The notes under the pieces: generated by a model
Told to the model about the DNA's origin: nothing
Databases searched by the model: none
Seen by the model: the letters and a program-made list of their open reading frames with translations, nothing else
Translations under genes and position numbers: made by a program
NCBI RefSeq assembly: GCF_000315625.1
Contig: NW_005434670.1
Coordinates: 144,237-208,236 of the forward strand
Length of the DNA: 64,000 bases
Direction: 5' to 3'
From: Guillardia theta CCMP2712
Taxonomy: Eukaryota; Protista; Cryptophyta
Shown here: positions 1 to 64,000 of the stretch, piece after piece
How the letters are laid out: the number at the start of each line of letters is the position of its first letter
How positions within the stretch are numbered: the first letter of the stretch is position 1

Positions 1-474
1 CCTAAGAAGTTTGTCGGGCGAATGGGGCACGTGCGGGGAAGGGGAATCAGGTCCGACAGGGTAGGGTAGTCAAAGGTACAATGAAGGGGTGGGTATTGAA
101 TCCACAATGAGCAGGAAGGCAGACGAACGGAGGCGACGAGAACGAGAGAACGAGAGATGGGAAGAGACAAGGTGAGAGGCAGAGGCGAACATGATGCGAG
201 GAGAGACACGCGAGCAGTCGCCGACACGTCAAAGTGCTGATACGAGATGATCCTGATGTGTAAAATGAGATGCGTGACGAAGGTGAATGGTGAGAGTGCG
301 ATGTAGGGTTGTTGATGCATGAGGAACTTGATGGGTTGACACAAGACCGCTGTGAAGTGGATTGATGTTGATGTCAGACAACAATTCCATGAGCGCCTGT
401 TCTTTCCTTCATTCCTTTCTGTGTTTCCATGCACTTTCCTCTCCTAGGTGTCACTCAACGGCATCTGACATTAT

Positions 475-2182
475 GTGCAAAGATTGTTTGCAGTCACGGA
501 AAACAACATCTACAAACCGCAATTCGAGCCATCGGAAACTTTGATAATTTTACATGCCACAGAAGACAACAGGGCGAATGCAAGCTATGACGAATATTCG
601 GACGAGCTCAACGAGATTTTGGGAAAGCAAGTTACCTCAACCGTGTTTGTTGTTGATTGTACACCACTGGTGAGCATTCTGTCCAGCGGGATCTCTTCTG
701 ATGTGATTTCCTGTCCTTTAGATGAAGGAATGGCCAAGAGAGTTGGCGTCGAGGTCGCTCGGGCCGGTAGGTCGTGGCTCGTTGCCTGACATCTCTTGTC
801 CTGTAGGACGCATGTCTTTGCATGACCTCCTGTTGTTCTACCCGCAGGTCACGAAGCCTGTTGCAAGGATGCTGCAGAAGTTGAACGCACAGAAGATAAC
901 ATTCCTCGTGTGTGGAGAAGCAGCAAGCTTGACGGTGATGAAGATGGTTGCCAACAATGTCTGTCGGGTGATGAGATTACGACTGTTGCGACGAGTTGCT
1001 AATACTTGTCTCCTCCTCCTCCTCTCCTCCTCTCCTTCTCTCCTCTCCTCCTCTCCTCTCATCCTCTCATCCTCCTCCTCCTCTCCTCCTCCTCCTCTTT
1101 TGTTTGCACATCCTTCTTTCCGTCACCGTCCTCCTTTCCCACTCCCGCGCTCGCTTTTCTGCCCCTCACGGTTTCAGGATTCCATCTCTGGAATCGTCTT
1201 TTTCCTCGAGGACGTTTTCATCGTGCCTGCACAGATCAAACAACAACTTGCAACTGCTCAAAGTTTGTTTCGGCATGATAATTTATCTTACTTGTGACTG
1301 GCCCCCTTCATCAGAAACATCGATCAAGTCTGCCGTTATCTCTCCTGTAAATCTCTTTGACTCAAATACCTGTTGTCTATGTGTTGGATTCTCGTTTTCT
1401 TGTTTCTTTCATTGTTCTTGCTCTATTTGATTGTTTCTTTGTGTTTCTCTTCTCCTGTTTGTGTTGTTTTTCCTCAGCGAAAATTCAAACATTTCACATG
1501 TGGACAATTCTCAGGACCTTGCCATATCACAACGAACTAGCGAATCGCTGCAAAGCTTCATGGACGGCGTGTCTTGCTATCAATCAAGTGATTTCCTTGA
1601 CGTCGACTTGTCTTGGACTCATATCACAGCGCAGGCAAGCTGCCCGACTTGCTCGTCAGGTGTCTTGTACAGATGCAAGGCGCAGACCAGCCAGACATGG
1701 AGGAAGTTGAAGGAGGAAAGATAATCATTGTCGCCGAGGTTGAGTTCAAGATTGACAGTAGAACCAAACAGGCAAGCAAGCTTCCATGCATTGTCATCAC
1801 ATTACAGCATCGTTCTCTTGTCATTACATAACATCATCATCCACGCAGGTGGTTCAGGATGTCACCTACGTAAAAGAGCTCAACCTGGAAGATGAGAAAG
1901 CAGAGGAGAAAGAGGAAACTCCACAGGAGGAGCAGCAGCAGGAGCTTCTTGGAACTTACATGTCACCTATTGAAAACCTTGCGAGTTCAACCAACAACAT
2001 CTCCCTTGACAACTCAAAAGAAAGTTCTCACAGGATTCATAGGTAATGCTGCCTGCCTGCCTGCCTACCTCTCTCCTCTCTTTCCCTACTTTCTCACGTG
2101 TTCTTTTGCTCTTCAAGAGCTGACTTACGAACTCCTCAGACTGCGTGGAGGAGACGTCGTCTCCGGCATGATGGGGGTCTTG
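475..2182 (+). CDS. Multi-exon uncharacterised coding region, possibly the 5' part of the downstream Nudix/COG0523 gene
   Basis: Successive ORF pieces (475-789, 722-970, ~1180-1260, ~1480-1590, 1613-1771, 1849-1980, 2021-2042, 2118-2182) can be joined through short GT-AG and GC-AG introns. No family motif recognised; start uncertain. Confidence 0.5.
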
Positions 2183-2295
2183 GTGAGAAACATCCCTCTA
2201 TCTTTCTCCCCCTCCTCCCTTCCTCCCTTCCGTGATCTCTACCCCTCTCCCTCCCCCTCCTTCTCTCGCTCCCTTCCCGCCCACCTCCAATCGTC

Positions 2296-2482
2296 TCCAT
2301 CACCATCTTCATCTCCATCTTCATCTCCATCTTCATCTTCATCTCCATCTCCATCTTCATCTTCATCTTCATCTCCATCACCATCTTCATCTTCATCTCC
2401 ATCACCATCTTCATCTTCATCTCCATCACCATCTTCATCTCCATCACCATCTTCATCTTCATCTCCATCTGCATCTGCATCT
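2296..2482. repeat. Intronic (TCATCT/CCATCT)n microsatellite
   Basis: Tandem hexamer variants between the gtgag donor at ~2183 and the cag acceptor at ~2530. Confidence 0.9.
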
Positions 2483-2530
2483 CCTTGCCTCTCCTTCTCT
2501 TCTTCTCCTCTTGACTTGTCAAACTATCAG

Positions 2531-5233
2531 CTGGGCAAGGAGACTGCGATGCCCAACAAGCTCTACAAGAATGTCATCGGAGACGCCTCAGGTAGACGCC
2601 AGCTTGGCCGAGGAGAGAGGGAGAGCTGAGAAACCTCTGCAGGGACCATCTCCATCATCTACTCTCAAGCTCTCCGACAGGCCGCAAACTTCCAGCGAGG
2701 AGGCACGTACCGACTGTCCGGGCAGGTTCAGGCAGCGCAGGGTCACTTCCTCCTCCTCCTGTCCTCATGCTCTCCAGCAAGGTCGAAGGTGCTGGAGGAC
2801 AAGGTCGACGGCTACGCGGCCGCTGTCTCAGCCTCACACCCCAACGCCACCTCCTCCTTCACGCGCTACTTCGGCGTCCTCCTCCTGCGCGGCTCCAAGT
2901 GCGTCCTGGTGCGCAGCAAGGAGCAGCCGGCGAGATGGGAGGGGCTCAGGATACCCATGGAGAGGATGAAGGGGACGGAGACGATGGAGGAAGCGGCGGT
3001 CCGAGCCGTCTGCGAGCAGTGCGACTTGAGGGAGGAGGAGTTGAGGATATGCCGTGAGATGCCTCCTAGCGTCTTCTACCGCAGGGCCGAGGGAGGAGGG
3101 AAGGAGGTCGTCACGATCTTTACGGGGTTTGCGACGTTTCCTCCCCCTGAAGACGGAGCCATGGACGACGAGGTTTGAGCGGTCGGTGTAGGGAGGGAGG
3201 GGAGTGACGGGCATGCAGGAGGAGGAGGAGGACGAAGACGACCTGTACGACTGGTTCTCGTTCGAGAGCGCCTTCGCGCAGCTGAAAACGGAGGAAGAGA
3301 GAGAGGTCATGAAGAGCATTGCGCAGCAGCTTCAGCGGGCTCACGACGCCGGCATCCTCCATGTGGCTCCATGGCAGCGGGGAGGAGTGTTCGGTGCCAG
3401 ATTCCTGAGGAGTCAACTCAACTTCGATCCGAGGAGCAGGCAGGACGCGGGGGGCGCGTTTCCCCTCTCCTCCACCTCCTCAGCTCCTTCCCTTCCCAAC
3501 TTCAGCCTCAACCCTTCGAGCTCTCCAAACTTCTCTCTTGCTCCTGCAGTCGCAAAGAGCGGCAAAGGAGCATCTGCAGACCTTCTAGCCAGTGCCCTGA
3601 GCGGTGCTGCAGCGAGCGCAGGAGGAGGAGAAGGAGGAGGAGGGTCTAGGAAGAGGCTGCCGGTCACCCTGCTGTCCGGGTTCCTCGGGGCGGGCAAGAC
3701 GACATTGCTGCAGCACATCCTCACGAACCAGCAGGGCATGCGAGTCGCCCTGCTAGTCAACGATCTCTCCGACGTCAACGTGGACGCGGCGCTAGTGGGA
3801 GCTCCGAGCTTCAGCGTGACGAGGCAGGAGGAGGACCTGGTCGAGCTCTCCAACGGCTGCATCTGCTGCGTCCTCCGCAACGACCTGCTGCGCGAGATCC
3901 GACGGATTGCGAGCTCGGGGCACTTTGACTACCTGCTGGTGGAGAGCACGGGGGCTGGTGACCCTGCGCACGTCGCCGACACGTTCAGCTTCGAGGACGA
4001 CTCGGGCTTCAAGCTTGACACCGTCGCTCAGCTGGACACAATCGTGACCGTCTGCGATGGCAGCTCGCTGCTACGGGAGCTGAGAAACCCCGCGGACGTG
4101 AAGGGCCAGGCGGAGGCGCTGGGGAGGATGACCGTCGCGCAGCTCATGGCGCAGCAGGTGAGATTCAGCTGGGGTGAGAGGTGGGCGGTTCTGAGCTGAG
4201 CTGGCAGATTGAGTTTGCGGACGTGATTGTGCTGAACAAGATCGACCTGTTGGACGCTCCCTCGCTGGCGCTCGCGCATGCTCTCCTCAAGGAGCTCAAT
4301 CCGGCTGCAGAGGTCTGTCCCAGCAAGAGGAGCGTGGTGGACTTGAACAAGATCCTCAACACCGGCAAGTACGAGAGGCGATCGAGCACAGCGTCCCTCC
4401 TCAGCAGGCATCAGGACCTTCCTCCTGCCTCAGGCGTCTGCACCCGCCCCGGGTGCGACAACCACGAGCACGGGCACGAGCACGAGCATGGTGGCATCGC
4501 CGGCCACAAGTCGGAGGCAGAGAGGATGGGAATAACGAGCTTCGTCTTCCGCCACAGGCGCCCCTTCCATCCGCAGCGGCTCTTCCTCCTTGCTCAGTCG
4601 TTCGAGTCTCGGTATTTACTCTTCTCCCTCCCCCCCTCCCCTTCTCCGCTCTGATGATCCCTACTGGGTTACTCTACTCATCCTGCTCCTCCTCCTCCCT
4701 CTATGACTGCTTCTCAGCGTCGGCAAGAGCGTGCTCCGCAGCAAGGGCTTTGTGTGGATTGCAACGAGGCCGGATGTGAGCGTTTGCTCTTGCTCCTGTT
4801 ACGATTCTCACCTGTCCTCCAGCTCATGGGCCAGTGGAGTCAGGTTCCTCCCCAGCAGCATTGTGGGATCATGACTTGTGCTGCAGGCTGCATCCAACGT
4901 GGAGGTGCGAGCTGGGGAGCCCTGGTAACATCCGAACTGCTTCCTCCTCCTCGTCCTCCCTTGAGCTCCTCCTCCATTTCGTCTTTCTCTTCCTTCTAGC
5001 TGACGCAAGCCAGGTGGGCCATGGTGGATAAGAAGGAATGGCCCCAGGGGATGGAGCAGGAGGTTTTCAGCACGGGGGTGAGATCCTTCCTGCAGCAGCT
5101 CCTGACCTGATGTGCACTTGTAGCTGTGGGATGACAAGTACGGGGATCGACAGCAAGAGATAGTCATCATAGGCATCGACATGGACGATGAGCTTGTAAG
5201 GTCGCAGTTCGCAGAGTGCATACTTACAGGTAC

Positions 5234-5268
<35 letters not shown>

Positions 5269-5425
5269 ATCGTTTCCCTTCCTCCAGCCCTCGAGTTTCT
5301 CCCTGCCTGATCGTCCCCTCCACATGACTCTCTTGGTGTGAAAACAGATGCCGAGATGGCCGAAGAATGTCCGGGAGTTGTCTGGCCAACCTTGAAGGAT
5401 CCATGGCCGACCTGGGAAACTGAGG
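2531..5425 (+). CDS. COG0523/CobW-family (G3E) metallochaperone GTPase with an N-terminal degenerate Nudix-like domain; multi-exon
   Basis: Walker A GFLGAGKTT, metal-binding GCICC, Walker B ESTG, NKIDL, His-rich HEHGHEHEHGGIAGH, and C-terminal CobW_C motifs RRPFHPQRL, RSKGFVWIATR, YGDRQQEIVIIG. The upstream exon 2789-3173 has a Nudix-box-like ETMEEAAVRAVCEQCDL. Confidence 0.9.
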
Positions 5426-5649
5426 AAGAGTAAAATCGCTACTAGAGTCGAATTCTCCCTGCAAATCTTTACACCTCAAGTATGACACTCTACATTCCTG
5501 TTTGAAAACTCCTGATAGTCTACGTCTACATGAAGCCAAGTCATGCGAAACTGAATCTCTTTCCCATGTTGATCATTTTGCGACTGGCATTGTATACCGG
5601 CATGATTCACAGTTGTCGCAGAAGTGAAATATCATTGAGTTCACCACCC

Positions 5650-7088
5650 TTGCAAAGACCAGGGTAACATGAAAACATCAGAGTTTTCGAGTAACTTTTC
5701 GACCTGTATTGGAGACATAAAACTTCGCTACCCAACTTCCAGGTAGATTCGACCCGACCCTGTCGAGGATGGGAAAATTCCATCTTTATCGGGTTCTGTG
5801 CTTCTTTTGGGGGCTGGAATCGAATCCTGAAATCACAATTCAGCACCGCAATACAGCGTCCGAGTGGACAAATTTCACATAGCATGAGGTGACCAAAGGG
5901 ACAAGGACTCACCATCTTCATCCTCTTCTACCTCCCCATACTCTCCGTCTCCGAACTCTTCCCCTCCGATGCCGAATGGAAACTGGCCCATTCCACTTCC
6001 ATCATCGATCTGCACGCCAATTATCAGGGATCCGCAAAGAGACCCACATTTCTACTTACAAAATCTCCTCCTTCAACTCCCACATCCACCCCCTCCTCCT
6101 CCTCTTCCTCCTCCTCCTCCTCCTCCTCCTCCTCCTCATCTCCCCCTTCAAAGTTTTCTATGATTCCTGCAATCATATTGCCTTGATCGATACCGGCAGC
6201 CTTAAATGGCCCAAGTCAGAATGATACAATGGTGTTAGAGCAGAGATAGATGCCACGTGCAATAAATTCACCTCAATATCGTCAATTGCACCGGCGTCGA
6301 AGACTTCCTCTTCTCCCTCTTCCTCTTCTCCCTCAACTTCTTCCCCTTCCCCTTCATCTCCCTCCTCCTCTTCTCCCTCCTCGTCGTCTACAACTGTAAG
6401 CCAAGGAAACAAAGTTCACAGTAAGGACCGAAAGTCTAGCAGGAGTATTACCTCCAGCTTGAAAGGCAGCCGCGTCTACAACGAAAGCATTCCACTGAAA
6501 TTCAGCAAGTCAGCCTTTCAAAACCTGATATCAATCGCGCCAACGTACATCTTCCATGTGTAAATCTTCTGCATCCTCCCGAGCCAAAACGATATCGCCG
6601 AGGATATCTGACACTGCTAACGAATGAGCACAGGGAACATCCCCACCTCACGCATGCCCCCACCTGTCCCAGCATCGGGCGGAGGCAGTTCATGATTGTT
6701 CGGGTCCAAAGTTGAAGTGTCCTGGGAGGTGAAAGAAGTGCGAGTTATTATCTCGCATCCGCCAAGCGCTTATACGCTTCAAATCTAACCATCTTATCAT
6801 GGTCCAGACCCCACACGTCGACCCTCATTGCTCCATACTTGGCCAGCAACACAACAGGCCCTCCCAACTGCAAATCGCGTCATGAACTTGCGACGGCTGT
6901 TATTGGGTCGAACCACTTTTGAGATCCATTCCGTATCTTCTATGTCGGCCCATGTCTCCACTGCATTTCCATCGGTCTGACGACATCGTCAGACGCTGAC
7001 AGGCGACAGCCCCTCGAGCGGGGAAACAGGAAATGAGGCACAACATATGTACCTTGAGTAAGACGACTTTCACGCCGTTGTCAGCCAT
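5650..7088 (-). CDS. Multi-exon uncharacterised protein with a long acidic C-terminal tail
   Basis: Spliced reading MADNGVKVVLLK|TDGNAVETWADIED...LGGPVVLLAKY...DPNNHELPPP...ILGDIVLAREDAEDLHMED|WNAFVVD...EEGEEEE with short GT-AG introns. The 3' end is approximate. Confidence 0.65.
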
Positions 7089-7339
7089 GCCAGACTGCTT
7101 AATTCACGGCTTGTCCTGATTCAACTTATTTTGATCCTCTGTTCGGCACCCTCCTTCTGCTCAAGTCTCCTTTCCCCTTCTGCCCCTGCTGATGTTGTTC
7201 TTTGTCGTTGCAAGGATGGTGTGCCTTCTCCTTCCTGCTGCTCGCTTCCTCTCCCTCCTCTTCTCTCACCCCTGCCTCCTCTTCCTCTGTTCCTCGGATT
7301 CGCCTCCACCGTATTGAGGATTGATCCTCAATACGGAGT

Positions 7340-8960
7340 ATTTGGAGGGGTGCAGAATTGATTGAGGGGGTGGGGGTACTACCTACCGTGTCAACCATGG
7401 TATGTTTCATTGGGAAAAGGGCTTACCGCTTTAAGAGTCGTCCCTGACGTGCATATCACGTGGGGGTGGGGGATGAAGAATTGGGGGTGGGGGTCCAACC
7501 CCGATCCTCAGCTTTTGTGTGGAAAGGCGGGAAAGAAAATCACTCTAAATATAGTTTTAAATTAAAACTTATAAAAGAATCAGTACCAGAAACCAACTTC
7601 TTCGTTCTGTACTGGATGTACAAAACCCTATACCTCAGGCCTAGAATATATAGTTGTTTTAAACTCGTTCTCCTCAATAAGTAAATATATTGGTACAACT
7701 TATTAATAATGACTAAGATTAAGTACCAATGAAGGTGATTGTGGTACAAACCGAGAGCATCAGACGCTTCATTTTGTACCAGGTCCGATCTCTTGTTTTT
7801 TCAGTACTTATCAGTCGCCTGAGTGATCGAGTCCGATCAGTCGGCTGCTGGGCCCGGGCCGGCCGCCCGGCGGAAGCGGAGCCGCTGAGCGGCCCGGCGG
7901 GCCCCCGGCGGACTCGCCGCCGCCTCAGTACTTTAGCGGCCGAGTCTCGGCTGAGCTCGCTCCGAGCGGCTCAGTTACGACGGTACTACGGTCGACTCAC
8001 GCCCCGGCGGCCGCCGGGCCGAGTCAGGCCGCGGCGGCCGGCGGCGGCCGCGCCCTGAGGCCGGGCCCGGCCGCGTCACCGGGCCCCGATCCGATGATCC
8101 GACCGTACGGCGTCACGGCGTCCGACAGTGGCTCGGAGCCTCCCGACTCCGATCGGCGGCGGCACTGCGCCGGGCAGCCGCGCGGCCGCGCCGCGCGCCT
8201 GTTCAACTTGGCAAGGCTAAGTTGCTTGAACTCAGTTAGCCGGGCTCAGTGGTGACACCCGGTCACCGTGACTCCCGGGGCCTGGCCGGGCCGGGCGCCA
8301 AATCGGACTCGCAGGCTCAGTAAACTTTTACTCAATCCTTTACTCAAAGTTAAGTTAAAAACAGTACGAGGCACGCCGTTGTTTCGGAGTCAGGTGCAGG
8401 GGTAGGGGGGTAGGGTACTGCGGTCGTGTGCCGTGAGTTGTGAAAAATCCAAAAATCTTTTTCAGGTTGAGTAAGGGTAGGGTAGTAGAGGACCCCCCGG
8501 TGGTCGCGGGGGGCGGGGTACTGCCCTGATCATCGGACGGCGCCGCGGATACCGGGCCGCCGGAGGGGCCCAGTACCCGTAGTACCGTACTACCGGGGTG
8601 ACCGTATCCCCCCAGGCTGAGTAGGCTAGTACCCCTAGAGGTGACCGGGGGGTCATCAACTTGCCTTGCAGGGTATCCGAAGTCCTTGTGATGGACCATC
8701 GGAGTCAGGGGGGGTGGGTCCTACTCGGGGTAGTAAAAGGCAGCGGGTGTAGTGGTGCTACTTTGACAGCTACTAGGGTAGGGTGGTCTTTCCGGGAAAT
8801 GCATACGCTGAGGGGTGTCTTAGGGAGGTATTAGGAGCATAAGGGTAGGTCGAAATCTGAGGGTCAGTGGGGTACTGTATTTGGAAAGTAGGGTAGGTAG
8901 TGGAGTCGGTGGCATGTGGTGAAATACCCAGGAGGGGTGGGGTGGTAGCCGAGGGGCACC
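7340..8960. repeat. Compound intergenic island: GGGT-rich (7340-7510), AT-rich (7540-7800), GC/palindrome-rich (7840-8320), shared motif (8338-8370), GGGT-rich (8380-8960)
   Basis: Abrupt compositional blocks with no credible CDS. The motif ctttactcaaagttaagttaaaacagtacgagg recurs at 32001. Confidence 0.6.
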
Positions 8961-9524
8961 AGAAGAAGGAAAAAAGAAGTCATTGTGGGAGAGAAAAAAA
9001 GGAAAAAAAAGAAACACAGGGAGAGACAACGCTAGTAAAGGTCAAAGCCTTAGGCTCGTATCCAAGTTGTAGCTCCTCGTGTCAAGTGTAGGTTTTCTTT
9101 GCGCATTGAGTCAGTAGCAATTCAACATCACCGCAACCAGTGTTCTGTGACCTGCCGCACTGCGCGGCAGCCTACTGTTGACTTCGGCAACTTTCTGACA
9201 GTCCGCGACGAACACCACACATTTGAACAGGGGTTCCTAGTTGCTCCTCAAGCCAAACTCTGCTTTGATACCTCATCTTCCTGTGTACATGCCACTGCCC
9301 TTGCTGTTGTTTTTCCTTGCGATGATGGTTTCGAAGACTTGAATCTCTAGTTCAGCTCAGGAAGTAGATGCGCTATTTTGCAACGTGCATGTCTGAGAGC
9401 GGCCTAAGCGTTTAGTTGCCCACCGAAGGGTTGCAACTTAGAGAAGTTGCTCGGCGCCAGAGAGTGACAGCCTTTCAAATGCGTTGGATTAGACTGCAAG
9501 CTGACGGTGCTAAACAGGTTCTCG

Positions 9525-11324
9525 ATGGCTCCGAATCACTTCAAGATCCAGTCTCGGATGCCCGACAAAAAGGGGCAGCTGAAGTACGTAAACTTTAGTG
9601 CTGTGAGCCTCCTGACAAATACTGCAGGAAATTCGGTAAAATCCTTGGGAGAACTGTCTCCAGATGGTACAAGATTGAATGGCAAGGACCGACGGCTGTT
9701 CTGTTGGCATACAAGACCGCAGCAATGACTGGTGCACCCAAGGTCATCTCCCTGGAGAATTGTTTCGTCAAGGCATGCCAAGAGAAAGACACGAAAGCGG
9801 CAGAAGCAGGATACTGTATTGAGCTTGAAGTGAAACTGGAGAATAGCAAGAAGATCCACCATTTCTTTGCCGATAGCGAGATAGATAGATCAGAATGGGT
9901 GCAAGCAATCAGGAAGTCGGCTGTGAATTCCTCAATTGACAACGGGTATGAAATCCATCGCAACGATAAGAACAGCAAGCTGGGCTCAGGGTCGTACTCT
10001 ACTGTGTGGAAGTGTTATGACCGCGAATCGAGAAAGGTATTCATGCTCTACCATTCCCTGTCCGCGCGGTGTGATGGCACTGCAGACTTGGGCTCTCAAG
10101 GAAATGATGAAGTCGAACGTGAAGAAGGAGGAAGAGGAGTATTTGCGAGTGCGTCACTCTTTTGGTCACGTATTTTGTGCTCAACCGTTCTATTCTGCAG
10201 GAAGAGGTTAAAATCAGCACACTGGTAGGCTCTCACGACCACATCGTCTACATGAAGGAGTTCGTGGAGAACAAGGACAGGTGAGCAAGAACGTTTTTCG
10301 CGGTTGCGCTCACCATGGTTGACAGGTATTACATCGTCCTGGAATTTCTTTCTGGAGGTCAGGGAGCTTGTTTTGCTTTCACATGTACCAAGTTGATGAC
10401 CGAACACGCAACAGGAGAGTTGTTTGACCGCATTGTGGACGCTGAGGGTGGACATTTCACTGAGAAGGATGCTGCTGGAATCATGTGCCAGGTGACTGAC
10501 AGCAACGAGACATCACTAGGTGTCAATCTAACTCAAACCCTCCAGCTGATGGGAGCCCTCGCGTACTTGCACTCGAAGAAGATTGCCCACAGAGACTTGA
10601 AGCCTGAGAACTTTCTTCTGGTCGAGCACACTTCCATCCAATCGGCTGTGGTCAAGATAGCAGATTTCGGTTTCGCCTGCCATGCTGAGACCTCCAATGG
10701 GTTGCACGGACTGTGCGGTTCTCCCGGGTATGTGGCCCCTGAGATCCTCAAGGAGGAAGGAGGCTATGGGCTCCCGGTGGACATGTGGAGCATGGGCGTC
10801 ATTCTCTACATCCTCCTTTCTGGAATCCCCCCTTTCGCAGGAGAGAGCGATGAAGAAAGCTTCGCGATGACGATCCGTGGGTACTATGACAACTCGGTAG
10901 ATGATCGCTCGCTGCCCGTTGGATGTGCTAACGGTGGATCACAGTGCTTGAACGAGGTGTCAAGTGCAGGTCAAGACCTTGTTGCTAAGATGTTGACGTA
11001 CAACCCCGCCAAGGTCCCTCCCTTCTCAAGCAGATCCCCGATGCACTGACTGTTTTTTCAGCGCATCACCGCCGCGGATTGCCTCAAGCATCCTTGGTTG
11101 ACGGGCTCGGCCGGCGACAAGGTCCTGGCTGTACAGGAGAACCTTCGCTCCTGGCGCGCTCGCATGCGCTTCAAGAAGGCCATCATCGCCACCGTCGCCA
11201 CCACCCGGTAGGGCATCGAGACAGTCGAGTGAGACGAGCTTCCCTCACTCTGCTCTGCAGCCTTCACGCCATTATGCGTCGTGCGGCTCAGCGACCCGAT
11301 GCTAAGAGGGCAGAACCAGGTTGA
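9525..11324 (+). CDS. CaMK-group Ser/Thr protein kinase with an N-terminal PH domain; multi-exon
   Basis: PH-like KKGQLK...HHFFADSEIDRSEWVQAIRK; kinase motifs LGSGSYSTV, ALKEM, HRDLKPEN, DFG, GSPGYVAPE, DMWSMG; basic amphipathic tail RMRFKKAIIATVATTR typical of calmodulin-binding segments. Confidence 0.92.
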
Positions 11325-11662
11325 GTTACTTTGCTGCTTCAAAGTTCTCCTGATGCCTGCTGCAGCTGCCGAGTTACCTAATTCTTCATAACGACTCCGT
11401 CATAAGGATTCTCCGCGTTATCGCATCGCAGGCGCAGAACGCGAAATCTTACGAGTACCCTTTCACAGACTTTGCAAGAAGATTTTGGGATGGCTCATGA
11501 AAAGTCGACACTTCCATGGTTGTAATAGATTTTGCCTTGTTTCTCTTGCTTTTGCCGTACTTCTGGACGCACCAGGAGAGAAGTAAAATCCAGTATCGCT
11601 GCCTGTTTCTGTCTCTGAATCTCCACCTCCACCATCCACCTGTCTTTGACCTTTTATTCTCA

Positions 11663-11830
11663 CTTATCGCCTCCTCTTCCAATCGGCATTTCACCTTCAA
11701 CTAACTTATCGCCTCCTCTTCTAATCGGCATTTCCCCTTCCACTAACTTACCGCCCCCTCTTCTAATCGGCATTTCCCCTTCCACTAACTTACCGCCTCC
11801 TCTTCTAATCGGCATTTCCCCTTCAACTAG
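11663..11830. repeat. Minisatellite, 4 x 42 bp
   Basis: Unit acttaYcgccYcctcttcYaatcggcatttcMccttcMacta repeated four times. Confidence 0.92.
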
Positions 11831-11982
11831 CTCATCTCCTTCCTCCTGTCATGTTCATATGCTCTGCTCTTCTTTCTCCGACGATATCGACAACCTTGCA
11901 CCCTGAACACCTTCCGCCATCACCAGTGCCCATCATGGCAAGGTATACAAATGCTATGCGCCATCAATTTAATTGGCTTGGT

Positions 11983-12055
11983 GTCGGAGTGGCCTAATGG
12001 ACAAGGCGTCCGCCTCCGGAGCGGGAGATTCCGGGTTCGAGTCCCGGCTTCGATG
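11983..12055 (+). tRNA. trnR-CCG: tRNA-Arg (anticodon CCG), intronless
   Basis: Cloverleaf with acceptor GTCGGAG/CTTCGAT, D-arm with A-box TGGCCTAATGG, anticodon arm TCCGC-CT-CCG-GA-GCGGG, T-arm CCGGG-TTCGAGT-CCCGG. Length 73 nt; a T4 run lies ~30 nt downstream. Confidence 0.95.
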
Positions 12056-12525
12056 CAGACCGACCAACTCCCCGGTCTGCAAACATTTTAGCCTCTAGGG
12101 GTCCTTTCCGCTTTTCCTCCGGGCCTTTGGTGGGTGGGTGGGTGGTCTGAAATATTTGTAACACCGTTACTCTTGTAACGTCAACGCAAATATTACCCTA
12201 CCATGGAAACTCACGGTTTCAAGTACGGGTGGTTGAACAAACCGATTTGAATGACCACCCCCTCCAGTTCCGAGCCACTCATGAGATCGTGAACCATCCT
12301 ACCCATCAAATTCCATCATTTCAGTGTCAAATGAACCGGTGTAATCCCTACCCCCACACTAAATCATCTCATATCGTTCCCGCCCTCCCATCGCTCTGCT
12401 CCCCTTGCCCTGCAGCGCCGTTTGCCTCTGCTTCTACTGCCCTTCCCCTCCTTACGGCTCCCGTCCACCTTCACAACTTTTTCTTCACCTGTGTACCCTC
12501 CCGTATCGTTGCTTTCTTAAGAAGT

Positions 12526-13206
12526 ATGGCCAGCATGATTGAGGCCCAGGCCCAGGCTGCCTTAGAGCAGCACCTGACAAACGTGGCCAGTGCGATTGAG
12601 AGCACCCTCGATGAGCAGATCAAGAAACTTGATGATATGGATGAGGACGATCTAGATCGTCTCCGAGAAGTGCGCCTTCAGCAACTCAAGAAGCAGAACG
12701 AGCAGAAGGCTGAATGGAGACGCAAGGGTCATGGGAAGTATGAGGAACTTTCGGAAGAAAAGGAGTTCTTTGCAGCCTCCAAGGCGAGCGAGAACGTTAT
12801 CTGCCACTTCTACAGGCCATCGACTCACCGCTGTGCAATTGTTGACAGGCATCTTGCTCAGATTGCCAACGATCACGTCGAAGCTCGGTTTGTGAGACTC
12901 AATGCAGAGAAATGTCCATTCCTTGTCGAAAAGCTCCGAATCGTTGTCCTCCCCACTATTGCTCTTATTAAGAACACCAAGACTTTAGATTACATCGTGG
13001 GATTTGATGATCTTGGGGGACAGGATGACTTTCCCACTTCTGTGCTTGAATGGCGAATTGCTTGTCAGGGCATTATCAAGGTCGACTACGACGTTCATGA
13101 AGGCCCACCTTCTGGTCTGAACCCCAAGGGAGGACGGAAGCTTGCTACCGCAAGGGCTGGCATATGGCAAAAGCATGACGAGAGCTCTGGAGAAGATGAC
13201 GACTAA
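12526..13206 (+). CDS. TXNDC9: Thioredoxin domain-containing protein 9 / phosducin-like protein 3 (CCT co-chaperone); intronless
   Basis: LDRLREVRLQQLKK, GHGKYEEL, VICHFY, RCAIVDRHL, NAEKCPFLVEKLRIVVLPT, IVGFDDLGG-DDF, LEWRI. First plausible ATG at 12526. Confidence 0.92.
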   Translation: MASMIEAQAQAALEQHLTNVASAIESTLDEQIKKLDDMDEDDLDRLREVRLQQLKKQNEQKAEWRRKGHGKYEELSEEKEFFAASKASENVICHFYRPSTHRCAIVDRHLAQIANDHVEARFVRLNAEKCPFLVEKLRIVVLPTIALIKNTKTLDYIVGFDDLGGQDDFPTSVLEWRIACQGIIKVDYDVHEGPPSGLNPKGGRKLATARAGIWQKHDESSGEDDD

Positions 13207-13523
13207 CTCCAGGATTTCTATCTCTTTACTAAAAGAAGTACACCATGAAAAGTAAATACGGATGCTTACAAAGTGTCATGTAATTGTGGGTGAATGAGAT
13301 AATGAAACATTTCGACTGATGATTCCTTCTGTTTGATTGTTCGTCTCTTCATATGATGATTGCAACACTACATATCAGTATTCTTATCTTTTATTACTAT
13401 CGAACATGGATATAGTGCTATGTATCTGACAAGTGAATCTCGTGACAGGAGTTGCAGTCCTAAGTTACAAGTCGCACAAGAATATTGGAAGGGCGTAACG
13501 GCCAATATTCATTGCAACAACAT

Positions 13524-14378
13524 TCACTTGCTGTCGTGTTGAAACTCGTTCTTGATTCTTCTCGCTGCTGTTGTGAGATTGTTCACCAGTTCCTCGGGGT
13601 TATCACCAGCAGCACCGAGACGCTTCTGAGCAGTCTCCTCCTCCATGAAAGGCACCATTGCCCACTGCAGCAGGAAGGCCTCGAGAACGTCCAAAGCGCT
13701 CCGGTACGCTTCGTAGACCTGCCCGTTGCCTTGCTCGCGATAGAGATCGCAGAAGTATGTGGTGAGTTGCAAGATTGTCCACTCCTCCTCCGCACCATCT
13801 TCAACCGAGACGACACACGGGAGAAGCACCAGATGTGGAAACGCTACGATAAGAGCAGCAGCACACCAAAATGATTCGCAGCATATAGCGTAGTGCAGTG
13901 CCCAAGCATTCCTGACGCACAAGCGCTCCTGCTTCATGGAAGAGCGATGCACTGTGATACTAAATTGACAAAGAGCAGGAAGCCCCGTTTCAGGAATCCA
14001 GCCTGCCATGAGGAGATATCTGACAAAAGCGAAATTTTTGCTCTGTACGCTTTTCATCAGCGTTATCTCTATCCTCTCCCTCCCGATTTCAATGTAGGAT
14101 GCTGCTGTACCCTTGACCACAGGAACACCAATAGCGCAGTTATCTGGCAGATTTGAGTCTCCATCTTCCAAATCTGTTTCGATTGCTTGGCATTGAGAAG
14201 CTTCGTTGATAGTTTGGAGAGGTTCGATCTCTTGCTTCGGCTTTGCCGCCCACTCCGATTGGTCCAGGATAGATTTTCTTTTCTTCGGGGTTTGTTTTTC
14301 TCTGTTGTATCTAGGGCTTCGCCGAGCGGCAAGCATTTCCACAGTGTCTACAGATCTTTTCAGCCCGCTTTTTGCCAT
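13524..14378 (-). CDS. Uncharacterised intronless protein (~284 aa) with a possible degenerate ankyrin-like segment
   Basis: Long open frame; FVRYLLMAGW...NAWALHYAICC resembles a divergent ankyrin repeat. Confidence 0.6.
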   Translation of the reverse strand: MAKSGLKRSVDTVEMLAARRSPRYNREKQTPKKRKSILDQSEWAAKPKQEIEPLQTINEASQCQAIETDLEDGDSNLPDNCAIGVPVVKGTAASYIEIGRERIEITLMKSVQSKNFAFVRYLLMAGWIPETGLPALCQFSITVHRSSMKQERLCVRNAWALHYAICCESFWCAAALIVAFPHLVLLPCVVSVEDGAEEEWTILQLTTYFCDLYREQGNGQVYEAYRSALDVLEAFLLQWAMVPFMEEETAQKRLGAAGDNPEELVNNLTTAARRIKNEFQHDSK

Positions 14379-15889
14379 ACAAAGCAATACTTTCGCAGAA
14401 TGGAATAAGCGAATTAACAAGTATGAAACAGCTTTGGACGTGGGTTCACTTCTACAAGTTTAGATTGAGATGATCAACGATGAAACTGTCAAGTCTCGAC
14501 CAGGAAGAGACAAACAAGCACGTTGCGAAGTAGAAGAGGAGCGAGGGGAGGTAGTTGCAGCACGCTAGAAGGTGGAGTGAGAGAAAACAGTGGGATGTCG
14601 GAATAAGAAGGACACAGAGTCAGGGGAAGGTATAGGGTGTGATCACGGGGACAGGGGTGGGGGTGGGGGTGGGGTAGACAAAACCTCAGTATAGAGGGGT
14701 CATATATACGAATTTGAGGTGGGTACTAGACGAGAGGTGGCGAGCACCCGGCGATTCCCAAGTGAAACCAGTCTGTATAGTAAAGAGTTAAGAATATACT
14801 TTTCGGCTTCCTCTAAGGGAGCTACAGAACTCGACTTACAGGCAGATACCAAAAAGTAGACCTTTCGAACTCATCAGAAAGTTCGAGATTCCATCTTGGA
14901 AATCAAGGGGGCAGACTGTCACGCGGACAAGGGGTCAGACCCTGTAAGGGAGCACGTGACTGATCATGCTGACGACCTCTTCGTTCATGCTCCTTCAATA
15001 TCCTCGCATCTCGAGAAGGGTTTCAGCACGTGTCCTTGATGACGAAAATCTAGAGTCTCGTGGATGTCAGCAGATGATACCAAAAGACAATGTTTAACAC
15101 CATGTTGCGAAAAGTTGGGCTATTGAGTCATTAAGCCAGTCGTATGTCAGCAAATAGTCGACCTTCACAACGAAACGATTCATGTTGGAATATTTAAGAC
15201 CAGACAGCAAAAAAACGATTTGATGATTACCAACAACAATGTAGTTGGATTAAAACAATTGTTTAAAAGTCGAAATTGCAGGACTTGGTTACATTTATGC
15301 ATTTTATAACTGTTTTCAGCACATTGTGGTACAGATTACAAGTCTTTTTATCACCTTCATTCTAGAATGTTTCAACCACCCCCTCGTTTGTCCTCTATGA
15401 TTTTAGGGGTAGTGACCTCAATCCTAGTTGAGGAGGTGGGTACATCTGTTTCACTTTTCGTCTTTGCGTTCCCCTGGGTATTTCTTGAGAAAAAGGGGGG
15501 TAGTGGTCATTCCTGGGGGCTTTGTTCTTGCAAGGGGGTCCTGACCACGCCGCTGGCTGCCTTGAGTCGGCGGAGCCATGGAAGCTGTTTCAGCAGCAGG
15601 CATGCTGAGTAGACACAGACAGAGGAGAAGATGAGAGCATAGAGAGTTTGTGAAGCAAGGACTTGATGGGCAGACATCTCAATACCAACTCACACGTCTC
15701 GGATATTCTACAGTTGCCTGTTGTTACTGCTGCAGAGCGTTCTTCGATTGTTTGATTTGCAAGGGTTTGGGTCAAGTTGCAAAGGCTCAGCTCACAGTGC
15801 AGAATTTTAGTGATTGGGAATCGGATCGCGATCATAGTCTTTCCACGTTGACTCATTACCGAAGTGTTTCAACGTTTGCATCTGAAAAC

Positions 15890-16354
15890 ATGTCGGCATC
15901 TGACGGCCCAATTCTTTTGACAAGGCTATCCAAGCTTCCTGCAGCAGATCTCTACTTTTTCGAAGAGATTTATTGCTCCATGGGACAGCAGGAAGCAGCT
16001 AAATGGTTGAACTCCAGGCCTCGGCTACGAGGGTCCAATTCTGGTTCTTCATCGCCCCTCCATTCCAACCCGAGCAGCGCTTCGGTTAGCCGCGTGCAGT
16101 CATCGGATGGGATGCAGCGGAAGCTCTTTCAGACTACAGGTGTCAACAGGGAATGGAGCTCCTCATGGAAGGGACAACCCTCCAAGTTGACTTCGGAAAC
16201 ACAGATCACGGGAGATGACAAAGTTGTGCATGCGCACCACAAGACGGAGATGGACGCGGAATTTGCGCATGCAGCGTCGAGAGGAGGGAACCATGCGTGT
16301 CTGATCTACACCGATGCGGCACATCTCATACGAAACGATGAAGACCACCACTAG
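15890..16354 (+). CDS. Uncharacterised Ser-rich protein (~154 aa)
   Basis: Open frame from the ATG at 15890 (MSASDGPILL...); no recognisable domain. Confidence 0.5.
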   Translation: MSASDGPILLTRLSKLPAADLYFFEEIYCSMGQQEAAKWLNSRPRLRGSNSGSSSPLHSNPSSASVSRVQSSDGMQRKLFQTTGVNREWSSSWKGQPSKLTSETQITGDDKVVHAHHKTEMDAEFAHAASRGGNHACLIYTDAAHLIRNDEDHH

Positions 16355-17203
16355 GCACTTGTTGTGATGATGTCTTTGAGGATCAGGAGTCCAGCTGAAG
16401 TGTAAATATCCTGTCACTTTGTTCTAGCACTGCGTGTTGAGTGTTTCATTCCGCTATGTTTCTCTTTTGTTGCTGCATGGCAATGCAGAAGCGAACAAGA
16501 TTCTCAGCGCATGAATGGGATGCTATTCTTTTTTCTCAATATATTAATTTTTGTGGAGTGAATGAATGATTCGAATATTACCTCTTCCGGCCTCTTACCT
16601 GGTTGCCTTTTCGACAACCAAAACACTTCCCACATATTGGTGTACCGCTTTTCGTCTTACTCCTCTAGAATCTGCCTTTTAACAACACAATCCTTCCGTA
16701 CTTGTAGGGATTATTTGTCGAACTGAATCGCGTTGCGCATGGTACGGATTTCCACCATGAGCGTTAATGAAGGGCTGAATGTTCATGAGACGCTCGTACT
16801 CGTAGTAGCCGAAGGGACCTGTTATAATGAATAAGCCTTCAAACGAAAGGACGGAAGCCATCCTATCGGTCAGGATGAAGCACGGATCATAACCTTTATT
16901 GGCATTCGAAACAATCTACTTGAACCGACAAAACAATCACGATGTGCAAGACGATTCAGACTAAGCAGCCTTCTCATAGAACAGGAGAGATTTCGAATCT
17001 TCTCACACGAAAAAAACTAATCAACAACGAATCATCGAATGTCTATTACCCGGTTGGAGCAGAGAGCTCAAAACACTATCATCAGCTGATATTGACCTGC
17101 AGCGTGTACAGCCACGTAAATTGAGCTCATTTTGGAGGGAGCGAGTAGTATCAAGTATGAGATCTACAACGGTCAAACTGATGCTCATGAAATCTCCCCT
17201 GGA

Positions 17204-19124
17204 TCAATACTGTCCCATGGCCTTCTCGAGCAGAAGCGCAAGGAGGAAACCAACGTACACCTGCACATCGTACAGCAGATGAGGTCGAGAAGCAGAGCTG
17301 AACGAAGTTTTCTCACCTGGATGTCGACCCACCACACATGGTCATCTCCCTCTTCGTGTGCTGCCACCAGGAGCTCCTCACACACCATGTACAACAGAGC
17401 AGCGACTTTCAACGGACGAATCAGACAGGTAGAGAGGAGAGAATTCCAGGTTCACCCCCGAAAGCAGTGCAGGCGACCAGGGCCGGCTCGTTAGCTGAGA
17501 GCGCATGCGCGACAAGTCCTCCGATGCAGGCGCCGAACAGGAGGAAGAGGGGACCTAGGGCAAGCATGTGTCACTTCGACTGACAGCAGACACTCGACGG
17601 AGAGTGTCTTACCCAGTACAACTGCGATTCCAGCCTTCAACCGGGGATGACCAGCACAGGTCGTCTGTAGAGAGCAAGTTATCCCTGCATGGATGAAACT
17701 GGATTTCTGAGACAGGCTTCATACCGCAAACGTAAGCCCAAGAAATCCCATCTCCACGCACAAGGCAATGGCCATGAAGACTCCAGCACTGAAAACAACG
17801 ATAGTCAGTCGTGACAGCACAGCCTGTACTTTTGACAGGAGGGCGGCTTGCCTGTTTCCTGTGATGAGAGAGATTCCAATCAACAAGCCGTCCATGATTG
17901 AATCCACATACACACACCTGACCATTGCATGTCATCAGGAGCAACAATCAGAAAGCACAGCTTACATTGCAAAAAGGTAGGGAAAGGGTCTCAATGTTTG
18001 GAGATTGTTCTCTGCAGTATATTTCCTTGCATCCCCTCTTGATGTCCCATCAGGGTTGAGATATGTTGACGAAGTCTCAGCTTGGATTTGGCTGGACGGG
18101 ACAGCTGATGATTTCCCATCGAAGTTGTCAGGATTGGTGCTGGTGGGACCACTGGGAATCTCGTGTGGAGAGCGGCTATCTCCCTCCTGTTTGAGCTCGC
18201 CCTCCTGCTGGTTCGGCATGCCTGAACTTTGCTCGAAGTGCTCATACGCTATGAAAGACATGAGAGATGTCAGAAAATCATTGAATTACCTTGGCCAACC
18301 AGCGATCGAACATGTCGGCCGTGATGGGCGATTCCGTCCTGAGACATGCGCCTAAACGTCATCAGTCCCATGACAGACTTGGCTCGAGTGTAAGATACCC
18401 AGCGAGGTTCCCGTCCAATGAAGGTCTTGCATCCTGTCACACATCAGTCGTGGCGCTCTGTAATAGGCAGCAGCAAATATTCTGCTATACACATACGTGC
18501 GTGTTCTGTATCTTGATTGTCTCAGCTTCCCGAGGGAGTGTGCCATTGGTCTGTATCCGACAACATGTTCATTCAATGAATTTGGTTTGGAGTGGATTTG
18601 ATCGACTTACGTTGACATCCTGTGACAATTCCGTCGAAACTTCCTCTGCATCCTCCTCGGGGGGCTGACACAAAGTCACGACAAAGATTGTTGATGGCAG
18701 GTCAGAGTTGAGTTGTTCTAGATCACCTCAAGGAATATGGAGAGTCCCAGCATGACACCAACTCCCAGCACAAACCCCACAACGAGACCGCCGATGCTCG
18801 CTGCCTTCTTCGCTGCTGCTAAGGGAGGCACCTGAAATAGATTGAGCTTCACAATACTAGCACACTTCAACTGTCAGACACTGACCAGCTCAGTCGCGAT
18901 GGCACAAAAAACGATCCCTGCGGCGAGATGTTGGAGAGCATGTGCCATTACTTTTGGAGGAGGCCGAGGCAGCATGATTGTTAGCAGACTGCCGATGAAC
19001 ATGATCCCTGCTGGGATCAGAGCTAGGAGGACGCTCTGTCCTGCAACCTGGCGGGGGGTCCTCGTCAAAACCTTGTTGCATCCAGGTTGTTGTCACTTAC
19101 CTGCCCAGGGCTGCTGTTTTCCAT
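17204..19124 (-). CDS. ZIP (ZupT/GufA-like) divalent metal transporter; multi-exon
   Basis: TM segments VLLALIPAGIMFIGSLL, ALQHLAAGIVFCAIATELV, VYVDSIMDGLLIGIS, AIALCVEMGFLG, AALLYMVCEELLVAAHE, with a long cytosolic loop; ends LLEKAMGQY*. Confidence 0.88.
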
Positions 19125-19532
19125 ACTGTTAAGAGCATTGACCATGGTGACTCGAAAGCGCGGTGAAGACTGCAAGTGCTGATAGCAGATTGAACCTGAG
19201 GACAGCTATCAACAATTTAGCAAAATGATACGGTTTGTCGGTAGCTTCCTACGCATCTCTATCGTTCTAAGAATGCATAATCGATTCTGACTTGTATTCA
19301 TAAACTCGTTTCTCCTGCTTATTGCTTGACCCTCCCCTGCTTAATCACTTCAAAGCTTAGCCCGCCAAATTCAACGAAACTGTACCACTCTCCTCCTCTG
19401 CGCTCCGCTACCGCCATCATCTGTCTGAGACTCGACATCTGCCTAGCTCCTACTCACATCTATCTGCCTCCTACTGTGAGCGCTTCCCTCCCTCCTCCCC
19501 ACTTCGCTCCCTCCTCCCCACCGATTGCTAGC

Positions 19533-20150
19533 ATGCCTGGCTTGAAATTTGTTTTTCTGACCGCCAAGGGGGAGCTTGGCTACAAGGGCAAGCTAGGGGA
19601 TAACGGACTCAGAGTGCTACCAGGCTATGAGTTGCTGCAAACCTGAATCTCAAGCAGACTGGCAGCTCTTGACATGCCTCTCACCGTCGAGGAGTCTATA
19701 CATATCTGGCGCATCCACCTGATGAGCGTTTAGTAGTCTTTTGAGCAGACTTGACACGACTGCTGCCCCTACTGCTCCCTCCCCAGAGTTTACTAGTGCA
19801 CACACCCCTNNNNNNNNNNNNNNNNNNNNNNNNNNNNNNNNNNNNNNNNNNNNNNNNNNNNNNNNNNNNNNNNNNNNNNNNNNNNNNNNNNNNNNNNNNN
19901 NNNNNNNNNTTTTACTGACTGCTATTGGCACTTTTGATAGCAGAGACTGGTATCGTGACGGTGTCCCTCTGCGCCCCTTGCTTCGGGCTTACTATAGTAA
20001 TAAAACTGATAGCAAAACCTAAAATACTTTTTGTCTCCGATAGAGAGCTGTTTCGCATAATCTCACTTCTCTGTAAAGTGGAAGCGTTGTCATCTCGGGA
20101 TAATCTCTCCGAGTAACTCCTTCCTCAAGGATACAATAACGGACGTTATA
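19533..20150 (+). pseudogene. Degraded coding relic spanning a scaffold gap, probably repeat-derived
   Basis: Protein-like frame MPGLKFVFLTAKGELGYKG... interrupted by several in-frame stops, without intron signals. Confidence 0.3.
19810..19909. other. Assembly gap (100 N)
   Basis: Run of N. Confidence 1.
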
Positions 20151-21729
20151 ATTGTTATTTCGAGGTGGCTCGTCCCAGCCTCGGGCCCTCAGCCCTCCCT
20201 CCCTCCTCCCCACCCCTCCCTCCTCCCCACTTCCCTCCCTCCTCCCCCTCATTGCCACCCGCCATCTCCTCAGCACTCTCGCCACCACGCTCCTTCTGGT
20301 GCTTTTCCCCCAGTGGAACGAGCTCTCTCGGTCCTCCGAGTAGCGGAAAAGGGGTGGGTACTGGTATAGGATCTTTGTTGCTACAGACGGGGTATCAGAT
20401 GTTTTTAATCTCAACCACCGGGTAGTTCCCGTCTGAAGTACCCACCACTTGTGAGAACTGTCAGCTCAATTGAAATTTGCATCCATTTCAGGCTGTTTTT
20501 TTTTTCCTCCGGCATAAAATCCTTTTAGAGAATCTCCCACAATCAACCCCTTTTTTTTACACGGTCAATGGGAGGTGGGGTAGTCGGGAACTTGTTGCCC
20601 CGAAACCCCCTTGAACCTCCGTTCTTATCTTGAGCACAGGTTGAACTTGCAGTATAACCACCGGCCAAATACTCCTTTAAAATTTGAATTGATATGCCGA
20701 TTGAATGAAAATTGCGACTCTGTGGAGTTCAATCAGCTTAGAGAAATCTCTGCACCTTGCTTCAATTTATCTGCTCCAAAATTCGAAATTGAATAGTCAT
20801 CGTTTGAAAACGCATCAGTGACCTACTACACCGTTTCCTTTGAGCCAACTTTTTAATTTTAAAATAGAATAATCTAAGGTTCGCCGGAAAAGGGCACACA
20901 CACGACGGTGAGTCAACTGACATAACGTTTGAGTAACGGTTTTTAACGGCTCAAACGGTTCTCTGGTCGCCCAACATTGGCGGCTCATCTACAATGCCCG
21001 AAATACCTTGGCACTAAAGATGGGATCATGGAAGAGCAGGAGAAAAATGAACAGGAACAAATCAAAGGAAGTCATGAGATGTTCAAATGCGTCAAAGAGC
21101 GATGGACATTTTCTTGTTGTGTATGATACTTGCAAAATGCACATCGATGGAAGGGACATCTGAAAAAGTTGACTACAAGTTGCACAAACACTCCTTGAAT
21201 GAGCTCTTGTGCCTAGGATTATGTTGCAGTATGACAGACGAGCCAAAGAAAAAGAGGGATTGGTTGGAAGGGAGGGTCAGGAAAGGAAAGTTCAGAAACG
21301 CAGGGCACTGAAACTTCGCGGTCAGCATGCAAATAGAGGATTAGGTGCAAGAAGCATGTCAGCCATGATTATGTCTGCCAAAATATTAGGCGATGATGTT
21401 GAACACAGGTTGTAGACAAAGAATCTAATGTAATGTGACTACACAGATACGCAAAAACTGCAAAGATAGTTTGAGCAACTGACAGTTGAGGAATCGTGAA
21501 GAGCAGTATCCTTGCATTAGTCTATCATCTCGTTATGATGTTTGTCAGGATTTAGGGTTTGGTTTTCGCTGTGTTTCGAATGAGAGTGATGGTGCCCTTT
21601 ATGTCTACAAGAGAAGACCCTATTCACTTGTTGTTTCACTGCTCCTTGGTCTCCTCGTCCCTCCTTCTCATTCCTTTCGAGCAATGTCGTTCTCTGCTAA
21701 GTCCGTGTACTCTCACAGTGTGTTCGGAC

Positions 21730-21927
21730 ATGTTTCAGCTACTTGCTTCGGGCTACGGCTGCATGCCAACAGCGTCCAACTGGAACTGCGTCGTCGACCC
21801 GATCCCCGGCGACTATGGCGCGTACAAGGACTTCTCGAGCAAGCATGAAGAGCCCCCGCACGGGGACTGGGTCTACTGGGAGCATGATCAGTGCAAGCTC
21901 GACAAGGTCAACGGCACGTGTAGATAG
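21730..21927 (+). CDS. Small Cys/aromatic-rich protein (~65 aa; start uncertain)
   Basis: MFQLLASGYGCMPTASNWNCVVDPIPGDYGAYKDF...QCKLDKVNGTCR with strongly C/G-ending codons against an AT-richer background. Confidence 0.6.
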   Translation: MFQLLASGYGCMPTASNWNCVVDPIPGDYGAYKDFSSKHEEPPHGDWVYWEHDQCKLDKVNGTCR

Positions 21928-21989
21928 ATGAGCAGGAAGGGAGGGAGGATGATTGCAAGGGTTGTCAGTGCTGCTCCTGGGGTAACTAA

Positions 21990-22740
21990 CTCTCTATGAC
22001 AAGGGGAGATAGAGGAGGACGTGGAGGAAACACCTCGTCAGACTCGTTGGACGCGTACGAGGTTGTAAAGAAGATTGCCTCAAAGAAATGATGAGCGCTG
22101 TGAAATGCTGAACCCTCTGCTCTTGTTGTTGTTAGACAGCGCCATGGCTGCATCTGTCTGAAAAACGTCGCAACTTAACGACTTTCATGTATGTGTTCCT
22201 CCATGTCGAGCGGTATGACTGAACAGCCTCGGACCCTCACCTCGCATCTCCACTCACTCCATCCTCTGTCTTCCACCAGCTTGAGAAAGCAAGCAGAGGA
22301 AGACAGAGTCGGTGTATCCATCGCACTCCTTGACATGCCATGATGCGAACTCGACGAACTCGGCGATAGTTCGAGCTTCCTTCACAGGGCATGGCGGACC
22401 AAACATGGCGCCGTCATTACTGGACATGGCAGACCTGATTGTCGTCTCAGTCTGCTCCCCCAGCATGTTCACTCTCGACCCCTCTGAGGTTCCTTCTACA
22501 TCCCCTGCCCCCCCTGCCCCTCCCCATGACCGTCTGCCATATCTTTCTATTAGTGATACCTGTGGCGTTATCGAGGGGGTCGGAGAGGGAGCGAACAGAG
22601 GCGAGGGCAGGAGGGAGCCGGGGAGAGGAGAGGAGAGGAGAACAGGCTGAAGGGAGGAGGGGAGGAGGAGAGGAGAAGGGGAGGCAGGGAGGAGAACTCG
22701 AGCTGCTCAGAACTACACGCCTCAAAAGCTGCAGAACCAT
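21990..22740 (-). CDS. Possible small multi-exon uncharacterised gene
   Basis: Exon-like piece 22258-22490 (SAMSSNDGAMFGPPCPVKEARTIAEFVEFASW...) bounded by AG/GT signals; limits uncertain. Confidence 0.4.
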
Positions 22741-22960
22741 TGCCGGAGATACGGGGATAAAGAGAGGCTGTTGAACGTTTCAGTATGGGGGAGACACATT
22801 GAACAGCACAGGGAAAGAGGCAGGGGAAGGAAATAGCTAGATACGTAAAGGAAGAGGGAGAGGAAGAGGAAGAGGAAGAGGAAGAGGAAGAGGGAGAGGA
22901 AGAGGGAGAGAGAGAGAGAGAGAGAGAGGAAGAGGGAGAGGGAGAGGGAGAGGAACTACC

Positions 22961-24217
22961 ATGAGGCACCCATCCTCTCCAATGAAGAGGGCGTCATCTC
23001 CCATAAGGAAACCAGGTTCTCCTCTGAGAAGAAACGGAGGATCGTCACAGCAGGAGGAGGAGAATGGGGCGGCGTCGTCAGTCTACGGGGACTGGTTCTC
23101 GGCTGTTTCCGGGCAGAAGATGGAGACAGAGGCGGGAAAGAAGAGCACGGAGATCTTTGACATTGACGCGTATTTCGTCAATGCGGAGGAGGACGGAAGG
23201 ACGGGTCACGGCAGCAGCGCTCCCATGCTGTCCAAGGGAGGAGAGGGCCCGTCGACGCTAGGAGCGAACAGGTCTCGACCCTCCTCGCCTCTCCGTCGGG
23301 GGAGGGGAAGGAAAAAGAGCACGGAGATCCCCAGGGTGAACCCCTCGGAGGAGACGACGGACCTGGACAAGTGGCTGAGCGAGCGATGCAGCATGAGCGG
23401 GAAACGATCAGACATGGTGAGGACGGACAAGCTGTACGCTGATTTCCAAATGTATGCCAACCCTCACGGCCTCGAGACTCTGTCGCACGTGGAGTTCAGC
23501 TCGCACATGATCGACAAGGGCTTCAGGAAGGTCAGAGGGAAAGACGGGAGCTGGTCCTTCTCTGGTATCCTCCTCCTTAAGGGATCGCCGAAGAGGGTGG
23601 TCGATGACGCAGGAGGAGGAGGAGGAGGAGGAGGAGGAGGAGGAGGAGGAGGAGGAGGAGGATCACCGATGCAGTCGAGGTCCTCTAAGGCTCCTCAGCG
23701 CTCCTCTCCTCTTAGTACACCTCGGGACAAGCCCATGAGCCCCATGAGAGCGAGCATGTCGCCCGATCGAGCGCTCCCAGTCATGCCTGGGCTGTCTCTT
23801 GCTCCTGATCTCCGAGAGGCAATCTCTCGTTCCTCCTCCCCCATTCAGAACTCCTCCCCTGCTCGCAAGCTCCCTCCTCCGCTTCGAAACTCCATCGACA
23901 TGCTGGAAACGCGCCCCCTAGGATCGCTCGAGAACTTCGGGAGGGCGATGAACGAGGCGGTGCGGCAGGAGAGGAGCATGTCCGTGCAAGAGGAGCTGAG
24001 GGCACAGGGAAGGATGTCGATAGCAGAGGAGAACAGGAGGGATCTCATGCTGTACATCGAGGATTTCCAGGCGAAGAGGGAGAATGAAGAGCAGATGGCC
24101 AAGATCAGAGAAATGAACATGTGGAAATCACCTTACGAGAACGCGTACTCAGTGTTCCTGTGCCTGTGGCTGGTAAGTTGGATGGTTCTCCATGTCATTG
24201 AGGATTGGAGGGTGTAG
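22961..24217 (+). CDS. Intronless Ser/Pro/Arg-rich protein with an internal winged-helix-like domain and a C-terminal transmembrane helix
   Basis: 418-aa ORF with many SPxR/K sites, a globular segment at 23360-23581 and a hydrophobic tail YSVFLCLWLVSWMVLHVI. Confidence 0.8.
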   Translation: MRHPSSPMKRASSPIRKPGSPLRRNGGSSQQEEENGAASSVYGDWFSAVSGQKMETEAGKKSTEIFDIDAYFVNAEEDGRTGHGSSAPMLSKGGEGPSTLGANRSRPSSPLRRGRGRKKSTEIPRVNPSEETTDLDKWLSERCSMSGKRSDMVRTDKLYADFQMYANPHGLETLSHVEFSSHMIDKGFRKVRGKDGSWSFSGILLLKGSPKRVVDDAGGGGGGGGGGGGGGGGGSPMQSRSSKAPQRSSPLSTPRDKPMSPMRASMSPDRALPVMPGLSLAPDLREAISRSSSPIQNSSPARKLPPPLRNSIDMLETRPLGSLENFGRAMNEAVRQERSMSVQEELRAQGRMSIAEENRRDLMLYIEDFQAKRENEEQMAKIREMNMWKSPYENAYSVFLCLWLVSWMVLHVIEDWRV

Positions 24218-24329
24218 AGGAGGAGGAGAGCGTGTAGAGGAGGAGAATGAGAGGCTGTGGAGGAAGAGGAGGAAGAGAAGGATAGATGTGCTGAGGGAGT
24301 TTGACAGGCTACGGATGACAAGACAGCTA

Positions 24330-26278
24330 TAAGGGCCACGGCCGCGATCTTTTTCTCGGGGATTCAAATGCTGATGACGTTTTTGATCTCGGGGATGTTC
24401 ATGTATGTTCACGATGCTCCTCTCCTCTCCTGTCCTCTCCTCTCCTCTCCTCTCCTCTCCTCTCCTCTTCTCTCCTGTCCTCTCCTCTCCTCTCCTCTCC
24501 TCTCCTCTCCTGTCCTGTCCTGTCCTGTCCTGTCCTCTCCTCTCCTCTCCTCTCCTCTCCTCTCCCTCTCCTCTCCTGTCCTCTCCTCTCCTGTCCTCTC
24601 CTCTCCTGTCCTCTCCTGTCCTCTCCTGTCCTGTCCTGTCCTGTCCTGTCCTGTCCTGTCCTGTCCTCTCCTCTCCTCTCCTCATCCTCTCCTCTCCTCT
24701 CCTCCTCCCCTTTTCACTGACCATAGTCCTTGAAGATTTCATATATATCGAGACGTCGATACAAGATTCAACATCAACAATGTTGTCAACTGCAATGTTC
24801 CCGTCAGTTTGCAAGTTGGTTGTTGTGGCATCTTTCTTTCCTTCATCTTCGCAATAATGGGACAAATCATCACGAGCACCATGATATGCTTCAAGACTAC
24901 TACCCTGCAAATAGACGACAAGGTTGTTGCCTTCTCCTCGCACTTCCCCGATCCCCATTCCTCCTTCCCTCGAGCCCCTCCTCTCCTCTCCTCTCCTCTC
25001 CTCTCCTCCTTACCTCTCCTCTCCTCCTTCTTCTCTCTCACTTCCCTTCTCCCCCTCTCTCTCTTCCATGCCTATCCTTACCTCTCCTTCCTCCTTCTCT
25101 CTCTCAACCAATGCCTTCATCTCTCAGGTCTCAAATATCTGGTGCACAAGGCATGACAGGATGTACTGTTTCTTTTTTGGTGAGAATGCACATGTTCTTC
25201 TGCCATCTTCTCTGCTGTTCTACTGTTCTACATCTTATCTCAGCGACCTTACAGCCATCATCCCCTGGTTCCTCATCTGGATCGTTTCCTTGGTTACAGG
25301 ACTTCTCCGTATCCTCTCCTCGGAGTCTGTTGATGTCATGTAGTACTTACTATTTCCTTCTTTCCTTTCATCTTCCTCCTCCTTCCTCCTTTTCTTCTTG
25401 TTCCTCCTCCTCCTCCTCCTCCTCCTCCTCCTCCTCTTATTACTTCAATTCTGCGCGCGCTCTTCGCTTTTCCCTCCTCTCTCTCCTTTCCCTCTCTTCT
25501 CGGACTACATATTTATCTGCAATTAGATTCACCTCGCTGATCATCATGCTTTTTCTCATACATCTCGACAAATTTGCATACGAGGTGAGTGTCACAACCT
25601 TCCAATCATACCACGATGCTCATCTTGGCGTTTCAGATCATCTTCTCGAAACCGATCAAGAAGAGGGTGCAGAGAACTTTCTTTGATGTGAGACAACGTC
25701 TCATCTGCTTTGCCATCACCTACATCTCTCCAATGATCTACATCTCTTCAATGAACTCCCTTCTTCCTCTCGCACGCTTGTCTTGCATGTGACACAACTT
25801 TCAAGGTCCAAGGACTTGCGTCCGATACAACGTTGATCACACAGCAACCGGAGATGACAAGCATGAGGTGCTGACTTGACAACTTTGCCTGATTGTTCTC
25901 AACCGATCGCAGCACGCAATGCACGCACTACTTGATCGAAAGGATGCAGGCAAGCTGAGGGCTTTTCCTTCCTCCCCTCTCCTACCCCCCTGTCCTTCTC
26001 CTTCCCCTCCTGATTCTCTCCCTCTCTTTCTTCTCCCTCGTCCTCCTTCTCTCCCTCTGCTCCTCCCCTTGCTTTCCTCCCCCCCCTCGTCTTCCTTCCC
26101 GCCCTCTCTTCTCTCCCGAATTGTGTCCTTCTTTCCATCTTCCTCCCCTCCCCTTTGGCCTCCTCCCTCCTCCCCTCCCCCTTCGCATTATGACAAGATC
26201 GCAGATGTACTTCTTCATCCCACTCGTCACACTGCTCACCATCTGTATAGTGTTGGGCGCAAGAGCGCAGACATGTAA
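24330..26278 (+). CDS. Multi-exon uncharacterised multi-pass membrane protein
   Basis: Hydrophobic exons GCCGIFLSFIFAIMGQII, DLTAIIPWFLIWIVSLVTGLL, FTSLIIMLFLIHLDKFAYE, RLICFAITYISPMIYI separated by microsatellite-filled introns; ends uncertain. Confidence 0.55.
24419..24710. repeat. (CTCCT/CTGTC)n pentamer microsatellite, intronic
   Basis: Long pyrimidine pentamer array after the gtatg donor at ~24402 and before the catag acceptor at ~24726. Confidence 0.9.
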
Positions 26279-26757
26279 GACTTCGAAATGATAATTGAGT
26301 GAATAACTATACATCTTCGCCTCCTCCTCCTCTTCCTCTCGCCCCCTTCTCGTTCCCCTCCTGTTTTCTCATGCCCTTGCTTTCCATCATTGTAATCCTT
26401 CTTCCTTTCACAATCAAATTTCATCCACACCTTCGCCTTCTTCCTCCGCTGGTTTCTGAAGAGTTTCCTCCCCATCTGCAGCTTCTTCAGAACGTATTCT
26501 CCTTTTCCCCTCCCCCTCCTCCTTCTTTCTCCTTCATCACGTACTAACACATTGCCTTGCTTTGTCCTCCCCTCCAACTCCCCTCCACTCCTCCACCCAA
26601 CTCCTGCTCCTGCTCCTTCTCTTCCTGCTGCTGCTTTCCTGCTGCTCCTGCTCCCTCTCTTCCTGCTGCTGCTTTCCTGCTGCTCTTGCTCCTGATGCTC
26701 CTCGTTCTCTTTCTCTTGCTCCTGCTCCAGCTCCAGCTCCTGCTCCTTCTGCTCCTT

Positions 26758-26789
<32 letters not shown>

Positions 26790-29272
26790 CCTTCCACATC
26801 GTTTCCTCCACCTCCTCCACTTACCCACGGGGGGTATGTCCACATCCCAACCAGGAATGCCTTCACGGGAGATCTTATCGAGCCAATCGTTAAGGTCCTG
26901 CAACAAGAAGTGAGACGATGTGGAGTCAAAGCTGAAGCTATGGGAGAGGAGGAGAAGGAGGAGGAGGAGGAGGAGGAGGAGGAGGAGGAGCGGCAAGAGC
27001 TTCAGGAGTGGATGTGTAGCAAGAGCATGAGCAGGAGGAGCAGGAGGAGCAGGAGGAGCAGGAGGAGCAGGAGGAGCAGGAGGAGCAGGAGCTGACGCAC
27101 TTTGCCCATGTAGGGATCGTTGGGATTGTTCCTGATGTCAAGAACTGCCTGGACGTCGAAGGGATTCTCTGATAGAGAAAATCAGACGAGCAGGCGAGAG
27201 GAACAAGATGAAAGGAGGAAGATGAAATGGGAGGCAGGTAGTGCAAGAAGATGAGCAAGACGAGAAGGACGAGAAGGACGAGAAGGACGAGAAGGAGGAG
27301 GAGGAGGAGGAGGAGGAGGTCAAGGAGGTCGAGGACGTGGGCGAGGAGGACTAGCAGGAATGGACCTGAGAGTCGATTCAATGCCCTCCATCGGACGGAT
27401 TTTTCAACCAACTCCTCAAGCTCTTCTCGAAGGAGAGGGATGAGCTGAAGCAACTATCATGAACGCGCAGAACTGATGAAGGAGTAGACAAGGTGAAAGG
27501 AAGATGGGGAGGAGAGAGGAGGAAGAGGAGAGGAGGAAGGAGAGGGAAAGAGAGCGGGGGGGTGAGTAGTGGGAAAGTGAGAACAGGGAGTGTGAAGAAA
27601 GATTGAATAAGAGAAAGGTGAACCGTAGTTTTTACCTCCTTATCTTTCTCGTTGACTTCTGTTGAGATGAAGGGAGGGAAATGCGGATACTGCAAGTCGA
27701 ACATTTCACCATGAGACGACAAGTTGGAAAGTAACAAACTTGAGAGTGATTGGCAGGCTCTGCAGAAGTTGTTAGTGTCGTTGGGAGCAGGAACACGTCA
27801 ATATTACTTTCTTCAAACTTCTTGTCCAAAATTCGCTCTGCTTCCGACCGAGCTTCCTACGATGGTTTGTGAGCTGAAAGGAGGGATTGGCACATGCATG
27901 ACAGAGAAAACATTGGAAGAGAAGTCATGGCCGGAAGGCAGGAACAGGCAGACACAACGTACTTCGTACTCTCTCTTCACATTCTCTTCGTTCTCCTCCC
28001 TTATCTTCCTTTTTCGCAAGATTTCCATTGCTTGTTGGAAGTTGTTTGCAAATCCGTCCTTGATCAGCCTACAAAAAGGTTTCATGAGTTGTTTCCTTCC
28101 ACTTCATTCGATCCGCCACATTCATAATGAACCAAATTCATGAGCATCGAACATAAGCAAGCTGTCGTACAAGTACAAGTACAAGTTGTGGTACGAGTAC
28201 GAGTACAGGTACAGGTACAGGTACAAGTACAAGTACAAATGCAAAAGAAAGTCAAGGACCTCTACGTCTCTCATATAAAGCGGCTCAACCTCCTTGACAA
28301 CCCATCACAGCACACAAGCATGACCTCTTGGCTTCTGCTCTGATTGTTTGTTCTTCATGCTCAATCCAATCAGCACTGGACTCAGAGTTGCTCTCTACAG
28401 CCATCCTTCTCTTCTTAGCTGACTTCGAGAACAACCTCTCACTTAATCTTCGTCCCTGAAAATCGCCTCTGTCAGACAAGAATCTTGACAGCAGAAAGGA
28501 AGCATGTACAGTCTGATTCCACATGTCTTTTTCCTCCGGTGAGACAAAAATCCCAGCCTGTTCCCTGTTCTGCATTGAAGATAACTTCCTCCCATGTGCC
28601 AGAACCTCCTGTCGCAGATTTTCGTCTTCTATTTGCTGTAGGCGACGCGATTCAGAAGCAGTATAAAATCATAAGAACGATCAGAAGAGAAAAGACACGA
28701 TCCTCACTCGACATTGAAGTAGTTTCATGACATCATTTCACCTTCTTATGCTTGTAGATCACCTTGACAACTTCTCTATGGCCCTCCAGGTGTGCACTTG
28801 AAAAGTCGTCAGAGGCCACACAGTCGGAACATGTGGGCAGCAAAGAGCCCGACGGCAGAAACCAACATCAACATTTGAACATACAAGAAGAAAACAACCA
28901 GGCAAACAAGGATGTCTTACATCTGCATGGCATTCACATGGTTCTTGTCTATCATCGAAAAATCTGCAAAGAAGTGCAGAAGTTCTTTCACGACTTCTAC
29001 ATGCCCTCGTTGAGCAGCGATGTGTAGAGGCGTTCTGTAAAGGTCGTCTACAACATTCCTCCGAGCTCCGCACCGAATAAGAATATTCACACACTTGGCC
29101 TGGAAGACAAAAGATGTCATCTCCTCCTCCTCGTTCTCCTCCTTGGTCTCCTTTTTTTCTTTTCCTTCCTCCTCCTCCTCCTTCTCCTTCTCCTTCTCCT
29201 TCTCCTTCTCCTCCTCCTCCTCGTCCACCACTACCACCATCACCACCACCTTCTCCTTGTTTTCTTTTCCTT

Positions 29273-29314
<42 letters not shown>

Positions 29315-30173
29315 CTTTCTCCTGCTCCTGCTCCTCCTCCTCCTCCTCCTCCTCCTCCTCGTCCTCCTCATCCTCATCCACCACTACCACCACTACCACC
29401 ACCTTCTCCTTGTTTTCTTTTCCCTGCTCCTGCTCCTCTTTCTCCTGCTCCTCCTCCTCTTCCTGCTCCTTCTGCTCCTGCTCCTACCACTACTACTTCT
29501 TCTTCTTCTTCTTCTTCTACTACTACTACTACTACTCCTACTACTACTTCTTCTTCTACTACTACTACTATTACTACTATTCTTGATTATCATCATTATA
29601 TCTCCATCTCCATCTTCCCCATCGTCCCTATAACAACCTTCTCCTCACCTCTCCCGAGTAAGCCGCCCAGTGCAATGCTGTCCACCCGGAAAATCGTTTT
29701 GTCCTCCTTTCATCCACCATGTCCACGATCGCCCCTGTCCTAATCGCCGCGAGCAGCTCATCCTCCAGCCCGAAGTAGCAAGCCGCCCACATGCGCACGC
29801 ACAGAGCATACACATACGTCCCCGGCACAACGCTGAGCATGTTCAGCCTGTCTTGCACAGCTCGTTGGTAGAGATAGTGCAACGAGTCCTTGACGTCGAT
29901 GTTCGACATCCGGTGGAATTCCTTGAACATGTTGGAGGATTCATCCATGTCCATGAGTTTGGACCCTCTTCCGCTCTCCTCCTTATCCTGCTCCTCTTGT
30001 GAGAGCTGAATGGAGCTAGCCTCCGTCTCAAGCTCCCTCTCGATGTCCCCTAAGTCGACATCCACTCCCAGAGTACCACCGAAGTCGCCATCGCTATCGA
30101 GTCCTCCGCCTCTCATTGCACATCTCAGGCTGAGGAAGAGCAACAGGGTCTTGCATCCGAGGTGTAGCATCAT
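26236..30173 (-). CDS. Ankyrin-repeat protein with an N-terminal hydrophobic leader; multi-exon, 3' extent uncertain
   Basis: Ankyrin motifs GWTALHWAAYSG, KCVNILIRCGA, RTPLHIAAQRGHVEVVKELL. Further minus-strand exons continue to ~26.3 kb. Confidence 0.75.
29118..29600. repeat. Compound intronic microsatellite (TCC, TCCTGC, ACC, TAC, TTC)
   Basis: Lies between ankyrin exons ending at ~29647 and resuming at ~29100. Confidence 0.9.
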
Positions 30174-30210
30174 CCGATGGGTTCAGAGTGGTGGCCTGAG
30201 ATTCATAGAT

Positions 30211-30310
30211 TGAAGTAGACAGACAGGGGCAGCTGTGAAGTAGACAGACAGGGGCAGCTGTGAAGTAGACAGACAGGGGCAGCTGTGAAGTAGACAGACA
30301 GGGGCAGCTG
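30211..30310. repeat. Minisatellite, 4 x 25 bp, perfect
   Basis: tgaagtagacagacaggggcagctg x4. Confidence 0.97.
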
Positions 30311-30311
30311 A

Positions 30312-30911
30312 GAGGTACAAGACTGTGCTAGTGCAAGACGAGAGGAGGGACAAGACTGTGCTAGTGCAAGACGAGAGGAGGGACAAGACTGTGCTAGTGC
30401 AAGACGAGAGGAGGGACAAGACTGTGCTAGTGCAAGACGAGAGGAGGGACAAGACTGTGCTAGTGCAAGACGAGAGGAGGGACAAGACTGTGCTAGTGCA
30501 AGACGAGAGGAGGGACAAGACTGTGCTAGTGCAAGACGAGAGGAGGTACAAGACTGTGCTAGTGCAAGACGAGAGGAGGGACAAGACTGTGCTAGTGCAA
30601 GACGAGAGGAGGTACAAGACTGTGCTAGTGCAAGACGAGAGGAGGTACAAGACTGTGCTAGTGCAAGACGAGAGGAGGGACAAGACTGTGCTAGTGCAAG
30701 ACGAGAGGAGGTACAAGACTGTGCTAGTGCAAGACGAGAGGAGGTACAAGACTGTGCTAGTGCAAGACGAGAGGAGGTACAAGACTGTGCTAGTGCAAGA
30801 CGAGAGGAGGGACAAGACTGTGCTAGTGCAAGACGAGAGGAGGTACAAGACTGTGCTAGTGCAAGACGAGAGGAGGGACAAGACTGTGCTAGTGCAAGAC
30901 GAGAGGAGGGA
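30312..30911. repeat. Minisatellite, ~18 x 33 bp, with one biallelic position
   Basis: Unit (g/t)acaagactgtgctagtgcaagacgagaggagg; units differ only at the G/T site. Confidence 0.97.
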
Positions 30912-32000
30912 GACTATGGCCATGGCGGCGGACAGGAGGAAGACCCCATGCGCCCGCTCCCCAATCCCCCATCACCCCTTTTGACCACAAGTTTGACCGT
31001 CCCGATCGCCGAACTGAGTCAGTGCGCGGCACCGTCCCGGATCCGGTGGCAGCCCAACCGGGCCGTCCCCGCGGCAGTCCGGCCCGGCCCTGAAGCACCG
31101 TCACCCGTGACCGGGCCTGATAGGAGCAAGCTTCACCTCAGACAATGCCAAGTAATCGACGTGGCTCAAGTGCACAGAACGGCTACAATAAGGACGACCG
31201 TAGGAGAATCGGATGATCATGAAGCCTTCAAGACAGCCGCGAAGAACCTAGGACTCGTGGATGGCAGCAGGAGATAAGCGAGTCAGCTTATATCAGTCCA
31301 CGACAGGACAGCAGATGACACGGTGGCAGGATATGGCTACGCTCAAGGGGAGATTGGAACTTAGCCTAGTAATCACCCTCGGAAGTCACTGTGACCGTCA
31401 GTGAGTCATGGGCCGGGACATGGGAGAACAAGGGGTCTGATCAAAGAAGACAGTACTATCATGATCATCTTAGCGGAGGACTTATAAGGAATGCACGAGA
31501 CCACCGGGGGCCTCCCGGCAAGCATGACTCTAGCGGAGACACAGGACCTGTCAAAGTCAAGGGAGCAGCTCAGTATCATACTATGATGGCCCAACTTCAT
31601 CTATACCAATCTCTTATCACCTCCGCTTGTTTTCTGTATCCCGGTGATATCTTTCCCGGAGTCCTGCGCGGCCATTCGTGATAACTATTACCACTGCTAC
31701 AGCCTGGACTCCGGGAACTTTGCAGTCGGTGCTATCCGACTGTCTACTTCGGGTGTCACTGTCACTGTGGCCGTGTCGGACGGTCATCGTCTGTGGAGCC
31801 TGAGAGAAGGTTACTGGGAACTTCAAACATAAGGGGACGATCATAGACTGACGGTCGGACTCGCCGCATGCCAGTCCGCCATGATCGGTATCAGTTTCTC
31901 AGAAAGTTTGCCGACCGTGCAACTTCCTGGCGGTCGGGACGTACGGTTTCAAGTTTCCTTGCTTACTTTTTAGCCGTACACTGGATTAACTCAGTCGTTT

Positions 32001-32183
32001 CTTTACTCAAAGTTAGTTAAAAAGCAGTACGAGGACAATCAGGAGAGACGAGCAGGCTTGACCCCGGCCTGACGGACACTGTCGCCGCCAAACAGCGAGA
32101 AGAGAAAAGACAGCGAGAACCAAACCCAATCCTGCCAAGAGCTGTCCCCAAAACTTAACTGATATCTTCTACCTTTGAGTAAA
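32001..32183. mobile_element. Putative ~183-bp non-autonomous element with terminal inverted repeats
   Basis: Left end tttactcaaagttag matches the reverse complement of the right end, tttactcaaaggtag (14/15). The left end recurs at 8338 and the right subterminal motif recurs at 61278. Confidence 0.55.
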
Positions 32184-33204
32184 AAGAAAAAGTGTGATGC
32201 ATCATGATGCGCCCGGCCATCTGGACCATGGGCCTAGTTATCCTGTAGGACGAGCATCTGATATCGACTGCCTTCCATTGTTTCTGTTTCTGAGTGTTGA
32301 GGCGAGCTTGATATTACAATGACTGTAAAAAGTGTTTTATGTTCCTGTTTTAGTATTTTACAGCCACTGTATCGAATTGGACCCCCATTTTTCACCTGAA
32401 ATGAGCCGGTAAAGAAACGATTTCTTACTTGAAAATACTCATTTTGGACCATGATGACTTTTTAAAAGTGTTTTCAGCTCAAGCGTCGCATCACAGCAGA
32501 TCACGTGATGCTCTGCGCTTTGGGCCAGGAAGATCAACAGCACTGAAAAAGAGTCTTTTCGCTCAATAAGTCCCAAATCTTAATAAAGTTAAAACACTAA
32601 TATATTTAAAAAAAGTTTTCGAAATCATGTTCTGTAAAAAAATTGTAGTAGGGGATCCGCCATAGTACCCCACCTATCCCAAAGAACATTTCTTCAGCAC
32701 CACCTACCCTATCAATGCAAGGCAATCAAAAGACTACCCCTTCAAAGATCCTGTAATGATGGGGAAAAGACCATCATTTGCAAACACAATTTGTACCCCC
32801 ACCCTTCCAACATGTATCTCACATTCCCCCACCCCCCACTGTATTCCCTGAAGGTCGATGGCATTCTCGGGTCTCGGGGTAGGAGCAAGTGGGTGGGGGG
32901 AGGGACGAGGGAGCGAGCAAGGGCAGAGGAGAGGGCCAGGAATGCACAGCGAAGGATGGCAGCAAGACAGCAAACAAGAGCATGTTTCAGCGAATGGCTC
33001 AGCCTGGGTTGTTCGCGGGATCTGGGTAGACGAACAAATTTTTAGCATGAGAGAGAGCGGAGGAAACAGAGTAAAGATTCAGATGTTTGCTACTTGCTAC
33101 CGCATCTTCTTATTTCAATGTTTTGTATCCTGTTATTGACTCTCTTGTGAACAGATCAAATAGGTGCTCTGCTCTGCTCTGCTCTGCTCTGTTCAGACTC
33201 GAAA

Positions 33205-34116
33205 ATGGGTTCGTTTTCTGCAATCGCCGCTGTCCTCGTCATCGTCAACGTCTGTCATGGTTTCGTCCCCACCAGCCTGCCTCTTGCTCAACAACCGATG
33301 CTTGCACGAATCTCAGCGTCCCAGAAACTGCAGAGGAAGGCGAGCCTTGCCATGTCCCCGAACGTGAGAGCAGCTCCTGCGATGAGTTTGTCTCGTTCTG
33401 AGTCCAGCAACATCGTTTCGCCCGTACTTGGCTTCATGAGCAAGTAAGTTGTTGCGGTCGCTCCCTCGCCATGTTGAACTGGCTCGCAGGTTCAAGTCTC
33501 TCTTTGTCAGCTCCTTCCTCCTGTTCGCGCTCATGCTGGGCGCCCCCATGGATGCTGAGGCTCTCACCCAAAAGAAGTCGAAGAGTGGAGGCCGAGTGGG
33601 CGGAGGAAGTTTCCGCAAGAGCTCTCCCGAGCTCTCTCGCCGTGCTGATGCCACTCCTGGTGCCGCTGGTGTTGCCGGTGCTGCTGCTCCTGGAACTGCA
33701 ATGGGGGCCACTGCTGCACACTCGGTGAGACGCACTCTCGCCTCCCCCCCCCCGCCGCGTGTACACCTTGATCTCTCAACGGTCTAACAACGCTCAACGA
33801 TGTCTGACTGACTGTCTGCACAGACTCACACGACCGTGATCGTGGCTCAGCCCTCCCCCTTCGGAGGCTTGTTCTCCCCTTTTGGTGGTTTCTCGCCATT
33901 CGGAGGGTTCGGCTTCTCTCCCTTCGGCATGCCGGTCTTCTCCCCCTTCTCGTTCTCTCCCTTCGGCTTCGGGCTCTTCACTATCCGTCCCATGGTGATG
34001 ATCCTGTCTCTTTTACCGCTTGCTCCAGCTCACCTGTTCCACAGATCGCGCTTGGCACCTTTGCTGCGGTCAGCATGGTCATGTTCATCATGATTTTCTT
34101 CAGCACCCGTCGGTAA
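33205..34116 (+). CDS. Plastid-targeted membrane protein with a FLAP1/DUF1517-like N-terminal SGGRVGGGSFR motif; multi-exon
   Basis: Bipartite leader MGSFSAIAAVLVIVNVCHG-FVP (Phe after the signal peptide) plus a transit-like stretch, a second hydrophobic segment ending AEA, then KSGGRVGGGSFR, FSPFGG repeats and a C-terminal TM helix. Confidence 0.75.
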
Positions 34117-34290
34117 TGTACGTCTTTTTAAGAATAAATCTTCAGATGTAAGGAACCAACAAGTGTTCACTGATGTCAGCAGCCAGGTGTTGCTTACTCT
34201 CTGTCGCTCAGAGTCAGGTCCACTACATCGTCCACATGTTTGTTGATCGCAGTTGGCTGTAGCCCTGTCAAGAGATCAGGACGTCTGCAC

Positions 34291-37200
34291 TCAGCTTGGC
34301 CGAGTGTCTTTACCTGCACTACAGTTGTCAACTTCAACCTCAGACTTCAAGTCTTCCGGATCGCTCGTGATCATGCGAGGCTTCTTCGGTGTCATATTGT
34401 TCCTCTGAAAGTAATTCTGAATCCCTCTCTTCGCCTTTGTTGTTTCATTAGCAACCGGCCGCTCTGCTTCACCCGCCTTCTCAGAGCAAGCAGAGGTTGT
34501 CCCTGATAGCCTTGACTTCTCCTCCTCTCGGCCTTTCTTGACGCTGTGATCGCTCTTCTTGAAGAAACTTGCGATGCTCGCAGGCTTTCGGGTGGCTCGA
34601 TCTCGTTCCGAAACCATCACTGGGCAGACCTCTTCCACTTGCACTCTCGTCTCGAAGTTGGACTTGGAGTCATCGGAGCAGTATGGGACAACCACCGGGA
34701 TCCTTGAGGTGCACTGGGCGATCGAGAGAGAGACTTCGATTTGTTTGCCATCAGGTATTGGCACCATCGTCTTGATAGAGCCGCTGGTGGTGTCGTACCT
34801 GACAGGCGCTCTTATATGGGAATCTCCTACCAAGATCGGGAGGAGGAAATTGGTGTTGGGTTGAAGCTTTAGAGCCAAGATCCCTTGCGCACCAAGATCC
34901 GGTGGAAGAATTTTCACAGCCTGTCCTGAGCGCAAGAGCATTCTGCTCCTCAGAGCCTCTTTGATGTCAGCCACAACAGAGCATGGGAGGCGGAGGCCAA
35001 CCAGATGTCGGCCATCGATAGCAATCCTGACGACCTTCATACGAGCATCACGTACAGAGAGCTTGCTGTCAGAGCTTCGAGAGTGTCGTGTGACAACCTC
35101 TTGTATCTCATTCCAGATGGAAATCAATGTTCCGCTCACAAGATTGAAGTTGAGGATTCGCGAACCGTTGCCGTCCCATGACTCGCTTTGGACAAAGAGT
35201 GTTTTCCATGACCTCTCTGCTTCGCTCGAATCCTGCTGTACGTACTTCTCATGCAGCTCACTCAGGCTGATCTCTTGCTTGCTGAGCCCAGTGTTGGGTC
35301 GTGATATAATGAAAGAAGCATCATCTTTGCAAATAGCAAGGATGATGCCATACACGTTTCTCCCAGGAATTTTGTGCCGAGTTTCATAGAATCCATCATT
35401 CTTGCTCCCCTTGCTTTCCATTCTTAGCTTCTTGATGGCAGAATCCCAGCTCATGCCTCTGTCAATTCTTAGGTTATGAACAGAAGTTTTCGCAGAGGTC
35501 GTTGGGTCTGAATAAACTTCCTCAGAAGACAAAACATCAATTTGGACACTGTCTTCGTGGAAAAGATCTGAGATTGCATCACTGTAGCGGCCCTCTCGCT
35601 TTGCCATGCATATCTCGTGTTGAAGCAGACAAAAGAAGTACTGAAAGAGGCAATTCTGTATTGTAACTGGAGCAGCCAGCAACCTTCCCAAGAATTTCTT
35701 CACATTTCCTTGTTCAGACGCTGAACGAGCTCCACTCATTGCGAGATACTCAAAGCCGAGCCTGAAGTTTTCAAGGAGGTCTTCTTCACTTGTGTCTCCT
35801 GTGATCTCGAAGAGATCACGCACATTGACATTTTGGACCAACAGTGTAGAATTTTGAATTGATTCCATCAGTTTTTTCAAGCTGGAATTCCCATAAACCT
35901 AAATGAGATCGTGAGGGTGAAAATTTACTGCCAGGGCCGCTATTACCGTTTGCAAATTGAATTCCTGCAGATCTTGCCCGACGGCTGCTCGACGATCTCC
36001 CCTCGTCAGTGCCCCCAAACTCTCCAAACGCCTCGCCACCGCCGATGCGAATCTCCTTTCTCCACCAATGTCTACAAGTAGGTGAGGTGAAGCTTTCCTT
36101 CATTGTCAATGTGTGTACCTGTCACGACCAGTCTGTATATCGGAGCACTCACTTGATTGCTTCGATGGGATCGGCCGAGTTGTTGGACAGCCTTGTCGGC
36201 GCTCCATGGCAACTGGAGGTCAGAGGCAGTCACGATAGCTACAAGATCCTCCCATGTCAGTCACCTCTAGCGTGAAATGTACTCTCCTCCTCTGGTTGCC
36301 CCCATCCTTGAGGGCATGTAAACTTATTCCCACTGACGCAGCGTCAGAGATGATTCCTGCATCAAGCAATCAGGACCGCTCGCAATTGAAGCAGATGTTG
36401 GTCGAGACCTATCAACTTCTTCCCTGCTTGAAACTTCTGGCATTCTTTCACGTTGATAGTCTCAATTTCCGCTTCCCCTTTACCTCGCTGCTCCACACGG
36501 AAAGTGTTTCCTTTCTCCCTGACAATCCTCCATGTCCTTCCCGTCATTTCTGCAACACGGTCCGGCCCACCCAGCTGATCAATCAACAAGTCGAGAGCAG
36601 AACTTGGAAGTTCGCATTCTTCTGTTCTTCGAATCAGGTCATCTCTATTCTTGAGACATGATTCCACAGTTTGTCCAGCTGACTGTTTGTTCTTTGACAC
36701 CTCCACGTTGTTCATGTAAATTTCATCTGTGATGTCAACAACGCTGGTATCAAGCTGCTTAGAATCATTCAGGGCGTCTGTTGAAGCATCATGCACAATG
36801 ACGGGGAAGTGAGTCTCTAAGAATGATATCAGGGTGTCTCGAACGCTAGAGTAGAGGCTGTTGAAGTGATGTACACTCTTCTTCTGCGAAATTTTCCTAG
36901 ACAGAGCCGCCTCTCCAGTCTGCTGCAAACCGATGACAACCGCATGCCCTTCTTCAACTGCCCTAGCAGGAAATTAAACGATTGAACAGAAAGAAAAGAG
37001 CAATCTTACTTCTTGGCTTCTGCAGCAATGTAATCAACTTTCATAGCAAGGATCAGCTGTCGAAAAAATCTTTGATGCGCTGACCAGTAGTTTGACAAAA
37101 TTCTCCCAGGAGCATTCGTCTTCTGAATAGCCTCTTGTAACGCTATTCTCACATCCAACCATAGAGATGCAGCTTCATCATAGACATGCCTTTGTTGATC

Positions 37201-38308
37201 GCTCAATTTCAGTTCGACGGTGTGGAACTCTGAATTCTGGAATGAAAGCCCCCTGCTGACGTATGCCCCGATCCTCTTCAGTTCCATTGCCAGCATCTCA
37301 AGGAAGAAAACTCCTCTTCTTGAAACTGTCGATAGGAATTGCTCGAAGTTGGCGAAAGTGCATGCTTCACCCCAAAGACCAAGTCTCTCACAATACGCGA
37401 GGTTTCCGAGTTCAGTAACCCCAGTAGCGCTGGAGTAGACGACCCTAGCTAGCGGCAGCCTCTTCTGTATCTCAATGACGCACTTGGAAGTCTTTGTTGA
37501 TGCATCAGAGTTCTCGCCAATGAAAAAGTTCTTCGCTCTGTGGCACTCGTCGAACACAAGGACGCCGTCGAAGGTTTCCCCCCCGCACCATTTCACTATC
37601 TGCTCCAGCCGGGAGGGCCTACCGGGCTTGGCTCCCCCGATGAGAGTGCTGTAGGTCGAGAAGAGCACTCCCTCTTTGAAGTCGCTGCTGAGCCCAAGGG
37701 CCTTCGTGTTGTCGTCCAGCTGCTGGCAACCATCGATCACCTTCACGAAGCATCCAAGAGCGTTCATGTCTCGTTCAGCATCGAGCTTCAGATCGCTCGA
37801 CGTGGACAGCCACACATGCTTCCGCCGTCCTCTTGCCAGGGAGTCGAAAATGATTCCAGAGATCTGCAAGGCACGCAATAAGTCCAACGGAGAGCACTCC
37901 ACACGAAACACCTGTCGCCCCTTCCCCACACCTGCCCCATCCCCCAGGAAGAAACCAGCACGGCAGCCGTTGGGAAGTATCATCTGATGCCTCTGGCCTT
38001 TAAGGGTGTTACTGAAAGGAAGATAGCGCAAGGAGCTCCTTACATGCATACAGAACGCCCTCGGTCTGAAGATCCGAAAGTTTTCCCTCCGCGAAGACTT
38101 CGATCGGCACCGAGTCGAACAAGGGGAACTGAGGAGGAGGCAGGCGCACGAGCGCAAGACTCGCAGGTTCTGAGACATGCCCAGGGTGCTTGACCAGCAG
38201 CGAAGCATGTTGCTTCAAGGACGTGCACTCGTAATCAGAGTAAACCTCCGTTGCGTTGAGCTCCTCCCCGTCCTCCAGCTCCTCGGGCAAGGGCGCTGCA
38301 TCTGCCAT
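34291..38308 (-). CDS. SBNO: Strawberry notch (SBNO/FORGETTER1) family helicase-like protein; multi-exon
   Basis: [113 protein letters not shown]. Confidence 0.96.
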
Positions 38309-39065
38309 GCCAGGCGATCCCGACGAGACTAGCACCACTGGGAGGCGATCAGCACAGAGCCATCATCCTGCCATGCCGCACGCTGGGGCCCTCCACTGTC
38401 CAGCGCTTCCCGCCTACCGCCGACCTTCGATTCTGCATGGCATCTTGGCGGGAAACCGGTCTGCCATCATCCACTGTTTCGTGCTGACATGACCCCCCAT
38501 TTATACCGGTCTGAAAGAAGGGAATATAACGGGTGAGTAAAGGAGGAGACAGGGGTCTTGGAGCAGGATCTAATGCCAGTGAGGCCGCAATCTGCAGGCA
38601 CAGCAAGAGAGGAACAGGAGTCAGGAGGAGCGAGGAGAAGCAGGTGGAGCGAGAAGAAGCGGGTGGAGCGAGGAGAGAAGAACAGAGGAGAAGAAGGTAA
38701 CCTGCGTTTGTAAGGAGCAGGAGCAGACCAAGGAGCAGACGATAGAGGAAGAAGTCAAGGAAGGGAGAACCAAGGCGCTTCAGGGGTCGTCAGGTCACGG
38801 AGCAGGAGGAAGCCTTTGGCGTTCAGGTCAGCACTGGTCTTCCCAGCAACTGAGGCATGGAAGGAATCTGACTCGACAAGCCAAACAGCCGCTAGGCGTC
38901 GCCAGGCAGGGCCGTGGGAGTTGATGTTGAAAACTTAGTTGGTAATGTTCCAGCACTGTCGGTCCTCTTTGTGAGGCTGGGAAACTGCAAGGGATCACCT
39001 TTATCCCGCGTTTCTCTGCACGTTTTCTTTGTTCTTGGGTCTCTGAGACAGCAATCAGCTGCAAA

Positions 39066-41087
39066 ATGTTGCCTTCGGGCGGTATTCTTGCAAATAATCG
39101 TCTTGCTATCACGACCATCCTCCTCTCTCTTGGCCTTCACCTTGCAGCAGGCATTCAGATTCCCTTCACCTCCCGTGGGCCGCAGACTGTAGGGCAGGGT
39201 ACTCTCAATAGCTCCCAGGCCGTTGCGCCCCTGCTGAGTTTCAATCCTACTATGAGGAAGCGTTCGAGAGTGGTCGTGTCGTCACATGGCAGGGAGGATG
39301 GGATCGTCGTAGCCGAGCAGAGCCGAGTCAAGCTCCTTCTGAGAGCCATCTATCTTTCTTTCATCTACTTCCTCCCCTTTGTCACGAGCCCCCTCGCCCT
39401 CCTCGTCCCCAGCTTTCGCGACCATGTCTGGTACAAGTTCCTGACCATGTCGCTGGGGCACTCGGGAGCGGCGTTCATCAAGTGGGGCCAGTGGGCGTCT
39501 GTGAGGCCGGACATCTTCCCCCTCAAACTCTGCGACGTTCTCTCGCACCTTCACAGCAACGCTCCCAAGCACAGCTGGAAGCACACCAAGCAGGAGGTTG
39601 AGAGAGCCCTTGGCTGCTCGATCGAGAGATACTTCGAGCGCTTCGACCGCGAGGCCTTCGCGTCCGGCAGCATCGCTCAAGTTCACTTTGCCACCCATAA
39701 CGGGCAGAAGCTGGCGGTGAAGGTTCGGCACCCCAACGTGAAGGAGCAGATCGCCTCGGACTTCCGTATCATGCGCGCGTTCGGCTCGTTCGTCGACAGC
39801 ATCCCCGGGCTGCACTGGCTGAACCTCGAGGCTTCGATGGAGCAGTTCTCTCACACCATCGCCTCTCAGACGCGGCTGGACGTTGAGGCCAACCACCTCG
39901 ACATCTTCAACGACAACTTCCGGGCCCAGAGGCAAATATGCGGCTTCCCCAAGGCTGTCTTCTGCAGCGAGAGCGTGTTGGTAGAGACGTTCGAGGAAGG
40001 GTCACTTGCTACACACATGGTGCTGCCCATCAACCGCGCCAAGGCGAGGAAGAGCAGGTCATGGTGGCCTCTTGGTTCGCTATCGAGCCTCCTCCATTCT
40101 TGCCTGCGCTGCTTTCACGTCGAGGAGGAGATGGAGGAAACGCTATCGTCGACAGGGCACTTCATCGTAGCCAAGGGAGAAGACATGTACCTGCAGATGC
40201 TTCTCAAGGACAACTTGATGCATGCAGATCTGCATCCGGGCAATATACTCCTGCAGCACAACAACTCGCTGCACCACAACCCGAAGATCATTCTCCTCGA
40301 TGCTGGGATGGTTGCCCAGCTCAAGGCTGACGAGCAAGACAACTTCATCGGACTGCTCAAGGCGATTGGCAAGGTAAGGCGGGAGCGAGGGAGCGAGGGA
40401 GCGAGGGAGCGAGGGAGCGAGGGAGCGAGGGAGGGGGGGGATGGTTGTGGACAAGGGCGGGGATGAGGACGGGGACGAGGACGGGGACGAGGACGGGGAC
40501 GAGGACGGGGACGGTGTGGCTGAGCTTTCTTACCAGGGCGACGGGTCCATGGCCGCAGACTTCATCCTCCGCTTCTCGTGCAACCAGACGTGCACCTCTC
40601 CCGAGCTTGTCGAGCTCTTCCGCCAGGACATGGTGAGGCTCTTCGCCGAGCACTGCCGCGGGTACGGCCATGGCGTACACATCGGCAATGTCCTCCGCCT
40701 CATCCTGCAGACCCTCAGGGTCCACAAAGTCCGTGTGGACGTCAACTACGTGACACTCGTCCTCAATATCCTCTGCCTCGAGGGGCTCGCGAGCGCGTTC
40801 CAGCCTGACTATAACCTGTTGGACGGAGCTCGGCCGCTGCTGGACGGGTACAGGAAGTGGCTCAGGTTCCTGTTCCCCCTTGGGCTGCTGGCGAAACGGA
40901 TCAAGGATGACAGGTACGGTGACTTGCTCCTGCTGTCGCGCCCGATCCGTTCCGTCCTCCCCCTTCCCCTCGCTCTCCTGCCCCTTTCCTGCTCCTCCTT
41001 CTTCACTTGTTTCCTTCATGGATGATCTTGAGTTGCAGGAGGTACCGGAGCCTCAGAGAGCAAGAAGCGCGGGAGCAGGCCAAGTAA
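39066..41087 (+). CDS. ABC1/UbiB (ADCK) atypical kinase; 3 exons
   Basis: AFIKWGQWASVRPD, ASGSIAQVH, AVKVRHP, MHADLHPGNI, LLDAGM; introns at 40374-~40536 and ~40913-41038. Confidence 0.93.
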
Positions 41088-41259
41088 GGGGACGTGGAGG
41101 AAGGGAGCCAAGACGAGGATGTGAACGGAGCATTCGGGAAGGAGGAGACGGGAGGCAGAAGCGAGAATGAGGAGAATTCGAAGAAACAGTTGGTGAGAGA
41201 TCTGTATTTTACGAGAGATTCGTCAACTCCTCTGTCCTTGCGCTGTCTGTGTACATCCC

Positions 41260-41340
41260 TCCTTCGATGTTATCGGCCGGGACCTGGTAATCAGCAACAA
41301 TGAGGAGAGAAAGACGAGAAGGAAGCAGGAGCAGGAGCAA

Positions 41341-41399
<59 letters not shown>

Positions 41400-44224
41400 C
41401 GAACCTCGCTGTCAGAGATGCCCAGTCCCCCTCTTCCTCCGAAGTAGTGAAGCGTAGAACCCCGAACCAGCTCCTGCTCATCGGGTCAAGACCGTTGAAG
41501 CGCAGGGACTTGACTCACGTCGTTGACGTCATTGGGGATTCTCCCAACTTTCTCCGGCGTGGGATGAGATTGCTGGAAGCTGAGCAGTCGTTACCAAGCA
41601 ATCAAAATTCCTTCTTTGCTGCCCCCCCTCCTCCCACCTTCCCCGGCCTTGTCCTGCAAAAACTCCTCTCTTTCGTTCTCCTCTTCCTCCACTTCCCCAC
41701 TCCTCTGAAGCTGTTGTATGTGTCCTTCCATCCCTGCCTTCATCCCGCCCTGCGCTCCTCCATCCACCTCCACACCTGTCTCGACGTCTTGCCCCAGATA
41801 GCTTGGTAGGAACCAACACCTGCCGACCAACACGTTGAGTGGAGGAGACCAGGAGTGACGCGAGTCTCACATCTCCGTCTCTGGTTCCGGCAGCTCCAAA
41901 CATACCCGTGTCGATGATGTTGTCACCTGCTTCTGTGTCACACATGCCCAACTCCCTTCCTTCTCTTCCCTTCTCCTTCTCCCTCCTCCTCATCCCTCAC
42001 CTGCCTTCTCCTTCTCCCTCCTCCCCCTCCTCCTCCTCCTCCTCCTCCTCCTCCTCCTCCTCCCTTCTCCCTCGTCTACTCACCGAGCTTGTTCCTAATC
42101 AGAGCTGGCCCGATGCCAGACTGCCCGTATCTGTTAACAAGCATGAGCACAGTTGGCAGGAGAAGGAGGGAGAGGAAAGAAGAGCAGACATGCACAGTCA
42201 GGGAGGGGAAACATGCTCAGCAGACCTGTCGGGGCCGGAGTTTTCGGCAGTGCCAACCACGATACCTCCATGGACGTACTGGAGGGAAGGATGAGAGGCG
42301 GAAGGACGAGATCCTGCACTAGTACCCCAGCGCCATGCGCGAGACGACGGAAGCGATTCTCGTCTGTGCTCTCCACGGGCTGAAAGAGAAATGAGCGAGA
42401 AATAGAAGAGGAGGAGGGGAGAGGAGAGGAGAAGAGAGGAGAGGAGAGAGGGGGAGTGGAGAGGGCAGAGCAGATTAGAGGAGAGGAGACGAGACGAGAC
42501 GAGAAAGAAAGGGGATGGATATAGCATGGCCTATGATCCATTACCTCGTCATTATTGTCTTCTTTGGAGGATGCCTTTCCAACGAACTCCTTCATCGTCT
42601 TTGCAGGATGTCAAAGACCCACCAAGTACCACAAGGTTGTCAAAGCACCTCCTTGGTATCGTCAAACCTAGAAGCGGCTCGACTACCCGTGCTTCTTGCA
42701 ACGAGTTTCTGAATCACTCATGTCAGCACGGTACTCCCTCCTTTACTCCCTTCCTCCCTCTCCTTCCATTCATATCTTTTACTCTCTATGCCTCTCTCTT
42801 GGATTTTTCAGCCTCCTACCTGGCTATTCATCTTCTTCTCGACGCTCTGTGTCTTGGACCTGTTGTACCATGAGACGGGATTCGAATCGTCATCATCACA
42901 GACAAGCTCTGCTTGGCCTCAGCGAGTTGGGCTTCAAGTTTCTCTACCCGTTCAGCCTCCTGCAACTCCTGTAGCAAGATGAGATGAATCAACCTCGTAC
43001 GAGGGGAGTATCGAAACCTTGCGAAGGAGATGTACACGAGATCTGGCACTAGCAACCGTGTTGTCCAGCGACTTCCCCTCCTCCTGTGTGTTGGTCTCAG
43101 CATGGAGCAAGAAACTGACAGCAAGAAGCTCACCACAGGCTTCTGGTTCAGCTGAGCATGCAGGCGAGCGATCCTGTGACGGCTATGTTGCTGCGGGAGA
43201 GGATCAGCCTAAAGGAGCAGGAGCAACGTGCTGCTGGCTCGTCAGGTTTCACCTTGTGGATCTCAACTGCTCCATCGCTCTGGGGCCTGAGGTGGCTCCT
43301 CCTCACAAGCCTCTTGAGCGGTGCGGGACGCTGGACCATGTCCTGCAAGGTTGTCAACGAGACGCGGCGGAGGCTGACGGCGCACAGACCTCGTGCATGT
43401 ACTGCGAACCAAGAGAGATGATGCGCTGAGCAAGGGCTTCCTTCGGGGAGACGTCTCCCTGTACGCACACAGACAGACGTCACAGGAAGGAACAGCGGAG
43501 GAGGAGGGGAGGGAGCCAACCATGGCCTCGGCCTCATGCAAGAGCATCTTGTTCTGGTCAGCTGGGCTCATGGTGGCAGCAAGGCTGCCGAGGACCTGGA
43601 TGGCGAGCATCAGACTCGACCTCTCGGCTGTTCTCCGACTCTCTCACGTTGGATTTGCTCTCTTTCAGCCTGCCGAGCAGACCAGTGCCGTCTCGCTTCG
43701 CCTACGAGAAGCACAAAAGAGTTAGATTGGAGCCACAAGAGCTGACATGAGGTTAAGGCTTCGCTCACATTCATCTCTCCGAGTACACCCTCGATGATGG
43801 GATCCTTCGCCTTGGCCGCTTGCACTTTGAACATGTTGAGCTGCTTCTCAAGAGCCTGGCCAGTTGTCAGCCTGCAGAAAGCGCAAACTTCTCTCTTCTC
43901 TACCTCTTTCTCTCGCCTCAGGGTGTCAATCCTTGGCTTCTTCTCCACCTTTACAGCAGCGGTAGCGACGACCTTCTTGCCTGACTTGCTGGCTGCGTGA
44001 TGGACCTGAGGATGGGACGAGGGGTGCAGCTGGGCCTGGAGCTGCGCTTTCTCCTTGATCAATCTTTCGATCTCTCGAGATTCACTGCAGAGGGTCAGTG
44101 GAAAAGTTAATGGAAAACGGCATTACCGGTCCAGCTCGACAGGATCTCTTGCACCGGAGTTCATGGCAAACATTCCCAGAGCAAGGACGCAGGCGATGGC
44201 AGCAACCATGATGACTCGATGCAT
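41260..44224 (-). CDS. Multi-exon uncharacterised protein(s) with an N-terminal signal/anchor and coiled-coil segments
   Basis: MHRVIMVAAIACVLALGMFAMNSG leader followed by many short minus-strand exons (e.g. AAKAKDPIIEGVLGEMN, ELQEAERVEKLEAQLAEAKQSL). May be more than one gene. Confidence 0.5.
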
Positions 44225-44784
44225 GTTGGTGCTTGCCGTCGACTTGCTCCTGCTAACGATGCCCTGCCAGACAAGTTTAGGAAGCATCAGACAAGAGATG
44301 TGATCTGAAAGACGATAGAGGCTAAGTGCAGCATTGCAATAGACAGCAGAGATAAACAAAAGTCTGAAAGATCTACAAACGGGTTCCGGCTAAGCTACAT
44401 CAACAAAGAATGGGACATTGAAAGTTTCTCAAAACTGACGACAAGGGAGAACAGGTATCATGTCTGCCTTCCTTGCTGGCCCTGTCTCTCTCCCTCCCTC
44501 TCTCCATCCCATCATCCTGCATGTTCCGCGCAATCGCTCCTCCTGCCTCCCCCTCCATGGCTCACCTCTCCCGCGCCCTCTGCCTCCACCATGGGCAGTC
44601 GACGTCTCTTCACAGAAAACGATGATGTAACAGAAAACTTCATTTGCAACGGATATAACCGTTTCAAACCCTGGGTCTGTAGGGGATGAGGGCAGAACCC
44701 CTTCAGTGAGTCAGCGGGTGGGTCATAGAGGGGATGAGGGTTCTGAGTCTCGTAGGGCATGCTGGATGAGGGAGGGCCGACGAA

Positions 44785-46850
44785 ATGGCGGCGGCGGCGG
44801 CTGATCGAGGCACGTCTATGGGCAAGAAGGTGAGGGAGATGGTAGTCATGGCTATGTGAGACGAGGTTGTCCCGTTGCCGTCTCTTCAATCTGTCTGCTT
44901 CTGAGCCTTTGATGTGCATGAGATCTTTGATGAGTTTTGCGAATCGACTGGGAAGTTGCAAAGTGTTTACGTGCCGTCGGATTTTTCATGCTCGCTGAGA
45001 CATTTCGTGCAGGAATCCATGCTTCTCTTGTATCCTCTTCGCACTCTTCCTCGTCGCGCTCTTGGCGCTATGCTGGAATGCAAGGTCATGCCTTGGAGCG
45101 GTAACGAAATCCCTGGGACCAGTGATAGAGAAGCTTTTCCCAGAGGATCAGCAGGAAATTATGAACGAGAGGATCAAGCGGAAGGCAAGGAACCATCAGG
45201 TGTCCATCATGGACATCGAGGAAGTTGCTAGCCAGCCGCCAGACTCGCACCAACCCATTGTAGAGATTCAACCTGACCCCGAGAACCTCTGCATTGCCTG
45301 GAGGGCTACCAAGGACTGCGACTCCCATGGCGATCCTGACCCAAGACAAGATCGCTCTTGCCATGAAGGGATTGATCCCTGGCAGTCTGGGTTCTGCGAG
45401 TGCGTGGATGAGGGAGGAAACAAACAGAAGGTTACGTTTGACTGTAGCAGAGATGATCAGGATTTGAGGGAGTCGTTCACATGCTCGCATGTCTGCCTGT
45501 CCACTATCCTCGTGAACAAGAAGAGGAGTCAGAAGCTCTCGAGAGCTGAGATGCTGAAGCTCGAGCGAGCTGCGGAGGAGGAGGGGGTCAGGAAGCAGGA
45601 GGCTGCCAAACGTCTTCACAAAGAGAAGCAAAGGCTGGAGGACGAGGAGGAGACGAGGAGGAAGAGGACGATGGAGCTTGAAGCTGATGAACTGCTGCTT
45701 GACGTGCATTCACTGATCGAGGAGCGAAAGTTCAAGGAGGCGAACAAGCTGCTGGAGAAGGCAAAGGGCATCTACGTGGAGGTAGGGGTGATCGAGCTAA
45801 CGGACGAATGGAACCTGTTGAATCTCTACTCGAAACCCAACGCAACGAGGAAGGAGCTAGTGATCAGCGGGATAGCTGATCAGCTGCGGCAGGCGATGGA
45901 GACGTACAAGAGTGAGGATGGGGAGGATGAGGTCAGCGATGACGAGAGGGAGAGGCAGGAGAGGTTCCGAGCTGCCAGACTCCAAGCGATCGAGGCGGCC
46001 AAGAAGAAGATCGAGCAGATCGAGGAACAGAATGCTCGTTTGAAGCTTTCCCCCGAGCAGTTGAGGCAGAGAGGCATCATGGAGAGGTTCCAGCGGCGGG
46101 AGGAGGAGAGGAAGATGAGGGAGGCAATGGCAGCGCAGGATCGGGTTGGGAAGGAGGAATTGGAGGGGTTGGAAGCGGAGAAGAAATTCCATGAGTACTT
46201 GAAAGCGAAGCATCTGAACCCTGAGGCTGGAGAGCAAGGGAGAGGAGAGAAGGATATGGAAGGAGAGGATAAGGCGCAGGCGTCGCAGGTGAAACCACCT
46301 CCCCTCCTTCTCCTGACGCTAAGCTGAATACTACCTGCGCCAGGAGCCCCATTCGCCTCCAACCAAGGAGGAAGAGCGAAAAGATTTTACCGACAAGGGC
46401 CAGCAGGAAGAGGGGGCAAAGAGTGCGGCAGAGGAGAAGGGGCAGGCGGCAGAGGAGAAGGGGGAGAAGGGACAGGAACATCTAGGCGTCGAGGGGTTGA
46501 AGGACGTGCTCAAGAACTATGGGCTGGAAGACTATGAGGCAAAGGTGAGGGTCGGTTGTAAGATGAAAGTAGCTGGGAAAGGGGAAATGAAGACAGCTGG
46601 GAAGGGAGGTGGCGACAGCTGGGTAGTTGAATGGTGGAGTTGGGGAGGTTGACATATCTGTCCACTACAGATCTTGGATCTCGGAGTTGAGACTGTGGAG
46701 GATTTGAAATACCTTGACGAGGTATGAAGAGGGGAGGCGAATTGCCTCTGCGGCTGACGCGGTATGCAGGAAATGATTGAGAAGATTAGCGAGAAGCCAA
46801 TTCACAGGAACAAGCTGAAAAAAATCTTGATGTCTTTTCGAAATGGATGA
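44785..46850 (+). CDS. Protein with a small Cys-rich domain, a long coiled coil and a C-terminal SAM domain; multi-exon
   Basis: CIAWRATKDC...SGFCEC...FTCSHVC; EK-rich helices; spliced tail GLKDVLKNYGLEDYEAK|ILDLGVETVEDLKYLDE|EMIEKISEKPIHRNKLKKIL matches the SAM pattern. Confidence 0.75.
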
Positions 46851-46981
46851 CAACCAATACATCTTTCATTGACCCTTGAGTCGAGCATGATAGTTCCAAC
46901 ATCGGATATCAACCCTGTCCTCACTCTTCCAACCATCCTTGCCACTGCAGAGGCCCGTCGACTGTCATAGGCTGTTCGCAC

Positions 46982-50298
<3,317 letters not shown>

Positions 50299-50867
50299 AT
50301 TCCCCGAGTGGTAGATCGACCCCACAACCCTTTCTTTTTTTTGAGTAACACAGAGTACCCACCATGGACTCAACAGTGTAAAACACTCTTAAAAGTAGGG
50401 GTAAATTTGTGTTTTGTTTGGTAAGTAAAATCTGTTCCAGAATCTTTCACCCGTAAAGTGGGAGCGAACATACAAAAATTCCTAGGGCCACAGACCTATG
50501 AAGCATGGTACCTTTCTATGACCAACAAAAGGACTAGGTATTCAGTACTCGGAGCCCAGGGCCGGGCCGGGCCGGGCCGGGCCGCGGCCGCGGCCGCCGG
50601 CGCGGCAGGCGAAGGGTTATATCCTCATCCCCACTAAGTTCCAGGCACGCCTAGAACGAGCATTGCGAGCAAGGAACTCTCGCCTGTTCCTCGTGCCCCT
50701 GTGCTGCCCCACGCGCTCTCTGTCCTCCTCGCTCTTCCCTTCTCTTCTCTTCTCACATTCTCGAAGCGTTTAGACGCTCCAACTCGCTCACTTCCTCACT
50801 GCAAGCCCTCCTGCAGCCTCTTTCACTGACTTTAGCTGTGCCCGGCTCCCTGATCAATCATCTAAGT

Positions 50868-51710
50868 ATGACCTCAGTTGCATCTGACGACCTTGCCCAG
50901 TGGAACGAGACAGATGAGTATCTTCAGATGAAAAGGAAACTCTTCATCCCTGAGGACAAACATTTCTCAGCAACCATCTTCGTCCAGATCCTCCGCATCA
51001 AACACAAATGGGAAAAGCTGCAGGAGCAAGGCGCTGCTGTGCTGCACCGCAGCAGCAAGGAGGAGGAAAACTCTGTTTTCGGCTGCCATACAATTGAAGC
51101 GAAGGATCTGGAAAAATGCTACAAGGAATTCAGTGACCCAAATGTCACGCACCCAACCCAACGAGCCAAGGACTTGATGGTAGCATGCGGAATGGTTTCA
51201 AAGAAGGGCACCCGAGGACCCCCGCGCCCTGACATCCCTCCACCGAAGACCTCGGGCTGGAAACGTGCTGTCTACTACTCTGAGTATGTCTACGATGCCA
51301 AGACAGCGGCCGGAAATGTTCATCGCCACTTGAAGAATGGATGTGAAGCTTTCACCAGAGAGGAAATTCACCCTGACACTCCTCCATGGAAGAAGCAGAA
51401 GTTTTCCAGCCAGCAGTCGCTCCCATCCCCAACAGTCTCGCCTGAGCCATCGTCGCCATTTCACTCACCGGCGTCATTTTCTGATTCCTGGTCCGAGTTG
51501 ACGTTGCTTGCAACACCGCCGCCGTCCCGGTCACTCCTGACCCCGTCCCCATCGTCGCAGCTGCTGTCGACGTCTCTGCCCCCGACCAATTTCTGCGGAG
51601 CATGTTTCATGGAGATGTGCCAAAATCATCCAGGAAGCTGCAGCACTGAGCACCATCCTGCCTGCCGCCGCCGTCTCAACTTCGACGACAACACGGAGTA
51701 CGGAATTTGA
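50868..51710 (+). CDS. Intronless uncharacterised protein (~280 aa) with a Ser/Pro-rich region and a Cys/His tail
   Basis: Long ORF; C-terminal CGAC-x3-C-x2-H-x3-C-x3-HH-x2-C cluster. Confidence 0.65.
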   Translation: MTSVASDDLAQWNETDEYLQMKRKLFIPEDKHFSATIFVQILRIKHKWEKLQEQGAAVLHRSSKEEENSVFGCHTIEAKDLEKCYKEFSDPNVTHPTQRAKDLMVACGMVSKKGTRGPPRPDIPPPKTSGWKRAVYYSEYVYDAKTAAGNVHRHLKNGCEAFTREEIHPDTPPWKKQKFSSQQSLPSPTVSPEPSSPFHSPASFSDSWSELTLLATPPPSRSLLTPSPSSQLLSTSLPPTNFCGACFMEMCQNHPGSCSTEHHPACRRRLNFDDNTEYGI

Positions 51711-52149
51711 ATTCCGTCCAGAAAACCTGGTCGACGACTGGCTAATTTTGAACTAGAACAAGCTGCAGCAGCTTTGCCAATCTCGAGGTGCTTTCGTTGC
51801 GTCCTAGAATGTGTCCTCGGAGATAACAGCTCAGCTTGCTTGATGACAGCCCAGCGGCAAGCAAGCTGAGCTGTTGAAAAGTTGAATTCCACTGAGTCAC
51901 GGTGAGAAGGCAGGAAGCTCCCACCGGTTTAGTCTGCCAGCGTGTGTGGATTGTGCTAACTGATATAAACTAACACCCCATCGAGTACAAGTTTGTAGAG
52001 TGAGTAGGCAAGGAAATGCCTCAATGAATTGTTGATGATACCATGAAGAAACGTTTGCGCTGGATTCTGTGATCACACCCGCCTGGAGGCGACCTGGATC
52101 AGTGATTTGAAGTGGAAAGTTGGGAAATATTTTCAATTGCGTATTTTCC

Positions 52150-53607
52150 TGAGATGATAATGACTCTCCGCTAACACTGCCGTCGGCAACTTGTCATCAT
52201 CGGCTATCTCAATTTCTGACGACGGTGACAGCTTCTCTTGCAAGCTCACCAAATCAATACTTCACGGCCCTAGCTCACTACCTCCCCACATGACGTGTGT
52301 CCCACCAGCAGGTGTAGCCTGCCATAGCTGCCCAGCCCAGTTTGGAGTAGATGCCCAGGTCGGAGTTGCCAGTGATCCCCATCTGAAATTAAGACTTATC
52401 AGAACATGCCTTAATCACCAGTGAAAGGGATCATACCCCGGAGTAGAGGCACTTGCTGACGGTGTCTGGGACCACAAAGGGAGCATCTGACCTCCGTTCG
52501 GAGTCTGAATCTTCATGCCTGAATGATACTAAGTCCAGGACCACAAACAGAGAAAGACAAAAAATTACCTGGAGATGGCGGTAAGACTGACCATCTGTTT
52601 CACGTAGTCGTCAGTACATTGAAAATTGATAGCTCGGTCAATAAACTCACGGCACGTGTAATGGAGCTTGACCGGGAGAAGGCTGAGGCATATTGCCTCC
52701 CCACATCATAGGCGCATTGCCACCGGGTGAAATCTTTGCAAACGGATAGGATCAATCACAAGGCAACAAGGAAGCGTCAGATCTGACGCACCGTTGGCGA
52801 TGCTGTTATCATTGGCTGCCAAATCATCCCAACAGAATCAGGGGGCAGCGCCTGCGGCGACCACAAAGGCACTGGCGGACGGGCAGGAGACGCAGGCATT
52901 ACACCAGCAGTTAACCCTGACATATGCGCATTGTTCCAATCCAAAACAGACGGAGGATTCTATCAAACCAACGATCAGGTATGACAGGAACAAACAAACA
53001 GAATCAAGAGCAGGGAGGCTATTGGAGCGTAGATGGGAGCAGTCGCAAAATACGATTCTACACCTGGGGCAAACCAAGCATGCCCATCCCATCATCGTTG
53101 TCTTCCATAGCATCATCGGACTCTTGATCATCAATCCCATCCGAGAAATTTTTGGAATCTGCCTCATGAGTTTCGCTATCTTGCTTTCCCATTCTTTGCT
53201 GTAGTTTCTCCAGCAATTTTCGCCTGCAAATGCTTTTAAACCACAATGCGCCAATGATTCCAGACACCTGTCCGCATTTACACTCCCTGCATCCGAGCTC
53301 GAAGCTGCACTGCGCCTATAGTACAGGTCACAATGTCGAACTACTACATACACCAACGCAGGGAGAAACTCACAGGTTACCACTTTGAGCAGCTTGGCAA
53401 ACGTGCCCCTTCTTGGGCTGAAGTCCAACACCATTAATGCTCAAGAATCACGGACAAGGTTAAAGTGCACACCTGTCCACAAATCCCACATTTATACTTG
53501 GAGCGAGAAGTCCCTTGATTTCTCGCATGCATAGCCCACCCTTCGCCTAATGCGCCGTAATGCTGACCCATGAATGCTTGTGACGGATGCATGTTAAATT
53601 GCGCCAT
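52150..53607 (-). CDS. Multi-exon low-complexity protein with a small C-x2-C-x6-H-x-C zinc finger
   Basis: From ATG 53607 MAQFNMHPSQ...; splicing the 55-nt GT-AG intron 53418-53472 gives YKCGICGQ|PKKGHVC, followed by acidic and Pro/Trp-rich exons. The 3' end is approximate. Confidence 0.65.
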
Positions 53608-53924
53608 GGTTGTATAGCGTTGAAGGTAATTACGTTGGAATCTCTTCCCTATATGAGAAGCAGCGAGCTAGGCGAGCAATTGCCCTACTCGCTCTTTGTT
53701 GCAAGCAAGGCAGCAGCTGAGCTAACACACGCCTTTTTGGCTCTCGTCGATTGAGTATCGAACCCAATGTCTGCAGGTTGAAAGAAGGATGTGAATTCCT
53801 CCCAGTTATGTCTACTTGTCTTCTGTTCACAACCGAGAAGGTTTGTCTCTTGCCCCTCTTCCTATTGCTCCTCGTTCGCTCGCACCTTGCTCGCCCGGTT
53901 CCCTACTGCCGCGCCATTGAGAGG

Positions 53925-54620
53925 CCGTGGGGTGGGGTCAGTACCACCGGGTGTTGAATCAGGGACTTGAGGGGTGGGGGTGGAAGGGGATGGGTATGAG
54001 GGTCTGTTGATGACTTTCCAATAAGGGGGTAGGGTGCAGGGTTTCCAGGCACCTGTGGAGAAATACCCCCTTGTTTCACTATGTTTTCGTGGGTCCATTC
54101 CATGGGGCCTTTGAACAGGGTGGGAGGGTATTGACTTTTCAGGGTGGGATACAGACGGGGGTGGGTTTTGAAAGTTTTGGAACTACGTAGATGGCAGGGC
54201 ACTCAAGGGGTGGGGGTTATCTGGGTGGTTGTTTATAGCAAGGATCGGGGGGTAGGGACCCGGTGTGAAGGTGCGTGACACCGTTGGTGTGGCATTGTGT
54301 CTATATTGACCGGTACATTTGACTAAACAATAAGCCTATATCACCAGGTAGTGCAGCAAGGAAAGGGGTAGGGGGTAGTATCCGTCTGGAGGGTGGGGGA
54401 ATGGGGTTCAAAGCTATTTGAATATTGAAGGGGTAGTCAAGAACAAACCAAAGTAGGGGTTTGAGGAGTTGGGGTGGGGGTGATCCGATTGGGAAGGGGT
54501 CCAAGCTAGTCTTTTTCACTTGCACTCAGGGGGGGTGGTGGTGGCCATACGTACATGCTGAAGGAGGATTTGGTTGGTTCTACTGGGGTAGGGTCAATCA
54601 CCCCACCCTGTCTCGAAGCG
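53925..54620. repeat. GGGT/GGGGT-rich low-complexity island
   Basis: Dense runs of G3-G6 followed by T on the + strand; no credible CDS. Confidence 0.6.
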
Positions 54621-55585
54621 AAAATGGATGGGGTACAGCACAAGAACCATGATTTAAAAAAGGTTGAGAAATTTGAAATTTACAGGAGGATCATCTCCGG
54701 AAGTTTGCCCGAAACAACAGGCTGTCGGGGAGACGAAAAGAATGTCGTTTATGAGCAGGAAAAAGCCATGATGTACTTGTATGAGATGATTGAGTAGAAC
54801 CAAGCTCAGTGCGCTGGTAGCAATCGTCACGTTGTGTATTGAAGCAATCTCCTGAGGCTCTTTTGGAAGGCGCGAGCTGACTTCAACTTCTTCGTCACTG
54901 GGGAAAATTGGAAGGTTAGCTAATCCATGATGCTCCAGCGTCTGCGCTGTTACCCTGGCAGCTGAGGGTGAAATGTGTGTGGGTTGCCTCAAGCTGATAT
55001 TATCCGGGGGGGGTAGTGGGTGTGAATGATGACTGCAGCGAGATGAAAAGACATTCGGAATAGCACCTAGACTCCTCCACGTAGCCGAGAGACATCAGAT
55101 ATCGAAACAGCGAACGCGGCTAGTCGAAATTGATGATTGTATTACATAACCGAACCTGTTTGGTACGGACTACTTTGATCATCATCTCTAGTCACAATGA
55201 TGTGAAACCGCTCACTCTTTTACTTGAAAAATCTTTACGACTCCCCCCCCCACCTCCGAACCTGAAAACATTTCTACTGCCCGTGCTTTGAGATGCGTCG
55301 TATTTGCTTTTTGTCCGCCGATGCATCGCCATCTGATTTCTTCACAGTGATGGCAAGGATGCCTTGTATGTCAGCTCGACCCTGATCGAAGTGTGTATGC
55401 TATGAAATGCTCTTGCACGGGGCAACCACAACTTAGTTCGATTTGGAGGCTTTAGTCACGACAGGCCCGTGTTTAGACAGATGAAACACTTGCAAACTGT
55501 ATGATGGCTGATAGAAATACTTTGCGCTAAACTCTTCATCGCCAACAAAAGATAAAAACAATACACTTTCCACAAACAAACCCTG

Positions 55586-56980
55586 TCATCGGAAAGGGAT
55601 GACGACGCTACGAAGTTCCGCGTTCTCAAACCTTGCTTTCCCTTCTCGCTCCTCCCACTTGAAATGCTCCTGAACATCGTCGAGCAAGAGCAATGAAAGC
55701 ATCAGCATCATCAAGAGATCACAGCTGAGCATCACCTGGAACATTCTTGCGAGGAAGGAGGAATGGCTGACCACAAGAATTTCCTTCTCTGGCCTCGACG
55801 CCACAAAGTCTAGGAACTGTTGGACCCGCACGTCGATCTCAGCGTCCGACTCTCGAGGAGGACAGCTCTCAGGTGTGCAGAGGTGCGGGTCTGGCCCAGC
55901 TGCTATGAACGTGAAGTTCACCTGCCGTTCCAGTTTCTCAGATCGTGCTGGGGAGGAGGGGGAGAGGGAACAAGAGCTGACCTGGGGAAAGTCTTGCCGG
56001 AGCTCCTGGACTGAGCGACGGCTGTCACAAGGATGCTTTCCTGGGTTTGCACGTGAGGACGAGAAGGAAGGGAGCGTTCGACCCTCGTCTCGTCTCACCA
56101 AATCTCTCCCTCACATGCTCCAGCGCGATGACAGGAACGTCTTTGCGCTCCCTGAATCCAAGAGTGTACGTTTGCAGCGTCCGGGTGAGAGGAGAGACGA
56201 GAACGAGGGAGTAGTCGACATGGTCGCTGGTGCTCCTCAGGTTCCTCTGTAACAGCATGAGTGTCATTTCGCGACAGCGTATCTAAAAGCACGCACGCAT
56301 TGTTCCTCGCCATGCGGGGAGAGTTTAGCGTCGAAGAAGGAAGGGTCATCGAGGGCGGCCTCGTACTCTCGGCTTCCTCGGACATGCCTGGAGGACGGCA
56401 GACAAGAATGAGATCAGCATCGCGAGGAGAGAAACGGATGCTGAGGATGCACCACATGCACGCATGCTGTGGTCCCCATGCACACAAAGACAGATAGGTT
56501 GACCCCTCATCATCTCCATGATCTCCATCACTGTTTGCTCCTCCTCTATCTCCATCTCCTCTATCTCCATCTCCATCTCCATCTCCATCTCCATCTCCAT
56601 CTCCATCTCCATCTCCATCTCCATCTCCAACTTCTCTCACTCGCCCTTGCCCTCGCCCTCGCCCTCTCACCCTGCTCCTCCCCTTCCCCCTCCTCTTCCA
56701 TCTTCGTCTCCTCCTCTTCTTACTTCTTCGCTGCAACGTTGTGAAACCCTTCTGCATGCCTGACAAAGTGAACCGTCTTCGCCTTCGACTTCGGGAACGC
56801 GCCATGGATGCGAGGAGCACCGGCGCTGCTGCCATGGCTCCCCTCGCACTTATCTTGCTTCTCTCCATCCTTGTGCGCACAAGAAAAGCTGCACAGGAGG
56901 CCAAGGGTCACACATGCTGCGAGCCCCAGCATGAGGAGCCGCTGCGCCGGTTGCCTCGTCCTCCTGACCAGGGTCTTCAT
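55586..56980 (-). CDS. Histidine phosphatase superfamily (phosphoglycerate mutase-like) protein with an N-terminal signal anchor; multi-exon
   Basis: VHFVRHAEGFHN, VSPLTRTLQT, HPCDSRR, ILVVSHSSFL, FENAELRS. Confidence 0.9.
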
Positions 56981-57239
56981 CACGTGGCCCAGTGGAGGGA
57001 AAACTGAAGGGGAAAAGCAACAAAGAAGGGGGGGGATTGCGTTGGGAGGTGGGCAGGCAGGAGGGAGCTGGAGGGAGGGAGGGAGAGAGGGAGGGAGGAA
57101 GGGAGGAGGAGGGAGGGAGGGAGGAGGAGGGAGGGAGGGAGGGAGGGAGGGAGGGAGGAGGAGGGAGGGAGGGAGGAGGAGGGAGGGAGGGAGGAGGAGG
57201 GAGGGAGGGAGGAGGAGGGAGGGAGGGAAGGAGGTAGGG

Positions 57240-57339
57240 NNNNNNNNNNNNNNNNNNNNNNNNNNNNNNNNNNNNNNNNNNNNNNNNNNNNNNNNNNNNN
57301 NNNNNNNNNNNNNNNNNNNNNNNNNNNNNNNNNNNNNNN
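57240..57339. other. Assembly gap (100 N) preceded by a (GGAG/GGA)n tract
   Basis: Run of N; purine microsatellite at 57060-57239. Confidence 1.
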
Positions 57340-57344
57340 GGGGG

Positions 57345-60170
57345 GGGGGCATCATAGTACCGTCATGACGTCCGAGGAGTACGTCCCTGGTCCAGGAAGC
57401 TGCTGCTTGAACTTGTCGGAAGGATCCTGAAACCTTTGCGACTGTGAAATGAAGATGGTCTTTCCGTTCTGTGATTGAAGTTAGCTGAACATGTTCCTGC
57501 CCTTCTACTCCTCCTCCTCCTCTCCCTTGTGCTGCTACTGCTGCTCCTTGCTCCTGACCTCCTGATCCTCATACTGGTCCATGCCCTAGCCCTCTCCTCC
57601 TCCTCTCTTGCTCCTCCTTCTCCTCGCACTCACTGCTGGTTTCTTGTATCCCGTTCCCCATTCCATCGACTTGTAGTACTGGCCAGGCGCTGGGCCCTCG
57701 ATCGCCAGCTCGGGCTCAGCTCGGGCGCGGGGGGTCCCGGCAATGAGGACGCTGATCGGGCCCTTCTTGAGTTTGCCCTGAATCTGCTTCGGCTGCTTGG
57801 ACTCGTAGGTGACAGGAGGGGAACGAGCATCCTCGTCCTGCGAAGAAGCCTGCTCAACAAACCTCTTGCTCGTCGACCCGAAGTTGCCTCCTCGGCTGAA
57901 CCGCTTCTTGGAGAGCATGGCGACGAAGTTGTAGCGATTATCCTCATCGTACGCTCCTGGCCCCGGAGCCTTGGGGGCCTCCTTCACCGGCCCGTTGAAC
58001 CTCGTGCCAGAGGAGAGGAAGGGAACGGATCTGCGAACCATGGTGGGGGCCGTGTAGGAGGAGAGGTCGTTGAAGCTGGTCCTCACGGCATCGTAACTTC
58101 CTGGGCCCGGGGTGGAAAAGGGCTTTTCCTCCTTCGCCAGCCTCTTGGATGTGCTCCCGAAGCACTGGAGGTGTTCTGGAATCTTCTTGCGGGCCTTTTC
58201 CAGGCTGTCGGGGATCTTGTAGGAGCCGGGGCCCGGGGCCGACACTACCTCGTCTCTGACCGGTTTCTCCTTCACCTGGTAAGGTCGGAGGACTCGACTA
58301 GCAAACGTGGCGGTTGGCTTCCTCCTCTAAAGGCATTCATGAGCTCCATGTGAATCTTTCCTCCGCCCCTCCTCCTCCTCCTCCTCCTCCTCTACTTCTC
58401 TTTACTGCTCCTCCTGCCATTGCTCCTGCTTCTGCTCCCCCTACCGTCACCCCTTTAGTTCCAGCCCTTCTTTCCAGCCTGCTCCCCCTGGTCTACCATC
58501 CTGCTTTTCACTCCTGCGTCCTCCTCATCAACATCGCACCTGCGGCACAACTTCCGTCCCTTCCTCTTGCTTTCTGCTGCTGTACGCGCCAGGTCCCGGA
58601 ATCTCCGAGGCCGTGAGGAAGGAGAGGTCGGCTCGTGCCGACTTGCTCCTTCCGAAGTCGAAGCTCCTGACCTTGGGCCTCGTGGGTTCCAGGACTGGGT
58701 CATAGTTCCCGGGCCCCACCATATCCTTCTTGTCCCCCTGCTCGAAGGTCAGAGGAAGGAACATTTCCACTGAGCACAGACAGCATAGGTCACGATAGGA
58801 GGCTTCTGCTTCACCAGCTGCCCGTTGGGACCCTCCTCGTACCCAAAGGCTTGGTCCTGCGGAAAGTGAACAAATGAGGGGAGGCGGGGAGGAGGAACGG
58901 GGAAAAAAAGACAAGTCAATAGGGAGGAGAAGAACAGGAATGGAGGGAGGGGGGAGAGGGGAAGCAGCAGGAAAAGTTGCTGCACCTGTCGTGGGATTGA
59001 TGGAGCAGTCGGAGCACGGTACCATATGATACGTTTGCTGTCCCTCTCAGCGGAACCTGGCAAAACAGTCAATGAGCACCCGCGAGTGAAGGACGGATGT
59101 ATTGGATGAGGCGACGAAATTGCAAGAAGGAACACGGATTGTTGTAATATGAAGAAGGAGGAAGGGAGAAAGGAAGGAAGGAAACAGAGGGGAAGAGAGG
59201 AGAGGAGAGGAGAGAGAGCGAGGAGGGACTGAGGAGATCACTTGATGTGTTGACCGTCCTTCTCCTGTCGCTCTCAAAGCTTGAGCGCAGGTCGTAAGCG
59301 CCAGGCCCAGGCTTCTCTAGCACCTGCCCAGCACAGTCACGACAGGCCCAGCAGGAGTGCAGCAGGCACTCACTTCCCTCGACTCCTGCTGCAGCCTGTC
59401 GGACTTGGAGAGGAAGCCGACGTCAGCTGGGGAAGTCAGGAACCTCGGGCCTCCCATGTATCTGAGTTCGAGCAGGTTGACATCTTTCTTTCTTCCCATC
59501 AGTCAGGTTTCACCTCTTTCGCGCTACATCGTAGGAGCCCGGGCCAGGCGTGTTGAAGTCTTGATACCTAGCGGCGGCTACAAACGATGCAAACTCACCA
59601 ACAGCTGATTTGCGGAGATAGAGAAGGAGGAAGAGGAGTATCAGAGGTACAAGAGACAGGTTTCACATCGCTCCACTTCACAATAGACACAAACGGGATC
59701 AATTCCTATCATCACGAGCAAGAAACTTGAATCAGGGAGGTCGTCGGAACACCAGGAACGAGGAAGAAAAGCAAAGGACACAGACAGAAGGCTCGTAAAG
59801 TATCCTGCAATTCTCGACGACATCTACTCGTTCACTCGGTTTACCTCCAATCGCTCGCTCAGATGTGCTGGAGAAGGGAGCGTACGCATGATCAATTTCC
59901 TGACAAACACCCAATCTGTCAGTCGTCCCGCTGATATTTCAGAGAAGCCGTGTGCATGTGAAACTCAGAGAAGCACATGAATGAGATATGCTCTTGCTTG
60001 AATCCAGAAAATTGTGAACAAGTAGCGTGTACACTTTGATGCCACACAGGAACAAAACAAATGCTCACATGGTTGAAATATGATCCATATGAGCCCGGTC
60101 CAACGGAAACCGGAGTGTTTCCAAACTTTGCAAAAGTTGGAGACCTTTCCGACCTCGACGTGAATGCCAT
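57345..60170 (-). CDS. SHIPPO/PGP-repeat (STPG/ODF3-like) flagellar protein; multi-exon, 3' end near the gap
   Basis: Repeated PGPGxY motifs (VGPGSY, PGPGAYD, VGPGNYDP, PGPGAYS, PGPGSYK, PGPGSYD, PAPGQYY, PGPGTY) with F-S-S-T-S-x-R-type spacers; starts MAFTSRSER. Confidence 0.9.
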
Positions 60171-60785
60171 GTTGAAGATAGAACAAATAAAATCTGCTCA
60201 GCCGCTAACACGTGAAACAAGCTGATCTCAAGCTCTGGATCCTGTTAGTTGGGCATTCTTTGCACGTCATAGACAGAAGTTCAGCTCATGAAGCGCCCTG
60301 AAGCAAATTTTCGTTGATTGTACAATGAAGCTGATAAATCTCTTTCAACTGCGTGCGTCTTGGCAAAATCAGACGACACGACAGGCAAAATGTCTTGTGG
60401 GCAAAAAATGCACCGATGGTAATTCAGAGTGGCAGAACTACACGAGATCGACAAGGGAGCAACAAGTTTGCTTAGAATGTTGAGCGATTGAGAGAGAAGT
60501 GTCGGGGATGCGAACCAAGATGAAGGAGAGGATGAATCGGCAGCAGGGGAGGAAAACAAGGGGCACGGCACTCTAGGGTAAGCAGGAGAGATCGGAAGCG
60601 GCGGAGGGACGAGAGGCAGGAAGAGACAGCGAGTGTCGAAGAGGCTCTAGGTGGCCACAGGTCGACGACACTACGATCCCTCCTATCCTCCTCTCCCCCT
60701 TCCTTCGCTTCCTCCGCAACCTCCTTCGCCCTCTGGTGCCATGGTAACGGCTAAACGCACGAGTGTCATCACCCTCATACTCCAA

Positions 60786-61320
60786 TCCGCGGCCCGGGCC
60801 GCATCGGCGGCACGGGACACTCTTACTACTAGCTTACTAAGTTATGCGGCACTGATCAGTGAACCGCGGCCCGGCGGGCCCGGGTCGCCCGTCCGGGCCC
60901 CCGGGGGCCCCGCCGCCGGGGGTGCGCAAGTTCTTCCGGGGCGAGGCTCGCGGGCCGCGCGGCGGACGGTCCGATCCGATCCGCGATGATCATCATGGCA
61001 TCACCGTGTCAGGCTGATCATCATCGGATAAAAAGATCAGTACGGTACGGACTCGACAACCAGGAGAGTCGAGGACTGAGGCTTGACCTGACATTGCGCG
61101 GCCGCGGCCGGGCGGCACAGCGGCCTGACCTGACTCAGTGTGACTCTCACAGTGAACGAAGGCAGAAACTGAGACCGTGCAGCGAGCCTCCGATCAGTGC
61201 CGCGTGCAGCGAGCCTCCGAGAACCATCGTGACGGGCCAATGAGGTGGCCCGGCCTGCCCGCCAACCGCCGGGCACTGCTGTCCCCCAAACTTAACTGAT
61301 ACCTTCACTTAACTGCGCGC
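60786..61320. repeat. GC/palindrome-rich island ending in a motif shared with 32141-32169
   Basis: Dense GGCC/CCGG/GCGC/GATC words; gctgtcccccaaacttaactgataccttc is 27/29 identical to 32141-32169. Confidence 0.65.
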
Positions 61321-61504
61321 AGGACAATTCCCCCGCGCCATGCCAGCGATGTCGCTGTGGCCGCCGCCGAAGGAATGAGACGCATACCGGAATGCACCCG
61401 CGATGATCGCAACGAAAGTCTTCTAAACGTCCAGTTTAAAAGTCCAGTTTCCCCAAAGCTGCGGCAGGTTGCTTGAGGACGATCAGTGTGAGGACAATCA
61501 GGAC

Positions 61505-62530
61505 ATGAATACTACTGTCAAGTCGCTACATAGGTGCTGCTACCGTGACCGCATGCACAGCTTGCTGCAATGGCCCCACCGCATGCTCAGCTCGAGCAAG
61601 CCTGATCCATCAAGAATGCAGGGCAAGGCTGACTATCAATGCCTGAGATCTCCTCTCAACCTCGTGCATCATATGGGCGAGTATGAAAGTCTTATCCTCA
61701 GCAGATGTGCGAGTCCAGGCTGTATACGACGGGAGAAACTCCGAGTGGACAAGGAGATGAGTCGCAAGCTCGCAGAGAGTGGCGTTCTCACTGATGGCTA
61801 CATGAAGAGGTTTAACGCTGCGGTCGACGCCGCGTGCAATGAGTATAGCAAACGCTTGAAGGAATGCCATGATGAGAGTCACTTGACAATCAGTCGATTG
61901 GATGCTAAAACTCCAGACTTAAAAAAAGTAACAGAATTCCAAGCCGACCTGTGCGTGAGCTTTGACGAGGACACGGATCTTGAAACCATCTTCAAGGACG
62001 TGATCGACCAACCCGCTGCGGACGTGAAGATATTCGGACAGCCTGGAGTCTCGTATGAGCACTTTGAGATTAGAAAGGGGGAGTACATGTGCTTTGAGAT
62101 CACGGAGAAGCCAGGGAAGGTCTTTGAGAAGCTGTTCCAGGTCAATCGGCTGTACAATGTATTGAAGGACGACATGATTGGTGCAGACACAAAGATCGCG
62201 GCGATGGGCTTGTTGATGAACGGCAAGAGAGAGGAGTTTGAGATAGTCAGTTTGTGTATGAGGGAGTTCTTTTCTCTGGCTTCTGACGCCAAGTATGATT
62301 TGGCACCGATGGTGGAACCTGCCAGGATACCGTTCTTTTTGATGTACACTCCGTACAGGAATATCTTTGGAGTCATGCAGGATCTGAAGAACACGGTCGA
62401 GAGCAAGTTCAACAAAATGGAGGGCAAGTTCAATGAAATGGACGGCAAGTTCAACAGAATGGACAGCAAGTTAGATGAATTGAATAGGACGATGGGGCTC
62501 GTACTGAAGCATCTTAATATCGTACCATAA
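61505..62530 (+). CDS. Intronless uncharacterised protein with a C-terminal heptad-repeat coiled coil; candidate transposon cargo
   Basis: Open frame of ~340 aa; tail KFNKMEG-KFNEMDG-KFNRMDS-KLDELN; stop 14 bp before the recombinase ATG. Confidence 0.75.
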   Translation: MNTTVKSLHRCCYRDRMHSLLQWPHRMLSSSKPDPSRMQGKADYQCLRSPLNLVHHMGEYESLILSRCASPGCIRREKLRVDKEMSRKLAESGVLTDGYMKRFNAAVDAACNEYSKRLKECHDESHLTISRLDAKTPDLKKVTEFQADLCVSFDEDTDLETIFKDVIDQPAADVKIFGQPGVSYEHFEIRKGEYMCFEITEKPGKVFEKLFQVNRLYNVLKDDMIGADTKIAAMGLLMNGKREEFEIVSLCMREFFSLASDAKYDLAPMVEPARIPFFLMYTPYRNIFGVMQDLKNTVESKFNKMEGKFNEMDGKFNRMDSKLDELNRTMGLVLKHLNIVP

Positions 62531-62544
62531 TCGACGCGACTGGA

Positions 62545-64000
62545 ATGCCATCGGGCAGTACTTTAAACGACCGGCTCAGTCGACTCATCAAAGGTTATGG
62601 AAGGGTGGTTACTCAAAAGAAATCCACGGGAGTGATGAAGTTGAAAGAAGGCAAAAGTGTCTTGGCAGTGAGAGAGTATGGAATTATTTGTGAAAAGATG
62701 ACCCAGATACGTTCAGACACTATGGCACGAGAAATAGGATCAACAGGCTTGTTCGGATTTGCTGGTACCACGATCATGTGGAACTGTTGCTGTAGAAGCG
62801 AAACTTTAGACATTCTACATCTTGAACACTTTGATTGGGAGAACGACTGCTTGAAGCTGACAATATTGAAGACCAAGATGGACCAAGGGGGTGTTGACGC
62901 CGACATTTTTTCTCCCAGAACAAGGCACATATTTGCAGCACCCAACAAACCTATGTCTTGTCCTATCTTGGCCATTGCTTTGTATGCGTTTTCCCAAACC
63001 AGAATGAGGATAAGTCACACCAAATTTTTTCTGGGAAACGACCAGAAGCAGAGGTTTGGCCAAGTCTTGAGAAGGGTATTGTCCACAGAGGACATGCAGG
63101 AGGAAGTATGGAGGGATGTTGGTAAGTGCTAGCCTGAGGAAGTCTTGAGACTGAGATTGAAATGTGCAGGTTCGCACAGTTTTAGGAAGGGGAGCGTGAC
63201 GCATCTACTAGGCATTCCGGGAGGACCAGTCAGTACATCAATATTTCAACGAGCCAGCTGGTCCTTAGGCAACACCAAGGACAGGTACATCGGAACAGTG
63301 GAACCAGGCAATTATCAATACTGTGGGCGTATTCTAGCAGGGGACAACACCAAGAGCGAGAATTTCGATGTGTTACCTCCTCATTTCACAAGAGAAGGTC
63401 TGGCAAGAATCAACGATATTGGTATGCACAAGTTCATTGATGGATACGACACGTTCCCGGACAGCTACAAGAGATGTTTACCAATGTTCCTTGCGCAGAT
63501 AGTGTACCATCTGGACCGTCTCAAAGACATGTTTCCAAGTCACCATTTCCTATGGGGGTCACCTGTTTTTGCAGTGAAAGGCTCAAGAACAATGCAATTT
63601 TTACAAGAATTGAAAGAGCATCATATCAGTTTTTGTCGCGGGGAATGCGAAGAATGCGGTATGACCTGCAGTGGAGTTCCGATGCACGTGATGAATGTGG
63701 CTGAAATCAGGAAGCTGCGAGAGAGTCAAGAACAGGGAACAAAGCTGTTGCACGATACAGTGTTGAATGTTTCAACTTCGCTACCGCAAGACATTTACGA
63801 GCTGATCATTAGAAACTTTGAGGTGAACGGAGCCATTCCACTAGCTCAACGAGATCTGGAAAAGCTGCGGGAGGATCTGACATCCATGATGAATACAGGA
63901 TTCAGTGAAATCATGCAAGGACTTCTGACGTCGAGACTCAGGATGCAGGGTCCTGAGGAACTGACAGGGAGAGGGGGTGGAGGGGAACTGCCAATTATTG
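62545..64000 (+). CDS. Crypton-type tyrosine recombinase, 2 exons (62545-63121, 63170-beyond window end)
   Basis: Removing the 48-nt intron gtaagt...tgcag (63122-63169) gives WNCCCRSET...KTKMDQ...CPILAIALY...DV|GSHSFRKG...RASWSLGNTKDRY...YCGRILAG...LPPHF. The frame stays open to the window end. Confidence 0.9.

What the first reader, a model, noticed from the sequence alone, without database searches (positions are those of the whole stretch)
62545..64000. Intron-split Crypton-type tyrosine recombinase with a complete set of catalytic residues
Seen: the ORF track stops at 63132, but a canonical 48-nt intron (63122-63169) joins it in frame to an exon open to the window end. The spliced protein carries the tyrosine-recombinase catalytic set: R (CCCRSET, 62794), K (KTKMDQ), H-x-x-R (HSFRKG), W (RASWS) and Y (KDRY, 63286), followed by a long C-terminal extension. 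Established: intron-bearing YR genes without RT define Crypton DNA transposons, and these motifs resemble oomycete/diatom CryptonS. Inference: a young, potentially functional Crypton in a cryptophyte-like genome. The usual N-terminal core-binding region looks short or absent before M62545.
Basis: partly seen in the sequence, partly recalled or inferred. Interest (0 to 1): 0.8.

Follow-up and report, generated by a model that had tools for sequence, protein, structure and literature searches.

The report
Truncated copy of algal Crypton transposon
The stretch is a beheaded, probably dead copy of a 3.5-kb "Crypton" jumping gene of the alga Guillardia theta whose single gene encodes a Cre-like tyrosine recombinase; the predicted intron and catalytic residues are real, but the active, transcribed copies lie elsewhere in the genome.

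Summary
The 48-nt GT..AG intron (63122-63169) is spliced out in transcript contigs of three runs. The six recombinase residues (R, K, H, R, W, Y) sit in columns that are nearly invariant across the protein family. A high-confidence model of a homologue (pLDDT 92.7) matches Cre at Z 17.6 and Flp at Z 15.4.

The interpretation needs one major correction. This copy is not a complete, potentially functional element. It is a 5'-truncated copy that starts at 62533, two bases after the stop of an unrelated tandem-array gene. It lacks 1,039 bp of the 3,468-bp element: upstream non-coding DNA, start codon and about 250 N-terminal residues, including the core-binding domain. M62545 is an internal methionine.

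Full-length copies that are 99.8-99.9% alike lie on three or four other contigs, and a 790-bp internal-deletion derivative lies on a further one. The transcripts carry their sequence, not this copy's 17 private differences. A second 51-nt intron beyond the window removes the apparent stop.

The element has one gene, no reverse transcriptase and no terminal repeats, so it fits Crypton. Assignment to CryptonS is untested. The genome holds over 80 related loci, and public data hold over 6,000 protein clusters without a Pfam model. This scan has already reported Cryptons elsewhere in this genome.

The parts
62533..64000 (+). 5'-truncated copy of a 3,468-bp Crypton-type element. It continues beyond the window to window-equivalent ~64962-64965 (L021:4962-4965).
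   Evidence: Repeat boundaries from genome search and BLAST of copies. The other copies extend 1,039 bp further 5' (L022:2962-4000).
62532..62533 (.). Truncation junction. The element sequence begins two bases after the TAA stop (62528-62530) of the unrelated gene ORF-A. One base (G) is shared by both sides.
   Evidence: Intact array units continue here with a 1.6-kb spacer instead.
62533..63121 (+). Remnant of exon 1 (codons for D-A-T-G-M...). It carries catalytic R (62794-62796) and K (62875-62877). M62545 is an internal methionine of the full-length protein.
63122..63169 (+). Intron 1: 48 nt, GT..AG, with an in-frame TAG.
   Evidence: Spliced out in contigs of runs X1, X3 and X5. The same position is used in the paralogue gene model P0002.
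63170..64000 (+). Exon 2, which continues to window-equivalent 64514. It carries H (63175-7), R (63184-6), W (63259-61), Y (63286-8), the Flp/Ndc10-like extension (CGRILAG..LPPHF) and the start of the conserved C-terminal region.
61469..62530 (+). Context only, not part of the element: ORF-A, the first unit of a 2.85-kb tandem array that continues beyond the window.
   Evidence: No ORF-A lies next to any other copy of the element.

Best explanation
Window 62533-64000 is the first 1,468 bases of a 2.43-kb, 5'-truncated copy of a 3,468-bp DNA transposon of the Crypton kind in Guillardia theta. The intact element carries about 290 bp of upstream non-coding DNA, one three-exon gene and about 310 bp after the stop codon. 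Its introns are 48 nt and 50-51 nt. The roughly 924-residue protein has four parts: an N-terminal core-binding domain split by an acidic (EEQ)n stretch; a Cre/Flp-like catalytic domain with R-K-H-R-W-Y; a Flp/Ndc10-like helical extension; and a conserved C-terminal region of unknown role. By analogy with Cryptons and bacterial tyrosine-recombinase transposons, the protein would excise the element as a circle. It would then re-insert it by strand exchange at a short word resembling AGTTY. Excision and re-insertion are inferred, not shown. The window's copy probably inserted at the AGTT word at the boundary of an ORF-A array unit. It then lost 2.6 kb (the 1.6-kb array spacer plus its own first 1,039 bp) in one deletion with 1-nt microhomology; this history is also inferred. 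Lacking upstream region, start codon and core-binding domain, it is most likely an inert relic. The transcribed, spliced and polyadenylated mRNA comes from the near-identical full-length copies on other contigs.
For: Copies and ends:
- Six copies share 62533 onwards; the other five continue upstream with coding sequence for the N-terminal domain.
- Full-length copies lie on C43, C1, C53 and C342 at 99.8-99.9% identity, with an older copy on C93 at 93% and a 790-bp internal-deletion derivative on C127.
- Flanks differ between copies.

Transcripts:
- Both introns are spliced, poly(A) ends lie at about L021:4735 and 4820, and contigs crossing 62533 leftwards carry the full-length sequence.
- All nine listed differences from the window copy within the element (L021 2640-4643) match the full-length copies.

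Recombinase identity:
- Catalytic columns are nearly invariant in 130 family representatives, and the window's residues align to them.
- The AF2 model of homologue P0003:1-445 has pLDDT 92.7.
- Foldseek finds 27 PDB matches at E<=1e-3; all those listed are tyrosine recombinases.
- VIA-align gives Z 17.6 for Cre (274 aligned), 15.4 for Flp and 14.5 for Tn1549 integrase.
- 14 of 120 relatives hit Phage_int_SAM_4.

Crypton features:
- No terminal inverted or long direct repeats.
- All genomic copies keep the introns, so copying is at the DNA level.
- The array's uninterrupted unit boundary holds AGTT where the element's 3' end joins.
Against: - No Pfam recombinase model (Phage_integrase, DUF3504, DUF3435, NDC10_II) hits any piece, so the recombinase assignment rests on motifs and on the fold of a homologue 35-50% identical to the window's exons.
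- Exact terminal direct repeats are not seen. The 5-bp words at the two ends agree in only 2-4 of 5 positions.
- No empty site for a full-length copy was found, and no circle or excision was observed.
- The truncation junction is known only from the assembly. I could not lay DNA reads on it.
- C342 shares one flank with C1 and the other with C53, so the count of independent full-length copies is 3 or 4.
Confidence: 0.85

Rival explanations
1. One reading: this copy is itself a complete, young, potentially functional Crypton whose recombinase simply has a short N-terminus starting at M62545.
For: The retained 2.43 kb has no frameshift or stop. All six catalytic residues are intact, and only three amino-acid differences separate it from the transcribed copies.
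Against: Homology to the full-length copies runs right up to 62533 and continues upstream in every other copy. The missing part holds the start codon and the core-binding domain, which aligns to Cre's N-terminal domain in the model. No transcript carries this copy's private bases or its junction. There is no 5' terminus for a recombinase to act on.
Confidence: 0.04
2. A multi-copy host gene family spread by segmental duplication, not a transposon.
For: The genome holds over 80 related loci, some with intact frames but replaced catalytic residues, for example the C76 845-aa ORF. C342 shares flanks with C1 and C53.
Against: Copies are 99.8-99.9% alike over exactly the same 3.47 kb, with sharp ends and unrelated flanks on C43, C1, C53 and C127. 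Truncated and internally deleted derivatives exist. The catalytic set is conserved.
Confidence: 0.06
3. The recombinase module of a larger element: a DIRS/Ngaro-type retroelement or an integrated polinton-like virus. Such viruses occur in cryptophytes and often encode tyrosine recombinases (PMC12220804, PMC4642659).
For: Such elements are known in Guillardia. One Atlas neighbour cluster is partly viral.
Against: The repeat unit ends 3.47 kb apart with nothing else shared between copies. Downstream of the window's copy lie only ORF-A array units. Genomic copies keep their introns, which argues against RNA-mediated copying.
Confidence: 0.03

Closest known systems
Crypton DNA transposons (Goodwin et al. 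2003; Kojima & Jurka 2011, PMC3212892), especially CryptonS of oomycetes and diatoms
   Same: A single tyrosine-recombinase gene with introns, no reverse transcriptase, low copy number, and neither terminal inverted repeats nor long direct repeats. [quoted passage not shown] The nearest language-model clusters are oomycete and diatom hypothetical proteins.
   Different: The host is a cryptophyte. The termini are TAATCAA...GTCTGTTTA, not the TATGG shared by most CryptonS elements. The junction words are only partly alike, not exact 5-6-bp repeats. No direct sequence comparison with Repbase CryptonS was possible.
CryptonF and its domesticated relatives (Ndc10/Cbf2, Gcr1)
   Same: Atlas feature neighbours carry NDC10_II and GCR1_C. 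The model aligns to Ndc10 and Flp through the extra helices after the catalytic tyrosine, residues 380-445.
   Different: Pfam GCR1_C and NDC10_II hit neither this protein, nor 101 relatives' C-termini, nor anything in the genome's six-frame translation; the genome controls for those two searches were silent too.
Cre, Flp and Tn916/Tn1549-type integrases
   Same: The two-domain fold and the R-K-H-R-W-Y active site. Junction words that differ between the two ends recall the heterologous coupling sequences tolerated by Tn916/Tn1549 integrases; this rests on my own knowledge.
   Different: About 10-14% sequence identity. The protein is eukaryotic, intron-bearing and about 924 residues long, with a roughly 500-residue C-terminal addition. 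No recombination sites are defined.

Membership tests
Tyrosine recombinase superfamily | Catalytic R, K, H-x-x-R, H/W and Y in order | tested here: met
   The window's residues align to columns that are 88-100% conserved in 130 family representatives.
Tyrosine recombinase superfamily | Two-domain Cre/integrase fold | tested here: met
   Tested on a natural contiguous homologue (P0003:1-445, pLDDT 92.7), not on the window's own joined exons. Cre Z 17.6, Flp Z 15.4. Foldseek gives 27 matches at E<=1e-3; all those listed are recombinases.
Tyrosine recombinase superfamily | Match to a Pfam recombinase model (PF00589 and relatives) | tested here: not met
   No hit for any exon, paralogue or homologue. 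Only the N-terminal SAM-like model hits, in 14 of 120 relatives.
Crypton | Element encodes a tyrosine recombinase and no reverse transcriptase or RNase H | tested here: met
   There is one gene within the 3,468-bp shared unit, and the flanks are unrelated between copies.
Crypton | Several copies with discrete ends in different genomic contexts | tested here: met
   C43, C1, C53, (C342), C93, C127 and the window's truncated copy.
Crypton | No terminal inverted repeats or long direct repeats | tested here: met
   Only 7-mers are shared between the first and last 80 bases.
Crypton | Short (4-6 bp) direct repeats or microhomology at the two termini | tested here: inconclusive
   The 5-bp words beside the invariant core are AGTTC/AGTTA, AGCTC/AGTTT, AATTT/AGATT and ATAAG/AACTT. 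The paralogous empty site at the window's 3' junction holds AGTTT.
Crypton | Excision as a circle and re-integration | not testable with these tools
   This needs outward PCR, deep DNA reads or strain comparison.
CryptonS | Clusters with Repbase CryptonS recombinases; most share TATGG termini | tested here: inconclusive
   Clustering with Repbase CryptonS could not be tested, because no Repbase sequences were available. TATGG termini were tested and are absent. The conserved C-terminus without GCR1_C agrees with CryptonS.
CryptonF | GCR1_C DNA-binding domain after the recombinase | tested here: not met
   PF12550 hits none of 101 C-termini and nothing in the genome. The genome search's controls were silent as well. 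Feature-based neighbours are only a lead.
CryptonA / DUF3504 and Starship DUF3435 | Pfam PF12012 or PF11917 match | tested here: not met
   No hit in any Pfam scan.
DIRS/Ngaro retroelements | Reverse transcriptase/RNase H and split or inverted terminal repeats | tested here: not met
   Neither is present within the element's ends. Introns are retained in all genomic copies.

The most novel reading that the evidence does not exclude
The full-length sisters of this copy may be a currently active Crypton in a culturable alga with a sequenced genome, and this lineage would represent a very large, unmodelled protist superfamily. The family has more than 6,000 protein clusters at 50% identity, no Pfam model, a conserved C-terminal domain and occasional OTU-protease fusions. 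It may integrate by microhomology at an AGTTY-like 5-bp word while tolerating mismatches, as Tn916-type integrases do. That would make Crypton transposition, never reconstituted, directly testable.
Probability: 0.25. Interest if true: 0.55.

Novelty: new member of a known kind. Interest (0 to 1): 0.38.

Why it matters
Cryptons are the least understood class of eukaryotic DNA transposons: no excision, circle or integration has been shown biochemically. This family offers near-identical, transcribed, correctly spliced full-length copies with defined ends. It also offers a truncated copy and an internally deleted copy as natural controls, all in a culturable alga. The protein family is very large in public metagenomes and has no Pfam model, so annotation pipelines call its members hypothetical. 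For genome annotation, the lesson is narrower. The gene at 62545 should not be called as an intact recombinase gene, and the neighbouring ORF-A is not cargo of the element.

Tried and rejected
- Pfam scans of both exons, ORF-A, paralogues and homologues found no recombinase family.
- PDB sequence searches with each exon and with a 120-sequence profile found nothing.
- The first AF2 model (P0001 with 18 sequences, pLDDT 71) gave only weak Foldseek matches, with Ndc10, Flp and Cre at the top but E>0.02. It was superseded by the deeper model.
- GCR1_C and NDC10_II searches of relatives' C-termini and of the whole genome found nothing, and the controls were silent too.
- The idea that the N-terminal exon might lie at the element's 3' end, restored only in a circle, was rejected. 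The last 310 bp after the stop are full of stop codons, and the full-length copies carry the N-terminus upstream.
- The idea that ORF-A is cargo coupled to the recombinase was rejected. No other copy has ORF-A nearby, and ORF-A transcripts run into the array spacer.
- A search for paralogous empty sites with the C127 flanks found only the locus itself.
- The word search for named relatives returned only unnamed metagenome proteins.
- The exons were never joined. All searches used each exon by reference or natural contiguous homologues, so the window's own spliced protein was neither folded nor searched as one chain.

Full report
**Where the window lies.** The window is contig C4:144237-208236 of an 87-Mb, 669-contig assembly. 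The best family hit, P0002, is XP_005827789 of Guillardia theta CCMP2712, so the host is this cryptophyte. To see beyond the window end I fetched C4:204237-214236 as L021. An L021 position plus 60000 gives the window coordinate.

**Checking the observation.**
- ORF 62545-63132 is present.
- The proposed intron 63122-63169 is 48 nt, begins GT, ends AG and holds an in-frame TAG.
- Reads and contigs of four runs were laid on L021:1000-5400. Contigs of three runs from three studies skip exactly these 48 bases, with flanks of 255 letters. The intron is therefore real and used.
- Two natural homologues without this intron are collinear across the junction. One is the metagenome protein P0001 (exon 1 E 6e-33, exon 2 E 1e-71). 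The other is an 845-residue paralogue on C76.
Every search used each exon by reference or a natural contiguous relative.

**Beyond the window.** Exon 2 runs to L021:4514. The apparent stop at 4552-4554 lies inside a second intron, 4515-4565 (51 nt, GT..AG). That intron is spliced in raw RNA reads (9 reads from 7 starts, plus 28 reads with short overhangs) and in contigs of three runs. Exon 3 adds 29 residues (one split codon plus 28) and stops at 4651-4653. Poly(A) tails start near 4735 and 4820.

**Is it a tyrosine recombinase?** No Pfam model and no PDB sequence matched any piece. The rest of the evidence is as follows.
- A profile of G. theta paralogues plus P0001 (A1) was run against 1.84 billion representative proteins. 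It found 6,254 relatives at E<=1e-3 and 1,422 at E<=1e-30, most of them full-length.
- In 130 of these, R, K, H, R and Y are present in 127-130 sequences. The W position is W in 114, Q in 12 and H in 4.
- The window's R (62794), K (62875), H (63175), R (63184), W (63259) and Y (63286) fall in exactly these columns.
- An AlphaFold2 model of homologue P0003 residues 1-445, built with 120 sequences, reached mean pLDDT 92.7 and pTM 0.89.
- Foldseek against the PDB gave 27 matches at E<=1e-3; all those listed are Cre and its variants or Flp, with XerH, Ndc10 and a phage integrase just below.
- VIA-align gave Cre Z 17.6 (274 residues, both domains), archaeal Xer Z 15.5, Flp Z 15.4, an integron integrase Z 14.9 and Tn1549 integrase Z 14.5. 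All 27 chains at Z>=8 are recombinases, type IB topoisomerases, Ndc10 or ALOG.
- Fourteen of 120 relatives hit the Pfam N-terminal SAM-like integrase domain.
- Flp and Ndc10 align through residue 445. The conserved CGR..LPPHF stretch after the tyrosine is therefore a Flp/Ndc10-like extension of the catalytic domain.

**What this copy really is.** A genome search showed that sequence from 62533 onwards recurs on C342, C43, C1 and C53 at about 99.7% identity, and on C93 at 92%. The sequence before 62533 (ORF-A) belongs to a different repeat.
- Printing the junctions showed that all other copies continue upstream of the 62533-equivalent with shared sequence. That sequence encodes ...ALQGYKSALKAYYRDRNVAF, followed by DATGMPSGS....
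- Full-length copies span 3,468 bp of invariant core (L022:2962-6429).
- Their ATG lies at L022:3248. Exon 1 encodes a helical N-terminal domain interrupted by a variable (EEQ)n tract.
- The window's copy therefore lacks the first 1,039 bp: the upstream region, the start codon and about 250 residues. M62545 is an internal methionine.

**Age and expression.** The full-length copies are 99.8-99.9% identical to each other.
- The window's copy has 17 private differences in 2,435 bp. At five of them it shares the base of the older C93 copy, so it descends from an earlier insertion rather than from the recent burst.
- Of the six coding differences, three change an amino acid, and none touches a catalytic residue.
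- Every difference seen in the transcript contigs within the element (L021 2640, 3313, 3343, 3546, 3631, 4035, 4581, 4589, 4643) matches the full-length copies.
- Contigs that cross 62533 leftwards continue with full-length-copy sequence. ORF-A contigs continue rightwards into the array spacer. No record bridges the window's junction.
- The family is expressed, but nothing shows that this copy is.

**How the copy came to sit here.** ORF-A units repeat every 2,850 bp. Each unit is ORF-A followed by a 1,597-bp spacer.
- In the window, the spacer of the first unit is absent and the 2.43-kb element remnant stands in its place.
- The remnant's 3' end joins the next unit at ...GTTTAGTT|TCCCC. The uninterrupted unit boundary reads ...GTCCAGTT|TCCCC. 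The target thus held AGTT where the element's end has AGTT.
- The simplest history is insertion at that word, followed by one 2.6-kb deletion from just after the ORF-A stop into the element, with one base of microhomology. This is inference.
- I could not check the junction with DNA reads.

**Ends and mechanism.** There are no terminal inverted repeats or long direct repeats.
- The 5-bp words beside the invariant core, written 5' end / 3' end, are:
  - AGTTC / AGTTA for C1 (5' side taken from C342);
  - AGCTC / AGTTT for C53;
  - AATTT / AGATT for C43;
  - ATAAG / AACTT for C127.
- The words are alike but not identical. This fits the view that Crypton repeats reflect microhomology with the target rather than true duplication (PMC13465315). 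It also recalls the heterologous coupling sequences of Tn916-type elements (my own knowledge).
- C127 is a 790-bp derivative that keeps both ends.
- All genomic copies retain both introns, so copying is DNA-based.
- Excision as a circle and re-integration are inferred from the family, not shown.

**Comparison with known groups.** The element meets the working definition of a Crypton given in PMC3212892 and PMC13465315.
- As described for CryptonS, it lacks GCR1_C and has a conserved C-terminal region.
- The nearest Atlas clusters are oomycete and diatom hypothetical proteins, followed by NDC10_II/GCR1_C proteins. These are leads only.
- The TATGG termini of most CryptonS elements are absent, and no Repbase sequence was available, so the subgroup stays open.
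- I found no open paper describing Cryptons in Guillardia. Repbase may hold them.
- This scan has already reported expressed 3.4-3.6-kb Cryptons and dead, domesticated relatives elsewhere in this genome. This finding is therefore not the first sighting.

**Verdict.** The claim that this copy is a functional element is not supported. It is a new member of a known kind, of moderate interest mainly because its full-length sisters look active.

Noticed in passing
L021:4962-10000 (C4:209198-214236), and window 61469-62530: ORF-A (353-427 aa, coiled-coil tail with variable heptad number) forms a tandem array with a 2,850-bp unit. It is transcribed, and its transcripts run into the spacer. Diverged copies lie on C3, C265, C420 and other contigs. 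It is not linked to any other copy of the element, so it is not Crypton cargo.
   Followed up: partly
L035:1336-3873 (-) = C76: An intron-free 845-aa paralogue with an intact frame, but with R->L, H->S, W->L and Y->C at the catalytic positions. It is a likely domesticated, non-cutting relative, and the scan has reported it before.
   Followed up: partly
L043, L041, L045, L050, L038, L042, L044 (C16, C51, C59, C105, C103, C169, C276): A second Crypton-like subfamily (WNLVCRS...HSLRKG...DTQDRYI) whose catalytic residues are mostly intact. Its intron lies at a different position, between H-x-x-R and Y, and is seen as an in-frame stop.
   Followed up: partly
L022 (C342) versus L024 (C1) and L025 (C53): The 16.6-kb contig C342 shares its 5' flank with the C1 copy and its 3' flank with the C53 copy. 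C1 has a 100-N gap over the element's 5' part. This is either an assembly chimera through the repeat or an ectopic recombinant.
   Followed up: no
L059:1032-1822 (-) = C127:117631-118421: A 790-bp internal-deletion derivative that keeps 604 bp of the 5' end and 188 bp of the 3' end, with the breakpoint in the (GAAGAGCAG)n tract. It is a possible non-autonomous element.
   Followed up: partly
P0063 residues 854-943; P0113 residues 821-924: Some metagenomic relatives carry a C-terminal OTU-like cysteine protease domain. This recalls the C48 peptidases reported beside oomycete Cryptons.
   Followed up: no
L027:362-1174 and 1177-2958: The metagenome homologue P0001 was called as two genes. The upstream ORF is its N-terminal domain, separated by an unannotated intron at a position different from the window's introns.
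   Followed up: partly
L021:3991-4161: Contigs of two runs skip 169 bases here (CA..AA, not a canonical intron; 34-letter side). This may be another paralogue or an assembly artefact.
   Followed up: no
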